From contig JBAQYG010000029.1 of assembly GCA_049299915.1 (NCBI GenBank), positions 194 to 64,193 on the forward strand: a stretch of 64,000 nt of DNA, read 5' to 3'. The position numbers were made by a program, and so were the translations under genes. The notes under the pieces are model-generated. The model was given only the letters and a program-made list of their open reading frames with translations. It searched no databases and was not told where the DNA came from. The DNA comes from Minisyncoccia bacterium (lineage in GTDB: Bacteria > Patescibacteriota > Minisyncoccia > UBA6257 > JAVHQB01). Of this stretch, positions 1 through 64,000 are shown one piece after another; position 1 is the first letter of the stretch; each line of letters starts with the position of its first letter.

Positions 1-1830
1 GCTAGTATTTTGAATGTTCCAGTAATCTTTAATAAGAATTTTAGAGAATTTAATGTAGGGAGTCTCAATGGTAAATCTATTAATGAGGAACAATTTCATG
101 ATTTTAAAAAGAGCCATAAGGAGAGAGATTTCACGAGTAGCGGTGGAGAAGATTATCTAACCCTTCAAAAAAGAATGATTCAGGGATTAAAGGAGGTAAT
201 TAGCCAATATCCTCAAAAAAATGTTTTAATTGTTTCTCATGAAACCAATTTAATAGCTCTTTTGAATTCCCAGAAACAAGACTTAAAAGAGTTTAAAAAT
301 GCTGATTTAAAGAAGTTATCATGGGCTCATTTACCAATTAATACTCAAGGAGAAAGTGATCTCCATCGTCCCTATGTAGATGAAATTAAATTAAAGTGTC
401 CTAAGTGTGGTGAAGGTATGATCAGGGTACTTGATTTAATAGATGTTTGGTTTGATTCTGGGTCTATGCCCTTTGCACAATGGCACTATCCTTTTGAGAA
501 CAAGAATTTAATAGACAAAAAAATAGCCTATCCAGCAGATTATATTTGTGAAGCGGCGGATCAAACCAGGGGTTGGTTTTATACTTTATTAGCCATTTCC
601 ACATTATTAGAGAAGGGACCATCCTATAAAAATGTAATTTCAGTAGGATTGGTTTTAGACGAAAAAGGAGAGAAAATGTCTAAAACAAAGGGCAATATAG
701 TTGATCCGTGGTCTCTCTTTAATTCTTATGGTGCCGATGCTCTGCGCTGGTATTTCTTTAGGGTCAATGCTCCCGAAGAAAGCAAATTATTCTCAGAGAA
801 AGAAATGCTTCAATATTTCCGTAGGTTTATAATGCCCCTTTGGAATGTTTATCTGTTTTATGAAATGTATCGATCTAAAAGCGTGGTGACCTTACCAAAG
901 AAGGCTCCAGAAGCAAGCCATTTACGAATTTTAGATAAATGGATATTAGTAAGAACATCTGAAGTTGCCGATCAAGTTAAATTACTTCTGGATCAATATA
1001 AAATAAACGAAGCTAGCAAAGAATTGGAAAATTTTGTTGATGATTTATCCCGTTGGTATCTACGTCGTTCTCGAAAAGTTTTTCAAAAACCAAATTCTTC
1101 TAATGAATTGAAAATAAGTACTACAGTTCTCTCTTATGTTTTAGGCGAAACCGCTAAAATAATTAGTCCTTTCTGTCCATTCTTAGCTGAAACTTTATGG
1201 CAAAAATTGGGAGGTAAGAGTTTGGCAAAAAGTGTTCATCTTTGTGATTGGCCAAAAAGTAAAAAAATAACTTCTTCAAATAAGAAATTATTAGAGCAAA
1301 TGAACGTTATAAGAAATTTAGCTAGTGTTGGCTTACAAATAAGGCAAACTTCTGGAATAAAAGTACGTCAACCATTGAGTACTCTCGAGATTTCAGTTTC
1401 CACCTTCAAAAACATTAAACAAATAGAGTTTTGGGGAATCTTGAAAGATGAACTGAATATAAAAGAAATAAAAAAGGTTAATCAATTTAGTAAGAAAGAT
1501 AATTGGAAAATAGGCGAGTTAGGTAAGCTCAAAGCTAATTTGGATACCAATATCACCAAAGAGCTTTACGAAGAAGGGCTCATGAACGATCTTATCCGTG
1601 GACTGCAAGACTTAAGACAAAAAACCGGATTAAAACCAGATAAATTTATTAATCTTTGCCTAAACACAGCAAATGAAGATATAGAAAATATCTTGAGAAC
1701 CAATGAGAAGATTATAAAAGAAGCAGTTAAAGCAAAAACCCTATCTTTTGAAAAAGACCCCAAAACTAATGCACCATTAGAAATAGAAATGGGAGAAACA
1801 ATAGTTAATGCCTCTCTAAAAGAGATATAA
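1..1830 (+). CDS. ileS: Isoleucyl-tRNA synthetase, type 2-like. C-terminal about 610 aa only; the frame is open to the window edge.
   Basis: Class I aaRS motifs DVWFDSGSMPFAQ, YPADYICEAADQTRGWFYTLL and KMSKTKGN, plus a CPKCG zinc knuckle. No stop codon between position 1 and the ORF-track start at 10. Confidence 0.85.
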   Translation, partial: ASILNVPVIFNKNFREFNVGSLNGKSINEEQFHDFKKSHKERDFTSSGGEDYLTLQKRMIQGLKEVISQYPQKNVLIVSHETNLIALLNSQKQDLKEFKNADLKKLSWAHLPINTQGESDLHRPYVDEIKLKCPKCGEGMIRVLDLIDVWFDSGSMPFAQWHYPFENKNLIDKKIAYPADYICEAADQTRGWFYTLLAISTLLEKGPSYKNVISVGLVLDEKGEKMSKTKGNIVDPWSLFNSYGADALRWYFFRVNAPEESKLFSEKEMLQYFRRFIMPLWNVYLFYEMYRSKSVVTLPKKAPEASHLRILDKWILVRTSEVADQVKLLLDQYKINEASKELENFVDDLSRWYLRRSRKVFQKPNSSNELKISTTVLSYVLGETAKIISPFCPFLAETLWQKLGGKSLAKSVHLCDWPKSKKITSSNKKLLEQMNVIRNLASVGLQIRQTSGIKVRQPLSTLEISVSTFKNIKQIEFWGILKDELNIKEIKKVNQFSKKDNWKIGELGKLKANLDTNITKELYEEGLMNDLIRGLQDLRQKTGLKPDKFINLCLNTANEDIENILRTNEKIIKEAVKAKTLSFEKDPKTNAPLEIEMGETIVNASLKEI

Positions 1831-1831
1831 G

Positions 1832-1863
1832 AAAAAACCCATGCTTTCAAGCATGGGTTTTTC
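1832..1863. terminator. Bidirectional rho-independent terminator between the convergent ileS and rnj genes.
   Basis: Hairpin cccatgc/gcatggg with loop tttcaa, flanked by an A-run on the 5' side and a T-run on the 3' side. Confidence 0.7.
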
Positions 1864-1865
1864 AA

Positions 1866-3725
1866 TTAGGCTTCAATAACAATGGGTAAGACCATTGGAC
1901 GTCTCTGGGTTTTCTTAAAGAGGAAGATACCTAGCCCCTCTCTGATATTATTTCTGATGTAGGTCACATTAATCCTAGGATCTTTGACATTACCAACGCT
2001 AGTTTTAACAATTTGCGCTATTTTATCCTTAGCTTCTTTTAGTAAGTCTTGAGATTCTTTCATATAAACAAATCCTCGAGAAACAATTTCTGGTTCAGAC
2101 ATGAGTACTCCATATTTTCCTAAAACAGCGATTACCACAAAAATACCATCTTGAGAAATAGTATTTCTATCGCGTAGAACTACTTCTCCGACGTCTCCTA
2201 CACCAAGCCCGTCGATCATAACATAGTTGGCTGGTACAAACTTTTCAGTCAATGTCATTTTCTCTTTTGTGAGTTCTACGACTTGTCCATTAGAAGGTAT
2301 GGCTATATTCTCTTCGGGAATGCCCACTTCTATTGCCAAATTAGCATTAGAACGTCGCATAGAATAATGACCGTGAATAGGTAAGAGATATTTAGGATGA
2401 GTTAAACTCATCATAAGTTTAAGATCTTCTTGTTGGGCGTGTCCACTAGCATGAATATCTAACATCTTATAATGGAAAACTTTGGCTCCTTGTTTTAAGA
2501 GGGTATCTTTAAGATTTTGGACGGCTAATTCATTACCAGGGACAATAGAAGAAGAAAATATTACAGTATCTCCTTTTTCTATATGAAGTAATTTATGCTC
2601 ACGATTAGCTATCTTCATAAGAGTAGCATTATCCTCTCCTTGGGCACCAGTACATAAAATAGCCACTTCTTGAGGAGGGAGATGCAGAGCTTCAGACAGG
2701 GGAATAATAGTTCCTTTTTTAGATTTGAGGTAACCAAGCTTTTCGGAGACATCCACGTTAAACTTCATAGAGTAGCCCTCAATAGCTACTTTTCTGCCCA
2801 GTTTTTCACAAATAATGAGAGCTTCTTGCAGACGACTAATAAGGGAAGAAAAGGTAGCTAAAATGATTCTACCTTTTGCATTAGCGAATAAAACTTCAAG
2901 GTTATCCATAATCACACTTTCAGACATGGAATAACCTGGAACTTCGGCATTAGTAGAGTCAATCAGAAGCATATCTACTCCACCATCAGCCAAACGAACT
3001 ATATGATTAAGATCAGCTGGTTTATCACCGATTGGTTGTAAATCAAATTTAAAGTCACCAGTTAAAATTAATGTACCAACAGGAGTTTTTACAAAAAGAC
3101 CAAAGGCATCGGGGATATTATGATTAACATGGAAAGGCTGAACACTAAATGGTCCTAAATTGATACTCTCGTTTCCATCGGGATTAACAAGTCGAATATC
3201 CAGTTTTTTTAATTTAGGAAAATCTTCTTGTCTTCTTAAAATAATGGCTCGGGTTAAAGGAGCTGTGTAAATGGGGGGATAATCTAATTTGTCTATAAGA
3301 TAAGGGATAGCCCCCAAATGGTCGTAATGACCATGAGTAATAAAAGCCCCTAGAATCTTTTTTTCAGGATTATTAACTAGATATTCTATATTGGGCACAA
3401 TGAAATCAATGCCAGGCATTGTTTCATCCGGAAAACGAAAACCAATATCAACAACAATGATTTGATTCTGATATTCAAGAAGAAGCATGTTACGACCCAC
3501 CTCTTCAAAACCACCCAAAGCAATAATTTTTAAAACTTCATTATTTTTTGGAACGATAGGATTTGATGGTTGGGGAGCGGGGATAGTTGTAGAACTTATA
3601 ATTCTCACCCCCGGATTACCGCCCTTTAAATCAGTTCCTCGGTTGGGATTTTTGGGTGGATAGTGTTTATAATTTTGTCTGTGGGAATGAAAATTCCCAT
3701 GAGGCTGAGGTTTAGATGTTTCCAT
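1866..3725 (-). CDS. rnj: Ribonuclease J (metallo-beta-lactamase / beta-CASP RNase) with a low-complexity N-terminal extension.
   Basis: HGHYDHLGAIPYL beta-lactamase motif, beta-CASP region, and a C-terminal RNase J-like domain. The N-terminal 60 aa are Pro/Asn/Gly-rich. Confidence 0.85.
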   Translation of the reverse strand: METSKPQPHGNFHSHRQNYKHYPPKNPNRGTDLKGGNPGVRIISSTTIPAPQPSNPIVPKNNEVLKIIALGGFEEVGRNMLLLEYQNQIIVVDIGFRFPDETMPGIDFIVPNIEYLVNNPEKKILGAFITHGHYDHLGAIPYLIDKLDYPPIYTAPLTRAIILRRQEDFPKLKKLDIRLVNPDGNESINLGPFSVQPFHVNHNIPDAFGLFVKTPVGTLILTGDFKFDLQPIGDKPADLNHIVRLADGGVDMLLIDSTNAEVPGYSMSESVIMDNLEVLFANAKGRIILATFSSLISRLQEALIICEKLGRKVAIEGYSMKFNVDVSEKLGYLKSKKGTIIPLSEALHLPPQEVAILCTGAQGEDNATLMKIANREHKLLHIEKGDTVIFSSSIVPGNELAVQNLKDTLLKQGAKVFHYKMLDIHASGHAQQEDLKLMMSLTHPKYLLPIHGHYSMRRSNANLAIEVGIPEENIAIPSNGQVVELTKEKMTLTEKFVPANYVMIDGLGVGDVGEVVLRDRNTISQDGIFVVIAVLGKYGVLMSEPEIVSRGFVYMKESQDLLKEAKDKIAQIVKTSVGNVKDPRINVTYIRNNIREGLGIFLFKKTQRRPMVLPIVIEA

Positions 3726-3807
3726 AAAATTATTTTCCCATTATATTAAAAGGGATTTTTATTATTTAAATTGAATAAAGATTAAAAACGATAGTGGATA
3801 CTTAAAT

Positions 3808-3894
3808 ATGGTGCCGTCGGCCGGAGTCGAACCGGCAAGGCCAATGGCCACAGCGTTCTGAACGCTGCGCGTATACCAATTCCGCCACGACGGC
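3808..3894 (-). tRNA. tRNA-Leu(CAG), type II with a long variable arm; CCA is encoded.
   Basis: Reverse complement reads GCCGTCG...CGACGGCACCA with anticodon loop TTCAGAA. The acceptor stem pairs 7/7. Confidence 0.85.
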
Positions 3895-3901
3895 ATTTAG
3901 A

Positions 3902-5590
3902 CTAACGGCTTAAGCGAGTGTGAATATACCAATCAGCTACGTTGTTGTAACGATCAGAAAGATAGCTGCCTTCACGCAAGGTGTTTCCTATTACACTGGG
4001 ACTTAGGGCATATAATTGCAGAGGATTACCCAGGGTAAAACAAGGGCTAGCCTCTAGTAAGATATTTTGTAGTTCAATTAAATCAGCTTCTCTCTTAGAA
4101 GGATCACTAATTTGTTGAATTTCTTCTAATAAAGCATCGGCATTTTTGTCGCTAAAGTTGCTGAGATTGAGGCTACCATTAGTATGCCAAAAATTGTAAG
4201 GGTCTGGTTCTCGACCGTAAAATTCTCCAAAGAGTAAGACTTCATAATTCTTGTTAGGGATAGTATCTGATTCAAGCTCTACGAGAGAGACAATTTTAAT
4301 TGTGGTTGGAATCCCTATGGAATCCCAATTGGCTTTAATAATTTCAGCGGCAGCCGTTAATTCTGGTAAATCAGCTACGGTTAAAGTTATACCGAGTGGT
4401 TGATAGGTATCAGCTACCTTTTTTTGTTTGATGATCTTTTCCCAATTAGAAGACTCATTTAAATGGTAAGTTTCTCCTAAAATTTCTCGACTATGAGTTG
4501 GATTATACACTAATGAAGTTGTTGGAACTGAGTTATAACCAAGAAATCCTTGGCTAATTAAATTATTAGCTTCCAAAAGATTGTTTCCGAAAGCTTTTTC
4601 TTTAATCGTTTTCCTATCAATGGCTTCATTAAGTGCTAAACGATTATCGACATCACCGAGAAGAGAATTATTACTTTTTAAATTATAAAAGACAGCGTAA
4701 TAGCGGGGAAGTTCAATCGTTTCGAAATAATTTGAACGATTTTTAATAGTTTCTTTAAAAGAGATAGGAATATTACTTAAAGAAGTAACTTCCTTTTTTT
4801 GAAAAGCGGCTTTTAATTCATCATAATTTTTATAGAAGCGATAGGTAATGGTACTAATATTGGGCATCTTCTCAAAATAATAGTCATTAGCCTTTAAATC
4901 ATAGCTAATAATATTACCCAATGTATCTTTGGTTAAACTAGAAAAAATGTAGGGTCCAGTTCCCACGGGTTGTAAACTATATTTGGTAAAGGCTAAGTTT
5001 TTGACGTTAATCTGACTCCAAATATGAGAAGGAACAATTTTTACTGTTAAATTATCTTTAAAACCTACATAAGGTTTATTAAGGTGAAATTGAACTACGC
5101 TTTGATTAACCTTTTCGGTTACTACTCCCAACCAATTACTTCGCCAAGGGCTATGGAAATCAGGGTCTTGAATAGCTTCTATGGTGAAGATTACGTCATC
5201 GGCAGTAAAATCTGTACCATCTTGCCAGAGAACATTTTTGTTGAGAATAATAGTATAGGTCTTACCGTCTTCACTGACATCATATTTTTCAGCCAAAGAT
5301 GGCTTTAAATTATTTTGATCATCAATAGTGAAGAGGCTGCTATAAATCAGAGCTTCTAATTCGGTGTCAGCTTCATTGGCTTGGGTTACTATAGGATTCA
5401 AAAGATAAGGTTGGCCTACTATACCTACAGTCATTTTACCCCCAGTAGCTGGAACGACTTTTAGATATTTATGGGCTACGTTATTAACCAAAATGATTCC
5501 GGCCGTGAGAATGACAAGAATTAAAGATACCAAAACAACTTTTTCTTTTAAAGAAAAAAGGTGCCAATATTTTTTTGAAAAGGCTACCAT
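3902..5590 (-). CDS. ABC transporter substrate-binding protein, family 5 (peptide/nickel-binding OppA/DppA-like), with an N-terminal membrane anchor.
   Basis: N-terminal TM segment, then the SBP_bac_5-like core (motif SLAEKYDVSEDGKTYTIILNKNVLWQDGTDFTADDV). Confidence 0.7.
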   Translation of the reverse strand: MVAFSKKYWHLFSLKEKVVLVSLILVILTAGIILVNNVAHKYLKVVPATGGKMTVGIVGQPYLLNPIVTQANEADTELEALIYSSLFTIDDQNNLKPSLAEKYDVSEDGKTYTIILNKNVLWQDGTDFTADDVIFTIEAIQDPDFHSPWRSNWLGVVTEKVNQSVVQFHLNKPYVGFKDNLTVKIVPSHIWSQINVKNLAFTKYSLQPVGTGPYIFSSLTKDTLGNIISYDLKANDYYFEKMPNISTITYRFYKNYDELKAAFQKKEVTSLSNIPISFKETIKNRSNYFETIELPRYYAVFYNLKSNNSLLGDVDNRLALNEAIDRKTIKEKAFGNNLLEANNLISQGFLGYNSVPTTSLVYNPTHSREILGETYHLNESSNWEKIIKQKKVADTYQPLGITLTVADLPELTAAAEIIKANWDSIGIPTTIKIVSLVELESDTIPNKNYEVLLFGEFYGREPDPYNFWHTNGSLNLSNFSDKNADALLEEIQQISDPSKREADLIELQNILLEASPCFTLGNPLQLYALSPSVIGNTLREGSYLSDRYNNVADWYIHTRLSR

Positions 5591-5620
5591 AACATTTTAA
5601 TTAGATCGCAAGACTTAGGG

Positions 5621-5845
5621 TTATTTTATTTTCAACAAAGCCAAACACAGTCCTACGAAAATAATACCAATAATAACGGTTACAGTAAAAATCCATTTTT
5701 CTGCTCCACGTCGAGTGGTTAAAAAGCTACTTTGACCACCAAATGTTTCACTAAGGCCAGATTCTCCTTGTTGAAGGATAACCAAGATGGCGAGGATAAC
5801 TCCTAAAACGATTAAAGCGATTTTAATGAGAGAGACGATAGGCAT
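5621..5845 (-). CDS. secG: Preprotein translocase subunit SecG.
   Basis: A 74-aa protein with two TM helices flanking a Gly/Ser-rich loop (QQGESGLSETFGGQSSF), the typical SecG architecture. Confidence 0.65.
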   Translation of the reverse strand: MPIVSLIKIALIVLGVILAILVILQQGESGLSETFGGQSSFLTTRRGAEKWIFTVTVIIGIIFVGLCLALLKIK

Positions 5846-5848
5846 AAC

Positions 5849-6202
5849 TTATGTTTGTTTATTAACGGTAGCCAAAATATTGGCTATTCCTAATATTAAA
5901 GACGAAATTAACAAATTACTAAATCCAGTCACATTAAACTCTGGCACTAAAGCCATAGCTATCTTAAGAAGAATTAGGTTTAAAACGATGGCAAATAAGC
6001 CAAAAGTAATCCAAATTAGGGGCTTAGAAACAAATGACAGGATGGGTCTGAGGAAGATATTGATAGTCCCGATAACAGCGCTAAGCTTCAGTAATGTAAC
6101 TAAATCCCCATCAAATGTCAAGACATGAAAATGTTCTAAGGCTAAAACAGCGATAGCATTAAGAATGATTTGTAAGATGATTTTTTGCAATAGAACCCTC
6201 AT
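5849..6202 (-). CDS. Small polytopic membrane protein of the DUF360 / phage-holin-4_2-like family.
   Basis: 117 aa with four predicted hydrophobic helices. The family assignment is from overall pattern only. Confidence 0.4.
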   Translation of the reverse strand: MRVLLQKIILQIILNAIAVLALEHFHVLTFDGDLVTLLKLSAVIGTINIFLRPILSFVSKPLIWITFGLFAIVLNLILLKIAMALVPEFNVTGFSNLLISSLILGIANILATVNKQT

Positions 6203-6209
6203 TGAAAAC

Positions 6210-7829
6210 CTAATTATTTCTTTTTAATATAGGAATAAGGCTCTGACCATTCATTTCTGGTGGCTTAGAAATGCTCATTAATTCTAAAATGGTGGGAGCT
6301 ATATCTGCCAATGTACCAATAGAAAGTTTTTCTCTTTTTTGGCTTTCGGATGTAAATCGAGGGGTAGCCAATTTATACTCAGGATCTATTAACCAGAAGG
6401 GAACCGGATTTAAATTGTGTTGAGTATCAATTTCTCCAGTAGTAGGATTTATCATTTGCTCTAAATTACCATGATCAGAAGTAACTATAACAGTGTAGTT
6501 TACTGCCAGAGCCTTATTAATAATTTGATTGACTTTATCATCCATAATTTTAACAACATCTAAACCAGCTTGGAAATTGCCAGTATGAGCGATCAAATCA
6601 GAATTAGCATAATTCACCAAAATAAAGTCATAAATATTATCATCCATAGCTTGCAGGAGTCGTTCGTTAACTTCCCCAATGGCCAAAGAGGGAGATTCTT
6701 CCAAATGCCCAGTTTTAATAGAAGGTACTATTACCCAATGCTCACTAGGATATGGTTTTTCTTTAAGTCCATTGAAGAAATAAGTAACTGCAGCATATTT
6801 TTCAGATTCAGCAAGATGTAGTTGACGTTTACCACTATCAGAGAGCACGCGAGCTAAGGGATTATTAACTACATCAGGGTCATATAGATAGGGAGTAGTG
6901 AAATCTGGATGGTATTTAACCATTGAGAGTAAATGCAATCCTTCTAATTTTTTGGTTTCAAAATAATTAAAATGAGGCAAAGCAAAGGAGCTAAACAACT
7001 GTCGAGCCCTATCTTCCCTGAAATTTGTAAAAATTAAAGTATCATTACTTTGAATGGGGTGTGAGGGATTTTCTCCACCAAGAGAAACTGGATCGATGAA
7101 TTCATCGTTAATCCCTTGGTTATAATTATCTTTTAAGTATTCTTCCCAATTATTGGTTACCTTGGACCTGAGACCAGTGAGATTGTCGTAGCAAATTTTA
7201 GTCCGACCCCAATTCTGGTCTCTATCCATAGCAAAAAACCTTCCAGAGATTGTATTCACAATGCCTCCGTAAGGAGTTATTTTATCCTGTAATTCTTTCA
7301 AAAAAACAATTCCTCTTTTTGGACCAGAATCGCGACCATCTAGAAAAATATCTAAATAAGAATTTTTGATACCATTTTCAAAGGCCGCTCTAGTAGTAGC
7401 AATTAAATGATCTAAATCTCCATGAATAGGAGTATTGGTTAGGAGCCCAAGGATATGAAGAGAGCCATTATTTTTAGAGACATTTTTAAGGGTTTCCACT
7501 AGATTAGATTGTTTAAAAAATCCACCACTTCGAATGTCTGCGTTTATTTTAGTAGCATATTGTTTAACAGTTTTACCTGCACCGATAGTCATATGGCCCA
7601 CTTCACTACCACCAAGATCTTGCCATTCTAAGCCAACGGCATTACCACTTGCCTGAAGAGACCCAATAGGGTAATTGTTAAACCATTTTTCGAGTTGAGG
7701 TGTGCCAGATTGCCAAATAGGATTAGTAAAATTATTTTGTCCTATACCCCAACCGTCCAAAATTATTAAAAGTATTTTTTTAGGAGAACTCATATGATAC
7801 ATTTTAGCAGAAAATCCCTTTCCTTTCAA
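6210..7829 (-). CDS. gpmI: 2,3-bisphosphoglycerate-independent phosphoglycerate mutase.
   Basis: The ILDGWGIG N-terminal motif, the metal-binding SDHGN motif, and a length of about 540 aa. Confidence 0.9.
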   Translation of the reverse strand: MKGKGFSAKMYHMSSPKKILLIILDGWGIGQNNFTNPIWQSGTPQLEKWFNNYPIGSLQASGNAVGLEWQDLGGSEVGHMTIGAGKTVKQYATKINADIRSGGFFKQSNLVETLKNVSKNNGSLHILGLLTNTPIHGDLDHLIATTRAAFENGIKNSYLDIFLDGRDSGPKRGIVFLKELQDKITPYGGIVNTISGRFFAMDRDQNWGRTKICYDNLTGLRSKVTNNWEEYLKDNYNQGINDEFIDPVSLGGENPSHPIQSNDTLIFTNFREDRARQLFSSFALPHFNYFETKKLEGLHLLSMVKYHPDFTTPYLYDPDVVNNPLARVLSDSGKRQLHLAESEKYAAVTYFFNGLKEKPYPSEHWVIVPSIKTGHLEESPSLAIGEVNERLLQAMDDNIYDFILVNYANSDLIAHTGNFQAGLDVVKIMDDKVNQIINKALAVNYTVIVTSDHGNLEQMINPTTGEIDTQHNLNPVPFWLIDPEYKLATPRFTSESQKREKLSIGTLADIAPTILELMSISKPPEMNGQSLIPILKRNN

Positions 7830-7862
7830 AAAATATTTCTAGTTTTTGTTATTTTAATCTTT

Positions 7863-7890
7863 TTGACAAGAATTGAATTTATAGTATACT
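7863..7890 (+). promoter_or_regulatory. Candidate sigma70-type promoter (TTGACA, 16 nt spacer, TATACT) facing rny.
   Basis: Near-consensus hexamers read directly from the sequence. It lies about 210 nt upstream of the rny start. Confidence 0.35.
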
Positions 7891-8102
7891 ATAAGACAGG
7901 CTAAAATATTAGCCAGTTATAAACTTAATAGCAGAATGGCCAAGAGAAGATTGCTTTTTCCCGATATGAATTTGTTACCCACCATTTTTATCTTATTCGC
8001 TAACTCAATTTTCAGAGAAGAGGGAACTTATCCCGTCTGTTTTAGCGTCAGTATCTAGATAAAAATACTTTTAGCAATCAAAGTTGGCCATATTATACAT
8101 AT

Positions 8103-9629
8103 ATGGATATTTTATATTTTGTCTTAGGTGGAGTGGGGATAGTTTTGGGTGTCTTTATTGGTTACAAAGTTCGTCAAACCTTAGGTCAAAAACAAGCCAA
8201 TTCTATAGAAGCCAAGTTAAAGCTTAAAATAGAAGAAGTAAAAGGCGAAGCCAATAAAATTTTGTTGGAAGCAAAAACGAAATCACAACAATTAGTTGAA
8301 CAGTCTCTAGAAGAAAATTCGCAGCATAAAAAACAACTAATCGAACTGGAAAACAGGCTTATAAAAAGAGAAGAGCTTTTGGATAAGAGGACTGACGAAG
8401 TAGAAGCCAATGCTACTAAACTGGAAGCTAACTTAACTAAAGTGCAAGAAGTTCGAGCTGCTGTCGATGAACTACAAAAGCAAGAAGAAACCAAATTGGC
8501 TGAAGTAGCCGGCTTAAGCCAAGAGCAAGCTAAAGAAGCCCTTTTTGAGGAAATAAAGAAAAATCACGAAAGTGATTTGGCAGATAGCTTCAAAAAATTA
8601 GAAAAAGATCGCGAAGAGGAACTTAATATTAAGGCATCGGGTATTATAGCCACTGTTTTACAAAGATATGCCAGATCGGGAGTAAGTGAGGTCACCACTT
8701 CTTCAGTAAATATTCCTTCAGAAGATATTAAAGGTAAAATTATTGGTCGTGAGGGAAGAAATATTAGACACTTTGAACTATTAAGTGGAGTGGATGTTAT
8801 AGTAGACGAAACTCCTGATAGCATTACTATTTCTTCTTTTGATCCAGTAAGACGTGCTTTGGCTAAATTGGCTTTAGAAAAATTAATTGCCGATGGTAGA
8901 ATTCAACCAGCCAAAATAGAAGAAAAAATTCTAGAAGCTAAAAATGAAATTAACGAACAAATTAAAAAAGCAGGTGAGGAAGCTTGTTATGAGGTTGGTA
9001 TAGTGGGATTACCAAAAGAGATCATTCATTTACTTGGTCGTCTTAATTATAGAACAAGTTATGGCCAAAACGTCTTAACCCATTCTATAGAAGTAGCCAT
9101 CCTTTCAGGGATGATGGCATCAGAGTTGGGAGGTAATGTTGAATTGGCAAAAACGGCCGGGCTTCTTCACGATATTGGTAAATCAGTTGATCATGAATTA
9201 GAAGGTGCTCACCTAGAATTGGGCATTAAGATTATGCAAAAATATGGAGTAAGCCAAGATATCATCAACGCGATGAAATCTCATCATGAGGATTACCCTA
9301 TAGAAATATTAGAAGCCAACTTTGTAAACGCAGCTGACGCTCTATCTGCAGCTAGACCAGGAGCACGCAGAGAGAATATCGAAAACTACTTAAAACGTCT
9401 GGCTAATTTGGAAAAAATAGCTACAGATTTTAAGGGAGTAGAAAAAGCTTATGCCATTCAGGCAGGTAGAGAATTAAGAGTTTTTGTTACTCCTACTCAA
9501 ATAGATGATTATTCTGCCTTAAAGATGGCTAGAGACATTGCCAATAAGATAGAAACAGAAATCCATTATCCTGGAGAAGTGAAAGTGACTGTCATCAGGG
9601 AAACACGAGCTGTTGAATTTGCTAAATAA
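8103..9629 (+). CDS. rny: Ribonuclease Y.
   Basis: N-terminal TM helix, a long coiled-coil, a KH domain (IIGREGRNIRHFELLSGVDV) and an HD domain (LLHDIGK). Confidence 0.9.
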   Translation: MDILYFVLGGVGIVLGVFIGYKVRQTLGQKQANSIEAKLKLKIEEVKGEANKILLEAKTKSQQLVEQSLEENSQHKKQLIELENRLIKREELLDKRTDEVEANATKLEANLTKVQEVRAAVDELQKQEETKLAEVAGLSQEQAKEALFEEIKKNHESDLADSFKKLEKDREEELNIKASGIIATVLQRYARSGVSEVTTSSVNIPSEDIKGKIIGREGRNIRHFELLSGVDVIVDETPDSITISSFDPVRRALAKLALEKLIADGRIQPAKIEEKILEAKNEINEQIKKAGEEACYEVGIVGLPKEIIHLLGRLNYRTSYGQNVLTHSIEVAILSGMMASELGGNVELAKTAGLLHDIGKSVDHELEGAHLELGIKIMQKYGVSQDIINAMKSHHEDYPIEILEANFVNAADALSAARPGARRENIENYLKRLANLEKIATDFKGVEKAYAIQAGRELRVFVTPTQIDDYSALKMARDIANKIETEIHYPGEVKVTVIRETRAVEFAK

Positions 9630-9667
9630 ACTTGGGGCAATTCTTAAATCACGATTTGAAGCTCTTC

Positions 9668-9696
9668 TTGACATTATATTTTGCATTCCCTATACT
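9668..9696 (+). promoter_or_regulatory. Candidate sigma70 promoter (TTGACA, 17 nt spacer, TATACT) upstream of hup.
   Basis: Consensus -35 and near-consensus -10 hexamers with a 17-nt spacer, about 100 nt upstream of the hup ATG. Confidence 0.5.
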
Positions 9697-9795
9697 GAAA
9701 ATGTGTTAAATAAAGCCTTGGCGGCTTTCAATGGTCGATTCGCTAGCCTGAGGCTGAACGATAAATATTAATTAAAATTTTTATTAACTATATTT

Positions 9796-10068
9796 ATGAA
9801 CAAAGAAGATTTAATAGAAGCCATTGTTAATAAAATCAATTGCACCAAGAAAGATGCTCAGGATGCCTTAGAAACTATCATTGATTCCATTACCAAGGCT
9901 CTTTCAAAGGGTGATGATGTTGCTTTAACTGGTTTTGGTTCTTTCACTGTTAAACATAGAGCCGCCAGAAACGGTGTTAATCCTAAGACAGGAGAAAAAA
10001 TAAAGATTGCTGCTGCCAAGGTTCCGAAGTTCAAAGCTGGCAAAGGCCTTAAGGATGCCGTTAAATAA
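9796..10068 (+). CDS. hup: DNA-binding protein HU.
   Basis: A 90-aa protein with HU/IHF-family motifs (GFGSFTVKHRAARNGVNPKTGEKI). Confidence 0.85.
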   Translation: MNKEDLIEAIVNKINCTKKDAQDALETIIDSITKALSKGDDVALTGFGSFTVKHRAARNGVNPKTGEKIKIAAAKVPKFKAGKGLKDAVK

Positions 10069-10086
10069 ATAAATCAAATTAAAAAA

Positions 10087-10109
10087 CTCCCCAAGTTGGG
10101 GAGTTTTTT
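10087..10109. terminator. Bidirectional rho-independent terminator between the convergent hup and rpsA genes.
   Basis: Hairpin ctcccca/tggggag flanked by A-runs and T-runs. Confidence 0.7.
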
Positions 10110-10119
10110 GTATCTTCAC

Positions 10120-11262
10120 TTATTTAATTTCAGGTGGTACTTCAGGAGAGACTTCTTCTAAAGGAATCTCTTCAACCTTTTCTTCTTTAACAACTTTGGG
10201 TTTATCTGTTAAAGATAAGGTCATTTTTCTGCCAGTGGTATCTATACTCTTAATGAAGAATTCTTTAGTTTCTCCTAAAGTAATTTCATTTTTTATAGTC
10301 TCCCAGTTAGCAAATTCTGAAGAGGAACAGAAACCATTCACTCCTGGCTCTATTTCTATAAAGAGCCCTATAGGCAATACTTTCATAATCTTCCCAGAGA
10401 TTTTAGTGAGAAGAACATATCTTTCATTAATCTTATCCCAAGGATCAGCTTTTAAGGCTTTCAAGGATAGAGCCAAACGATCATTATCAGTGCTTATAAT
10501 CTTAGCTTGAATCTTTTGTCCTTCCTGAACATAGTCAGTAGGATTAGAAACTAGTTTGTAATCGAATTCGGAAATATGAATGAGTCCATCTACGGGTGGC
10601 TTACCGAATTGGATAAAGGCACCGAAGTCTACTATTTTAGTAATAGTTCCTTCAACCACTTCACCAACCTGATAATTAGCCATAAGGTCTTTATTCTGGT
10701 CGGATTGGATAAGCTTCTCAGAGAAGATAAGCTTATTTTCTTCGGAATTTACATCCAGAATTTTGACTTCAATTTCCTGACCTATAAATTTCTTTAATTC
10801 AACAAGAATCTTTTCCTTATCACTATTTTCTACCTTAGGATAGTGGGCAGTAGATAATTGAGAGACTGGTAAAAATCCAGTTAAGCCAACGTATTCTACC
10901 AAAAGTCCACCACGATTAGCTTCTTTTACTTTAACCTTAACACTATCTTTACTATCTTTGACGCCAGTAAGTACTCTCCAGGTCCTTTCTCTATTAACTT
11001 CTCTTAAGGAAAGTTCCATAAGCCCTTCTTCGTTAGCAAGGCTTAGGATTTTACCCGAGATAACCTCTCCGATTTTTAAATCCTTAATACTTTCACGAGC
11101 TTGAAGGAACTCGTAGCCACGCACTACTCCGATACCATAAATACCCAGGTCTAAATAAAGGACCCGGTTTTTCTGGTCTAGAACCTTACCCTCTATAACG
11201 CCGTTCTTTTGAGGGTATTTTTTTGCATCCACAGTGGATGTAAGGCTAATAACATTATCCAT
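10120..11262 (-). CDS. rpsA: 30S ribosomal protein S1, short form with about four S1 domains.
   Basis: Repeated S1-domain signatures (GxV..I...GxFV.L). Confidence 0.7.
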   Translation of the reverse strand: MDNVISLTSTVDAKKYPQKNGVIEGKVLDQKNRVLYLDLGIYGIGVVRGYEFLQARESIKDLKIGEVISGKILSLANEEGLMELSLREVNRERTWRVLTGVKDSKDSVKVKVKEANRGGLLVEYVGLTGFLPVSQLSTAHYPKVENSDKEKILVELKKFIGQEIEVKILDVNSEENKLIFSEKLIQSDQNKDLMANYQVGEVVEGTITKIVDFGAFIQFGKPPVDGLIHISEFDYKLVSNPTDYVQEGQKIQAKIISTDNDRLALSLKALKADPWDKINERYVLLTKISGKIMKVLPIGLFIEIEPGVNGFCSSSEFANWETIKNEITLGETKEFFIKSIDTTGRKMTLSLTDKPKVVKEEKVEEIPLEEVSPEVPPEIK

Positions 11263-11321
11263 GTTTGTTGTACCTTAACGTCTTTTAATTTAATTGCGTT
11301 AAGGGTTATTTTTTGGAGATG

Positions 11322-11393
11322 TGGACCCGGCGGGACTCGAACCCGCGATCTTTAGTATGCCATACTAACGCTTTTCCTCTAAGCTACGAGCCC
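11322..11393 (-). tRNA. tRNA-Ala(GGC); no CCA encoded.
   Basis: Reverse complement reads GGGCTCGTAGCTTAG...GGTTCGAGTCCCGCCGGGTCCA with a G3:U70 pair and anticodon loop ATGGCAT. Confidence 0.8.
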
Positions 11394-11513
11394 TTCCAAA
11401 ACACCTCATAATACATTAGTTTCGATTTAATTTCAAGGATGAAGAGCCTTTACCTGCTTTATTTTACCCCTTCTTTATGGTAGATTAGAAACAGATATAA
11501 GCAAAATTTCAAT

Positions 11514-11585
11514 GCCCCCATAGCTCAACGGATAGAGTAGATCCGTCCTAAGGATAAGATGAGGGTTCGATTCCTTCTGGGGGCA
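11514..11585 (+). tRNA. tRNA-Arg(CCT).
   Basis: Sequence GCCCCCATAGCTCAACGGATAGAGT...GGTTCGATTCC..TGGGGGCA with anticodon loop GTCCTAA. There is one G:A mismatch in the anticodon stem. Confidence 0.75.
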
Positions 11586-11617
11586 CTATCTGTATTATTG
11601 TGGGTATAAATTTATTT

Positions 11618-11709
11618 GGAGGGGTGTCTGAGTGGTTTAAAGAGACGGTTTCGAAAACCGTTGTCTCAGATTACTGGGACCGTGAGTTCGAATCTCACCC
11701 CCTCCGCCA
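11618..11709 (+). tRNA. tRNA-Ser(CGA), type II; CCA is encoded.
   Basis: Sequence GGAGGGGTGTCTGAGTGG...GTTCGAATCTCACCCCCTCCGCCA with anticodon loop TTCGAAA and a long variable arm. Confidence 0.85.
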
Positions 11710-11764
11710 AGTTTGGGAATAAAGTAAAATCTTAGAAAGAAGTATAGTTTATTCTATATTTAAA

Positions 11765-11790
11765 ACACTAGTGGAAGACTAGTGTTTTTA
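11765..11790. terminator. Rho-independent terminator after tRNA-Ser, also usable by dcd on the opposite strand.
   Basis: Hairpin acactag/ctagtgt with loop tggaaga, followed by a T-run and preceded by an A-run. Confidence 0.55.
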
Positions 11791-11818
11791 TATTCACGAT
11801 TATAAAAATAGGGCTTAT

Positions 11819-12529
11819 CTAACGATTGTATTTGGAGAAATGGCCAATGTCATGATCCTTATAGAGCTTGGGTAGCATATCGTCTGGGGTCCAATTCTTT
11901 TTTATTTCTTTTAAGCTCCCAAATGATTGGTATTTGTTATTACCCTTTAAATGATACTCGTCGGAAATCTCTACGGGAACAGTCGAATGGAAAATAATTT
12001 GGGCAATGCGTAAACCTACAGGTAAGGGGATAACGTTGTTACTAAAATTAGTGATTTCCATAGTCCAGCGATTTACGTAGCCAATATCTCCCCAACCAGC
12101 ACATTTGCATACAGCAATACCAATTCTTCCCAAAGAACTGCGAGCACGCATTTCGGTGGTCACTGCATCTAATTTTCCAGGGATACCATTCTTACCTCCA
12201 ATAAACTCGATAGTATGGGCCAAAATAGTTTCATTGGGTTCAAGCAAAATTACACAGTCATTTGGTTTTAAGTTATTAAAGGGGTTGAGCTTGGAACGAA
12301 GAATTTTTATGGGAACAGCTTCTTCAAGCTCTGAATACATTCTTCTGAGGGACTTGTCATAAAAAGGATTCACAGCTTGAATACGTTTTACCTGAGTTTG
12401 TCTAAAAAAATACTTTCCTAAACGGACATCATAACTAGTATTGGAAAGATTACCATTATCGAAGGGGTCGATAATAATATTTCCGGCTTTGTAATGTTTG
12501 AGGATTTCTGGTTTGGATAAAACACTCAT
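11819..12529 (-). CDS. dcd: dCTP deaminase / dUTPase-fold family protein, longer than canonical Dcd.
   Basis: N-terminal IIIDPF...SYDVRLG and central SSLGRIGIAV...GWGDIGY...WTMEITN motifs typical of Dcd. The product is 236 aa against about 190 aa for canonical Dcd. Confidence 0.65.
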   Translation of the reverse strand: MSVLSKPEILKHYKAGNIIIDPFDNGNLSNTSYDVRLGKYFFRQTQVKRIQAVNPFYDKSLRRMYSELEEAVPIKILRSKLNPFNNLKPNDCVILLEPNETILAHTIEFIGGKNGIPGKLDAVTTEMRARSSLGRIGIAVCKCAGWGDIGYVNRWTMEITNFSNNVIPLPVGLRIAQIIFHSTVPVEISDEYHLKGNNKYQSFGSLKEIKKNWTPDDMLPKLYKDHDIGHFSKYNR

Positions 12530-12585
12530 ATTTTTTATATTTTAATTAGGGCAATTGTATCATAGTTTCAGGGGATGCTCAAACG

Positions 12586-13083
12586 TTGCCGTTAGGCCTA
12601 TTTGGTGATTTAATAAGTTTAATGACTGAATCAAAACAAAAATTATTAGAGTTAGAAAAAGAAGGAATATATCTTTTTCATGGTTCACCAATCGAGAATT
12701 TAGAGGAGTTAAAACCGCATCAAGCTTATATAGTTTCGCGAGGGGGCAAAGATATGGTTAAAGACGGTGAGCCTTGCATCGCGGCTACTCCATATTTAGA
12801 AATAGCAATTTTTGCAGCCTTCATGTCAAAGAGTAAAAGTAACTTTTCTGTTTCAGCTACTAGCATGGAAGATGTTGTTATAAAATTGAAAGCAAGCGAA
12901 GAGGCCCTTGAAACTGCAAAAGGCCAAAAAGGATTTGTCTATGTTTTAGATAAAGCCGGATTTGTCCCAAGATCTGGAAATAATTATTGTATGGAATGGA
13001 GAAGTAGTGCTTCTGTTAAGCCATTATGGATGTTTGAAGTGAGCTATGAAGATTTACCAAAAAATATCGAAATCATTAAATGA
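12586..13083 (+). CDS. Hypothetical protein.
   Basis: A 165-aa ORF with a TTG start in the track (an in-frame ATG lies 12 codons downstream). No recognisable motif. Confidence 0.4.
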   Translation: MPLGLFGDLISLMTESKQKLLELEKEGIYLFHGSPIENLEELKPHQAYIVSRGGKDMVKDGEPCIAATPYLEIAIFAAFMSKSKSNFSVSATSMEDVVIKLKASEEALETAKGQKGFVYVLDKAGFVPRSGNNYCMEWRSSASVKPLWMFEVSYEDLPKNIEIIK

Positions 13084-13100
13084 TCTAGATCACCTTAATC

Positions 13101-13523
13101 ATGAAGAAAGCAATCAAAATAATTCAAAAAGATATTATCCAAATTTTTAGAAGTGGGGTAAAAAATAAACCCTTAAATTTGTGTTGCAAAGACAGTTGTA
13201 GTGAAGCTTCCCGATTGGTCGCAATTTGGATAAAAAGAAAATTTAAGAGAGCCTCAGTATTTATATTAAAAGGAGAACATAAACCTAAAAAATATCATGA
13301 CATCTTAATTACCCAGTTAGGTAATGAATTTTATTTAATAGATCCAACGGTTTGGCAATTTTTTAAGAACAAAAGAAGTATTTTGATAGGAAAATTTAAT
13401 AGTATAAATGAACTCTTATTACGTGCCAAGGAACTATATGGTGGCAAATGGGGAAACATAGAAAAATTTACAAATTTTAAAGAGGAAAAGCGATTAATTA
13501 AAATAATAAAAAGTAATTCGTGA
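13101..13523 (+). CDS. Hypothetical protein, possibly a papain-like / NlpC-P60-like fold given an ordered Cys, His, Asp pattern.
   Basis: A 140-aa protein with CCKDSC, then KYHDIL, then LIDP in that order. The fold assignment is weak. Confidence 0.4.
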   Translation: MKKAIKIIQKDIIQIFRSGVKNKPLNLCCKDSCSEASRLVAIWIKRKFKRASVFILKGEHKPKKYHDILITQLGNEFYLIDPTVWQFFKNKRSILIGKFNSINELLLRAKELYGGKWGNIEKFTNFKEEKRLIKIIKSNS

Positions 13524-13567
13524 CAAAAACTATTCTTCCGAAAGGCTATTAAAACAGTAATATAATT

Positions 13568-14215
13568 ATGCAGTTAGAGCTTTTACATAAAGAATACGAC
13601 TCATTACAGGCTTTATATGGTGACCCTTCACTAAAGTCTATTTATGGTGCAGGCTGCACTAAGAATCCCAAAATAATGTTAGTGTTTATGAATCCAACTG
13701 CTACAAACGTGTCAGCTAAAAAGAATTGGCAGGGATTAAGAGCTCCTTGGTTGGGAACTAAAAATATATGGAATATTTTCTATGAATTAAAATTATTATC
13801 CAAAGATTCATTTGATAGGATACAACATATGAGGCCCGAAGAATGGACTGCTGGTTTTGCCGATAGAGTGTATTCTGAATTAACTGATAAAGGAATATTC
13901 GTTACAAATCTAGCTAAATGTACTCAAGTAGATGCCAGACCATTAAAAAATGATATATTTAAAAATTATTTAGATTTAATACTTAAAGAAATTGATTCTA
14001 TTAATCCTAAAAATATAGTTAGTTTTGGCAATCAAGTTAGTTCAATTTTATTAGGAAAACCAATTTCTGTGGGTGATTATGTTGGTACTCAAAATGAGAT
14101 ATTGAAAATTGGCAAAAAACGATTTAAAGTTTATCCAACCTATTATCCAGTAGGGCAGGGAAGACGTAATATGCCATTAGCAGTAGGAAGAATAGAAAAG
14201 ATTTTGAAATATTAA
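13568..14215 (+). CDS. Uracil-DNA glycosylase-superfamily protein (SMUG/family-4-like).
   Basis: MLVFMNPTATN resembles the UDG-superfamily motif A (GMNPG-like), and the size fits. The C-terminal motif is not clearly recognisable. Confidence 0.4.
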   Translation: MQLELLHKEYDSLQALYGDPSLKSIYGAGCTKNPKIMLVFMNPTATNVSAKKNWQGLRAPWLGTKNIWNIFYELKLLSKDSFDRIQHMRPEEWTAGFADRVYSELTDKGIFVTNLAKCTQVDARPLKNDIFKNYLDLILKEIDSINPKNIVSFGNQVSSILLGKPISVGDYVGTQNEILKIGKKRFKVYPTYYPVGQGRRNMPLAVGRIEKILKY

Positions 14216-14261
14216 TAATTTCTAATGCAGTTCAATATTAAATATCAATTTCTTATTTTAT

Positions 14262-14963
14262 ATGAATAAATATATTTACTTAATTGGAAATCTAATATTT
14301 TTTATCATTTGGCTAGCCATTATTGTTACCAGAAAGGATCTGAGGTTTAAAATGGTAAAAACGAGCCTTATGGGTGGTGCCATGGGTATATTGTCAGAGT
14401 TCTGGTACTTTAAAGATTATTGGCGACCACCATCAATTTTAGGACAAGGAGTTACCTCTATTGAAGATTTTTTGTTCGGTTTCTTTATCACAGGAATCGC
14501 TGTTTCCATATATGACATAGTTTTTGGTTTTAAGAACATTTCAGGCGAGAAACCTCACAAATTATTATTCGGTTTATTATTTATCCTAGTAATGAGTTCT
14601 TTATTATTTTTAAGTACTTGGAAAGGAGTCAATTCAATTTTAGTAAGTGAAATAGCATTCTTACTTTGTACAGTAATAATAGTTCTAATAAGGAAAGACC
14701 TACTTAAACCCGCTCTAATATCGGGACTATTGCTGGTATTAGTTATTCTTCCGATTTATGTGCTGCTTTTCAACATTCTTTCTCCTAATTTCTGGCGCCT
14801 ATATTGGCTATTGAATCAAACTAAATTCGGTATTTTAGTTTTTGGCGACATTCCTTTAACCGAATTATTTTGGTACTTTTATTGGGGTTGTTTTTGTGGA
14901 GCAGGTCATAATTTTTATTCAGGTACTAAAAAAGTTCCTTTAATTAAGATTTCTGGGCAATAA
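14262..14963 (+). CDS. Polytopic membrane protein, possibly lycopene-cyclase-domain-like.
   Basis: About seven hydrophobic helices, and a PxxE-type motif (IPLTELFWYF) repeated weakly. The assignment is speculative. Confidence 0.45.
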   Translation: MNKYIYLIGNLIFFIIWLAIIVTRKDLRFKMVKTSLMGGAMGILSEFWYFKDYWRPPSILGQGVTSIEDFLFGFFITGIAVSIYDIVFGFKNISGEKPHKLLFGLLFILVMSSLLFLSTWKGVNSILVSEIAFLLCTVIIVLIRKDLLKPALISGLLLVLVILPIYVLLFNILSPNFWRLYWLLNQTKFGILVFGDIPLTELFWYFYWGCFCGAGHNFYSGTKKVPLIKISGQ

Positions 14964-15077
14964 GATTTCTAGTTCTTTCTACCATAAATTCCTAGCTAAT
15001 CCATATGATTATAAAAGAAATCTGAGTATAATTATAAGTAAGGTGGAGAATATTAGGTAAATTATTGTATAAATATA

Positions 15078-15701
15078 ATGATTTATAGAATTCAAAAAAT
15101 CAGTCGTTCAAAAATAGATAAAATGTATACGAAATCAATGAAAGAGTTAAATTCTTTTTTTCCAATCAATTGGACCCATAATCTCCCGAATCTAATTTTA
15201 GTTCCAGACAGAGAGACCATTAATGCTTTAAAAGGGCATAAAACAGAAGATTGGGTTGTTGGGTGGGCTGACCGCAATAAAGTGTACTTATTAGATGGTA
15301 AGAACTTTAATAAAGAAAGTAGCCATCAATATTCTGATGAGGAATTCTTTGTGTCTATAAAACATGAACTTGCACACTGTTTTTCTTATGTATTAGCCGA
15401 TTTCAGTAGAATACCTATTTGGCTTCTTGAAGGAATCGCTATATATGTTTCTGGTGAATATAAACAGCAAACGAAGCCTAAAAAATTTAAAAACTTTATT
15501 AATTATTTTGATAAAAGTGGGGAAGGAGTCTATTCAGAATCTGGTTTTGCGGTTATGTTTTTGATAGAGAAATATGGGAAAAAGAAACTTTTATCTTTAT
15601 TGAAATCGTTAAAAAAAGTTAAATCAAAAGCAGATTTTGCTAAATTGTTTAAATCTATTTATGGTTTCGAATTGTCCTATAAAAATTTTAGAGTAATTTG
15701 A
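15078..15701 (+). CDS. Putative zinc metallopeptidase-like protein (HExxH).
   Basis: An HELAH motif followed by a downstream Glu (LLEGIA), as in zincins. Confidence 0.4.
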   Translation: MIYRIQKISRSKIDKMYTKSMKELNSFFPINWTHNLPNLILVPDRETINALKGHKTEDWVVGWADRNKVYLLDGKNFNKESSHQYSDEEFFVSIKHELAHCFSYVLADFSRIPIWLLEGIAIYVSGEYKQQTKPKKFKNFINYFDKSGEGVYSESGFAVMFLIEKYGKKKLLSLLKSLKKVKSKADFAKLFKSIYGFELSYKNFRVI

Positions 15702-15846
15702 TTTTTTACCCTTCCTTTATTATCACCCATCTCCAGTAAGCTCTTATGGATGTAAAAAGAACCTAGCTATAATTTCCAAGAAGATAAGTAAAATTAAACA
15801 GATTATTAAATAAGTAAATTAACATCAATTAATAATAAATAATATT

Positions 15847-16020
15847 ATGACTATGTATTATGCAGGTCTAATGTATGTTGCAATAGCTATAGTTATATTT
15901 TTAGTTTGCCGAGTCCTGGTTCTATGGTATTGGAAGATTGATACAATAGTGTCATTGCTCCAAGATATCTCAGGCAATTTGTCTAATATAGTGCAAAAGA
16001 CAGAGCAAAAACAAGCCTAG
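15847..16020 (+). CDS. Small single-TM protein (57 aa); not in the ORF track because it is under 60 aa.
   Basis: ATG-initiated ORF MTMYYAGLMYVAIAIVIFLVCRVLVLWYW... lying in the AT-rich gap upstream of the RloC-like gene. Confidence 0.25.
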   Translation: MTMYYAGLMYVAIAIVIFLVCRVLVLWYWKIDTIVSLLQDISGNLSNIVQKTEQKQA

Positions 16021-16306
16021 TTGAATTTGAAATATTAGTATTTTGTCAGTGTTTTTATTTGCCCAAACCCTTGAGAGGGGTTATAATATAGGTGTTAAAA
16101 ATCTATAATTTTGTGGAATACAACATGCATCCTAGTGGTAATAATGAGGGTTGTTCCACTTATACTATGAGTCTGTTTTCAGAGCGTTATATTGAATTGG
16201 CCTAAATGGTCAATTTTTTTAATGCAATAATATATATAATTGACGGATTATAGTCATTATAATGAATTTAATAAATCGGTTAGAAAAATCGTAAAAAAAT
16301 AATCTT

Positions 16307-18604
16307 GTGGATAAATGGATACGATTACTGGAAATATTAAAAAACAAAATAATGAAAGTAATGATAAAAAAAATTGTAAAAATTAAAAATTATAGTGTAT
16401 TCCAAGATTTCTCTTGGAACTTGTTATTGCCTGATTTTAAAAAGGTTAATATTATTTATGGTTTTAACGGATCTGGCAAAAGCACTCTATCAGAGCTGTT
16501 TAGATTCTTAGAAATAAAAAATAAAGATTTTTTAAACACGGGAGTTGAGTTTGATATTGAAATTGACGGTGGCAATCACATAAAAAATACTGGTACTAAT
16601 TTGTTTACAAAAGATTATCAAATAAAGGTTTTTAATCAGAGTTTCGTAGGGGAAAACATTGATTTTATCCAAGGAAAAACTAAAAAAATTACCCTTTTTT
16701 TAGGAAAAGAAAATCAAGAATTACGAAATCAACTAGAAGATAAAACTAACAGAATTGATATCTTGGGTAAGGAAATAGAGGATAATCTCAATGAACAACA
16801 AGAAAAAGAAAAATCAATTGAAAAATCTTTTACGGAAATAGCTAAAACTATATCTGCCATAGAAACTGGTAATGCTAGAAGAAATTATAGGTCTCCAGAA
16901 GCTAAGCTATCTTTTAATTTATTGCAAAATAAACAAGAAATCGATGAGGCAGAATTAGAACAAAATAAAAAAATTTTAACTGCAGAAAAGAGAGAAAACA
17001 TTCCTGAATTATCTGCAAAAAAATATAAGATAGAAATCGAAACCATAAAAATAAATATAGATAGAATATTAAAAACAAAAATATTAATAAGTATTATAAA
17101 GAGATTAAAAGATAATTTTGACATCTCTCAATGGGTAGAATCCGGTCTGGCTATTCATAAAGATCATAATAGCCGAGTTTGCGAATATTGTCTTCAAAAA
17201 ATTCCAAATAAAAGGCAAAAGGAATTGGAAGAATATTTTAACGATGCAAATAAAAAATTGAAAACAGAAATTGATAGTCAAATAAAACTGATAGATGATT
17301 TATATTCAAATATAGAAAGCATTATTATACCAGACGAAAATAAATTTTATCCAGACAAAAAACAATCAATGATAACTTATAAGTCTATATTCATTAAAAA
17401 AAGAAATAATATATTATTGTTATTGGATGAATTCAAGTCTAGATTAGAAGAGAAGAAGGGTAGGCAATTTGAAAAATTGGTTTATAATCCGACTATAAAT
17501 AATGGGAACCAATTTGATGATGTATTAGATAGCATAGAAGCTTTAATCAAATCTCATAATGTTTTTAATGATAATTTGGAAAAAAATATAGATGAAGCTA
17601 GGAAAAAAATAGAAACACATTATTTATCTACCATATTTGATGAAGTGAAAAATTTTGAAGTAAATATCAAAGAATTAGAAGCAAAAGTTATAAAAGATAA
17701 GAAAAATAAAGATACAATTAGAGAAGAGGCGGACACTATTAGGGGCAAGATATCTAATGTGCACGCCTCTTGCGATGAATTAAATAGAAAAATACATCAA
17801 TTTTTAGGTAGAGATGAAATAAATTTAGAAGTTACAGCAGACCAACAGGGGTTTACCATTAAAAGGAAACTTAAGAATGCAACTAATTTAAGTGAAGGAG
17901 AAAAAACAGCTATTGCGTTTGTTTATTTTTTAGAATCTTTATCTGATAATGGATTAAATGCTAAAGACGAAATTATTGTGATAGATGACCCAGTATCAAG
18001 TTTTGATTCGAATTCATTGTTTCAAGCATTTGCTTTTATGAAAGAACTTATAGAAGACCCAAATCAAATTTTTATAATGACACATAATTTCCAATTTTTA
18101 AGATTAGTTTTAAATTGGCAAAAAGGAAATAATCGAGGAAAAGACTGCTCTAGTTATATGATAAATAACTATATGAATACCACTAATATTAGATGTGCAA
18201 GAATAGAAAAATTGGATAAATTATTAGAGTCGCATGAAACTGAGTACCATTATTTATTTAAATTATTGTATGAATTTAACACTGAGGCCGATGAAAAGAA
18301 AAATGATTTGGCCAGAGTTTATAATTTGCCTAATATTGCAAGAAAAGTATTAGAAACATATTTAATGTTCAGGGTACCAAGCAATCAAGGTACTTATGAT
18401 AAATTATATTCTTCCTATATTAAATTCGATAGAATTAAAAAGGCAGCGATTTATAAGTTTTCAAACGATCAATCGCACATAACTGGTGATGATTTTAGTC
18501 CTTCCCTTATACAAGAAACTAAAAATAATATCCGAGATTTATTGGATATGATACAACAAAATTCACAAGAGCATTATGAGATTATTGTTAGCTCGTTAGT
18601 ATAG
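16307..18604 (+). CDS. RloC/PrrC-like anticodon nuclease candidate (AAA_13 ABC-type ATPase).
   Basis: Three features support this:
- ABC ATPase motifs: Walker A GFNGSGKST, signature LSEGEKTAIAFVYFL, Walker B IIVIDDPVSSFD and H-loop MTHN.
- A CxxC zinc hook (CEYC) within the long central coiled-coil, as in RloC.
- A C-terminal nuclease-like motif NIARKVLETYLMFRVP followed by a conserved His (SHITGDD). Confidence 0.65.
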   Translation: MDKWIRLLEILKNKIMKVMIKKIVKIKNYSVFQDFSWNLLLPDFKKVNIIYGFNGSGKSTLSELFRFLEIKNKDFLNTGVEFDIEIDGGNHIKNTGTNLFTKDYQIKVFNQSFVGENIDFIQGKTKKITLFLGKENQELRNQLEDKTNRIDILGKEIEDNLNEQQEKEKSIEKSFTEIAKTISAIETGNARRNYRSPEAKLSFNLLQNKQEIDEAELEQNKKILTAEKRENIPELSAKKYKIEIETIKINIDRILKTKILISIIKRLKDNFDISQWVESGLAIHKDHNSRVCEYCLQKIPNKRQKELEEYFNDANKKLKTEIDSQIKLIDDLYSNIESIIIPDENKFYPDKKQSMITYKSIFIKKRNNILLLLDEFKSRLEEKKGRQFEKLVYNPTINNGNQFDDVLDSIEALIKSHNVFNDNLEKNIDEARKKIETHYLSTIFDEVKNFEVNIKELEAKVIKDKKNKDTIREEADTIRGKISNVHASCDELNRKIHQFLGRDEINLEVTADQQGFTIKRKLKNATNLSEGEKTAIAFVYFLESLSDNGLNAKDEIIVIDDPVSSFDSNSLFQAFAFMKELIEDPNQIFIMTHNFQFLRLVLNWQKGNNRGKDCSSYMINNYMNTTNIRCARIEKLDKLLESHETEYHYLFKLLYEFNTEADEKKNDLARVYNLPNIARKVLETYLMFRVPSNQGTYDKLYSSYIKFDRIKKAAIYKFSNDQSHITGDDFSPSLIQETKNNIRDLLDMIQQNSQEHYEIIVSSLV

Positions 18605-18772
18605 AGACATAAGTAGACAGAATTGCTTTTCTATAGAATTTGAACTTCGATGATTTCAAGAAAACATTAAAAAATCTTTCAAATTGATTGTTTTTATTGT
18701 TTCCTAATATATTATTTATTTATGCGTATCTTAAAAATTAATCCCTAATTGTTTTTGTGATACAATAGAGAC

Positions 18773-19162
18773 ATGACTTATATAGGAATACTACCGAACA
18801 TGATTTTATGGTGGTACTCTCAGGGGCTTAAGGAATGCCTCGATTTTTGTTTCGCTATTTTAGTGTTTTTAAAGAATACTTTTTCTGTTTCACTGAATCT
18901 CAAAACTTTATTTGCTCCTTGGAGAAGAACGACTAAACCATTAGAATCCAACTTAGTTGGTTTAAAGAATTTTGTTTTTGATCAAATTGTAGCTAGGGGA
19001 TTAGGGTTTCTTATTAGAACAGTCTCTTTAATCGCGTACCTTTTAATAACAGTTATTACTCTGCCAGTTCTTCTGCTAGCTATGGTGATTTGGATAACTC
19101 TACCTGTAATAGGCGTGACTTTTTTAATAGCGTGGGTTAAACATCTCTTAGAATGGATTTAA
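18773..19162 (+). CDS. Small integral membrane protein (129 aa).
   Basis: About four TM helices. Its stop overlaps the start of the downstream Clp-like gene by 10 nt. Confidence 0.5.
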   Translation: MTYIGILPNMILWWYSQGLKECLDFCFAILVFLKNTFSVSLNLKTLFAPWRRTTKPLESNLVGLKNFVFDQIVARGLGFLIRTVSLIAYLLITVITLPVLLLAMVIWITLPVIGVTFLIAWVKHLLEWI

Positions 19163-21618
19163 AAATTATAGATTTCAGACAAAACAGGTCATATATAAAG
19201 GCTGCTAGAGCAACCAGGTGGTTACTACAGCCTTGGTTTCGTTTCCTTTCGTATCTTTTAGTGATATTGGGATTTATTCTATTTTTAAATCTTTACCAAA
19301 ACGAAGATGCCGATCTTATCGCTGGCCCCATTGCTCTCTCCATTTTCTTTTTCATGCTTTTAAAATTCAGTGGCAGTTATTTTAGAAAATTGGAATTAAG
19401 AAATGTTTGCCAGAAATCTCTAGGGAACAATGTTTCTATTTTTGAGTGTACCGATTTTGAAGCTGCTTTAATTTTAGGGGAAGTAAATTTTAATAGCCCT
19501 GATTTAAAAAAGTTATTCAAAAGACTTTTAAATACAACTAAAGTTAATTTTATTGCTACCAAGCTTAATATTAATCAAAAAGATTTAATTGCTTTAGTAG
19601 ACAATATATTATTTTCTGATCCTGCCAAGGGTTTAAATTTAATTCTTAATTCAGCCTTAACCGAAGTACAAAATAGCGGAGAAGAATACCTATCTCCTGC
19701 CCATTTGTTCTATGGTTTTATAACCAACTTACCAAATAGAGAGCTCTTTTTAGCTAAATTAGAATTAAGCCTAGAAGATATAGCTAATCTTTGTTTTTGG
19801 AGCAATATTAATTTTGATAAAAGAAGAAAACTGCCTACTATAATAGAACGACTCAAAATATCCCAAGGTGGGCTCGGTAAGAACTGGGCTTTTGGTTATA
19901 CGCCCTATATGGAAAAGTATGGGGAAGAGATTACTGATAGTCGTCGCTTTCAATCTGTTTCTATGGAGGGGCGAGAAGATATCTTAGATAAAGTAAGTAT
20001 TATTTTGAGTCGAGATAGTAAAAATAGTTGCTTGATAGTAGGTCCTATTGGTGGAGGAAAAAGCAGCTTGGTCACTGCTCTAGCTGAAAAGATTTATTAC
20101 GGCAAAACTTATAAAGAAATAGCCTATAAAAGAGTGATTAGTTTGAATCTCGATAAAATTATTGCTAATACACTTGAAGAAACAAAAGAAGTACTTGTTA
20201 AGATTTTCACAGAGGCTTCAAGAGCCGGCAATATTATTCTTTTAATAGAGGACATAGAAAGAATCTTTAACAGTAATGGTCAGAATAACGAAGATGCTAT
20301 TGCTCAAGTTTTCTCATCATTCTTTAACAATTCAGATTTTAGAATAGTGGGTACGACTACGGGGAATAATTATCAAACCTACATTGCACCAAGGCCAATG
20401 TTAGCGGCGAGTTTAGAAGTTGTGCCTATGCCTCCAGCTAATTTTAGAGAAACCATTAGAGTGATGGAAGATCTGGCCCCTCATTTTGAAGGAAAATATA
20501 AAATAGCGATAACCTATGGAGCCATTGTTCAAATATACAAAGTAGCGGATAAATTTATCAGCATAAAGGATTTTCCTGGCAAAGCTTTAACTCTTATGGA
20601 TAGCATTTGTTTTGCTACCCACAATCGAGGAGAAAAAATTCTTAACAAAGACCTAGCCAATCAATTGTCCGAAGCCATTCTAAATATCCCTATTAATTCT
20701 TTTAATGCCAGCGAGAAAGAAAAACTATTACACTTAGAAGAAATTATTCATACTAGAGTAATTGGCCAAGAAGAGGCTATTAATGCTGTGGCCAATGCCT
20801 TGAGGCGAGCTCGGACTCAAATTAAAGATAGTAATAAACCCTTGGGTAGCTTTCTTTTCTTGGGCCCAACCGGTGTAGGCAAAACGGAATCTGCCAAAGC
20901 ACTAGCTTGGAGTTATTTTGGTAGTGAATCTAATATGGTACGTCTTGATATGAGCGAATACCAAACTCGTGAATCAGCTAATCGTTTATTAGGGTATAAA
21001 AATATCAATAGTAACGAATTAGTTGAAGGGAATTTCGTAAAAGCAATTAGGCAAACACCCTTCTGTGTAGTTTTATTAGATGAAATAGAAAAAGCTCACT
21101 CAGATATTTTAAATCTGTTTTTACAAGTTTTAGATGAAGGCTATTTAACGGATGGATTAGGAAATAAAGTAAACTTTAGTCAGACAATTATTATAGGGAC
21201 ATCTAACGCTGGTGCTAATCTGATTCGAGAGGAAGTAATTAAAGAAATGGCCATGGAGAAATTATCAAATGACTTATTGAATTATTTACAAAAGGAAAAT
21301 ATCTACAGGCCAGAATTTCTTAATCGTTTCGATGGCATTATAGTATTTAAACCATTAACCCAAGACCAAATACTGAAGATTGCAGATTTAATGTTTAAGA
21401 AAATTCAATCCCAAATGAAACTTAAGGGTTATATTATCTATTTAGGTGAAGGAGTAATCCAAAAATTAGCTGAATTAGGCTATCAACCAGAATTGGGGGC
21501 TAGACCTATGAATAGAGTCTTTCAAGATAAAGTAGAGAGCTTATTGGCTTTAAAGATTTTAAATGGTAGTCTTTTAAAAGGCGTTCCTTTAACCATTAAT
21601 TTGAAAGAGATCATCTAG
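19153..21618 (+). CDS. Membrane-anchored ClpB/ClpC-like double-AAA+ ATPase.
   Basis: The domain order is:
- Two N-terminal TM helices, then Clp_N-like repeats.
- A degenerate D1 AAA module (LIVGPIGGGKSSLVTALAEKI).
- A canonical D2 module (FLFLGPTGVGKTESAKALA, LDMSEYQTRES, VVLLDEIEKAHSDILNLFLQVLDEGYLTDGLGNKVNFSQTIIIGTSN). Confidence 0.7.
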   Translation: MDLKIIDFRQNRSYIKAARATRWLLQPWFRFLSYLLVILGFILFLNLYQNEDADLIAGPIALSIFFFMLLKFSGSYFRKLELRNVCQKSLGNNVSIFECTDFEAALILGEVNFNSPDLKKLFKRLLNTTKVNFIATKLNINQKDLIALVDNILFSDPAKGLNLILNSALTEVQNSGEEYLSPAHLFYGFITNLPNRELFLAKLELSLEDIANLCFWSNINFDKRRKLPTIIERLKISQGGLGKNWAFGYTPYMEKYGEEITDSRRFQSVSMEGREDILDKVSIILSRDSKNSCLIVGPIGGGKSSLVTALAEKIYYGKTYKEIAYKRVISLNLDKIIANTLEETKEVLVKIFTEASRAGNIILLIEDIERIFNSNGQNNEDAIAQVFSSFFNNSDFRIVGTTTGNNYQTYIAPRPMLAASLEVVPMPPANFRETIRVMEDLAPHFEGKYKIAITYGAIVQIYKVADKFISIKDFPGKALTLMDSICFATHNRGEKILNKDLANQLSEAILNIPINSFNASEKEKLLHLEEIIHTRVIGQEEAINAVANALRRARTQIKDSNKPLGSFLFLGPTGVGKTESAKALAWSYFGSESNMVRLDMSEYQTRESANRLLGYKNINSNELVEGNFVKAIRQTPFCVVLLDEIEKAHSDILNLFLQVLDEGYLTDGLGNKVNFSQTIIIGTSNAGANLIREEVIKEMAMEKLSNDLLNYLQKENIYRPEFLNRFDGIIVFKPLTQDQILKIADLMFKKIQSQMKLKGYIIYLGEGVIQKLAELGYQPELGARPMNRVFQDKVESLLALKILNGSLLKGVPLTINLKEII

Positions 21619-21620
21619 AT

Positions 21621-21815
21621 ATGATTACAGAAAAAATTGTTGACGGAAATACTACCATCCAATACAGCGTTAATCCTCTTAATCGCTGTCGAAAATCTTT
21701 TGGTATTGTTTTAAAAACCTTAATTAAAGCTGGACTTTTTGTTCTAGTAGTTTTTATTTATTTAGGAGTTATTTTTTTGTTAAGCTCTAAATTCAAACTT
21801 TTTAATTTACGCTAA
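21621..21815 (+). CDS. Small C-terminally anchored membrane protein (64 aa).
   Basis: It is wedged between the Clp-like and Pif1-like genes with only 2-nt and 4-nt gaps. The C-terminal 30 aa are hydrophobic. Confidence 0.35.
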   Translation: MITEKIVDGNTTIQYSVNPLNRCRKSFGIVLKTLIKAGLFVLVVFIYLGVIFLLSSKFKLFNLR

Positions 21816-21819
21816 AGCC

Positions 21820-23139
21820 ATGACCCAAGAAGAAGCTTTAGCTGTTTTAAAGTGTGGCTACAATGTTTTTATTACAGGAGCAGCTGGTTCTGGCAAAACC
21901 TATCTTTTAAGAGAGTACATAGAATATTTAAGAAAACATGGGATTGGAGTCGGAGTGACTGCTTCAACAGGCATTGCCGCTACTCATCTTGATGGTACCA
22001 CCATTCATTCCTGGTCTGGTTTAGGCATGAAAGATATTTTAGATGAAGACGATCTTAGAAAACTCAGTCGAAAACCTTATTTAAAAGAACGATTCAAAAA
22101 AACCAGTGTTTTAATTATCGACGAGATTTCTATGCTTTCTCAGGAGCAATTCGAGAGTCTGGATTTAATCTGCCAAAAGCTAAAGAAAAATGAAAGAAAT
22201 TTCGGTGGAATGCAGATAATTCTTTGCGGAGATTTTTTTCAATTGCCACCGGTAGGCAAAGAAGATGCTTTTGTCTGCGAATCTGAAGTGTGGCAAAGAA
22301 CTAATTTTAAAGTTTGCTATCTCGAAGAACAATATCGGCACCTGGACAAAAAGTTTGTTACCATTTTAGATTCAGTACGGAATAATCAAGTAATAGGGAA
22401 AACGTTGGAACTTTTAAATAAAACACTAACTAAATCAGAAGATGTCTCTAATAAAATAACTAAACTCTATACTCACAATGCAAACGTAGACGAGATAAAT
22501 AGCCAGGAGCTTAGTGCTATGCCTGGCAGGGGAACAACCTACAAAATGACTGACTATGGTGACGAGCATTTGGTTAAGAATCTAAAAAATAGTTGTTTGG
22601 CTAGCGAAGAATTAGTTCTCAAGAAAGGTGCTCTGGTTATGTTTTTAAAGAATAATTTTGAATTGGGATATGTAAACGGCACCCTAGGAACAATTTCTGA
22701 ATGTGAACCAGGGGAAAACCCTGTTGTTTTGACCAAAGATGGTAGACACATTACCGTTCCTCTAGCCAATTGGGAAATAGAAGATGAACAAGGGAAAAAT
22801 GTTTTAGCCATGGTTCAACAATATCCCTTGCGATTAGCTTGGGCTATTACTGTGCACAAAAGCCAAGGGATGACTCTCGATGAAGCCCTCGTCGATTTGT
22901 CTCATTCCTTTACTCCCGGAATGGGCTATGTAGCCCTTTCCCGTGTTAGAACACTCACTGGTCTTCATCTTTTAGGGTTTAATGATATAGCGCTCAAGGT
23001 TAGTAACAAAGCTATTAAATTAGATAAAATTTTTATAGAGCAGTCCAAAAAAATACAAAAAGAGATTTTTAAAACAGAAGATTATAAAACAAGGCAAAAA
23101 GAATATCTAGATTGGCTGCAAACTTTTAGTAATGCTTGA
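21820..23139 (+). CDS. Pif1/RecD-family 5'-3' DNA helicase.
   Basis: Walker A GAAGSGKTY, Walker B LIIDEISML, and the C-terminal VHKSQGMTLD and YVALSRV motifs typical of the Pif1 / AAA_30 / UvrD_C_2 architecture. Confidence 0.75.
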   Translation: MTQEEALAVLKCGYNVFITGAAGSGKTYLLREYIEYLRKHGIGVGVTASTGIAATHLDGTTIHSWSGLGMKDILDEDDLRKLSRKPYLKERFKKTSVLIIDEISMLSQEQFESLDLICQKLKKNERNFGGMQIILCGDFFQLPPVGKEDAFVCESEVWQRTNFKVCYLEEQYRHLDKKFVTILDSVRNNQVIGKTLELLNKTLTKSEDVSNKITKLYTHNANVDEINSQELSAMPGRGTTYKMTDYGDEHLVKNLKNSCLASEELVLKKGALVMFLKNNFELGYVNGTLGTISECEPGENPVVLTKDGRHITVPLANWEIEDEQGKNVLAMVQQYPLRLAWAITVHKSQGMTLDEALVDLSHSFTPGMGYVALSRVRTLTGLHLLGFNDIALKVSNKAIKLDKIFIEQSKKIQKEIFKTEDYKTRQKEYLDWLQTFSNA

Positions 23140-23263
23140 AAAAAATAATTAAAGTGCTATCATCTCCAAGCTGTTCTTTACAAAGCTATTAGGCAATTAA
23201 GTGAGTATCACTTGTTGACCCTTACTTAATTGCTTAGCCAAAAAATAGACAAGGAGGTGTAGA

Positions 23264-23935
23264 ATGAGAATCAATAGTGACGAACTGATTGATTGTATTT
23301 ATGAACTTCTTTCTCCAGACGAGAAGAGGATTGTTGTTTGGCAAAAACTGGGAGAGAAACATTGCCGAGTTACTTTCTTTGATAAAGAAGCTCTTGATCA
23401 AAAGAAAGAAAAAGAGCAAGAGAGAAAAAGAGACATGCTGTTCAGCATTGTTTGTAAAGCCGACAATGACTTAGTCATTGTTCACTGCAATACAGATCAC
23501 CAATTAGCACTCAGTATTTGTTTAGCCCTTTTAAAAAAGGGTTTAGATGTACGTTGTTTTGGACATGATGATCAAGGGGTGACAAAGAGAATTATCTTTG
23601 ACACTACTGTTTGCGATTTTTGTGAGTTTGTAAACAACTTACAGAATATTGCAAACGAACTTAACTTAGCCCTCAGCTTAAATGATAATCCTTTAGGAAA
23701 TTATAACGAGGGTTATCTTCTAGTTCGTATGAAAGAAGCGAATGGACGGGCTAAGATTATTGGGATTTTAATTAACCCTGGTGGTATCTTCCGAGTGACA
23801 ATACTTGATGGGTCGATTGATTTTTCTTATTTGATTTCAAAAATGAATAAGATAAACAATCGATTAATTATCAGAGAAACGATCTCAACCCACACGGGGA
23901 AAAAAGTGGTAACACGTTACAATTATTGCCACTGA
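23264..23935 (+). CDS. Hypothetical protein; first gene of the compositionally distinct island.
   Basis: A strong SD (caaggaggtg) sits 7 nt upstream of the ATG, and GC is visibly higher than in flanking genes. No known motif. Confidence 0.5.
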   Translation: MRINSDELIDCIYELLSPDEKRIVVWQKLGEKHCRVTFFDKEALDQKKEKEQERKRDMLFSIVCKADNDLVIVHCNTDHQLALSICLALLKKGLDVRCFGHDDQGVTKRIIFDTTVCDFCEFVNNLQNIANELNLALSLNDNPLGNYNEGYLLVRMKEANGRAKIIGILINPGGIFRVTILDGSIDFSYLISKMNKINNRLIIRETISTHTGKKVVTRYNYCH

Positions 23936-24108
23936 AGGCTCATTCCCTAGGCCTCAAATGCACATTAAAGCAGCTATTAAATTTATCGGTAGCTGCTTTT
24001 TCTTTGTCTTGCTATATATGATTTTATATTGTATAAATTAAGTATCTAAGCCAAAGTTTTGGCTGCTAAGTAGCACAGTAACAAGTCCAAAGCAAAGGAG
24101 GTAGGGAA

Positions 24109-25545
24109 ATGAGTGAAGAAGAATTACAGGGCCATGATATTGATTTGAGCCGTTTGGGCCCAACAACAAGTATTCGTCTGCTAGACACCAATGTTCTTCT
24201 GGACGATGCAAACGCAATGGAGACTTTTGATGACAGTTGGGTCTTTGTCGGACTTCATACACTGGCAAGTCTGAATAAAATCATTGATAACAGAAATATC
24301 TATCCAAGGACATTTGTAGACGCTAGTTTCGCTATTCAAGCACTGTCTGCATATGAATCTAAAGGCGACCTCAAAAAGGGCGTACCTATGGGCAAAAGTC
24401 TTTTGTTTGTAAACTATGATGGTGAAGATTGGGATGGATTACCTGAGGAAACAAAGAAAGACAAAAAGGATAATACCTTAATTGGTATTGCCAATGGTTT
24501 GAGAAAAAGGCTGTGCGATAATGGTTTGAAACAAAGTGTGATTATTGTTTCTAATAATATCTACCTGAGGATGCAAGCCAATGCCTGTGGTCTTATTGCT
24601 CAGCCTTATAACCAAAGCATTAGAACCATGGAACAACTCTATTCTGGAATTGTGCGAGTTAACCTCAACAAGGATGAAGAACAAAGCATTCTTCCAGACT
24701 TTCGTAGACCAAATGGAGCCATAAGCATAGACGAACTACAAAAAACCCTTCATGGTAAAAAATTGGTTCCTAACCAATTTGTTTACCTTATGGCGGGATC
24801 CAAAAGACAGGCCATTGGTATCTACAATGAAAATGATAGAAAGCTTTCCTACGTCGATTTCAGTGCCCCAAAGCTTCCTCGTAGTTTGGACAAGCCTCTG
24901 GTAGCTCTTAATCCAGAACAGGCCTGTGCAATATATGCACTGAATGATATACATAAGAAAATAGTTTCAGTTGCAGGAGTTGCTGGAACTGGTAAGACTG
25001 TTACTGCCTATGACGCTGGTCTAAGACAAGTCATTGGCAAATTATATGAAAGACTCGTTATCTTTAAGCCAATCAGGGAGGCAAGTGATGCGGAATTATG
25101 TGCTCTTCCTGGTGGTGTAGACGACAAAATGGCCCCTTGGGTAGCTCCAATTATAGCAACTCTCAAGAGGCTCTCTTCAAAAGGACCTAAGGACAAAAAC
25201 CTGGAGCAACTAATAAAAACAGGGGTGATTCAGATCCGGCCTATCAATTATGCAAGAGGTGATTCTATCGAGAACTCTTTCATAATTGTAGAAGAAGCCC
25301 AAAATCTTACACGTAATGAAATTAAGCTTATTATTACGCGGGTAGGAAATGGGTCTAAGATTGTTCTCATTGGCGATCCAACACAATGTGACAATCCACG
25401 TTTGGACTTTGGTTCAACTGGTCTCACATTGGCCATAGAGAAATTCAAAGGACACAAACTGGGTGATGATGACGGTGTTTGTCATGTTACCTTGATTGAG
25501 TCAGAGAGATCTTCGGTAGCTGCTCTTGCTGCTAAGCTTCTCTAA
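24109..25545 (+). CDS. PIN-PhoH fusion ATPase (PhoH2/YlaK-like).
   Basis: N-terminal PIN domain (IRLLDTNVLLDD ... D residues) and C-terminal PhoH P-loop ATPase (VAGVAGTGKTVTA, IIVEEAQNLT, LIGDPTQCD). A strong SD (aaaggaggtag) precedes it. Confidence 0.8.
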   Translation: MSEEELQGHDIDLSRLGPTTSIRLLDTNVLLDDANAMETFDDSWVFVGLHTLASLNKIIDNRNIYPRTFVDASFAIQALSAYESKGDLKKGVPMGKSLLFVNYDGEDWDGLPEETKKDKKDNTLIGIANGLRKRLCDNGLKQSVIIVSNNIYLRMQANACGLIAQPYNQSIRTMEQLYSGIVRVNLNKDEEQSILPDFRRPNGAISIDELQKTLHGKKLVPNQFVYLMAGSKRQAIGIYNENDRKLSYVDFSAPKLPRSLDKPLVALNPEQACAIYALNDIHKKIVSVAGVAGTGKTVTAYDAGLRQVIGKLYERLVIFKPIREASDAELCALPGGVDDKMAPWVAPIIATLKRLSSKGPKDKNLEQLIKTGVIQIRPINYARGDSIENSFIIVEEAQNLTRNEIKLIITRVGNGSKIVLIGDPTQCDNPRLDFGSTGLTLAIEKFKGHKLGDDDGVCHVTLIESERSSVAALAAKLL

Positions 25546-25575
25546 AGTACTTGTATTTATCACAGGGCCCCATGC

Positions 25576-25601
25576 AACGCATGGGGCTTTTTCATACAAT
25601 A
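25576..25601 (+). terminator. Rho-independent terminator after the PIN-PhoH gene.
   Basis: GC-rich hairpin gccccatgc/gcatggggc with loop aacg, followed by TTTTT. Confidence 0.7.
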
Positions 25602-25738
25602 TTAGTTATTGACGATATTAATTGATTATGTTACGGTATTGATGCACTTATACAATTAAAAAGGAGGTGATTAAAGTACACGGTCTGGAAGTAATATCAA
25701 GGTATTTTTTTTATACAATCCGATATAGGAGGTAAGGA

Positions 25739-26182
25739 ATGCGTGATCATGATAGGCTGGGATCTTTCAAAAGAGGTCTGGATGGACTATGTGAAAAAAA
25801 TGGTTGGCATATTGGCAAGCCTACTACCTTGCAAACGGTATCCAGGGTGGTACAGCTTGATCCTTTAGCCATAAATGACGATGATCAGTTGATCAATTAT
25901 CTCAAGAATCTTTACTCCGGAGCCATGTTGGAGTGGGAAATCTTGTGTTTCCCCGAAAGCTGTAAGGAATTATCCTTTCTAGCCTACTTCAAGCCCGGAT
26001 GTAGTGGAAAAGAGATTGCCATCGTAGAAATGACTTCACAGTTCTACGACTATTATCATGTTAGTCCTCAACAAGCGCAAGATTCTTTCTGGACTACCAT
26101 AGAGAAAGATTCTAAGCTACCCGTCTTTGGAGTAGTCTGGAAATCAGGCAGACGTCCAATCGTTTGCCATTGCGGTGATTAA
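25739..26182 (+). CDS. Hypothetical protein (147 aa) within the island.
   Basis: Strong SD (ataggaggtaagga) and higher GC. No known motif. Confidence 0.5.
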   Translation: MRDHDRLGSFKRGLDGLCEKNGWHIGKPTTLQTVSRVVQLDPLAINDDDQLINYLKNLYSGAMLEWEILCFPESCKELSFLAYFKPGCSGKEIAIVEMTSQFYDYYHVSPQQAQDSFWTTIEKDSKLPVFGVVWKSGRRPIVCHCGD

Positions 26183-26194
26183 GAGGATACATAT

Positions 26195-26602
26195 ATGGAT
26201 AATAGCGTCATCGCCAAACGCTTAGAAACATCAAGTAGGTTTGAAAACACAATGGCAACTCTGGCGAAGCGAGAAGGCTTGTTTCCTATTACTCATATAA
26301 AACAAGGAGATTGTTTGCATCAGGATGCTGCAAGCATGCCTAGTGCCGTTTACCTTGAGACGGTATATGGCCACTTGTTTTATTACAGGGAAACCTTAAC
26401 TTGTTTGAAAGTTGGCGTAATGTTTGGTTTTGGTAAAGTTCGAGATCGTTTCATGGTAGAGGTTGCCTCTCATTACGAGGGTATCTTCCGTGAAAAGTTC
26501 TTACCAACAATCAGAGCCAAATACTCAAGAAAGCAAATCCTGGTTTTTTCTAACCAGGGATCGATACTCTATCGTAGTCCTTCATTTAAGGCCCCGGGAT
26601 AA
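26195..26602 (+). CDS. Hypothetical protein (135 aa) within the island.
   Basis: SD aagagga present and higher GC. It is followed directly by a terminator hairpin. Confidence 0.5.
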   Translation: MDNSVIAKRLETSSRFENTMATLAKREGLFPITHIKQGDCLHQDAASMPSAVYLETVYGHLFYYRETLTCLKVGVMFGFGKVRDRFMVEVASHYEGIFREKFLPTIRAKYSRKQILVFSNQGSILYRSPSFKAPG

Positions 26603-26620
26603 AACTCGGGGCATTTTTGT
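26592..26620 (+). terminator. Rho-independent terminator closing the island.
   Basis: Hairpin ccccg/cgggg with loop ggataaaact, followed by a T-rich tract. It overlaps the stop codon of the 26195..26602 ORF. Confidence 0.55.
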
Positions 26621-26669
26621 TTGCCAAATAGATGTGAGAGCCTTATACTATAGTAAATTTTTAGTTTAT

Positions 26670-27245
26670 ATGAAGAAAAAGATTTTAATAATTCTAGTTT
26701 CAATCATTTTGATATCTTTGGGAGCCATCGTGGCTTATAATTTTTTTAATAATAAAATAGTTTCTTCTATGCCCCTTTCTCGTCAAGGAAAGATAGAAAC
26801 AAACTATTTTAAATTAGTGTTACCTTCTGGATGGGAGACTCAGGAACCAGCTTCAGAAAATTTTGTTTTAATAGCTTATAGAAAAGAAGACTCTAAAGAT
26901 TCTTTGGCAAGGAAAATAAACTATAAAACCAGTCTCTTTATTGCCAGAGAAGAACTGAATGGTAAAACCATTGTGGATTATGTAGCCCTTTTAAAAGAGG
27001 GTGTCCAACGAAAGAAAGAGAATGTTTTATTTCATTCTGAAAATGAAACTTCTTTCAACGGTCAAAAAGCCTATCTAATCGATGTAGAGTTAAAAGAAAA
27101 TGATATAGAATTTAAAAGTATCTTTGGTGTGATAGAGGGAAAAAATCAAGAAGTTTGGGTAATAAGTTTTAATACTCCCAAATTAGATTGGATTACAACG
27201 GCACCTCAGTTCTATAGTATTCTAAATAGCTTCTCAATTAATTAA
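26670..27245 (+). CDS. Membrane-anchored or secreted hypothetical protein (191 aa from the ATG at 26670; the ORF track extends it artificially to 26463).
   Basis: Starts MKKKILIILVSIILISLGAIVAYNFF (signal/anchor). The upstream track extension overlaps the previous gene and its terminator. Confidence 0.45.
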   Translation: MKKKILIILVSIILISLGAIVAYNFFNNKIVSSMPLSRQGKIETNYFKLVLPSGWETQEPASENFVLIAYRKEDSKDSLARKINYKTSLFIAREELNGKTIVDYVALLKEGVQRKKENVLFHSENETSFNGQKAYLIDVELKENDIEFKSIFGVIEGKNQEVWVISFNTPKLDWITTAPQFYSILNSFSIN

Positions 27246-27259
27246 TATTTAATAGTAAA

Positions 27260-27496
27260 ATGCTTCCAAATTTTTTAATGCAAAAAATGGTAGAGACTCA
27301 ATTGAAATCTTTACCCGAAGGTCAACGTGGGAAAATGATAAATCTTATACACAATAATCCAGATTTTTTTAAAGAAATGGCCGAAGACTTACAAAAAGAA
27401 TTAGCTAGTGGGAAAGATAATATGGCGGCAGCAATGATGGTCGCTCGTAAGAACGAAGCGAGGTTAAAAGAGCTACTTGAAAAGAATCCAGATTAA
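27260..27496 (+). CDS. Small hypothetical protein (78 aa).
   Basis: Open frame only, coil-like and charged. No motif. Confidence 0.3.
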   Translation: MLPNFLMQKMVETQLKSLPEGQRGKMINLIHNNPDFFKEMAEDLQKELASGKDNMAAAMMVARKNEARLKELLEKNPD

Positions 27497-27529
27497 GACT
27501 AAAGTGATATTAATAATAAATTATAAACT

Positions 27530-27733
27530 ATGAACAATTATTTAGCGCTTCTCAATAATCCCTACATTTTAGTGCCCTTGCTCCTTTGGTCATTGGTTTG
27601 GAAAGGACTAGCCCTTTGGCGTGCTGCTCGTCTTAATCAAAAAATTTGGTACGTTTGTATTTTGCCTATCAATACAATGGGTATTTTAGAGATTCTTTAT
27701 TTATATATTTTTAGTAGGCCCAAGAATCGTTAA
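27530..27733 (+). CDS. Small membrane protein (67 aa).
   Basis: Two hydrophobic helices. Confidence 0.3.
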   Translation: MNNYLALLNNPYILVPLLLWSLVWKGLALWRAARLNQKIWYVCILPINTMGILEILYLYIFSRPKNR

Positions 27734-27735
27734 AG

Positions 27736-28179
27736 ATGAAACTGCTTTTCAAAGAATCCTATCTTGCCTTTATCAAGAATAGTTGTAATACCCATTCTTT
27801 TAGAAATTTTTACGCTGAAATAGACGGCAAGACTATAGACATAGTTAAGGGCGGCAAAACAAGTTGTGCTTTTTTTGTTTCGTCCGTTCTTTTGACTTTT
27901 GGACTAATCAAAGCAAACCATTTAACGGTAGATGGTCTCCTAAAAGATATGAAAAAATCTGGTTGGTATTTAATAGACAAACCTTTACCAGGGGCAGTTC
28001 TTTTATGGGAAGAAAAAATCGGTCATGAACATACTGGTTTTTTCATAATAGATAAAAAGGCTATTAGCAATAACACGATAAAAAATTGTCCCATAATGCA
28101 TTCATTCAATTATTTAGGTAAAAGAAAAATCAAAGCTATTTATTGGCATAAACGACTAGAAAAGAATGTTTTTAATTAA
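27736..28179 (+). CDS. Hypothetical protein with an ordered Cys then His pattern (possible papain-like / NlpC-P60-like hydrolase).
   Basis: KGGKTSCAFFVSS followed by GHEHTGFF. The fold assignment is weak. Confidence 0.35.
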   Translation: MKLLFKESYLAFIKNSCNTHSFRNFYAEIDGKTIDIVKGGKTSCAFFVSSVLLTFGLIKANHLTVDGLLKDMKKSGWYLIDKPLPGAVLLWEEKIGHEHTGFFIIDKKAISNNTIKNCPIMHSFNYLGKRKIKAIYWHKRLEKNVFN

Positions 28180-28200
28180 AATACTTTTCTTATTTATTTT

Positions 28201-28839
28201 ATGATAAGAGTTCCATTCTTTAATAAAACCTTAACACGTATCTGTTATCATCTAGTCCTTTCGGACATTTTGTTTTTAGGTGCCTGGGGTATTACTAGCC
28301 CCATTATGGCTCTTTTTATAACCAGTAAAGTTTTTCAAGCTACTCCCATTACTATTGGTATTTGTACTTTTACTTATTTTTTAACCCAATCAATATTCCA
28401 AATCCCCATAGCTAATTTTTTAGACAATAAAGAAGGGGAACATGATGAATTTTACTGTCTTTTTGGAGGGGTAGTCCTTTCAGGCCTAACAGCTATTTGC
28501 TACACAGCGGTTAAAGATCCTATCGCCTTATATCTAGCAGCTTGTATGCAAGGCTTGGGTATGGCTATGTATGCACCAGCTTGGTCTTCGATCTTCTCTC
28601 ACCATTTAAATCCCAAAAAAGTAGCCGTGGCTTATGCTATAGATAATACTGCCCAAGGAGTTTCTACAGCAGTTTTCGGCCTATTAGGTGGAATAGTCTA
28701 TAAATATTATGGAGGGAATATCTTATTTATTACTATTGCCATCCTATCAATACCGGCAGCCTTTGCTATTTTACTGGCTCCCGGAATGTTGATTCCCAAA
28801 CCAGTAAAACCATCTTTTTTCTTTAAAAAATTACCGTAG
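28201..28839 (+). CDS. Six-TM membrane protein resembling half of an MFS transporter.
   Basis: About six hydrophobic helices in 212 aa. Possibly a truncated or split transporter. Confidence 0.35.
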   Translation: MIRVPFFNKTLTRICYHLVLSDILFLGAWGITSPIMALFITSKVFQATPITIGICTFTYFLTQSIFQIPIANFLDNKEGEHDEFYCLFGGVVLSGLTAICYTAVKDPIALYLAACMQGLGMAMYAPAWSSIFSHHLNPKKVAVAYAIDNTAQGVSTAVFGLLGGIVYKYYGGNILFITIAILSIPAAFAILLAPGMLIPKPVKPSFFFKKLP

Positions 28840-28930
28840 CTAATACTATTTACTAGACATTCATAGCCTTTACTTTAGGCTACTTTTAGTTCATAATAGA
28901 CAATTGTTATATCCCTCTCAGAACCCATTT

Positions 28931-30757
28931 ATGGGAATTTTTAAGTTAAAATCCAATTTCAAACCAACCGGAGATCAACCCCAGGCGATAGAGAGCCTGG
29001 TTAATGGTTTAGAGGAGAATAAATCCTTTCAAACATTATTAGGGGTGACCGGTTCGGGAAAAACCTTTACGATGGCCAATGTCATTAGTCATTTTGATAA
29101 GCCTGTTTTAGTCATGGCCCCCAATAAATCTTTAGCAGCTCAACTTTACAGAGAATACAAAAATTTCTTTCCAGAGAATTCAGTCCATTACTTCGTTTCT
29201 TATTATGATTATTATCAGCCAGAAGCTTATTTACCCACAACCGATACTTACATAGATAAAGAGGCTACTATTAATGAAGAAATAGATAAATTAAGACATA
29301 GAGCAACCTCAGCTCTACTCACTAGGAGGGATGTCATAGTAGTGGCATCTGTTTCTTGTATTTACAATTTAGGATTGCCAACTAGTTACTGGCAATCATC
29401 TCTTCATTTAGAAATTGGACAGATCTTAACTAGAGGTGATCTCCTAAAACAATTAATTAAACTTCAATTTACAAGAACTAACAGTGTTGTTAAAAGAGGT
29501 TGTTTTAGAGTAAGAGGCGATGTAGTAGAAGTTATGCCAGCTAGTGGAGAGCATATTTTTAGAATTGAACTTTTAGAACAAAAGATAACGTCTATTAGTT
29601 TGGTAGACAGTGAAAGTTTAAATATTAAAGAAGAATTAAAAGAAGCCATTATCTTTCCTTCTAAACATTTTGTGGCCACAGAACCTCAAAGAAACCAAGC
29701 CATAGAAGATGTTCAGATAGAATTAAAAGAAAGATTGAAGTACTTTAATAAAGAAAAATTATTTCTAGAAGAAGAGAGGCTTCGTAGGCGAACTACCTAT
29801 GACCTAGAAATGTTACGTTCAATTGGATATTGCCACGGCATAGAAAACTATTCTCGCCATCTAACTGGTAAAATGGCTGGCGAACCACCAGACACACTTT
29901 TAGAATATTTCCCCAAAAAGGATGGTCAACCAGATTTTATTACCATTATGGATGAATCTCATATTGGTCTACCTCAAGTAAGGGGAATGTACGAAGGAGA
30001 TAGGAGCAGAAAATTAGCACTAGTGGAATATGGCTGGCGCTTACCCTCAGCTCTCGACAATCGTCCCTTAAAATTTGATGAATTTCTTAAAAGGATTGGC
30101 AATACTATCTTTACTTCAGCTACTCCGGGAGAATGGGAATTCAGTCACAGTCAAAATATAACTGAACAAGTTATTCGCCCCACTGGTTTAATCGATCCAC
30201 CCATAGAAATTAGACCGGTCTTTGATAAGGTAAAAAATAAAAGCCAAATTAGTGATTTCATAGAAGAAGCTTCTATCTTGGCAAGTAAGAAAGAAAGATC
30301 TATTGCCAATGTTTTAACCAAGAGAATGGCTGAAGATTTAACAGAGTTTCTAAAGAAAAAGGGACACAAATGTCAGTATATGCATTCGGATACAGAAACT
30401 ATAGAAAGAACTAGAATATTAACAGATTTCAGAAAAGGTAAATACGATATTCTCATTGGTGTTAATCTTCTAAGAGAGGGATTAGACTTACCAGAAGTAA
30501 CTTTAGTAGCCATTTTTGATGCCGACAGAGAGGGATTTTTGAGAAACGATAGTTCCCTCATTCAAACTATGGGTAGGGCCAGTCGTAATGTTTCTGGTAA
30601 AGTTATTCTTTACGCAGATACTATTACCGGTTCTATAGACAGAGCCATGAAGGAAGTTGAGAGACGAAGAAAAATTCAAATAGCTTACAACAAGAAAAAT
30701 CATATTACCCCTAAGACTATAGATAAGAGAATAGAAGACTTTCTTAATTTTGATTAA
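28931..30757 (+). CDS. uvrB: Excinuclease ABC subunit B, lacking the C-terminal UVR domain (start moved to the ATG at 28931 by alignment logic).
   Basis: FKLKSNFKPTGDQPQAI at the N-terminus, Walker A GVTGSGKTFT, YYDYYQPEAY, helicase motifs, and IGRASRN near the C-terminus. It ends about 50 aa short of canonical UvrB. Confidence 0.9.
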   Translation: MGIFKLKSNFKPTGDQPQAIESLVNGLEENKSFQTLLGVTGSGKTFTMANVISHFDKPVLVMAPNKSLAAQLYREYKNFFPENSVHYFVSYYDYYQPEAYLPTTDTYIDKEATINEEIDKLRHRATSALLTRRDVIVVASVSCIYNLGLPTSYWQSSLHLEIGQILTRGDLLKQLIKLQFTRTNSVVKRGCFRVRGDVVEVMPASGEHIFRIELLEQKITSISLVDSESLNIKEELKEAIIFPSKHFVATEPQRNQAIEDVQIELKERLKYFNKEKLFLEEERLRRRTTYDLEMLRSIGYCHGIENYSRHLTGKMAGEPPDTLLEYFPKKDGQPDFITIMDESHIGLPQVRGMYEGDRSRKLALVEYGWRLPSALDNRPLKFDEFLKRIGNTIFTSATPGEWEFSHSQNITEQVIRPTGLIDPPIEIRPVFDKVKNKSQISDFIEEASILASKKERSIANVLTKRMAEDLTEFLKKKGHKCQYMHSDTETIERTRILTDFRKGKYDILIGVNLLREGLDLPEVTLVAIFDADREGFLRNDSSLIQTMGRASRNVSGKVILYADTITGSIDRAMKEVERRRKIQIAYNKKNHITPKTIDKRIEDFLNFD

Positions 30758-30763
30758 GATTTT

Positions 30764-33283
30764 ATGGATCCAGATAAAATAATTATAAAAGGTGCGCGCG
30801 TTCATAATCTGAAAGACATCAGTTTAGAAATACCAAAAAATAAATTGGTAGTTTTTACTGGTCTTTCCGGCAGTGGTAAATCATCACTAGCCTTTGATAC
30901 TATTTTTGCCGAAGGGCAGCGTCGTTATATAGAATCTCTTTCTCCTTATGCTCGTCAATTTTTGGGCCAAATGGATAGGCCCGATGTAGATGAAATCACT
31001 GGATTGTCACCAGCCATTGCCATAGATCAAAGGGCTTTAAGCCATAATCCTAGATCAACCGTAGGTACGCTTACGGAAATTTACGATTATCTGAGAGTTC
31101 TCTATGCTCGTCTCGGAGAAGTGTTTTGTCCAATTTGTGGTAGAAAAATTCAAAAATTATCACCCGAAGAAATAGTAGATATTATTTTAAATAAAGGGAG
31201 TGAACTTAAAGAAGAGATCGTTACAATAATGTCACCAGTAGTTCGTTCTAGAAAAGGAGAATATTATCAAACACTCTATGACTATTTAAATTTGGGTTAT
31301 GGTCAAGCTAGAATAGACGGCGAGCTCAGATCCTTAAGGGAACCATTAATTCTTTCTCGGTATAAGAACCATAGCATTGATATCGTTATTGATAGAGTAA
31401 TGCTTAAAGATAGCAGTCGTTTATTTGAAGCGGTAGAAAATGCTCTGGATTATAGTAAGGGGCTAGTGACGGTTATTTTTAAAGAAGGGGGTTTAAAAAA
31501 AGGAAACGATGAGACACTCCTTTCTAGTTTATGGACATGTCCAGAAGATAATTTTGCCTTCCCTGAAATAGAACCACGTCTATTTTCTTTTAATAGTCCT
31601 TCTGGAGCTTGTGAAGAATGCCATGGATTAGGAAGAGTTGGTTTTGAATTAGACAAAACTTGCCCTAAATGTGAAGGCAAAAGATTGAAGCCGGAAGCTC
31701 TTTCTATAAAAATAAGAAATAAAAATATTTATGAAGCTACATCCCTAACAATAGAAGGGGCACATGAATTTTTTAATGCTTATAAAAAAAGTTTGAACGA
31801 AAGACAATTAAAAATAGCCACTAACTTATTGAAAGAAATTATTGATAGACTTCAATTTATGTTAGAAGTTGGGTTAAATTATCTGACCCTCAATAGAGAG
31901 GCTGAAACTTTGTCGGGAGGAGAAGCTCAAAGAATAAGATTGGCGTCACAAATAGGCTCTCAATTGTCTGGCACTTTATATGTATTAGATGAGCCTACAA
32001 TCGGACTCCACGAAAGAGATACTATAAAATTGATTAATACTCTAAACGCTCTTAAAGATCAGGGAAACACCCTTGTGGTTGTAGAACATGACGAGAAAAC
32101 TATAGAAGCAGCTGATTATCTAGTAGATTTAGGACCGGGAGCGGGTAGAAACGGTGGAGAAGTAGTGGCCATAGGGGGGCGAGAAGAATTAATGAAAAAT
32201 CCTAAAAAGTTTCCCAGGTCGCTCACTCTGAAATATTTAACCGGGCAGACTAAGATTAAATTACCGAATAAACGAAGAGACAAAAAGACAGAAGAAATAA
32301 AAATCATAGGAGCTACTAAAAATAATCTTAAGAATATAGAAGTTGATTTTCCCTTGAGGAAATTTGTAGTTCTCACGGGTGTTTCGGGAAGCGGTAAATC
32401 AACTCTCCTCTACGATGTTCTGTATAAAAACTTAATTCACATTAAAAATCATTTCAATAAACCACTTGAAGGGTGCAGTAAAATAAATGGCAGTGAATAT
32501 ATAGATAAGGTGGTGGTAGTAGACCAATCTCCTATAGGCAGGAGTCCTCGGTCTAATCCAGCTACTTATACTGGTATTTGGACACCCATTAGAAAGTTTT
32601 ATGCCGAATTACCTGATGCCCGAGAAAGAGGCTATACAGCCTCACGTTTTTCCTTTAATGTGGCTGGGGGACGTTGTGAATCATGCGAAGGGGCGGGATT
32701 CAATCTTATTGAGATGCATTTTATGCCACCAATTATGGTGAAATGCGATGTTTGTGGCAGTAAGCGTTTTAATAGAGAAACTTTACAGGTGAAATACAAG
32801 GGCAAGAGTATAAGTGATATTTTAAGCTTAACCATAGAAGAAGCAGCTGATTTTTTTAAAGAGAATTGGCAAATAGCCGAAAAATTAAAAGTCTTAGAAA
32901 ATGTAGGACTCGGTTATTTACAATTAGGTCAATCGGCTACAACACTTTCGGGAGGAGAAGCACAAAGGATCAAGTTAGCCCGAGAACTTACTCAGCCACT
33001 AGGAAAGAAATCGCTTTATCTTTTAGATGAACCAACAGTAGGTCTTCATTACTATGACATTGAACTACTTTTACAAGTCATTAATAAATTAATAGAAAAG
33101 GGAAATAGTGTGATAGTAATAGAACATAATATGCAGATTATTAAATCAGCTGATTATGTGATTGATTTGGGCCCAGAGGGTGGCGATAAAGGTGGCAAAT
33201 TAGTCGCCAAAGGAACCCCCGAAGAAATAATTAAAAGCAAAAATTCATACACTGGCTTATACCTTAATGATTATTTGAAATAG
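30764..33283 (+). CDS. uvrA: Excinuclease ABC subunit A (short, 839 aa).
   Basis: Two ABC modules ([14 protein letters not shown] and [13 protein letters not shown]), signature LSGGEAQRI repeated twice, and zinc-finger Cys clusters. Confidence 0.9.
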
Positions 33284-33305
33284 TGCTTCGATATAAATAA
33301 AAAAA

Positions 33306-33333
33306 TACCCAGACTAGTAGCCTGGGTATTTTT
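33306..33333 (+). terminator. Rho-independent terminator after uvrA.
   Basis: Hairpin acccag/ctgggt followed by a T-run. Confidence 0.7.
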
Positions 33334-33410
33334 GACTTACCCCTATCAGTGTGTTATAAGCAAAGTAATTGAACGTTCTTTACATACTATATACAAAAGG
33401 AGGGAAAGAG

Positions 33411-33665
33411 ATGGATTGGGTAGAAGTAATACATCAAGCCACGAATTTGTGTGCCGGTTCGTACAAAATCATCGTAAGAGATAACAACAGCTTTGCGATG
33501 CAATCTAGACGAAGCGAAGTCCATCTGAGTATAGAAAAGGGTACCAACGACAGTATTATCATAAGGTCTGGTTACTGGATTCCAGCTACTGGAATAGAAC
33601 TACTTCTAAACTGGTTCGAAGAGAAACATTATCCCTATACTCACATTCGTGATTGGCCAGAATAG
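33411..33665 (+). CDS. Hypothetical protein (85 aa from the ATG at 33411) in a foreign-signature micro-cassette.
   Basis: Strong SD aaaggaggg 6 nt upstream and higher GC. The track start at 33369 would lack an RBS. Confidence 0.45.
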   Translation: MDWVEVIHQATNLCAGSYKIIVRDNNSFAMQSRRSEVHLSIEKGTNDSIIIRSGYWIPATGIELLLNWFEEKHYPYTHIRDWPE

Positions 33666-33683
33666 CCAAAAAAGGAGGACGAG

Positions 33684-33980
33684 ATGATAGACATTCAAGT
33701 CTTAGACCAACTTACCTTCGGGCTTTTTCCAGGTGAAAAGCTTGTGAAAAATCCAGACGGTAGCTTTACCTACTCGAAAAGAGAAGATATCAAGATTGAT
33801 GATAAAAGTGAAAAAGTTGAAGTCAGGCTGGAGCAACCAGCTTCTGAGGAGAAAACGATCCTCTTGTCTTCTAACGCCGACTTGGATGCTACAGGTCTCT
33901 TGCCATTTCTAGTATGGTTGGGAAACCATAAGTACAAGTATTCTTATTGTTCTCCCACCATGCTGTGTTTTTCATCATAG
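33684..33980 (+). CDS. Hypothetical protein (98 aa); second gene of the micro-cassette.
   Basis: Strong SD aaaaaggagga 6 nt upstream. It is followed by a terminator hairpin. Confidence 0.45.
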   Translation: MIDIQVLDQLTFGLFPGEKLVKNPDGSFTYSKREDIKIDDKSEKVEVRLEQPASEEKTILLSSNADLDATGLLPFLVWLGNHKYKYSYCSPTMLCFSS

Positions 33981-34001
33981 AAAACTGCTCTTTAACCAAA
34001 A

Positions 34002-34033
34002 GCCCCGCCATATCCATGCGGGGCTTTCTCATT
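34002..34033 (+). terminator. Rho-independent terminator after the micro-cassette.
   Basis: Hairpin gccccgc/gcggggc followed by a T-rich tract. Confidence 0.6.
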
Positions 34034-34237
34034 TAATGTAAGTATGCTGTATCTATAAAACACAAAAAGGACCCTTGCGGGACCTAATCGTGCATTGACT
34101 AGCTCTTGCGAACTAATCAACTATAAGAAGTATAACAAATAATGAGTATTTGTCAATATTGGAGAAAAAGATGAAGAAAATTGTAACTCAGAAGAGAATG
34201 TGTTAGTATCAAAATGTTAAGATATTTAATTTTAAAT

Positions 34238-34315
34238 ATGACAGCACGAAAACCCAAAAAAGTAAGATTAGCTAATAAACGAGCTGCTCTCAGAGCTAAA
34301 CTTAAGAAAAAATAA
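34238..34315 (+). CDS. Tiny, highly basic 25-aa ORF (MTARKPKKVRLANKRAALRAKLKKK); not in the ORF track.
   Basis: ATG-initiated and immediately followed by a strong terminator (34322..34344: gccct/agggc plus nine T). The identity is unknown. Confidence 0.25.
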   Translation: MTARKPKKVRLANKRAALRAKLKKK

Positions 34316-34321
34316 AAGAAT

Positions 34322-34344
34322 GCCCTCAAAAGGGCTTTTTTTTT
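34322..34344 (+). terminator. Rho-independent terminator.
   Basis: Five-bp GC-rich stem gccct/agggc followed by a nine-T run. Confidence 0.65.
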
Positions 34345-34390
34345 GTTACTTTTTTAAACATAGAGTATAATCATTTGGATATCAACTACT

Positions 34391-36154
34391 ATGAAATTTT
34401 TTAAAAATATTCCGATTTATACACTAGTTTTTGTTGGTTTATTAATTCTTTCCCCGAAAGTTACTTTAGCCGAGAGTATTCCATTGTTTTCTGGTATCTA
34501 TCAAATTAATACCGATAGTAGTGTTTCTGTTTCGGAAAGCATAGATTATGATTTTGGAGCTGAATATAAACATGGTATTTATCGGAATATAAAAGTAGAA
34601 GGGATTAAAATAAAACCTCAGGAAATTACACTCAATGTCGGAACAGATTGTCCCTATACCACATCTCTCGCTGGAGGAGTCTTCACCTTTAAAATAGGCT
34701 CTCCGAACGAAACTATTACGGGCCGCAATATCTATGGATTACGTTATTTAGCCCAAAATGCTTTGCGTTATTTTTCCGATCAAGATCAATTTTATTTCAA
34801 TGTAACGGGGAATGGGTGGACAGTGCCAATAGAAAAATCTACAGCCACAGTGGTTTTACCTGAGGGTGTTTCAAAAAGCACTATACAATTAGCTTGTTAT
34901 ACCGGAATTTATGGAAGTAAAGACAAGAATTGTACTGCAAGTCTAAATGAAGATGGAAATGCTTTTTTTGAAACGACCCAACCTTTAAATACGGGAGAAG
35001 GACTAACTATAGTTGTTGGTTGGCCCAAAGGATTTGTAAAAGTGGCTAGTAATTATTTTGAATTAGGGGATACAGTTAAGTCTTTTATTTTAGGTATAGG
35101 TTTACTCCTTTTTTTAGTAACTATTCTAGAGGGCATATTCAACTGGTCTCTAAAAGGACGAGATGCTAGTCCCAGTATAATTATTGTGCCCCAGTATGAA
35201 CCCCCTACTGGTTTTACTCCAGCCGAAATGCTCTATCTGATGTACCCCATGAATTATGGGAATTATATATCTAAGGCCATGGGGGCAACCTTAATAGACA
35301 TGGCTTACAATGGCTATATCAATATAAAAGAATTACCTAAATCTTGGTGGCAAAAACAAGATTATCTCATTAGTGAAAACGATAAAACTAAGACAAGAAA
35401 AAGAACAAGCAAAAAGTTTGAAGATGATTTTATGGATTATCTTTTTATTTTTGGAGAAACCTCTCAAACAATGATTAGACAAGTAAAAATGTCTCAAGTT
35501 GGTAAAATCCAAACCCCTAATAAGTTCCCCAGGGAATTAGAAGAAAAAATAACTCAGAGTGAAACTATTAAACCTTATTTTGAAATTTTACCAAAAGAAA
35601 TAATTAAAATTTCTCAGGTTCCAATTAGACTAGCGATAATAACGGGATTGTATTGGATAATGTTTTCCCTAATTCTCTCAAAAACATTTGAGATAATGTT
35701 GGGTTTTATGGTTCCCATCATATTGTGCCTTTCGATACTCTCTGTATTGTATGGAAAATTAATGATCAAAAGGAATTTTAAGGGATTGGAAGGTTATGAA
35801 AAATGCCTAGGTTTTAAAAAATATTTAGCAGTAGCTGAAAAAGATATTTTAGCTTTCCAAGCCAAAATGAAAGAATTAGATTATAAAAATATCTTTGAGA
35901 AATATTTACCATATGCCATTGCCCTAGGAGTAGTAAAAGAATGGGGAAAAGCCTTTGATGGTCTAATTACCGAGCCAATCGACTGGTGGCAAACTTCGAG
36001 CGGTGTTTATAATTATGCGATTTTTACTAGAAGCTTGAATTCTTTTTCTAGTAGTATTGAGCAAAATTCTGCTACCAGTTCCTCTAGTGGTTTTAGCTCG
36101 GGTGGAGGATTTTCTGGAGGAGGTGGCGGTGGAGGAGGTGGGGGAAGTTGGTAG
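34391..36154 (+). CDS. DUF2207-family membrane protein with a poly-Gly C-terminal tail.
   Basis: Signal peptide, a large extracytoplasmic N-domain, central TM helices, and the tail SSSGFSSGGGFSGGGGGGGGGGSW. This architecture is typical of DUF2207 (YciQ-like). Confidence 0.55.
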   Translation: MKFFKNIPIYTLVFVGLLILSPKVTLAESIPLFSGIYQINTDSSVSVSESIDYDFGAEYKHGIYRNIKVEGIKIKPQEITLNVGTDCPYTTSLAGGVFTFKIGSPNETITGRNIYGLRYLAQNALRYFSDQDQFYFNVTGNGWTVPIEKSTATVVLPEGVSKSTIQLACYTGIYGSKDKNCTASLNEDGNAFFETTQPLNTGEGLTIVVGWPKGFVKVASNYFELGDTVKSFILGIGLLLFLVTILEGIFNWSLKGRDASPSIIIVPQYEPPTGFTPAEMLYLMYPMNYGNYISKAMGATLIDMAYNGYINIKELPKSWWQKQDYLISENDKTKTRKRTSKKFEDDFMDYLFIFGETSQTMIRQVKMSQVGKIQTPNKFPRELEEKITQSETIKPYFEILPKEIIKISQVPIRLAIITGLYWIMFSLILSKTFEIMLGFMVPIILCLSILSVLYGKLMIKRNFKGLEGYEKCLGFKKYLAVAEKDILAFQAKMKELDYKNIFEKYLPYAIALGVVKEWGKAFDGLITEPIDWWQTSSGVYNYAIFTRSLNSFSSSIEQNSATSSSSGFSSGGGFSGGGGGGGGGGSW

Positions 36155-36259
36155 AATGTTCCAACCTCTTATATGGAAAAAGAATTAGAAAACAGAAGTA
36201 TTGGCTTATAACAAAGGGCTTATTATTAGATTTTATGAATTTAATTTAAACAAATATAT

Positions 36260-36982
36260 ATGAAATGGAATATTCTTATTAGTTTAATCATAATTGGAAT
36301 TTTAGTTATTTGGGGAGTAACTAGTGACGGATTTGAGCATAATCCTCTAGACACTTTTTATTCATTTAGTTTAGAAAATAAAACAGTAGAAGAAACTCTT
36401 CCAGATGGTTATTTAAAGATTGAATATCCTTTGACCAAATATGAGGTTTTAAATGAAGCCATAAAAACTTTTGTTGATTCTGAGCAAAAAAGTTTCAAAG
36501 AAAATATTAAAGGTCTAACAACTATCAGTAGTGCCAAGGGGAATTTAGAGATTAATTATAAGAGCTACATATCCGATAGAATAATTAGCTTACAATTTGA
36601 CGAGAGTATGGATACTGGCGGGGCTCACGGCAATTTCACTACCACTACTTTTAATTATGATATAAAACTAGGTAAGATTCTAAAAACCCAGGATCTTTTT
36701 AAAGATCCAAATCAATACCTCCAAAGTATCTCTTCAATTGTTAAACCTCGGTTAAAATTGGAATTGGAAAAAATACAATTTCAAGATGATATTTGGTTAG
36801 AAGAAGGAGCTGGCCCAAAGGAAATTAATTATAAACAATTCGTTTGTACTGCTGATGGTATTACTTTTTTCTTTAACCCTTATCAAGTAGCTCCCTATGC
36901 AGCCGGAGCTCAAGACATTACTATTACGTATCAAGAACTTGCTTCTTACTTATTGCCTGAATATTCTCAGCTCAAATTCTAG
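36260..36982 (+). CDS. DUF4163/DUF3298 (RsiV/PdaC-like) domain protein.
   Basis: N-terminal anchor and the DUF3298 signature DTGGAHGNFTTTTFNYD. Confidence 0.55.
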   Translation: MKWNILISLIIIGILVIWGVTSDGFEHNPLDTFYSFSLENKTVEETLPDGYLKIEYPLTKYEVLNEAIKTFVDSEQKSFKENIKGLTTISSAKGNLEINYKSYISDRIISLQFDESMDTGGAHGNFTTTTFNYDIKLGKILKTQDLFKDPNQYLQSISSIVKPRLKLELEKIQFQDDIWLEEGAGPKEINYKQFVCTADGITFFFNPYQVAPYAAGAQDITITYQELASYLLPEYSQLKF

Positions 36983-36987
36983 GACTT

Positions 36988-37656
36988 ATGACCGAGAAGG
37001 AAATAGTTCAATTTTTAAAGAAAAACGGTAAAACAAAGAATGTTTTGGGCATGGCTCGTTTTGGCATCCGTCCTAAAACAAAAGTATATGGATTAAGCGT
37101 AGTTCAAGTACGCCAACTAGCAAAGAAAATTGGCACAAATCATGAACTGGCCCAAGCTCTTTTTTGGAGTAACATTCACGAGTGTCGATGGTTAGCAGCC
37201 ATGATAGATGACCCTTTAGAAATTACTAGTAGTCAGATGGATGAATGGGCAAAAGATTTCGATACTTGGGATGTATGTGATTCTGCCTGCATGAATCTTT
37301 TTCGTTATTCGCCCTTGGCTATTAAAAAATGTTTTAAATGGGCTAAAGAAAAAGATGAATATTATAAGAGAGCTGGTTTTGCCCTCATGGCAGCTCTAGC
37401 TTCTAATAGGAAAAATCTTTTAGATGATAAAAAATTTGAACAATTTTTTCCTGTTATTATAGATGCTAGTAATGACGAGAGAAATTACGTAAAAAAAGCG
37501 GTTAATTGGGCCTTAAGACAAATTGGTAAAAGAAATAAGAATTTACGCACAAAGGCAATACAAATAGCTAAAAGAATAATTACTTTAGATACGCCTTCAG
37601 CTAGATTTATAGGTGGTGATGCCCTAAGAGAATTAGGTAAGACACATGTTAAATAA
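36988..37656 (+). CDS. DNA alkylation repair protein (AlkD/AlkC-like HEAT-repeat glycosylase family).
   Basis: Pattern typical of PF08713 proteins (MARFGI...G....R.LAK.IG..H.LA..LW......E.R.LA). Confidence 0.6.
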   Translation: MTEKEIVQFLKKNGKTKNVLGMARFGIRPKTKVYGLSVVQVRQLAKKIGTNHELAQALFWSNIHECRWLAAMIDDPLEITSSQMDEWAKDFDTWDVCDSACMNLFRYSPLAIKKCFKWAKEKDEYYKRAGFALMAALASNRKNLLDDKKFEQFFPVIIDASNDERNYVKKAVNWALRQIGKRNKNLRTKAIQIAKRIITLDTPSARFIGGDALRELGKTHVK

Positions 37657-38815
37657 AACTATTATTAAAAAATTACCCCCAAAATCAGGGGTTTATCAGT
37701 TTATCTCTTCAAAAGGAGTGGTTTTATATGTAGGGAAAGCAACTTCTTTAAAACAAAGAGTTTCTCATTACTTTGATAAAAAATTGGAGCCACGGCTTAA
37801 AGAAATGGTAGAAAATGCCGGTTCTTTAAAAACAATCGAAACAGAAAGTGTTTTAGAAGCAGTCATTTTAGAAGCCAATCTTATTAAAAAATATTGGCCC
37901 AAATATAATATAAAGGATAGGGACGACAGATCCTTTGTCTATATTGCTATTCCTAAAGGAGATTTTCCTAAACCAATTATAGGAAGAGAAAGAGAATTAA
38001 AAACCATCGCTCCTAAAGGACAAATATTTGGACCTTATCAAGGAATTAGGATTGTGAGAGAGGCCCTTAAAATTATCCGACGAGTATTTCCGTATAGTAC
38101 TTGCAAAGCTAACTCAGGGAAACCTTGTTTTGATTATCAAATTGGGTTATGCCCAGGATTATGTATAGGAAAAATTAGTAAGCAGGAATATGCTAAAAAC
38201 ATAAAAAACATTATTTTATTGTTAAAAGGAGAGAAAGCCAAACTGTTAAAAAAATTAGAAAAAGAAAACCCAGAGCAAGCATTGGCCCTAAAACATATTC
38301 AAGATGTGTCTTTAGTTAAAACCGATGATCTTCTTCCGCCAATCCTCTATAGAGAAGAAAGAATAGAAGGATACGATATTTCTCATTTAACGGGCAAGGA
38401 AACATACGGAGCCATGATTGTATTTAGAAACGGCGAAGCCGATACAAGAGACTATCGCTTATTTAAAATCAAGAATTCACCAGCTAGCGATGATTTAAGG
38501 GCTCTAGAAGAAGTGATCTCAAGGCGCTTGAAACATCTCGAATGGCCATACCCAGATTTATTTCTTATCGATGGTGGTCGTCCGCAAATACAGTTTATAG
38601 AAAAATTATTTAAAGCGAAGAAGATAAAAATTCCTATAATAGGATTATCTAAATATGCTGGAGATAAATTAGTTTTTGGAAACAATCTTTCTCCTGCTTT
38701 AAAAGATAATTTGATTAGCCAAAAACATCTCTTAGAAAGGGTAAGGGACGAAGCTCATCGTTTTGCGAATCGAGGTCGACAACATAGTTCGCAAAGTCAA
38801 TGGAGATTTCTTTAA
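37646..38815 (+). CDS. uvrC: Excinuclease ABC subunit C, short form (389 aa) lacking the C-terminal HhH region.
   Basis: GIY-YIG motif (GVYQFISSKGVVLYVGKATSLKQRVSHYF), a Cys cluster, and an RNase H-like UvrC endonuclease segment (IEGYDISHLTGKETYGAMIVFRNGE). Confidence 0.7.
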   Translation: MLNKTIIKKLPPKSGVYQFISSKGVVLYVGKATSLKQRVSHYFDKKLEPRLKEMVENAGSLKTIETESVLEAVILEANLIKKYWPKYNIKDRDDRSFVYIAIPKGDFPKPIIGRERELKTIAPKGQIFGPYQGIRIVREALKIIRRVFPYSTCKANSGKPCFDYQIGLCPGLCIGKISKQEYAKNIKNIILLLKGEKAKLLKKLEKENPEQALALKHIQDVSLVKTDDLLPPILYREERIEGYDISHLTGKETYGAMIVFRNGEADTRDYRLFKIKNSPASDDLRALEEVISRRLKHLEWPYPDLFLIDGGRPQIQFIEKLFKAKKIKIPIIGLSKYAGDKLVFGNNLSPALKDNLISQKHLLERVRDEAHRFANRGRQHSSQSQWRFL

Positions 38816-38818
38816 TAT

Positions 38819-39124
38819 ATGAACAAATATTCTAGATTTAATTTACCAGAAGAAGAAATCGATTATCATCTCTTTGGTTCTGGAGTTACTCGGGAAGAGC
38901 TAGAGCTTTATACAGAAGCCAATTTAGAAGATTTTAAAGATGCTGGCCTTAAAATAGTAAGATTAATTACTGGTAAGGGGTCACACTCTTCAAATGGCCC
39001 AGTTATTCGTCCGATAATTTTAGCTTACCTAGAAAAGTTAACCCTAAAACACGAAATAAAAAGTTACTCATATGAAAAGTCTACTAACGGTTTAAACGAA
39101 GGCTCAATAATAGTGCATTTATAG
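38819..39124 (+). CDS. Smr (small MutS-related) domain protein.
   Basis: Smr motif IVRLITGKGSHS in 101 aa. It lies immediately downstream of uvrC. Confidence 0.55.
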   Translation: MNKYSRFNLPEEEIDYHLFGSGVTREELELYTEANLEDFKDAGLKIVRLITGKGSHSSNGPVIRPIILAYLEKLTLKHEIKSYSYEKSTNGLNEGSIIVHL

Positions 39125-39139
39125 AAATAATTTTATTAT

Positions 39140-39817
39140 ATGAAGATCCTGCCAAGACATATAGGTTTTATTGTAGATGGCAATAGACGTTGGGCTAGAG
39201 CCAAGGGGATGTCTGTTAATGAAGGGCATAAGAGGGGTGCTAAAAATTTAGAAATAATAGCTAAAGCCTGTTTTGCTTTAGGCATTCCTTCAGTTACTTT
39301 TTATATATTTTCTACTGAAAATTGGCAAAGAAGTAAGCTTGAAGTAAATTTCTTAATGAATCTTTTCCAAAAACAAATTGCTAAGTATATAAAAGAATTT
39401 AATCAAGAAGACATAACTGTAAATATAATAGGGGAAAAGGATGGGTTGGCAGGGCCCATTAAAAAACTTATTGGTAATAATCGACAAAACTCTATAAAAC
39501 TTATCAAAGGGAATCTTAATTTAGCTTTAAATTATGGAGGTCAGGATGAAATAGTTTCGATATGCCAAAACCTTGTTAAAAATAACCAAACTATTAGTAG
39601 AGAAAATATAGAAAAGAATTTATATCTAGCTAATCAGCCTCCAGTGGATCTTATCATTCGCACTTCTGGCGAAATACGTTTGTCCGGATTTCTTTTGTGG
39701 CAATCAACTTATTCAGAACTTTATTTTAGTAAAAAGTATTGGCCGGATTTCACGCCACGAGACTTACAATTAGCAATAAGGGAATATTCTAAAAGAGTTA
39801 GGCGTTTTGGTAAATAA
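39140..39817 (+). CDS. uppS: Undecaprenyl (isoprenyl) diphosphate synthase.
   Basis: HIGFIVDGNRRWA and later IRTSGE.RLSGFLLWQSTYSELYF motifs. Confidence 0.85.
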   Translation: MKILPRHIGFIVDGNRRWARAKGMSVNEGHKRGAKNLEIIAKACFALGIPSVTFYIFSTENWQRSKLEVNFLMNLFQKQIAKYIKEFNQEDITVNIIGEKDGLAGPIKKLIGNNRQNSIKLIKGNLNLALNYGGQDEIVSICQNLVKNNQTISRENIEKNLYLANQPPVDLIIRTSGEIRLSGFLLWQSTYSELYFSKKYWPDFTPRDLQLAIREYSKRVRRFGK

Positions 39818-40061
39818 AAATGATTTAAAACTATCAAATTTACGACTTTCAATCTTTAAATAAATAGAGTAAAATAAAAGATGGATATAACCAAACAATT
39901 TTAAAACTATGAAATCCAAAATTAACTGGAAAAAAGTAATACAGAATGTAATTTATAGTTTTAGTCTTTTCTTAATTATTCTCATAGGATATCTTTTATT
40001 AATGTCTAAAGTAGTCTACGCTCCCACAATTTAAGAAAGAATTCTATACTGAAAAAATAAA

Positions 40062-40090
40062 AGAGCCCTGTAAATTAGCGGCTCTTTTTG
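40062..40090. terminator. Bidirectional terminator hairpin.
   Basis: Hairpin agagcc/ggctct with loop ctgtaaattagc, flanked by an A-run and a T-run. It is positioned 3' of the minus-strand 87-aa gene. Confidence 0.55.
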
Positions 40091-40117
40091 ATACTTGTAT
40101 TGCGAAACTTTGAAAAG

Positions 40118-40381
40118 CTATGGAACCATCGAGATGATGTCGAAGCCAAGGGTGGTTTCATTATAGACAGCCACCTCGGTTACCCTGATGCCAGGATAAT
40201 ACACATAAGGTTTTTTCCAAATCTTGTATTTGACGTTGGAAATAGCTTCTTTCGCGCTTCTCGCGTAAGTAGTCTCTTGAAACCGCCTGCCTTCAACATA
40301 GGCAGTGACTCTGTAACAAGTCAAATTGACCCTTGATTTCAAACTACGAACATCTCTCTTAAATGGATATCCTTTTGGCAT
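40118..40381 (-). CDS. Hypothetical basic 87-aa protein with foreign signature.
   Basis: Strong SD (aagagggggtg) upstream on the minus strand, higher GC, and its own terminator. No motif. Confidence 0.5.
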   Translation of the reverse strand: MPKGYPFKRDVRSLKSRVNLTCYRVTAYVEGRRFQETTYARSAKEAISNVKYKIWKKPYVYYPGIRVTEVAVYNETTLGFDIISMVP

Positions 40382-40498
40382 CTAACACCCCCTCTTTGTT
40401 GTAATGTGCAATCAATATACAATGACACGTCTAAGCGTTTTAGTCAAAGAGGTTTAAAGACTATCCTTGTTTATGCTATATTAGAGAAACTTATACTT

Positions 40499-41278
40499 AT
40501 GCAAACAAATCTATTTGATATTAAACAGTCAGAAGAAAACGAAAAGGAATTAGGAAGCAAAATTACTAAACCGCCCCTTCCTTATAGAAAAGTAAGTCGA
40601 AGTAAAATAGAACTGTATACAAACTGTCCTCGTTGTTTTTATTTTGATTTAAATAGAGGGATTATACGACCACCTGGTTTCCCTTTTACTCTCAATAATG
40701 CTGTGGACGCTCTTCTAAAAAAAGAATTTGATATTCACAGGGTCCAAGGTACCAAGCATCCTCTCATGGAAAAGTACGGTATTAATGCCGTGCCTCTAAG
40801 AGATGAACACTTAAAAGAATGGCAAGAAAATTTTAAAGGAATAAGGTTTAAATATGCACCGGCCAGTTTTGAGGTTTTTGGAGCAGTAGATGATATCTGG
40901 CTAAATTCTAAAGGAGAATTGATGGTAGTGGATTATAAGGCTACTAGTACTACCAGAAAAATTGATTTAGATGACGGACAAAATTATCACGAAGGTTACA
41001 AACGCCAAATGGAAGTATATCAATGGCTGCTAAGAAAAAATGGGTATAAAGTATCTGATACTGGCTATTTTGTTTACTGTAATGGACTAAAAGATAAACA
41101 AGCTTTTGATGCTAAGTTAGAATTTTCAGTTGAAATCATAAGCTATACGGGAAATGGTGACTGGATAGAGAAAACATTGGGAGAAATGAGAAAATGTTTA
41201 GACAGAGAAACCCCGCCTCCCCAAAATCCAGAATGTGAGTACTGTAATTATATTAGCAAGATAAAGAATTCTATTTAA
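40499..41278 (+). CDS. PD-(D/E)XK nuclease with a four-Cys cluster (Cas4/RecB-nuclease-like); start set at the ATG at 40499.
   Basis: N-terminal CPRC, a central PD-(D/E)XK pattern (VDD...GELMVVDYKAT), and a C-terminal CEYC. This arrangement is typical of Cas4 / DUF83 Fe-S nucleases. The GTG at 40406 is an alternative start. Confidence 0.55.
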   Translation: MQTNLFDIKQSEENEKELGSKITKPPLPYRKVSRSKIELYTNCPRCFYFDLNRGIIRPPGFPFTLNNAVDALLKKEFDIHRVQGTKHPLMEKYGINAVPLRDEHLKEWQENFKGIRFKYAPASFEVFGAVDDIWLNSKGELMVVDYKATSTTRKIDLDDGQNYHEGYKRQMEVYQWLLRKNGYKVSDTGYFVYCNGLKDKQAFDAKLEFSVEIISYTGNGDWIEKTLGEMRKCLDRETPPPQNPECEYCNYISKIKNSI

Positions 41279-41279
41279 A

Positions 41280-42077
41280 ATGTTTATCCTAATTGTTTTA
41301 GGTCTTGTTCAAGGAATCACCGAACTTCTGCCAATTTCTTCCTCGGCTCATTTAATGATTCTGCCCTGGCTTTTTAAAATTACTGACCCTGGATTAGCCT
41401 TCGATGTGGCTCTACATTTTGGAACTTTTCTGGCCCTTGCTATTTATTTCTTCAAAGATTGGCTTAGGATTATAAAATTGGGTTTTAATCGAAAAACTTC
41501 AATTCATTCAGACGATATTTATAACCACAAAACCTTATGGTTTTTAATCTTAGCAACGCTTCCTGTAGCTCTTGTGGGATTTGTCTTCGGAGACAAAGTA
41601 GGGGAATGGTTTCGTCATCCATTAATTACTGCTCTAAGTTTAATTCTTTTCGGGATTTTACTTTGGATAAGTGATAGATATTCAAAGAAAACTTTGGAGT
41701 TACGAGAAATGACAAATAAAGATGCTTTATTCATCGGAATAGCGCAAGTATTGGCCATAATTCCGGGGGTTTCTCGTTCAGGAGCCACCCTCACCGCAGC
41801 TTTAAATCGTAATTTTAAAAGAGTGGACGCAGCTAGATTTTCTCTATTACTTTCAATGCCCGCTATTCTCGGAGCTCTTATATTGGAGATTAAGAATTTA
41901 GTAAATCTACCGATAGTAAATATTTTAATAGCCATAGGAGTATCTGCCCTAAGCAGTTATTTGGTTATTAAATTATTTATGAATTATATAACCAAAATAG
42001 GTTATAAAGGATTTGCTATTTATAGGATAGCCCTAGCTTTGATTATAATTGTCGCATATTTTATTAGAGTTAAATAA
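41280..42077 (+). CDS. uppP: Undecaprenyl-diphosphatase (BacA/UppP).
   Basis: LPISSSAHL motif and an 8-TM profile. Confidence 0.85.
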   Translation: MFILIVLGLVQGITELLPISSSAHLMILPWLFKITDPGLAFDVALHFGTFLALAIYFFKDWLRIIKLGFNRKTSIHSDDIYNHKTLWFLILATLPVALVGFVFGDKVGEWFRHPLITALSLILFGILLWISDRYSKKTLELREMTNKDALFIGIAQVLAIIPGVSRSGATLTAALNRNFKRVDAARFSLLLSMPAILGALILEIKNLVNLPIVNILIAIGVSALSSYLVIKLFMNYITKIGYKGFAIYRIALALIIIVAYFIRVK

Positions 42078-42082
42078 ATAAA

Positions 42083-42712
42083 ATGAATTTTACTTGGGTA
42101 TTATTATTAAATGATGTTCAAACTAGTTTATCGGTGTTTTTCAAAGATTATGGAAGTAATCTTTTAAAAATTACAATAGTTTATATCATTGGAAGAGTTT
42201 TAATCGAATTAGTATTAAAAAATATAAGTCGTCTTTATATAACTAAAGAAGAAAAACAAGGAAAGCAATCTGGCCGTCGAGCAACGACTTTAGCTGGTTT
42301 AATGAACACTTTAGCCTATATATTTCTAGATATAGTAATATTAATTTCCGTGTTAAGAACCTTTGGAGTAAATTTAGTACCCATTTTAGCTGGAGCGGGT
42401 GTTTTTGGATTAGCCCTTAGTTTTGGTACCCAGAATCTTATTAAAGATTTAATTGCCGGACTTTTTATTCTCATAGAAAACCAATATAGTCTTGGCGACA
42501 GAGTAAAGATAGGTGAGTATACTGGTAGAGTACTCAAAATAACCATGCGCTCTACTATTTTAAAAGATATCGATGGTCAAATTATTTATATTCCCAATGG
42601 TACAATTACTCAAATAATAAATTTATCTCAGGCTAGTACTCCTGAAATAAAAGACATGCAACATGAAGCAGAAAAAGAAAGTATCGAAAACAAAAACTCC
42701 AAAGAGAAATAG
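42083..42712 (+). CDS. mscS: Small-conductance mechanosensitive channel family protein (short).
   Basis: TM helices followed by the MscS beta-domain motif (IENQYSLGDRVKIGEYTGRVLKITMRSTILKDIDGQIIYIPNG). Confidence 0.7.
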   Translation: MNFTWVLLLNDVQTSLSVFFKDYGSNLLKITIVYIIGRVLIELVLKNISRLYITKEEKQGKQSGRRATTLAGLMNTLAYIFLDIVILISVLRTFGVNLVPILAGAGVFGLALSFGTQNLIKDLIAGLFILIENQYSLGDRVKIGEYTGRVLKITMRSTILKDIDGQIIYIPNGTITQIINLSQASTPEIKDMQHEAEKESIENKNSKEK

Positions 42713-43772
42713 CTCTTTTTGGTATAAAACCAATAAGTCAAAATCCTATTTACTGGGTCTAGCTCCCATGGCTGGAGTTTCTGATGAACCATTTAGATTA
42801 ATAGTAGCTAAATATGGTAAGCCAGATTTTATTTATACCGAATTTATTTGGCCAGAAGCTCTTTTGTCTATGTCGGAAGAAGCTTTGAAAAATATTATTT
42901 ATTCAGAGAAAGAAAGGCCTATTATTGCTCAAATAGTTGGTAATAACCCAGAAGCTTTCTATAAAATAGCTCCTATTTTATGTGAATTAGGGTTTGATGG
43001 TATAGATATAAACATGGGTTGTCCAGATAAGCATATATTGGCTAGGGGCGCTGGAGCAGCATTGATCAAAAATCCATCTTTAGCAAAAAAATTATTTGAG
43101 GTAACTCAAAAAAGTATTAATGATTGGGCTCAAGGAAAAGATTTAAAAGATTACGGATATACTTTAAAAGAAATTAATTTTTGGAAAACTTTCCGGAAAA
43201 AATACCATTTAAAACTTCCAAAAAATAGGAAACATATTCCTATCTCATTAAAAACAAGAATTGGTTACAGAGAGCCCGATATCAAATGGTTGCGTTTTGT
43301 AATAACTAAAATTCATCCAGAAGTCTTCATTCTCCATATGAGAACCTTCAAGGAGAATAGAAAGGGTTTGGGGCAATGGGATATTATGGAAAAAATAATA
43401 CCATTGGCAGCTAAAAACAATGTAATTATAATAGGGAATGGAGGTATAAATAGTCATGCAGAGGCGTTAGATAAGATTAAAAGATATAATTTAAAAGGAC
43501 TAATGATTGCTCAGGGAGCCCTAGGGAATCCTTGGATTTTTAATGGTACAAGACCCACTACTAAGGAAAGATTAAAAATAGCTTTGGAGCATGCTAAGCT
43601 TTATAAAAGTCTTTTTGGGGAAAAGAAGTTTTTTACCATGCGCAAGCATCTTTTATGGTATACTAATGGTCTAATAAATTCCAAAGAATTACGTCGGCAA
43701 CTTTGCCAAGTTAACACTTATGCAGAGTGTCAAACAATAATTGGTAGTTATTTGAAAGAAATTAAACATTAA
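42663..43772 (+). CDS. dus: tRNA-dihydrouridine synthase.
   Basis: LAPMAGVSDEPFR, INMGCP and flavin-binding TIM-barrel motifs. The 5' end overlaps mscS, so the true start is uncertain. Confidence 0.8.
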   Translation: MKQKKKVSKTKTPKRNSSFWYKTNKSKSYLLGLAPMAGVSDEPFRLIVAKYGKPDFIYTEFIWPEALLSMSEEALKNIIYSEKERPIIAQIVGNNPEAFYKIAPILCELGFDGIDINMGCPDKHILARGAGAALIKNPSLAKKLFEVTQKSINDWAQGKDLKDYGYTLKEINFWKTFRKKYHLKLPKNRKHIPISLKTRIGYREPDIKWLRFVITKIHPEVFILHMRTFKENRKGLGQWDIMEKIIPLAAKNNVIIIGNGGINSHAEALDKIKRYNLKGLMIAQGALGNPWIFNGTRPTTKERLKIALEHAKLYKSLFGEKKFFTMRKHLLWYTNGLINSKELRRQLCQVNTYAECQTIIGSYLKEIKH

Positions 43773-43791
43773 TTTGTAAATTATCCGAGGT

Positions 43792-44598
43792 ATGTACTCT
43801 TTTGTTACTAGAAAAGTTGGCCTAGCCTTAGGGAGTGGCAGTGCACGAGGACTGGCCCATATAGGAGTAATCAAAGTTTTAGTCGAAAATAATATACCTA
43901 TCGACTATATCGCTGGTAGTAGCATTGGTTCAGTGGTCGGTGCTCTATATGCAGCTAAAAAGGATATTACCTATATAGAAAATTTGATCTATGGTCTAAA
44001 CAAAAAACAAGCTTTGTCATTAATAGATATAGCTCCACGTTATGGATTTATAAAAGGAGAAAAGATAGAAAAATATATAGAAGAAATTATAGGTAAAAAG
44101 AACTTCTACGATTTAAAAATTCCTTTCGCAGCTGTGGCTACAGACTTAAAAACAGCCGAATCAATTGTTTTTAAAAGTGGAGACTTGATTAAAGCTATCC
44201 GTTCAAGTATTTCTATCCCAGTAGCCTTTAAACCAGTAGAATACGAGGGAAGACTATTAACAGATGGGGGAACTGCTATGCCAGTGCCCGCTCAAGTAGT
44301 TCGCTCTATGGGAGCTGGACTAGTAATCGCCGTAGATCTTAATTCTGATTATGAAACAGTTCATAGTAAAAATAAATTCAATACCGGAGATATGATTAAC
44401 GTTGCCCTTGATCTAATGGTTACCAATCTATCTAATTATAATAACAGTGCAGCTGATATAATTATTAAACCAAAAGTTGGAAAAATTACTTGGAATGATA
44501 TGTTCAATCCTAAAGCGGTCATTCTTGAAGGAGAAAGAGTAATGAATGAAGCCTTACCTCAGGTCGAAAGATTTTTACATAATAGTTTGTGGATTTAA
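43792..44598 (+). CDS. Patatin-like phospholipase.
   Basis: GSGSARG oxyanion motif, the GSSIGS (GxSxG) serine nucleophile motif, and a DGG catalytic Asp. Confidence 0.75.
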   Translation: MYSFVTRKVGLALGSGSARGLAHIGVIKVLVENNIPIDYIAGSSIGSVVGALYAAKKDITYIENLIYGLNKKQALSLIDIAPRYGFIKGEKIEKYIEEIIGKKNFYDLKIPFAAVATDLKTAESIVFKSGDLIKAIRSSISIPVAFKPVEYEGRLLTDGGTAMPVPAQVVRSMGAGLVIAVDLNSDYETVHSKNKFNTGDMINVALDLMVTNLSNYNNSAADIIIKPKVGKITWNDMFNPKAVILEGERVMNEALPQVERFLHNSLWI

Positions 44599-44601
44599 AA
44601 T

Positions 44602-45582
44602 ATGCTTATAGACGAAGTAACAATCAAAATAAAAGCTGGGAATGGTGGTGATGGCAAAGCCGCCTTCAATAGTAACCTTATGAGTCTAGGACCGTCAGGA
44701 GCAAGTGGCGGTACTGGCGGTAATGTTTATGTATTAGGAGTATCCGATATGAACGCTTTAGAAAGGCTTCGTTTTACTAAAGTTATTAAGGCTAATAATG
44801 GTGGACCGGGCCAAGAGCAATTTCGTGATGGAAAAACAGGCGAGGATGCTGTCATATTAGTGCCTGCTGGTACGACAGTAGAGAATAAGCAGAATCACAT
44901 AAAATATGATGTTTTAAAAATCGGTGAGAAAATCATGGTAGCCAAAGGTGGTCATGGCGGTAAAGGTAATTTTTTATTTAGATCATCTAGAAATACTTCA
45001 CCTACTCAATTTCAAAAAGGTCTTCCTGGAGATGAAGCGGATTTTCATTTAGAGCTAAAATTAATTGCCGATGTTGGTCTGGTAGGTCTCCCTAATGCTG
45101 GGAAATCAAGTCTTCTTAATAATCTAACAAAGGCTAATGTCAGAGTAGCTGATTATCCTTTCACTACCCTCGAACCAAATCTTGGTGTTTTTTATACCAA
45201 AGAAATGCGACCCATAGTAATTGCAGATATTCCTGGTTTAATAGAAGGGGCTTCGCAAGGAAAGGGTCTGGGATATAAATTCTTAAGACACATAGAGAGA
45301 ACAAGACTCTTATGGCATCTTTTGAGCATGGAATCGGAGAATTTGTTAGAAGATTATCTTAAAATAAAAAAAGAGCTAACAAATTACAATGATACTTTGG
45401 GAGAAAAACCAGAATTGATTATTTTTACTAAAATTGATTATGAATCAAAAGAAAACAGTAAGAAATTAAAAGAAGCCGAAGCTTATTTCAAAAAGTTAGG
45501 AATTAAAACCATTGCCCTTTCGAATTTAACAGAGGAAGGCATAGATACGCTTAAAAAAGACGTACTAGAAAAACTAAATTAA
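44602..45582 (+). CDS. obg: GTPase Obg.
   Basis: Gly-rich Obg fold (AGNGGDG, GGTGGNVY, GGHGGKGN) and GTPase motifs (GLPNAGKSS, DIPGLIEGA). Confidence 0.9.
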   Translation: MLIDEVTIKIKAGNGGDGKAAFNSNLMSLGPSGASGGTGGNVYVLGVSDMNALERLRFTKVIKANNGGPGQEQFRDGKTGEDAVILVPAGTTVENKQNHIKYDVLKIGEKIMVAKGGHGGKGNFLFRSSRNTSPTQFQKGLPGDEADFHLELKLIADVGLVGLPNAGKSSLLNNLTKANVRVADYPFTTLEPNLGVFYTKEMRPIVIADIPGLIEGASQGKGLGYKFLRHIERTRLLWHLLSMESENLLEDYLKIKKELTNYNDTLGEKPELIIFTKIDYESKENSKKLKEAEAYFKKLGIKTIALSNLTEEGIDTLKKDVLEKLN

Positions 45583-45584
45583 TT

Positions 45585-45613
45585 TTGACAAAACGACGAT
45601 TATCCTTTATATT
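45585..45613 (+). promoter_or_regulatory. Candidate sigma70 promoter (TTGACA, 17 nt spacer, TATATT) upstream of tRNA-Phe.
   Basis: Consensus -35 hexamer and a good -10 hexamer, about 60 nt upstream of the tRNA. Confidence 0.4.
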
Positions 45614-45674
45614 TAGCTTTGCAAATAGGTTTTACTATGTTGTGCTACATGGTAAGATTTAATCAGATATTTTA

Positions 45675-45746
45675 GCCGAGGTAGCTCAGTGGTAGAGCGT
45701 ATGCCTGAAGAGCATAGCGTCGGGTGTCCGATTCACCCCCTCGGCA
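45675..45746 (+). tRNA. tRNA-Phe(GAA).
   Basis: Sequence GCCGAGGTAGCTCAGTGGTAGAGC...CTGAAGA...CCTCGGCA with a 7/7 acceptor stem. Confidence 0.8.
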
Positions 45747-45818
45747 CAGATTCAAAATTTAAGTATTTATTTTCTAATATATATATAAATTTATTGAATC
45801 CATATATATTCTAATCAT

Positions 45819-46217
45819 ATGAAAAACATCAAAGACAAAGGGCTGCTTATATTTATAATAGTTGTAATATTGGCTTTAACCGGACTTTTGGTTTACGTAC
45901 AAATTAAATCAAAAAAAGGAACGACAATTACTCAAGGAGAAGATCTTCTGTTTTATTCGGTGAATTGTCCTCATTGTAAAAATGTAGAAAATTTTCTTAA
46001 AGAAAACCAAGCTGAAACTAAACTAGCTTATCAAAATATAGAAGTAGATTTCAGTCAGGCCAACAAACAGTTAATTTTACAAAAACAAACTAGCTGTGGT
46101 TATACAGAAGAAAACAATTTAGGAGCCATCCCATTCCTTTATACAAAAGATGCTAAATGTCTTGTCGGAGATGTAGAAATTATTAATTACTTTAAGAAAG
46201 AACTGGGTATCAAGTAG
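45819..46217 (+). CDS. Membrane-anchored thioredoxin-fold protein (glutaredoxin-like CPHC motif).
   Basis: N-terminal TM helix, then YSVNCPHCKNVENFL. Confidence 0.5.
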   Translation: MKNIKDKGLLIFIIVVILALTGLLVYVQIKSKKGTTITQGEDLLFYSVNCPHCKNVENFLKENQAETKLAYQNIEVDFSQANKQLILQKQTSCGYTEENNLGAIPFLYTKDAKCLVGDVEIINYFKKELGIK

Positions 46218-46257
46218 TGGGTGATAGGAACAGTTGAGATTGATTTTGATTACGAAT

Positions 46258-46331
46258 GGGCAATTAGCTCAGTTGGTTAGAGCGCCTCGTTTACACCGAG
46301 GAGGTCGTGGGTTCGAATCCTACACTGCCCA
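46258..46331 (+). tRNA. tRNA-Val(TAC).
   Basis: Sequence GGGCAATTAGCTCAGTTGGTTAGAGC...TTTACAC...GGTTCGAATCC...TGCCCA. There is one mismatch in the acceptor stem. Confidence 0.8.
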
Positions 46332-46366
46332 CACTCAAAGATTGTTACAAATTTAAATTTTATTTT

Positions 46367-46579
46367 ATGTTAGAAGCATTTAAAAAACTGTTCAAAACAG
46401 AAGAAGATGTGGACTCTTACACTGCAGGTAGGGCAGATATTTCTGACGAAATGAAGGCAACTATAGAGGCTGTTTCTCATATGAAACCGCAACAAGATAT
46501 GGATGCTAGTGAAGAAGATAAGAAAGGGGATGAAGAAGGGGCAGATAAGACTCCAGGTAATAACGAACAGATTCACTAA
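46367..46579 (+). CDS. Small acidic hypothetical protein (70 aa from the ATG at 46367).
   Basis: The track ORF 46307.. overlaps tRNA-Val, so the ATG at 46367 is the first plausible start. A terminator follows. Confidence 0.3.
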   Translation: MLEAFKKLFKTEEDVDSYTAGRADISDEMKATIEAVSHMKPQQDMDASEEDKKGDEEGADKTPGNNEQIH

Positions 46580-46581
46580 AT

Positions 46582-46609
46582 AAAAAACACCCATTGCGGG
46601 TGTTTTTTA
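46582..46609. terminator. Bidirectional rho-independent terminator between this ORF and the convergent comF.
   Basis: Hairpin acaccc/gggtgt with loop attgc, flanked by an A-run and a T-run. Confidence 0.7.
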
Positions 46610-47338
46610 ATATATTTGACCAGCCAAGGTTAAACCAATTATTTGTTTAGCCCCATTTTCTTTTAGAATTCTAGCAGCTTCATTTAGAGTAGCTCCAGTA
46701 GTATAGACATCATCTATAAGAATAAAATTCTTTTGAGAGATTTCTTTTTTATCGGTAATTTTGAACGCATTTAGCATATTTTCTAACCTATCTTCAGGCG
46801 AAACGGCAAGAGCCTGGGGAGGGTTATTTTTTATCCTTATCAGATTATTATTTATAATGGGTAATTTTAATGAATTTTTATCGGGAATAATTATTTCCGC
46901 TTGATTAAATCCTCTCATTCTTTTTCGTTCATCACTCAAGGGAATGGGAATGATGCTAAAATTACCCTCGCTTAATATATTTGAATGACAATCTAGAAAA
47001 GATTCGACATAAACCTGAAATAAATTTTTTAAAGGTACTAAGTTATGATATTTAAAATTTAAAATAAGAGATTGTATCAAGGGCATTTGCCAATCAAATA
47101 AACAAGCTATGGCTTGCAGTGTTGAGTTGTGAATAGGGCAAACCATCTGATTATCTGATAGGAGTTGATGACAGATAGGACAGTATAATGAACCATTAGG
47201 TCTTAGATCCTTGGCACAACCTAGACATAAAGGAATAGAACTATTTAAAAATTTATGGCAACCCAAGCATTGATTAGGCAAAATTAAATCTAAGTATTTT
47301 TTAGAATCGAACATAGTTGCAATATTTGCTAAACCCAA
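46607..47338 (-). CDS. comF: ComF-family protein (double zinc ribbon plus phosphoribosyltransferase domain).
   Basis: N-terminal CLGC...CLGC...CPIC zinc ribbons and the C-terminal PRTase motif FILIDDVYTTGATL. Confidence 0.75.
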   Translation of the reverse strand: MGLANIATMFDSKKYLDLILPNQCLGCHKFLNSSIPLCLGCAKDLRPNGSLYCPICHQLLSDNQMVCPIHNSTLQAIACLFDWQMPLIQSLILNFKYHNLVPLKNLFQVYVESFLDCHSNILSEGNFSIIPIPLSDERKRMRGFNQAEIIIPDKNSLKLPIINNNLIRIKNNPPQALAVSPEDRLENMLNAFKITDKKEISQKNFILIDDVYTTGATLNEAARILKENGAKQIIGLTLAGQIY

Positions 47339-47398
47339 TTAGAATAAAGGGTAAGAAGCGGTTATGTGATTTGAATTATTAGTAATTATAACATTTGC

Positions 47399-48466
47399 AT
47401 GTCATTTTTTAATAAGATGTTATCTCCCAATCATTATGTTGGGATTGATATCGGAACTACTAGCATCAAAGTAGCTGAAATTGTACGTACCGATGGGACT
47501 CTTTTTCTTAAATCCTACGGTATTTTAGAAAACTATGCGCATTTAGAAAGATTAAATGAATCTATTCAAACCAGCAGCTTTAAATTAATAGAGGAACCTA
47601 CTGCTCAACTAATTTCCACCTTGCTCAAAAAAACCAATATGCATCCAGATTATGTGATTATGTCTGTACCGGCCTTTGAATCCTTTGTTGCTTTAGTGAG
47701 TTTGCCAAAAATGCCAGAAAGAGAAATAGATCAAGCCTTAGCTTATCAAGCCAAACAATATATACCCTTACCAGTTGCCGATACTATGCTTGAATGGATA
47801 AACGTGGGCGAAGATGAAAAAGGGTTGCAAGTTTTACTAATTGCTGTTCCGAAGGATGAAGTAGCTCGCTTAGTAAAAACTGCTCAATTGGCGAAATTGA
47901 ATTTAAATTCTATAGAACTTGAAAGTATAAGCGCTGCACGTATTTTCTCATCAGTAGTCAAAGAACCATATATGATAGTAGATATTGGTGGGAGGCTAAC
48001 TTCTTTCGCTTTAGTGGAAAAAGGTAAGTTAAAATTTGTAGAAAATATAGATTTAGGAGGTGGAGACTTAACTCAAGTCATTTCTACCGGTATGAATATA
48101 GATCCTTTCAGGGCTGAAGAGCTTAAAAGGACTCAAGGAATACTAGAAAATGGGGATAGCAATACTGGAGTAGCTGGTTTAATCCTTCCCATTTTAGGAA
48201 ATATTGCTGCCCAAGCTATGAAAACTAAACGTCTATACGAGAGCAATCATAATTTGACCATTGGAACCATAGTTTTAACTGGTGGGGGAGCCAATCTTCC
48301 AGGATGTTTAGAGTACTTTGCAAAAGAAACTCAGAGTAAAGTTATAAAAGGGAATCCTTTTGAAATGGGGATTATCAAATACGAAAGTAGATTAGAGCCG
48401 ATAGTAAAAGAAATAGGTTCAAGTCTTTCTATTGCTTGCGGGTTGTCGATGGTAAAATTATCCTAA
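47399..48466 (+). CDS. pilM: Type IV pilus assembly protein PilM.
   Basis: Actin-like ATPase fold beginning VGIDIGTTSIKVAEI. It heads a pilMNO-type gene order. Confidence 0.85.
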   Translation: MSFFNKMLSPNHYVGIDIGTTSIKVAEIVRTDGTLFLKSYGILENYAHLERLNESIQTSSFKLIEEPTAQLISTLLKKTNMHPDYVIMSVPAFESFVALVSLPKMPEREIDQALAYQAKQYIPLPVADTMLEWINVGEDEKGLQVLLIAVPKDEVARLVKTAQLAKLNLNSIELESISAARIFSSVVKEPYMIVDIGGRLTSFALVEKGKLKFVENIDLGGGDLTQVISTGMNIDPFRAEELKRTQGILENGDSNTGVAGLILPILGNIAAQAMKTKRLYESNHNLTIGTIVLTGGGANLPGCLEYFAKETQSKVIKGNPFEMGIIKYESRLEPIVKEIGSSLSIACGLSMVKLS

Positions 48467-48549
48467 AAAATGAGAGTAGTATTTGTTTCCCCTTGCTTTT
48501 GATTATTTAATTAGAGTATAATAAGAGAAGAGAATTTAATAATTCTTAT

Positions 48550-49119
48550 ATGGATATTGCGAACGTTAAAAGAGATGTTAGCTATACTCTAAATCATAAA
48601 GATAATAAAAATACGTGGCCGAATGGACTAGTGGCGCTTAGCGTCATAATTTTAGTGGTGGCCATTTTAGTAGCTACTGGACTTAAATTATGGAGTAGCT
48701 ATCAAACAAAAAAATTAACTTCTTTAAATACAGAAATTGAAGAGTTGAAAGCTTCTTTTCCCGGAGAGGAAGCAGATATTATTAAAACCGAGAAAACATT
48801 AAATAATATTGGTCAAATTCTCAAAGAGCATCAAAGTACCGCCAAGCTCCTGACAGTTATTGAAGAAAATACTGATCAAAATGTTTATTTCACGAATATG
48901 GGCTGGGATCCAGATACTCTTATTTTAACTTTAAGTGGAGTGGCTGATAGCTATTCTACCGTAGCTCTTCAAGTAAAGAACTTTCAACAAGCAGTTTTAA
49001 GTGGAAATAGTCAGCCGGCTTTTGGCCAAGTGATTTTAAAGGGTTCTAAAATCAATGGGACAGCTAAATATGATTTTAGTTTAGAACTTAGTGTCAATAA
49101 AGCTGTGTTAAATTTTTAA
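48550..49119 (+). CDS. pilN: PilN-like pilus assembly protein.
   Basis: Single TM helix plus coiled-coil, in a position conserved after pilM. Confidence 0.55.
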   Translation: MDIANVKRDVSYTLNHKDNKNTWPNGLVALSVIILVVAILVATGLKLWSSYQTKKLTSLNTEIEELKASFPGEEADIIKTEKTLNNIGQILKEHQSTAKLLTVIEENTDQNVYFTNMGWDPDTLILTLSGVADSYSTVALQVKNFQQAVLSGNSQPAFGQVILKGSKINGTAKYDFSLELSVNKAVLNF

Positions 49120-49124
49120 TATTT

Positions 49125-49739
49125 ATGAGAGAGAATACTAAGCAAACTTTATCAGTAGCCCTTATAACGGCTTGTGTGGCTGGAGCGGTGTTTATATTTG
49201 CCAGAATTATCTCTCCAGGAAGAGACGATTTACAAAAGATTATGGGTAATATAAAAATTGCTCAAGCAGATAAAGATGAATTAGTTAAATATAAACTGTT
49301 GGGAGAGAAACTTGTAAGTGAATCAGCTTTAATGGAATCTCAGATTAATGATGTTAAAGAAATAATGCCTTCTTCCCCGCAAACAGCAGAAATATTGGCT
49401 ACCCTAGATGTTCTGGCAAAGGAAAATGGATTAGTGCTTGATAAAATAGATTTTACTTTTGGTAGACTGACAAGACAAAATAGTGAAGAGGATTTGACCG
49501 ATTTACCATCATTAATTAATACCCAATTAACTTTAAGAGGAAATTATTTAGGCTTCAAAACGTTCTTACAAGAAGTAGAAAAAGAAAAGCGCTTGCTCAA
49601 TTTATTCGGGCTGACGATTAATAATAAGAATGTTTCACCTTCTAGTATAGTAATCGGAGGTGTTAAACCAAAAGTAACGGGTGGAGCAACAACTATTTTA
49701 GAATACCAAATTAGTCTAACAGCCTATTATCAATTATAA
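49125..49739 (+). CDS. pilO: PilO-like pilus assembly protein.
   Basis: Single TM helix plus periplasmic domain, in a position conserved after pilN. Confidence 0.5.
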   Translation: MRENTKQTLSVALITACVAGAVFIFARIISPGRDDLQKIMGNIKIAQADKDELVKYKLLGEKLVSESALMESQINDVKEIMPSSPQTAEILATLDVLAKENGLVLDKIDFTFGRLTRQNSEEDLTDLPSLINTQLTLRGNYLGFKTFLQEVEKEKRLLNLFGLTINNKNVSPSSIVIGGVKPKVTGGATTILEYQISLTAYYQL

Positions 49740-49744
49740 ATCCT

Positions 49745-50056
49745 ATGAGTATAAATATTAATCAAACTCCTACTAGGAAAAATAATTTGTGGCTTTGGAT
49801 AATTGTCATGGTCTTTTTGATTGGGGGAGGATTATTCTTCTTTCTTCAATCAGCTGTGAATCCAGAAATAGTAGTAACTAACGATATTAAAAAACTTTTA
49901 CCCAAGGGTAGTGAAATTGTTGAAGACATAGACCTCAATGCAAAGATAACAAGTATTTTTGAAAGCTATCCTTTCTTAACTCAATTGGTGAAACACACAG
50001 ATTTAGATCAGTTAGTAAGTGGTACAAAGGGGAAGACTAACCCTTTTGCTAAGTAG
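49745..50056 (+). CDS. Small membrane-anchored protein (103 aa) in the pilus locus.
   Basis: N-terminal TM helix, positioned between pilO and pilB. Confidence 0.35.
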   Translation: MSININQTPTRKNNLWLWIIVMVFLIGGGLFFFLQSAVNPEIVVTNDIKKLLPKGSEIVEDIDLNAKITSIFESYPFLTQLVKHTDLDQLVSGTKGKTNPFAK

Positions 50057-50069
50057 TATAGGTTTGATA

Positions 50070-51827
50070 ATGGATCTTAATTTTTTAAAATTCTTAGCTG
50101 AGCAAAAATTAATTACGGCCGATAAGGCCTCTCTTTTAGAGAAAGAAATTAATCCTTTGGGGAGTAATATTGAAGAGCTTCTTTTAAGCCAAAAAGTTTT
50201 AAATGAAAATGAGTTGGCAATAGTTAAGGGCAAATACTTTGGTTTACCAATCAAAACATTTTTACCCCAGGACACTATTCCCCAAGATGTTTTAGCTCTT
50301 ATTCCTGAAGATGCCGCTCGCAATTATAAAGTGATTAGTATTGCCAAAGACAAGAGTGACCTTTCAATCGGAATGCTTCATCCAGAAGATTTAAGAGCCC
50401 AGGAAGCTATTAAATATATAGCCAAGAGATTACATTTAGGAATTAAAATTTATGTAGTAACCCAAAGTGATTTGAAACGTTTGTGGACACAGTATCAGAC
50501 TTTCGCAGAAGATCTCAGAAAGATTTTAACCGATCTTCAACAAGATTTTAGCCAAAGATTTTTTAAAGATAAGGCCAAACCAACTGGTCAGGCAGTTAAT
50601 TTAAAAATACAAGGAGCAATTGCCGAAGAAGCACCTATTATAAAACTACTCTCAGCAGTTTTTACTTATGCAGTAAGAACGAGAGCTTCTGATATTCATA
50701 TAGAACCTCTAAGAGATAAATTACGTATTCGTTTAAGAGTAGATGGTAACCTCTCTTCAAACATTTTTTTACCCTTAGAAATTCATTCAGCTATTATTTC
50801 GCGTATTAAGGTTATGTCTAATTTAAAAATAGACGAAACCAGAGTTCCTCAAGACGGTAGATTTCATACTTATATTGATGAGAAAGAAATTGATTACAGA
50901 GTCTCTTCTTTTCCAACTGCTTTAGGCGAGAAAATTGCTATCAGAGTTTTAGATCCAACGATTGGTCTTAAAAGTGTTAAAGATTTGGGTGTAGATGGTC
51001 ATAATGCCGAAGTTTTGAGTAGGGCTATGATTAAGCCTTACGGTATGATTTTAATTACTGGCCCTACTGGTTCAGGAAAATCAACCACTCTTTACGCTAT
51101 GCTTCAAGAATTAAACAAAGAGGGTGTTAATATCATTAGCCTTGAAGATCCAGTTGAATATACAGTTGAAGGAGTTAATCAATCTCAAGTTTTACCTGAA
51201 ATAGGCTATACCTTTGCCAATGGATTAAGATCTATCTTACGTCAAGATCCTGATATAATTATGGTAGGAGAAATAAGAGATGATGAAACAGCTGATTTAG
51301 CTATTCACGCTGCTCTAACTGGGCATATAGTATTAGCCACTCTTCATACAAACAATGCCGTGGGAGTTATCCCGAGGCTTTTAGATATGGGAGCAGAATC
51401 GTTCCTTTTACCACCAGCTTTAAGCTTAATGATTTCCCAAAGACTAGTGAGAAGATTGTGTCCTGATTGCACAGTGCAAGTAGCGGCTAATGAAATGCAA
51501 ACTCAAATAATAGACGAGGCTCTAAGCGATTTACCTCCTAGTGCTAAAAATAGTTTAACATTTAAAAAACCTTATACTCTTTATACTTCCAAAGGTTGCC
51601 AAACTTGTAATAATAAAGGCTACTTGGGAAGAATTGGTATATTTGAAGCATTAGAAATGTCCCCAGAACTCGCACAGATTATTTATAAAAAGGGTGATAG
51701 TGAATTAATTGCCCAAGAAGCCAAGAAACAAGGTATGATAAGTTTAAGACAAGATGGAGTTCTGAAAGCCTTGAACGGTCAAACTACTTTAGAAGAAGTT
51801 ATTAAAACTACTGACGCTAAAAATTAA
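50070..51827 (+). CDS. pilB: Type IV pilus assembly ATPase PilB (GspE family); start at the ATG at 50070.
   Basis: N-terminal GSPII_E N-domain, Walker A GPTGSGKSTT, Asp and His boxes, and a tetracysteine motif (CPDC...CQTC). Confidence 0.9.
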   Translation: MDLNFLKFLAEQKLITADKASLLEKEINPLGSNIEELLLSQKVLNENELAIVKGKYFGLPIKTFLPQDTIPQDVLALIPEDAARNYKVISIAKDKSDLSIGMLHPEDLRAQEAIKYIAKRLHLGIKIYVVTQSDLKRLWTQYQTFAEDLRKILTDLQQDFSQRFFKDKAKPTGQAVNLKIQGAIAEEAPIIKLLSAVFTYAVRTRASDIHIEPLRDKLRIRLRVDGNLSSNIFLPLEIHSAIISRIKVMSNLKIDETRVPQDGRFHTYIDEKEIDYRVSSFPTALGEKIAIRVLDPTIGLKSVKDLGVDGHNAEVLSRAMIKPYGMILITGPTGSGKSTTLYAMLQELNKEGVNIISLEDPVEYTVEGVNQSQVLPEIGYTFANGLRSILRQDPDIIMVGEIRDDETADLAIHAALTGHIVLATLHTNNAVGVIPRLLDMGAESFLLPPALSLMISQRLVRRLCPDCTVQVAANEMQTQIIDEALSDLPPSAKNSLTFKKPYTLYTSKGCQTCNNKGYLGRIGIFEALEMSPELAQIIYKKGDSELIAQEAKKQGMISLRQDGVLKALNGQTTLEEVIKTTDAKN

Positions 51828-51838
51828 TAATTATTTTT

Positions 51839-52906
51839 ATGGAAGATCATCAACAGCATTTAGCCAATCTTTTAATTTTAGCTGGTCAACAAGGAGCCTC
51901 TGATATTCATTTCAGTGTCGGTCGCCGTCCCAGTATTAGAGTTGATGGAAACCTAATCGAAATAGCTAAAGAGCCTGTTTTAACTCCAGATTCAGTAGCC
52001 GCTTTAATTAGCGGACTTTTAACTCCAGAGCAACAAGATAGACTAATAAAAGAAAGGGAATTGGATTTTGCCTTTAATTACGAAGACAAGATGCGTTTCA
52101 GGGTTAATGCTTATTTCCAAAGAGGGTATTTATCTGCTTCCCTTCGTCTTATTCCTGCTGAAATTAGAAATATAGAAGAACTCAATTTACCACCCATTCT
52201 CCATGAATTAACTAACTACAACCAAGGCTTTATTTTGGCCGTTGGTCCTGCAGGTCACGGAAAAACAACCACTCTAGCAGCCCTAGTAGATGAAATAAAT
52301 CACAAAAGAATGGATCACGTGATTACCATAGAAGATCCTATAGAATATGTCTTTGTTCAAGATAGATCTCTTGTTGATCAAAGAGAAGTGGGCTCGGATA
52401 CTTTAAGTTTCCATAGAGGTTTAAAATCAATTTTACGCCAAGACCCCGATGTTATTATGATTGGAGAAATGAGAGACACAGAATCAGTTTCTATAGCTTT
52501 AACAGCTGCTGAGACTGGTCACTTAGTCTTCTCAACTCTTCATACTAATTCAGCCAGTCAAACACTAGATAGAATTATAGATAGTTTTCCTTCTAGTCAA
52601 CAGAATCAAATAAGATCACAATTGGCAGCTTCCATTGTAGCCATAGTTTCTCAAAGATTAGTTCCTAGAATAAGCGGTGGAAGAGTACCTGTTTGCGAAG
52701 TAATGTTAGCAAATTCAGCTGTAAAGAATTTAATTAGGGAAGGTAAAAATTATCAATTAGATCTAGTTATTGACACTAGCGCCCAAGAAGGTATGATTTC
52801 TATGAATAGATCTTTGGCTGAATTAGTGAAGAAAAAGATTATTTCCTTAGAAAATGCCGAGATTTATTCTTTAAATGCTAGTGAATTAAGAATGATGCTT
52901 AATTAG
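51839..52906 (+). CDS. pilT: Twitching-motility retraction ATPase PilT.
   Basis: Walker A GPAGHGKTTT and the PilT signature (IMIGEMRDTES, HLVFSTLHTN). It lacks the GspE N-domain. Confidence 0.9.
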   Translation: MEDHQQHLANLLILAGQQGASDIHFSVGRRPSIRVDGNLIEIAKEPVLTPDSVAALISGLLTPEQQDRLIKERELDFAFNYEDKMRFRVNAYFQRGYLSASLRLIPAEIRNIEELNLPPILHELTNYNQGFILAVGPAGHGKTTTLAALVDEINHKRMDHVITIEDPIEYVFVQDRSLVDQREVGSDTLSFHRGLKSILRQDPDVIMIGEMRDTESVSIALTAAETGHLVFSTLHTNSASQTLDRIIDSFPSSQQNQIRSQLAASIVAIVSQRLVPRISGGRVPVCEVMLANSAVKNLIREGKNYQLDLVIDTSAQEGMISMNRSLAELVKKKIISLENAEIYSLNASELRMMLN

Positions 52907-52909
52907 AAT

Positions 52910-54118
52910 ATGATTTTTTATTATCAAGCCAGAGACCAACAAGGACAGATTCAGGCCGGGAAATTAGAAGCCCAGTCTCTTAATTCTGCCATCTCTACCC
53001 TTCAAGGGCATGGCTTGGTAATTTTAAATGTTGAACCGGAATCTCAAAGAAATTTTTGGGAAGATTTATTTGGTAGACGCAATCGTATCAGTGGACAAGA
53101 CCTCTCATTATTTATGAGACAATTTTCTACTCTTCTTCAAGCCCATGTGCCCTTAAGTGAATCTTTAAAATCGCTTATAGCCCAAACATCTAGTGTGACC
53201 ATGAAAGACACTATTTATCAATTAAATATTGATATAGATTCTGGACTAACACTCTCCCAGTCTATGGCTAGAAATGAAGGTATTTTTTCTGAGTTTTATA
53301 TTCAAATGGTTCGTTCAGCTGAGCTCTCAGGAAGATTAGAAGAAACACTGGGTTACCTAGCTGATTATGCCGACCATGAATACAAACTCAATGCCCGAGC
53401 CAAGAGTGCATTAGTTTATCCAATATTCGTATTAGGTACCTTTGTAGTTGTAGGAGCTTTTATAACGATCTCAATAGCCCCACAGATGTCTGGAATATTT
53501 AATGAATTTAGCTCTCAACCACCTCTAGCAACAAAAATACTAATGTCAGTCGGAAGCTTCTTAGGAGATTGGGGAATAGTAGTTTTAGTTATCTTGGCAG
53601 GCATAGCTTGGATTATTAGAAATTATTTAGCCTCACCTGAGGGAGATAGATTAAAAGGTTACTGGCTTTTGAAGATTCCTATATTAGGGAAAATGTATCG
53701 CCAGATATTTTTGGCTCGTTTTGCCGAAACTTGTGGCACACTAGTCAGGGGTAGTATTCCAATAGTAACAGCCCTTGAAGTAGCCGGAGATTCTACTGGT
53801 AATTTTATTTATCAACAAATAGGTCGTGAACTAGCAGAAAGAGTAAAACAGGGAAGAAGTATTAGCCAAGCCATAGCTGAACATCCCGTAGAATTTCCCG
53901 TAATGGTTTCACAAATGGTTTCCGTAGGTGAACGTACTGGTCGGGTCGATGACTTATTATTAAGAGCTTCTAAATATTATCAAGACGAAACAGAAAGATC
54001 TTTCGCTTCTCTTTTAGACGTTTTTCAACCAGTGCTTATAGTGGTTTTAGGTATCTTTGTCGGTATCCTTGTCTGGGCCATTCTAATGCCTATTTATCAA
54101 TTAGCCCAGACGGTGTAA
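52910..54118 (+). CDS. pilC: Type IV pilus platform protein PilC (GspF family).
   Basis: Two GspF repeats and three TM segments. Confidence 0.85.
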   Translation: MIFYYQARDQQGQIQAGKLEAQSLNSAISTLQGHGLVILNVEPESQRNFWEDLFGRRNRISGQDLSLFMRQFSTLLQAHVPLSESLKSLIAQTSSVTMKDTIYQLNIDIDSGLTLSQSMARNEGIFSEFYIQMVRSAELSGRLEETLGYLADYADHEYKLNARAKSALVYPIFVLGTFVVVGAFITISIAPQMSGIFNEFSSQPPLATKILMSVGSFLGDWGIVVLVILAGIAWIIRNYLASPEGDRLKGYWLLKIPILGKMYRQIFLARFAETCGTLVRGSIPIVTALEVAGDSTGNFIYQQIGRELAERVKQGRSISQAIAEHPVEFPVMVSQMVSVGERTGRVDDLLLRASKYYQDETERSFASLLDVFQPVLIVVLGIFVGILVWAILMPIYQLAQTV

Positions 54119-54155
54119 ATATATATAATAAATTAAAAAATAATAAAAATAATTT

Positions 54156-54602
54156 ATGAAAAAATCTTTAAAAGGTTTTACTCTCGTAGAAATGCTTATA
54201 GTCATTTCTATAATTGCCATCCTTTCAGGTGCAATTTTAGCCGGTATGGGTTCTTCTCGTTCTAAAGCCAGAAATGCTAAAGTTGTTGCAAATGTTAACA
54301 CTCTCCAACTTATAATGGAAAATGCCTATACGGATGGCTCTTATCCTACAGGCCCAAATGATACGAATATCAGTGCTAGTGACATAATCAAAGCGAATGC
54401 AATAATTGCGACAGGAACCGGTGTTAGCTATTGTCCGGCCGACGCCGATGTTAATGGTAATATTACTTCTTATAGGATTCAGGGAGTATTAGAAGCAGGT
54501 AAAGATGCTGATGATATTTTAAAAAGCAGTCTTACTAGCGCAATAAATTCTTGCACTTGTGATAAAGCTGCCGATTCCCCTGAATTTTGTGTAGGAGAAT
54601 AA
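54156..54602 (+). CDS. pilA: Type IV pilin (major pilin candidate).
   Basis: Class III signal KGFTLVEMLIVISIIAILS (G/F cleavage, Glu at position 5), and a C-terminal Cys pair. Confidence 0.75.
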   Translation: MKKSLKGFTLVEMLIVISIIAILSGAILAGMGSSRSKARNAKVVANVNTLQLIMENAYTDGSYPTGPNDTNISASDIIKANAIIATGTGVSYCPADADVNGNITSYRIQGVLEAGKDADDILKSSLTSAINSCTCDKAADSPEFCVGE

Positions 54603-54612
54603 TATACAAATA

Positions 54613-55527
54613 ATGTCCAATTTCTTTTGGCTTATTGTTAGCTTTGTTTTTGGTACTATCATAGGTAGTTTTGTTAACGTTGCCATACTCAGAGGAGAAA
54701 AAGAAGAAAGTCTTAACGGGCGCTCTCATTGTCCCACTTGCGGCCATAACTTAAGCCCTTGGGACTTGGTGCCCGTTTTTAGTTATTTGTTGCTTAAAAG
54801 GAGGTGTCGTTATTGTCATCAGCCCATAAGCTCATTCTATTTTTGGAATGAGATTCTGATGGGGAGTGTTTTTGCTTTAATTCTGAATAGAATTTTAAGT
54901 TTTTCCTTCACTAATGCTATTTTAAAATATGCATTCATTGGATTGGGAGAAAAAATAATGTTCTTTAGTCAATTAGCTTTTTGGTTAATTTTCTTTAGTG
55001 CTTTGATAGCCATTGCTATATTTGATTTACGAAATTATCTTATTCCAGATACTTTCATTTATACAGCTTCAGGAATTTTAGGTTTAAACCTTATTACTCA
55101 GTTTGTTTTATCTCTTACAAAAACGAAGTGGTTCTATTTAAGCTCTGGATTTAAATTTCTAGGCCAAAATGAAGGCGTGTTTTTTGCAGGTAATAATTGG
55201 TTGGGAATATTAATCGGCGGACTTATTGGATTTATTGTTTTGGGTCTATTAGCTTATGGTTCTCATGGTAAAGCTATGGGATATGGTGATCCTATTTTAG
55301 GATTACTCTTAGGAATAACTTTTGGACCGGTGGGTATAGTTTTAGTTTTAGCCCTAGCCTTTCTTTTAGGAGGATTTATAGGAGGGATTTTGATGTGTTT
55401 CAAGAAAAAGGGATTCAAAAGCCTTTTGCCCTTTGCTCCCTTCCTAGTTACTAGTAGTTTGATAATATTTTTGTTAGGCGATCATATTTTAAATTTTTAT
55501 GTTAGAATATTTGGGATGATTGTTTAA
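54613..55527 (+). CDS. pilD: Prepilin peptidase (A24) with an N-terminal zinc-finger.
   Basis: CPTCGH...CRYCHQ tetracysteine and a polytopic membrane domain with catalytic Asp residues. Confidence 0.85.
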   Translation: MSNFFWLIVSFVFGTIIGSFVNVAILRGEKEESLNGRSHCPTCGHNLSPWDLVPVFSYLLLKRRCRYCHQPISSFYFWNEILMGSVFALILNRILSFSFTNAILKYAFIGLGEKIMFFSQLAFWLIFFSALIAIAIFDLRNYLIPDTFIYTASGILGLNLITQFVLSLTKTKWFYLSSGFKFLGQNEGVFFAGNNWLGILIGGLIGFIVLGLLAYGSHGKAMGYGDPILGLLLGITFGPVGIVLVLALAFLLGGFIGGILMCFKKKGFKSLLPFAPFLVTSSLIIFLLGDHILNFYVRIFGMIV

Positions 55528-55529
55528 TT

Positions 55530-56087
55530 ATGTCCAAATCCCAAAGGGGCTTTACCCTAGTAGAATTACTCGTTACCATCTCCATGATGGCTATAATAAC
55601 AGCCGGTGTTTTTAGCTACTCTCGTAATAGTGAAAATAGAAATAATTTAAATAGAGCAAAAGAGAGATTAATGTTTGAAATCCAGAGGGCAGAAAGTTTG
55701 GCTATGAGTAATTCTCAAAATCCTACAGATACTCGTACCGATAAAGGAAAATGGATACAATGGGGAGTTGCTATTAATGACGGTGGAAGTTATAGAATAG
55801 AATCAAGAACTTGTCCTAGTGGGGCAACAGATATAGATAAGGGGGCATGCGGATCTAAAACAGTTATAAAACTTGAAGATATAAAACTTCCTGCTGGGAT
55901 AAATCTTGATACAAATTCTTCGGACTCAGGTATTTATTTTTTAGCACCAGAACCAGCAGTTTATCAAGAGAGCGGTAGTAAATTAAGCGGTTCCTCAGTA
56001 GCAACTTTCGTCTTGCAATATAACAATGATTCTAATAAACAGATTATAATAAAAGTAAATGCAATTGGGCAAGTTAATTCAAATTAA
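55530..56087 (+). CDS. Minor (pseudo)pilin.
   Basis: Prepilin signal QRGFTLVELLVTISMMAII. Confidence 0.6.
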   Translation: MSKSQRGFTLVELLVTISMMAIITAGVFSYSRNSENRNNLNRAKERLMFEIQRAESLAMSNSQNPTDTRTDKGKWIQWGVAINDGGSYRIESRTCPSGATDIDKGACGSKTVIKLEDIKLPAGINLDTNSSDSGIYFLAPEPAVYQESGSKLSGSSVATFVLQYNNDSNKQIIIKVNAIGQVNSN

Positions 56088-56611
56088 TGATAATAAATCA
56101 TTACAAATTGAAAAATGGTTTTAGCCTGATAGAGGCATTAATTGCTATAGCTATTTTAATAGTAGGAATACTTAGTGCCTTTTTGCTTCTTATTAGGACT
56201 ACGGCAACCATTCCGTCTATGCAAGCTCGCCTAACGGCAGTGAATTTAGCTCAAGAAGGTATAGAAGAAATAAGAGCACTGAGAGATACCGATTTTTTAA
56301 ACGATACGAAAGGTTTTAAAAGCTTCTTAAATGGTCATTCTTGTGGAACTGGTTGCCATATCGCTGTCAATAACGAAAATGGCAGTATAGAATTGTTTGA
56401 TGGGCAAGGTGAGCCATTGAAACTCAATGAAAGCACCCACTTGTATACTTATAATCCTGATGATCCAGATAGTATTTTTTCGCGTAGTATTATAATTGAT
56501 AGTACCCCAACGGATTTCATAAATGTAACCGTAAATGTTATCTATAATATTAAAGACAAAACTCAAACAGTAGAAGCTTCTGACCGTCTTTATAATTGGT
56601 TAAATCCCTAA
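56087..56611 (+). CDS. Minor pilin (PilV-like).
   Basis: Prepilin signal NGFSLIEALIAIAIL. Confidence 0.55.
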   Translation: MIINHYKLKNGFSLIEALIAIAILIVGILSAFLLLIRTTATIPSMQARLTAVNLAQEGIEEIRALRDTDFLNDTKGFKSFLNGHSCGTGCHIAVNNENGSIELFDGQGEPLKLNESTHLYTYNPDDPDSIFSRSIIIDSTPTDFINVTVNVIYNIKDKTQTVEASDRLYNWLNP

Positions 56612-56612
56612 T

Positions 56613-57170
56613 ATGCTTAGAAAATTATCTAAAAGTAAATTAGGATTTACATTAGTAGAGTCATTAGTGGCTATAACTATTTTTTTGGTAGTGGTGACAA
56701 TGGTTGGTTCTATCTATATTAGCTTTGTGCGTCAGGAAAGAAGACTTTATGAGTTTTTAAAAACAGAGAATAATATTCGGTTTGCTTTAGAGTATATAGG
56801 AAGAGATATTAGAATGGCTCATGATTTTAATTTTGAGAATAATTTTTCAGTTTTTGATACAGATTCTGGTACAGAGACCTTAACTTTTAATGATTACACT
56901 AGCAAAAACGGAGAGTCTCATCCAGTAACTTACACTTTTCTTAATAAAAATATTCAAGTTACAAGATATAATAGTGTGTCAGCCATAGATCTTTTGGAAG
57001 AAAATGTTGAAGTCAATTCATTCAAATTTTATATTACTGAGGGAAGACAATTGGTTCCACCGAATAAACAGCCAACAGTAATAATTGTTTTAGAAGCTGT
57101 TGATCAATATGGTAATGAATATAATCTGGAAACAGCAGTGACTCCACGCAATCTAAACTTTTCTCCATAG
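56613..57170 (+). CDS. Minor pilin (PilW-like).
   Basis: Prepilin signal KLGFTLVESLVAITIFLVV. Confidence 0.55.
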   Translation: MLRKLSKSKLGFTLVESLVAITIFLVVVTMVGSIYISFVRQERRLYEFLKTENNIRFALEYIGRDIRMAHDFNFENNFSVFDTDSGTETLTFNDYTSKNGESHPVTYTFLNKNIQVTRYNSVSAIDLLEENVEVNSFKFYITEGRQLVPPNKQPTVIIVLEAVDQYGNEYNLETAVTPRNLNFSP

Positions 57171-57173
57171 CTT

Positions 57174-57560
57174 ATGTTTACTTATGTAAAACACAATTTA
57201 AAAGGACAAGTCTTGCTTTTTAGTTTACTCCTTCTAAGCGCAGCTGTTATAATCGCTTTTAGTTTAAGTACTATTTTTATTAGAGATATAAAATTATCCA
57301 ATGATTCAGTAGCATCTTTAAAAGCTTTCTATTTAGCTGATTGGGCTAGCGAAGGCAATCTTTATAATTATATAAAAGATGGAGAAGATAGTAATAATAA
57401 TTGTGTTACTCCTTATGTACCCAATGGAGACAAAAATGAATGCTCGGGAATATGCGATACAAAAATATGCTGTAAAACAATTCAATGCAATAGTACGGGA
57501 ATAATTACTGTTGGACAATCTGGTTCGACATCACGTTCTATAGAAGTGAATTTTGAATAA
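57174..57560 (+). CDS. PilX-like minor pilin with a Cys-rich C-terminus.
   Basis: Noncanonical pilin-like N-terminus (GQVLLFSLLLLSAAVIIAFSL) and eight Cys in the last 50 aa. Confidence 0.4.
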   Translation: MFTYVKHNLKGQVLLFSLLLLSAAVIIAFSLSTIFIRDIKLSNDSVASLKAFYLADWASEGNLYNYIKDGEDSNNNCVTPYVPNGDKNECSGICDTKICCKTIQCNSTGIITVGQSGSTSRSIEVNFE

Positions 57561-59685
57561 TATGGATAGTCTAGAAAAGGTTAAAGAAAGATTAACCAAA
57601 CTCAGAAAAGCTATAAACGAATATCGCTATAGCTATCATGTTTTAGATCAGGATCTTGTGGACCCTGAGGTTTTAGATTCTTTAAAAAAAGAGCTATTTG
57701 ATTTAGAAGCTCAATATCCAGAGTTAATTACCCCTGACTCTCCAACCCAACGTGTAGCTGGCAAACCTTTGGCTGAATTTAAGAAAATAAAGCATTCTCA
57801 AAGGATGCTTTCTTTAAATGATGCTTTTAGTCAAAAAGATATGGAGGATTGGTACGCTAGCATTATTAAACTTTTGCCTGGAGAGCCTACTTTAGATTTT
57901 TATTGTGAACAAAAGTTTGACGGACTAGCCATGTCCTTTATTTATAAAAAGGGTTTATTTATAGAAGGTTCTACCCGTGGAGATGGTTATGTAGGAGAAG
58001 ATGTCACTCAAAATTTAAAAACCATAGAAGCTATCCCTCTTAAGTTGAATGACAAGGAAACTTCTGTTAAAGAATTAAAAAAGATGGGGCTGGGTTATAT
58101 TGCAGAGAATTTAGAGAAGACTTGGCCAGAGATAATAGAAATTAGAGGAGAGGTGTTTTTAGCTAAAAAAGAATTTGAACGCATTAACAAAGAAAGACAT
58201 TTAGATAATTTACCTCTTTATGCAAATCCCAGAAATCTTGTAGCTGGATCCATTCGTCAATTAGACTCACAAGTAACAGCTGCCAGAAAGCTTGATTCTT
58301 ATGGTTATATTTTAGTAACTAATTTGGGTCAAACAACTCACGAAGAAGAGCATCTAATAATGAAGTCTTTGGGATTCAAAACTAATCCTCATAACAGTTT
58401 GAAACATGGTTTAGAGGGCGTATATACCTTTTATAAACAACTAGAAAAAGAAAGAGAGTCTCTAGAATATGAAATAGATGGCTCAGTTATCAATGTAAAC
58501 GAAATAAAATATCAAAAGATTTTAGGTGTAGTTGGCAAAGCTCCAAAATGGGCTATTGCTTATAAATTTGCCCCACGCCAAGCAACTACAATAGTAGAGG
58601 ATATCACCGTCCAAGTCGGGCGAACCGGTGTCATTACCCCTGTAGCCCATTTAAAACCGGTTTTAGTAGGTGGGACTGTTATTACTCGTTCTACTTTGCA
58701 CAACAAAGAAGAAATAAAAAGATTAGATCTTAAAATAGGCGATACAGTCATTATTACTAGGGCCGGTGATGTGATCCCTAAAATTACAGCAGTTTTGAAA
58801 GATTTAAGAACTGGTAAGGAGAAAAATTTCATTATGCCAGTTCGTTGCCCAGAATGCCAAACACAAGTGATCCTAAGCACTGACAATATTTTAACCATTT
58901 GTCCGAATAAGGCATGTCCAGCTAGAGATAGACATCGCTTGTATCATTTTACTTCCAAGGCAGCTTTCGATATAAAAGGATTGGGAAGAAAAATTTTAGA
59001 TAAATTAATTAATACCGGACTCATAGAAGATGCAGCAGATATTTTCACCCTCAGTACTGATAGCTTAAAAAGTTTACCAGGATTAGGAGACTTATCAGCT
59101 TTTAATTTAGTAGATGCAATTACCAAAAAAAGAAACGTAACTCTAGAAAAGTTTTTGGTTGCTCTAAGTATTAATCACATAGGCGATCAAAATGCATACC
59201 TAGTTGCTGACTATTTAATTAAAATAGCGAAATCTCTAGACTTGTCTTTAAAAACGCCTAGAGATCTTTGGCTAATTGGCTCACGAATAGATCAAACATC
59301 TTGGCAAACTATCAATGCTTTCGGTCCTAAAATAGGGGAAAGCTTAGAAGACTATTTTTCTCACAAAGAGAATAAAGAACTTTTAGAGAAGCTTAGTTCC
59401 AATGGGGTCTCTTTAATTTTGAAACCTATTAGCCATCATTTACCTTGGCATAATTTCACTTTCGTTTTTACAGGAACTTTAAAAAACCTTAGTCGGGAGC
59501 AAGCAGAAAATGAAGTTAAAATTCTGGGGGGCAAAGCTAGCGGAAGCGTTACTAGTAAAACTAATTACTTAGTAATAGGAGATAATCCGGGTAGCAAATA
59601 TAATAAAGCCCAAGAATTAAATGTTAAGATTCTTAAGGAAGATGAGTTTACAAGTCTTCTAGATAAAGCGAAAAAGCTATCTTAA
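57553..59685 (+). CDS. ligA: NAD-dependent DNA ligase.
   Basis: Adenylation KxDG motif (EQKFDGLA), OB fold, Zn-finger Cys cluster, HhH and C-terminal BRCT. Confidence 0.9.
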   Translation: MNNMDSLEKVKERLTKLRKAINEYRYSYHVLDQDLVDPEVLDSLKKELFDLEAQYPELITPDSPTQRVAGKPLAEFKKIKHSQRMLSLNDAFSQKDMEDWYASIIKLLPGEPTLDFYCEQKFDGLAMSFIYKKGLFIEGSTRGDGYVGEDVTQNLKTIEAIPLKLNDKETSVKELKKMGLGYIAENLEKTWPEIIEIRGEVFLAKKEFERINKERHLDNLPLYANPRNLVAGSIRQLDSQVTAARKLDSYGYILVTNLGQTTHEEEHLIMKSLGFKTNPHNSLKHGLEGVYTFYKQLEKERESLEYEIDGSVINVNEIKYQKILGVVGKAPKWAIAYKFAPRQATTIVEDITVQVGRTGVITPVAHLKPVLVGGTVITRSTLHNKEEIKRLDLKIGDTVIITRAGDVIPKITAVLKDLRTGKEKNFIMPVRCPECQTQVILSTDNILTICPNKACPARDRHRLYHFTSKAAFDIKGLGRKILDKLINTGLIEDAADIFTLSTDSLKSLPGLGDLSAFNLVDAITKKRNVTLEKFLVALSINHIGDQNAYLVADYLIKIAKSLDLSLKTPRDLWLIGSRIDQTSWQTINAFGPKIGESLEDYFSHKENKELLEKLSSNGVSLILKPISHHLPWHNFTFVFTGTLKNLSREQAENEVKILGGKASGSVTSKTNYLVIGDNPGSKYNKAQELNVKILKEDEFTSLLDKAKKLS

Positions 59686-59742
59686 TTAGATTGCAAAGAA
59701 GCTTCAATTATAGTAAGCTGACTCTATTTAAAACACTTTTCT

Positions 59743-60027
59743 ATGTTAGATAAAAGAAATATAGACCATTTAGCCGAATTAGCACGCTTACGTCTTACAG
59801 ACGAAGAAAATTCGATATTGGGTAATGATTTAGAAGGGATTTTGAACTATGTTAACCAATTAGCAGAAGCCAAAATAGATGATTTGCCTGATGCTTCTTC
59901 AGGATTAATTCAGAACGTAGTTAGAGAAGATTCTAACCCCATTGTTGATAGCTCTTTGAGCGAAGCTATTATTAAACATTTTCCTAATCAAGAGGGGCGA
60001 AACCTTAAAATTCCTCCAGTATTTTAA
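59743..60027 (+). CDS. gatC: Asp/Glu-tRNA amidotransferase subunit C.
   Basis: A 94-aa protein with the HLAELARLRLTDEE motif. Confidence 0.8.
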   Translation: MLDKRNIDHLAELARLRLTDEENSILGNDLEGILNYVNQLAEAKIDDLPDASSGLIQNVVREDSNPIVDSSLSEAIIKHFPNQEGRNLKIPPVF

Positions 60028-60031
60028 ATCC

Positions 60032-61447
60032 ATGATAAAAGATATTCATTCTAAATTAGTCAGCCAAAAAATAAAGGTCACAGACCTCATTACTTCTTAT
60101 AAAAGTAATATTAATAGTCGAAATAGCGAATTAAATGCTTACTTATCTATTAATGAGGGCGACTCTTTAAAAGAAGATATAGAAAGAGCAGAAACAATTT
60201 TAAAAAATGATCCAAATGAGCTTTTGGCAGGTATTCCGATCGCTATAAAAGATAATATTTTAGTTAACGGATTAAAAGCTACTGCTGGTTCCAAGATTCT
60301 AGAAAATTATGTGGCAATAGAAGATGCCACTGTTATCAAAAAATTAAAAAGTAGAGGAGCTATTATTTTGGGCAAAACTAATTTGGATGAATTTGCCATG
60401 GGCTCCTCAACTGAACATTCTGCTTTTGGCCCAACTCATAATCCTTATAATCTTAATTTAGTACCTGGAGGTTCTTCGGGTGGTTCAGCTGCAGCCGTAG
60501 CAGCTGATTTAGCTGTAGCAGCTTTAGGTTCGGATACTGGCGGGTCTATTAGGCAGCCAGCTGCCTTTTGTGGAATAGTAGGTTTTAAACCTAGTTACGG
60601 AGCAGTTTCACGTTATGGCCTATTAGCCCTATCTTCATCCCTAGACCAAATTGGTCCACTGACAAAAGATGTAGAAGATTGCAAGATTATTTTTCAAGCC
60701 ATCGTAGGCAAAGATGAAAAAGATGCCACTACCACAGAGATAGAAAAGAGTAGCAATCTTTCTGATTTAAAATCTATTAAAATAGGCTTGCCAAAAGAAT
60801 ACTTTGTTGAAGGTACTGATGGTGAAATACAGAATAAACTTAAGGTTTTAATAGAGAAGTTAAAAACACTAGGGGTAACTATAGTAGAAGTCAGTTTGCC
60901 TTTAACTAAACTAGCTTTGCCCTGTTATTATATTATTATGCCAGCCGAGGCCAGTTCTAACTTAGGACGTTATGATGGTATTCGTTATGCTAATGCAAAT
61001 GGGTTTAAAGAAAATGAAGGACTCCTCGATTATTATTTAAGAAATAAAGGGGAAGGGTTTGGGGCAGAAACTCGAAGACGAATCTTGCTCGGTACTTATG
61101 TTTTATCAGCAGGCTATTACGATACTTATTATAAAAAAGCCTTACAAGTACAAGCAGCTATTCGCAGAGATTTTGATAATGTGTTTAAACAAGTTGATTA
61201 TTTATTAACTCCGACAACCCCTACAGCTGCCTTTCCTTTGGGTGCGAAGACAAACGATCCTGTCTCCATGTATTTGGCAGATATCTTTACTGTTTCTGCT
61301 AATTTAGCAGGTGTGCCAGCTATTAGCTTAAATTTAGGTAATAATAAGGATGGTCTGCCTTTAGGGGTACAATTAATAGCCAGTCGCTATCACGACCTAG
61401 ATCTTTTGGATGTAAGTGAAAAAATAGAGGGTATTATTAAAGAATAG
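60032..61447 (+). CDS. gatA: Asp/Glu-tRNA amidotransferase subunit A (amidase).
   Basis: Amidase signature GGSSGGSAAAVAA and the catalytic region KDN...S. Confidence 0.9.
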   Translation: MIKDIHSKLVSQKIKVTDLITSYKSNINSRNSELNAYLSINEGDSLKEDIERAETILKNDPNELLAGIPIAIKDNILVNGLKATAGSKILENYVAIEDATVIKKLKSRGAIILGKTNLDEFAMGSSTEHSAFGPTHNPYNLNLVPGGSSGGSAAAVAADLAVAALGSDTGGSIRQPAAFCGIVGFKPSYGAVSRYGLLALSSSLDQIGPLTKDVEDCKIIFQAIVGKDEKDATTTEIEKSSNLSDLKSIKIGLPKEYFVEGTDGEIQNKLKVLIEKLKTLGVTIVEVSLPLTKLALPCYYIIMPAEASSNLGRYDGIRYANANGFKENEGLLDYYLRNKGEGFGAETRRRILLGTYVLSAGYYDTYYKKALQVQAAIRRDFDNVFKQVDYLLTPTTPTAAFPLGAKTNDPVSMYLADIFTVSANLAGVPAISLNLGNNKDGLPLGVQLIASRYHDLDLLDVSEKIEGIIKE

Positions 61448-61458
61448 ATTAAGCACTC

Positions 61459-61941
61459 ATGAAAAATACTTTTTTCGCCATCCTTAAAATATTTAGTCTT
61501 CTATTATCCATTTTTCTTATTTGGAGAATCTTTGCTTACTATAAAAAATTAGATTTGTGGAAGAAAAAGATTGGCAATTGGAAAGAAATCTTTTGGTTAA
61601 ATAAAACACCCCTTTTTATTCTAAAACGTAGATATAAGAAAATAGAAGAATTGTTAATGTCTCAAAATAGGGGAGCTTGGCAAATAGCAGTTTTAAAAGC
61701 CGATGCCCTCGTAAAGTCAGTTCTTCTAGAAATGGGTTACAAAGGAAAAGATGTGGGTGATATGGCAGGGCAATTATTACCTGAAATAGTTCCCGAAGAA
61801 ATTAAATTTAATTTAAAGTTAGCCAATGAAGTTTGCCATCAGATAGTAGAAAGACAGGGTATACTTTCTCAAGAAGATGCTAAAAAGTATGTTGTTTCTT
61901 ACAGGAACGCATTAGAAGTATTGGGAATTAAAATATCCTAG
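61459..61941 (+). CDS. Membrane-anchored hypothetical protein (160 aa) where gatB would be expected.
   Basis: N-terminal TM helix and no GatB motifs. Confidence 0.4.
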   Translation: MKNTFFAILKIFSLLLSIFLIWRIFAYYKKLDLWKKKIGNWKEIFWLNKTPLFILKRRYKKIEELLMSQNRGAWQIAVLKADALVKSVLLEMGYKGKDVGDMAGQLLPEIVPEEIKFNLKLANEVCHQIVERQGILSQEDAKKYVVSYRNALEVLGIKIS

Positions 61942-61958
61942 CATTGCTAGGATATTTT
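61935..61958. terminator. Bidirectional terminator-like hairpin between this gene and the convergent tyrS.
   Basis: Hairpin tcctagc/gctagga with loop att, followed by TATTTT. It overlaps the stop codon. Confidence 0.45.
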
Positions 61959-61967
61959 AGTAGTAGT

Positions 61968-63200
61968 TTATTTGATTCTCCAGAAATCATGTTTACCAAT
62001 CTTTAAAACATCGCCAGCTTTGTAGGCATAGATCTTATCCCATTCTTTACAAGCTACATCTTCTAGACTAACTCCGCCCTGTTCTATTAATCTTCTGGCA
62101 AAGCTTTTGCTCATATCTGGCTTAGCTATTAAAACTAGATCGATAAGTTTTAGCTCTGACCCTACTGTTATAATGGCGTAATCAGAAAGAGATATAGATT
62201 CTTCTAAATTCAACTCATAAGATTTTTTACCAAATAATCTTTCGAAACGGCCCTCTGCAGATTCAGCTTCTTTCTTACCGTAATTTATTTCTGTGATAAG
62301 AAAGGCTAATTTCTTTTTCAAATCCTTAGGATTAGTACCTTGAGTAAGCTTTTCTTTTATTTCAAGCAATTCATTTTCGCTAATATTAGTACAGAGTTCG
62401 AAACCACTGAGAATCAATGAATCTGACCAGGCCATAACCTGTCCATACATATCCGCGGGAGTTACATCGAGGCTTATAATATTACCCTCGGTTTTACCCA
62501 TTTTTTTACCAGAAGGATCAGCTAACAACTTTAAAGTAAGAACAAATTTTTCCTTATGTTTTAAGGCTTTTAAAAGACTTCGCCCACAAAGCATATTAAA
62601 AGTTTGGTCGTTACCACCAACCTCTACATCTACATTCATAAAAACGCTGTCATAAGCTTGGGCTAGGGGATAGAAAAATTCATGTAAATAAATAGGCTTT
62701 TCTTCACTTAAACGTTTTTGGAACATATCCCTTTCAAGCATTTGTTGCACTGTAAAATTCGAGGCTAGGGTAACCAAATCTTTAAAAGTCAATTTGTCAT
62801 GCCAGGAGTGATTGTATTTTAAAATAGCGGGATTGGATCCAGAAAATTTTAAATAACGGCTTGCCTGTTTTTTAAATACGCGACTATTTCTTAAGACCTC
62901 TTTGCGAGTTAATTGTATTCTAGCAGCAGTTTTATCCGTAGGATCACCTATCATGCCTGTAAAAGAACCGATAAGAAATATAATTTGGTGTCCCAATTTC
63001 TGAAATTGAGATAATTTGTTTAAGACAATCGCATTTCCTATGTGTAAAGAATTTGCACTGGGATCAAAACCCGCATAAATACGTAATTTTTTACCACTCA
63101 AAAGTAAGGCTTTAAAAGCATCTGAAGTAGGATAAATATTTTCTACCCCTCTATTTAAAACAAAATCGATATCCTTGGAATTAGTATTGAGAGAAGTCAT
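61968..63200 (-). CDS. tyrS: Tyrosyl-tRNA synthetase.
   Basis: HIGH-class motif (LHIGNAI), KMSKS variant KMGKTEGN, and a C-terminal S4-like domain. Confidence 0.9.
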   Translation of the reverse strand: MTSLNTNSKDIDFVLNRGVENIYPTSDAFKALLLSGKKLRIYAGFDPSANSLHIGNAIVLNKLSQFQKLGHQIIFLIGSFTGMIGDPTDKTAARIQLTRKEVLRNSRVFKKQASRYLKFSGSNPAILKYNHSWHDKLTFKDLVTLASNFTVQQMLERDMFQKRLSEEKPIYLHEFFYPLAQAYDSVFMNVDVEVGGNDQTFNMLCGRSLLKALKHKEKFVLTLKLLADPSGKKMGKTEGNIISLDVTPADMYGQVMAWSDSLILSGFELCTNISENELLEIKEKLTQGTNPKDLKKKLAFLITEINYGKKEAESAEGRFERLFGKKSYELNLEESISLSDYAIITVGSELKLIDLVLIAKPDMSKSFARRLIEQGGVSLEDVACKEWDKIYAYKAGDVLKIGKHDFWRIK

Positions 63201-63336
63201 ATAAACTGAATATTAATGATTACAGTTTAACTTAAAAAATTTTAAAAGACAAAGATCGATCAGAATTATTATAGGAAACTTAAAATCACCATATTGGTGA
63301 TCAGTAAATAGTTTACTTAAACAAAAAAACAAGGGG

Positions 63337-63412
63337 CGCAGTGAACGGGATTCGGACCCGTGATCTCCTCCGTGACAGGGAGGCGCTTTAAGCCAGGCTA
63401 AGCTACCACTGC
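63337..63412 (-). tRNA. tRNA-Asp(GTC).
   Basis: Reverse complement reads GCAGTGGTAGCTTAGCCTGG...CTGTCAC...GGGTCCGAATCCCGT TCACTGC G, with discriminator G73. Confidence 0.8.
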
Positions 63413-63459
63413 AATAGATTTTGATTATACCAAAAAACTATTTGAAAACAAATCTCCGG

Positions 63460-63532
63460 TGACAGGGGTGGGGATCGGACCCACGACCTTGGGTTTATGA
63501 GTCCCATGCTCTACCAACTGAGCTACCCTGCC
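63460..63532 (-). tRNA. Elongator-type tRNA with CAT anticodon (Met, or lysidine-modified Ile2).
   Basis: Reverse complement reads GGCAGGGTAGCTCAGTTGGTAGAGC...CTCATAA...GGGTCCGATCCCCAC CCCTGTC A. The 1:72 pair is Watson-Crick, so it is not the initiator. Confidence 0.7.
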
Positions 63533-63600
63533 ATATTCTTAAAGTGGGATAGAATCTTACTATTTATTCGTTTCACATTCCAGCACCTCTCCAGTCTAAT

Positions 63601-63674
63601 TGGTTGCGGGGACAGGATTTGCACCTGTGTCTTGAGGTTATGGGCCTCACGAGATACTACTTCTCCACCCCGCG
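63601..63674 (-). tRNA. Initiator tRNA-fMet(CAT); CCA is encoded.
   Basis: Reverse complement reads CGCGGGGTGGAG...CCCATAA...CCCCGCAACCA. It has the C1:A72 mismatch and an anticodon-stem G:C pair pattern close to the E. coli initiator. Confidence 0.75.
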
Positions 63675-63846
63675 AAAAAACGAACTTTATTATTATATCA
63701 GAAAACGACCAAATAGCAAGATTGTAGATTTTATCACCGATTTAGCCATATTTTTATACCATTATAGAGCCATTTTGTAAACATTTTTACTTGAAAAAAA
63801 TAGGAATTTTTGTTACAATAAGATGTGATTTTTAATAACTAATCAT

Positions 63847-64000
63847 ATGGAATTTGATATAGAAAGCTATAGAAATGAAGCTCTTAAATCTCTGAAAGCC
63901 ATTAATGACAACAAAGCTCTTGATGCTTGGCACAATCATTACTTGGGGAAGCAGAGTCAATTAGGAATCCTCAATAAAGAGTTAAAAGACAAAAAGGCAG
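63847..64000 (+). CDS. pheS: Phenylalanyl-tRNA synthetase alpha subunit, N-terminal fragment running off the window.
   Basis: N-terminal coiled region (...AWHNHYLGKQSQLGILNKELK) typical of PheS. Only 51 codons are visible. Confidence 0.5.
   Translation, partial: MEFDIESYRNEALKSLKAINDNKALDAWHNHYLGKQSQLGILNKELKDKKA

Follow-up and report, generated by a model that had tools for sequence, protein, structure and literature searches.

Analysis of the 64-kb window (the whole stretch of 64,000 nucleotides, to which coordinates refer unless a related locus is named) indicated that two small genes downstream of uvrA, ORF1 and ORF2, formed a resident and hypervariable operon. Our best explanation, which we hold tentatively and at slightly less than an even chance, is that the two products (A and B) constitute a non-enzymatic binding module, probably heteromeric, with an accessory function of the conflict or interaction type. 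The descriptive part of this explanation is solid, and the mechanism is what we infer from it.

Layout and expression signals of the operon

The uvrA gene ended at position 33283, with a strong hairpin (33301-33333; dG -15.3 kcal/mol) downstream of it. This intrinsic terminator was near-palindromic, was flanked by an A-run and a T-run, and was also kept in the related loci L001 and L007. The T-run overlapped the -35 element of a sigma-70-type promoter on the plus strand (33332-33360), which was identified by reading the sequence and consisted of a -35 TTGACT (33332-33337), a 17-nt spacer, and an extended -10 TGtTATAAG (33352-33360). The -10 sequence TGTTATAA was invariant in the window, L001, L007, and L019, and equivalent promoter elements were also present in L027, L034, L036, and L037. 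Transcription of the operon was predicted to start downstream of TGTTATAAG.

ORF1, the A paralog, occupied 33411-33665 on the plus strand and encoded 84 aa from an ATG that was located 7 nt downstream of a Shine-Dalgarno (SD) AGGAGG at 33398-33403. ORF2, the B paralog (98 aa; 33684-33980, plus strand), had its own AGGAGG at 33673-33678, which lay within the 18-nt intergenic spacer and 5 nt before the ATG. The operon closed with a plus-strand terminator at 33999-34035, in which a hairpin (about 33999-34027; core GCCCCGC/GCGGGGC; dG -17.6) was followed by UUUCUCAUUU; this terminator was kept in L001, L007, L019, L023, L034, and L036. An SD was present for every cassette variant that we compared. 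These signals showed that ORF1 and ORF2 formed an autonomous bicistronic operon with its own promoter, two canonical SD sites, and its own terminator. A preliminary description of this DNA had placed two ORFs of 85 and 98 aa between the uvrA terminator and a GC-rich terminator, as a compact two-gene cassette with a terminator of its own. Both hairpins and the compact layout were borne out, and the promoter could be added. The size of 98 aa was also correct, but ORF1 had 84 aa rather than 85 aa. Likewise, AGGAGG did precede each gene, but the spacings were 7 nt and 5 nt rather than the 6 nt that had been given for both.

Homolog N-termini and the ribosome-binding site (RBS) agreed on one start for ORF1. 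All homologs started at an SD-preceded Met and had a conserved Trp-containing helix, and we therefore assigned ORF1 84 aa from 33411. Neither a longer form that starts at a TTG (33369) nor the 55-aa NCBI call (P0003, "Minisyncoccia bacterium") was supported by homolog N-termini or an RBS. The public annotation is deficient here, as P0003 covers just a 55-aa C-terminal fragment of ORF1. For ORF2, no identical NCBI-sourced protein was returned, and the best match (96%) came from a Logan assembly. ORF1 and ORF2 also shared a reading frame, with a TAG plus 18 nt between them (33663-33686); the spacing in L019 matched (TAA plus 18 nt). The conserved SD spacer probably accounts for the shared frame.

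Both ORFs are genuine genes under purifying selection. When the window was compared with close relatives whose flanks were about 93-97% identical at the nucleotide level, dN/dS was 0.15-0.23 for ORF1 and 0.19-0.41 for ORF2, and it was 0.06-0.21 across more distant alleles, for which dS was saturated. The small size of the ORFs and the missing annotation, with NCBI calling only the fragment of ORF1, might suggest spurious ORFs in an intergenic spacer. That reading was refuted, and we assign it a probability close to nil: the frames were kept across alleles with saturated dS (dN/dS 0.06-0.4), the SD sites were conserved, and the AlphaFold2 models were confident.

A candidate structured small RNA (sRNA) of about 65 nt was located on the minus strand at 34058-34122, convergent with the operon. 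It had two GCAA-tetraloop hairpins and a U-tail, and its predicted folding was unusually stable (MFE -32.4, z -7.8). Across six distinct sequences, 24 pairs were paired in 98.6% of cells, versus 37-49% in slid controls; two pairs were compensatory and eight were wobble-preserving. Several of the pairs were G-U, which pair only when the minus strand is read. A candidate promoter on the same strand (34129-34156) contained TTGACA, a 16-nt spacer, and TATACT with an upstream TG, matching 11 of 12 consensus positions, and the -35 TTGACA was invariant in all seven distinct copies. Rfam searches at gathering and permissive thresholds returned no family for the candidate or for the leader regions. The candidate was single-copy within the window. 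It was found at the type-I loci and at L019, L034, and L036, which represent two upstream contexts of the cassette, and it was absent from the cassette site of the type II/III loci (L010, L017, and L027-L033). Thus, the candidate sRNA was linked to the cassette in two contexts, and its membership in the cassette is putative.

ORF1 and ORF2 as diverged paralogs of an orphan domain

ORF1 and ORF2 were 25% identical (BLASTP E 5e-6), and the A and B subfamily profiles aligned by hhalign with 96.2% probability (E 2.3e-9, 83 columns). The homologs of A were P0001, P0002, and P0017-P0022, and the homologs of B were P0004-P0015; no paralogs of either gene were found elsewhere in the window. These comparisons showed that A and B are diverged paralogs of a single orphan alpha+beta domain of about 85-100 aa.

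AlphaFold2 produced a confident model of ORF1 (pLDDT 89.0, pTM 0.78; all five models 88-89) and of ORF2 (pLDDT 83.8, pTM 0.73). ORF1 was modeled as a small soluble alpha+beta protein, and the order of elements (a1-b1-b2-b3-b4-a2-b5) was identical in ORF2, which carried a conserved C-terminal tail, YKYSYCSPTMLCFS, in addition to the ORF1 fold. The models point to a KA1-like topology. The domain is of a generic type, non-catalytic and made of two alpha+beta layers. The closest known systems included the KA1 (kinase-associated 1) fold of the MARK, BRSK, Chk1, and AMPK-alpha C-termini and of the KA1 domains in METTL16 and TUT1, and the matches in structure searches were non-catalytic domains. The residues conserved across A and B were core hydrophobics and aromatics (L, W, and Y) and included no catalytic set. 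Isoelectric points ranged between 4.7 and 9.1, and the charge had no consistent sign, which spoke against a DNA-mimic or nucleic-acid-binding charge pattern.

Database searches placed neither protein in a known family. When both proteins, and those of the variant cassettes, were scanned against Pfam, NCBIfam, PADLOC, and PHROGs, the output was noise only (E<=10 for Pfam, NCBIfam, and PADLOC), the PADLOC-DB defense-system models gave 0 families for either protein, and no sequence match to KA1 (Pfam PF02149) was obtained for ORF1 or ORF2 at E<=10. The A/B family profile had no match among PDB sequences, and Foldseek against the PDB returned nothing below E 0.05. The family therefore matches no known family or system in any test, which does not by itself show a new mechanism. 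The earlier claim that the products were of an unrecognized kind was upheld by the Pfam, NCBIfam, PADLOC, PHROGs, and PDB searches. Remote-homology searching and structure prediction, which the preliminary description had proposed, had divided outcomes: the profile search against the PDB was null, and the AlphaFold2 models were confident and KA1-like.

The family was also narrowly distributed. A 13-sequence profile recovered 6 proteins among 1.84 billion representatives, a 20-sequence profile recovered 19 proteins among 5.8 billion, and a scan of metagenome contigs returned only loci already known in this analysis. All family members came from one Minisyncoccia/Paceibacterota lineage of metagenome genomes. 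No cassette homologs were found in phage and plasmid collections by tblastn, and scans of IMG/VR with protein patterns and with the sRNA sequence produced no matches. In the literature on hypervariable small proteins in Patescibacteria, we found nothing relevant.

Locus history, divergence, and the Shine-Dalgarno signature

Nine close relatives had the identical gene order uvrB-uvrA-A-B-DUF2207-DUF3298-DNA_alkylation-uvrC. In a sister lineage (L010 and L027-L033; UvrA 88-90% identical), three genes occupied this site, downstream of a homologous TTGACT...TATAAA promoter; they encoded X (81 aa), A' (97 aa), and B' (96 aa), and B' overlapped A' by 29 nt. A third form of the cassette, in L017, encoded X (62 aa), A'' (88 aa), and B'' (94 aa). 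The A-B pair of L019, L034, and L036 had the same 18-nt spacer and followed an MFS_1 gene and a membrane-protein gene on the minus strand; uvrBA was absent upstream. Wherever uvrA and DUF2207 flanked the site, the cassette lay between them, in all three sister lineages and with a homologous promoter. An empty site, with DUF2207 directly after uvrA, was not found in any relative examined, and the cassette borders contained no integrase, repeats, or tRNA. Because every relative with uvrA and DUF2207 carried the cassette and none had an empty site, these data showed that the cassette was a long-standing resident of this chromosomal neighborhood and not a recent insertion after uvrA. The preliminary description had called the cassette inserted and had suggested looking for relatives in which uvrA is directly followed by DUF2207. 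No such arrangement was seen, and the idea of an insertion was further contradicted by the cassettes of the three sister lineages and by the pair in L019 and L036, which lacks uvrBA upstream.

Several features of the surrounding DNA were recorded as well. In L011 (7995-11711; UvrA 70% identical), uvrB, uvrA, and uvrC were contiguous, with nothing between uvrA and uvrC. In the window, a 4.3-kb block (33284-37645) parts uvrA from uvrC, and it is this whole block that differs in L011; the block contains the cassette, the sRNA, a small ORF, DUF2207, DUF3298, and an AlkD-like DNA_alkylation gene. The small ORF (34238-34315, plus strand) encodes a tiny basic product of 25 aa, MTARKPKKVRLANKRAALRAKLKKK, with a terminator after it at 34322-34335. 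This ORF had no SD and no family match, and it was kept just upstream of DUF2207 in L010, L017, L027, and L034. The uvrA gene of L010 (8001-10562) had a 14-residue in-frame insertion, SGGEAQ PCAVCRPDRGEAQ, which duplicated part of the ABC signature region and is possibly an assembly artifact. In L027, the start of the small basic ORF was duplicated on the flank of a run of N (8722-8820), which we thus interpreted as a scaffolding gap.

The cassette was shown to diverge an order of magnitude faster than its neighbors. Between the window and L027, the neighbors were 59-90% identical, B was 37% identical, and A was undetectable by BLAST; UvrA was 99% conserved within species and 90% between species. 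Within species, ORF2 was 84-89% identical at the nucleotide level, versus 94-97% for the flanks, and its dS was 0.54, versus 0.24 for the flanks, which suggests allele exchange by recombination. The allele classes were discordant: the B proteins of the window and L036 were 76% identical, and the corresponding A proteins were 26% identical. This result showed that the combination of A with B allele classes differs among relatives, and the gene number of the cassette varied from two to three among lineages. Positive selection was not detected, since pairwise dN/dS, calculated separately for the N- and C-terminal halves, stayed below 0.45. Diversifying selection was thus unsupported, and weak constraint together with recombination would suffice to explain the variability.

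Composition and translation signals set the operon apart. The GC contents of ORF1 and ORF2 were 0.408 and 0.407, and the gene mean of the window was 0.347, in agreement with the earlier statement that GC was higher than in the neighbors. Their GC3 values, 0.400 (z 2.6) and 0.434 (z 3.3), were at the top of the window and were matched only by the gene pair at 25739-26182 and 26195-26602. AGGAGG was found upstream of 5 of the 59 long ORFs in the window (those at 23264, 24109 [PIN-PhoH], and 25739, plus ORF1 and ORF2), so that such genes fell into two clusters, at 23.2-26.2 kb and at 33.4-34.0 kb. The signature shared with the 23-26 kb island was therefore stronger than had been claimed. Fifty of the 59 had no SD-like 4-mer at all, and judged by these ORFs, the host genome is essentially SD-less. 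The relatives showed a like split, with SD sites on cassette genes and none on housekeeping neighbors, and GC3 was raised in every cassette variant compared, which argues that the raised GC3 is maintained rather than left over as an unameliorated relic. The preliminary description had set a foreign origin against conservation at this position with native codon usage; the position was conserved across the lineage, but codon usage was native in no lineage. According to a published survey, only 48% of Parcubacteria 16S rRNAs carry the anti-SD motif (PMC9297842), which makes the SD-led genes notable. No rRNA was located within the 64-kb window, and in the literature on SD usage in the candidate phyla radiation (CPR), we found no description of such SD-led cassettes.

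The pair at 25739-26182 and 26195-26602 (plus strand) was a second two-gene cassette, SD-led and GC3-rich, with products of 147 and 135 aa. Neither product had a Pfam match, and there was no sequence similarity between this pair and ORF1/ORF2. The positional counterparts in L001, which was otherwise 94-97% identical to the window at the nucleotide level, were 34% and 36% identical, and this pair is thus even more hypervariable than ORF1 and ORF2. The 147-aa protein had a conserved C-terminal motif, GVVWK....P(I/F)VCH(C/S)GD. Upstream of the pair on the plus strand were a Pif1-type helicase gene (21820-23139), an SD-led gene for a 223-aa protein without a family (23264-23935), and an SD-led PIN-PhoH fusion gene (24109-25545), and the 21820-25545 region may be an accessory or conflict gene neighborhood. 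Together with this second hypervariable pair, the contrast between SD-led and SD-less genes suggests a wider pattern.

Alternative explanations and biological meaning

The preliminary description had likened the cassette to a toxin-antitoxin module, and we considered whether one protein poisons the cell while the other neutralizes it and represses the promoter, as in type II toxin-antitoxin or addiction systems. Two adjacent small, cotranscribed genes with a private promoter, two SD sites, an 18-nt spacer, a terminator, and an atypical composition do resemble such operons. However, A and B are paralogs with one fold (hhalign 96.2%) rather than a toxin and an antitoxin of a different fold, they matched no toxin or antitoxin family and no PADLOC model, and they contained no RHH, HTH, AbrB, or Phd-type domain, nor any other DNA-binding domain. 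Neither product was placed in a recognized toxin superfamily (RelE/ParE, MazF/CcdB, PIN, HipA, Fic/Doc, HicA, HEPN, GNAT, or others). The locus was also fixed at one chromosomal site across sister lineages rather than patchy, had no phage or plasmid copies, and had three genes rather than two in sister lineages. Among the closest known systems were the N-terminal and N-repeated domains of the RnlA/LsoA toxins (type II systems RnlAB/LsoAB). RnlA owes its toxicity to a HEPN ribonuclease domain, but the resemblance was to the N-repeated domain (NRD); unlike RnlA/LsoA, A and B had no HEPN domain, lacked an RnlB- or Dmd-like partner, and were not similar to these proteins in sequence. We therefore regard a toxin-antitoxin function as very unlikely. 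A role as accessory factors of nucleotide-excision or alkylation repair, tied to the uvrB-uvrA...DNA_alkylation-uvrC cluster, seemed a shade less likely again. In three sister lineages, uvrA and uvrC do lie on either side of the pair, but the pair has its own promoter after the strong uvrA terminator, it follows MFS_1 and membrane-protein genes in L019 and L036, and nothing separates uvrA from uvrC in L011. Moreover, a partner of UvrA, itself 99% and 90% conserved, would not be expected to fall to 37% identity or below.

Recently acquired cargo from a phage, a plasmid, or another phylum, not yet ameliorated, would account for the GC3 values (z 2.6-3.3) and the perfect SD sites in an SD-poor genome, and the elevated dS of ORF2 within species suggests allele import by recombination. 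We nevertheless consider such an origin improbable. Every allele class in every sister lineage bore the signature, at one and the same locus and with a homologous promoter, which argues that the signature is old and maintained; furthermore, no homologs were found outside the lineage or in the phage, plasmid, and viral collections, and the borders bore none of the marks of integration noted above. Equally improbable, in our judgment, is a ribonucleoprotein in which A and B bind the convergent RNA and the three parts form one unit. The RNA accompanies the cassette in two contexts, but the type II/III cassettes had no RNA at the site, the RNA was about 85-95% conserved while the proteins fell to 23-30% (a poor case for coevolution), and A and B showed no consistent basic charge (pI 4.7 to 9.1).

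The preferred reading, a non-enzymatic module of two partners, drew on three observations. Because catalytic-type residues were not conserved, conserved positions were core hydrophobic, and A and B always co-occurred in the loci compared, the two proteins would work jointly, probably in a heteromer built from like domains. They would serve as a module for binding or as an adaptor, with a fast-changing surface toward the partner, and the function would be accessory and inhibitor- or immunity-like rather than that of a poison-antidote pair. The preliminary description had also raised the idea of an accessory or defense-like module; the extreme divergence fits an accessory or conflict-type function, but no defense family was matched. 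At the level of the fold only, A and B resembled the C-terminal domain heterodimers of IntS9/IntS11 and CPSF73/CPSF100, which are eukaryotic and are parts of large nucleases, whereas heterodimerization of A and B is what we infer. The operon also resembled polymorphic-toxin immunity arrays (orphan immunity clusters) in its tandem small paralogs, its very rapid divergence at a locus that is fixed and has conserved flanks, its reshuffled allele classes, and its two to three genes. Unlike such arrays, it had no toxin gene or remnant nearby, and positive selection was not detected. No toxin domain was found near the cassette in the ORF lists of the window and related loci (the neighbors being uvrA, the 25-aa basic ORF, and DUF2207) or by a Pfam scan of the 21.8-28.8 kb genes, and Imm, SUKH, and SuFu family HMMs did not match A or B.

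A broader proposal is that, in this essentially SD-less lineage of the Parcubacteria type, a few hypervariable cassettes (A/B and the 25.7-26.6 kb pair, the latter close to the SD-led 223-aa and PIN-PhoH genes at 23.2-25.5 kb) retain AGGAGG sites and high GC3 despite deep divergence of their alleles and form a translationally privileged class for conflict or host interaction, in which A/B, possibly with the sRNA, would be an undescribed module of two KA1-like domains. We view this proposal as unlikely, though less so than any of the alternatives weighed above.

Bacteria of the candidate phyla radiation are thought to lead a life attached to other microbes, and the majority of the genes specific to their lineages lack an explanation. 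If the A/B pair is merely a weakly constrained orphan, then the finding is of local interest only. As it stands, the locus offers a clean and tractable case of a paralogous small-protein pair that turns over far faster than the surrounding genome at a fixed site, and the pair is marked by perfect SD sites that the other genes of the genome do not use. Because about half of Parcubacteria lack the anti-SD motif (PMC9297842), the retention of SD sites on a few hypervariable genes would bear on how translation initiation is partitioned in this group. Such sites could also guide searches of other CPR genomes for genes of conflict or symbiosis.
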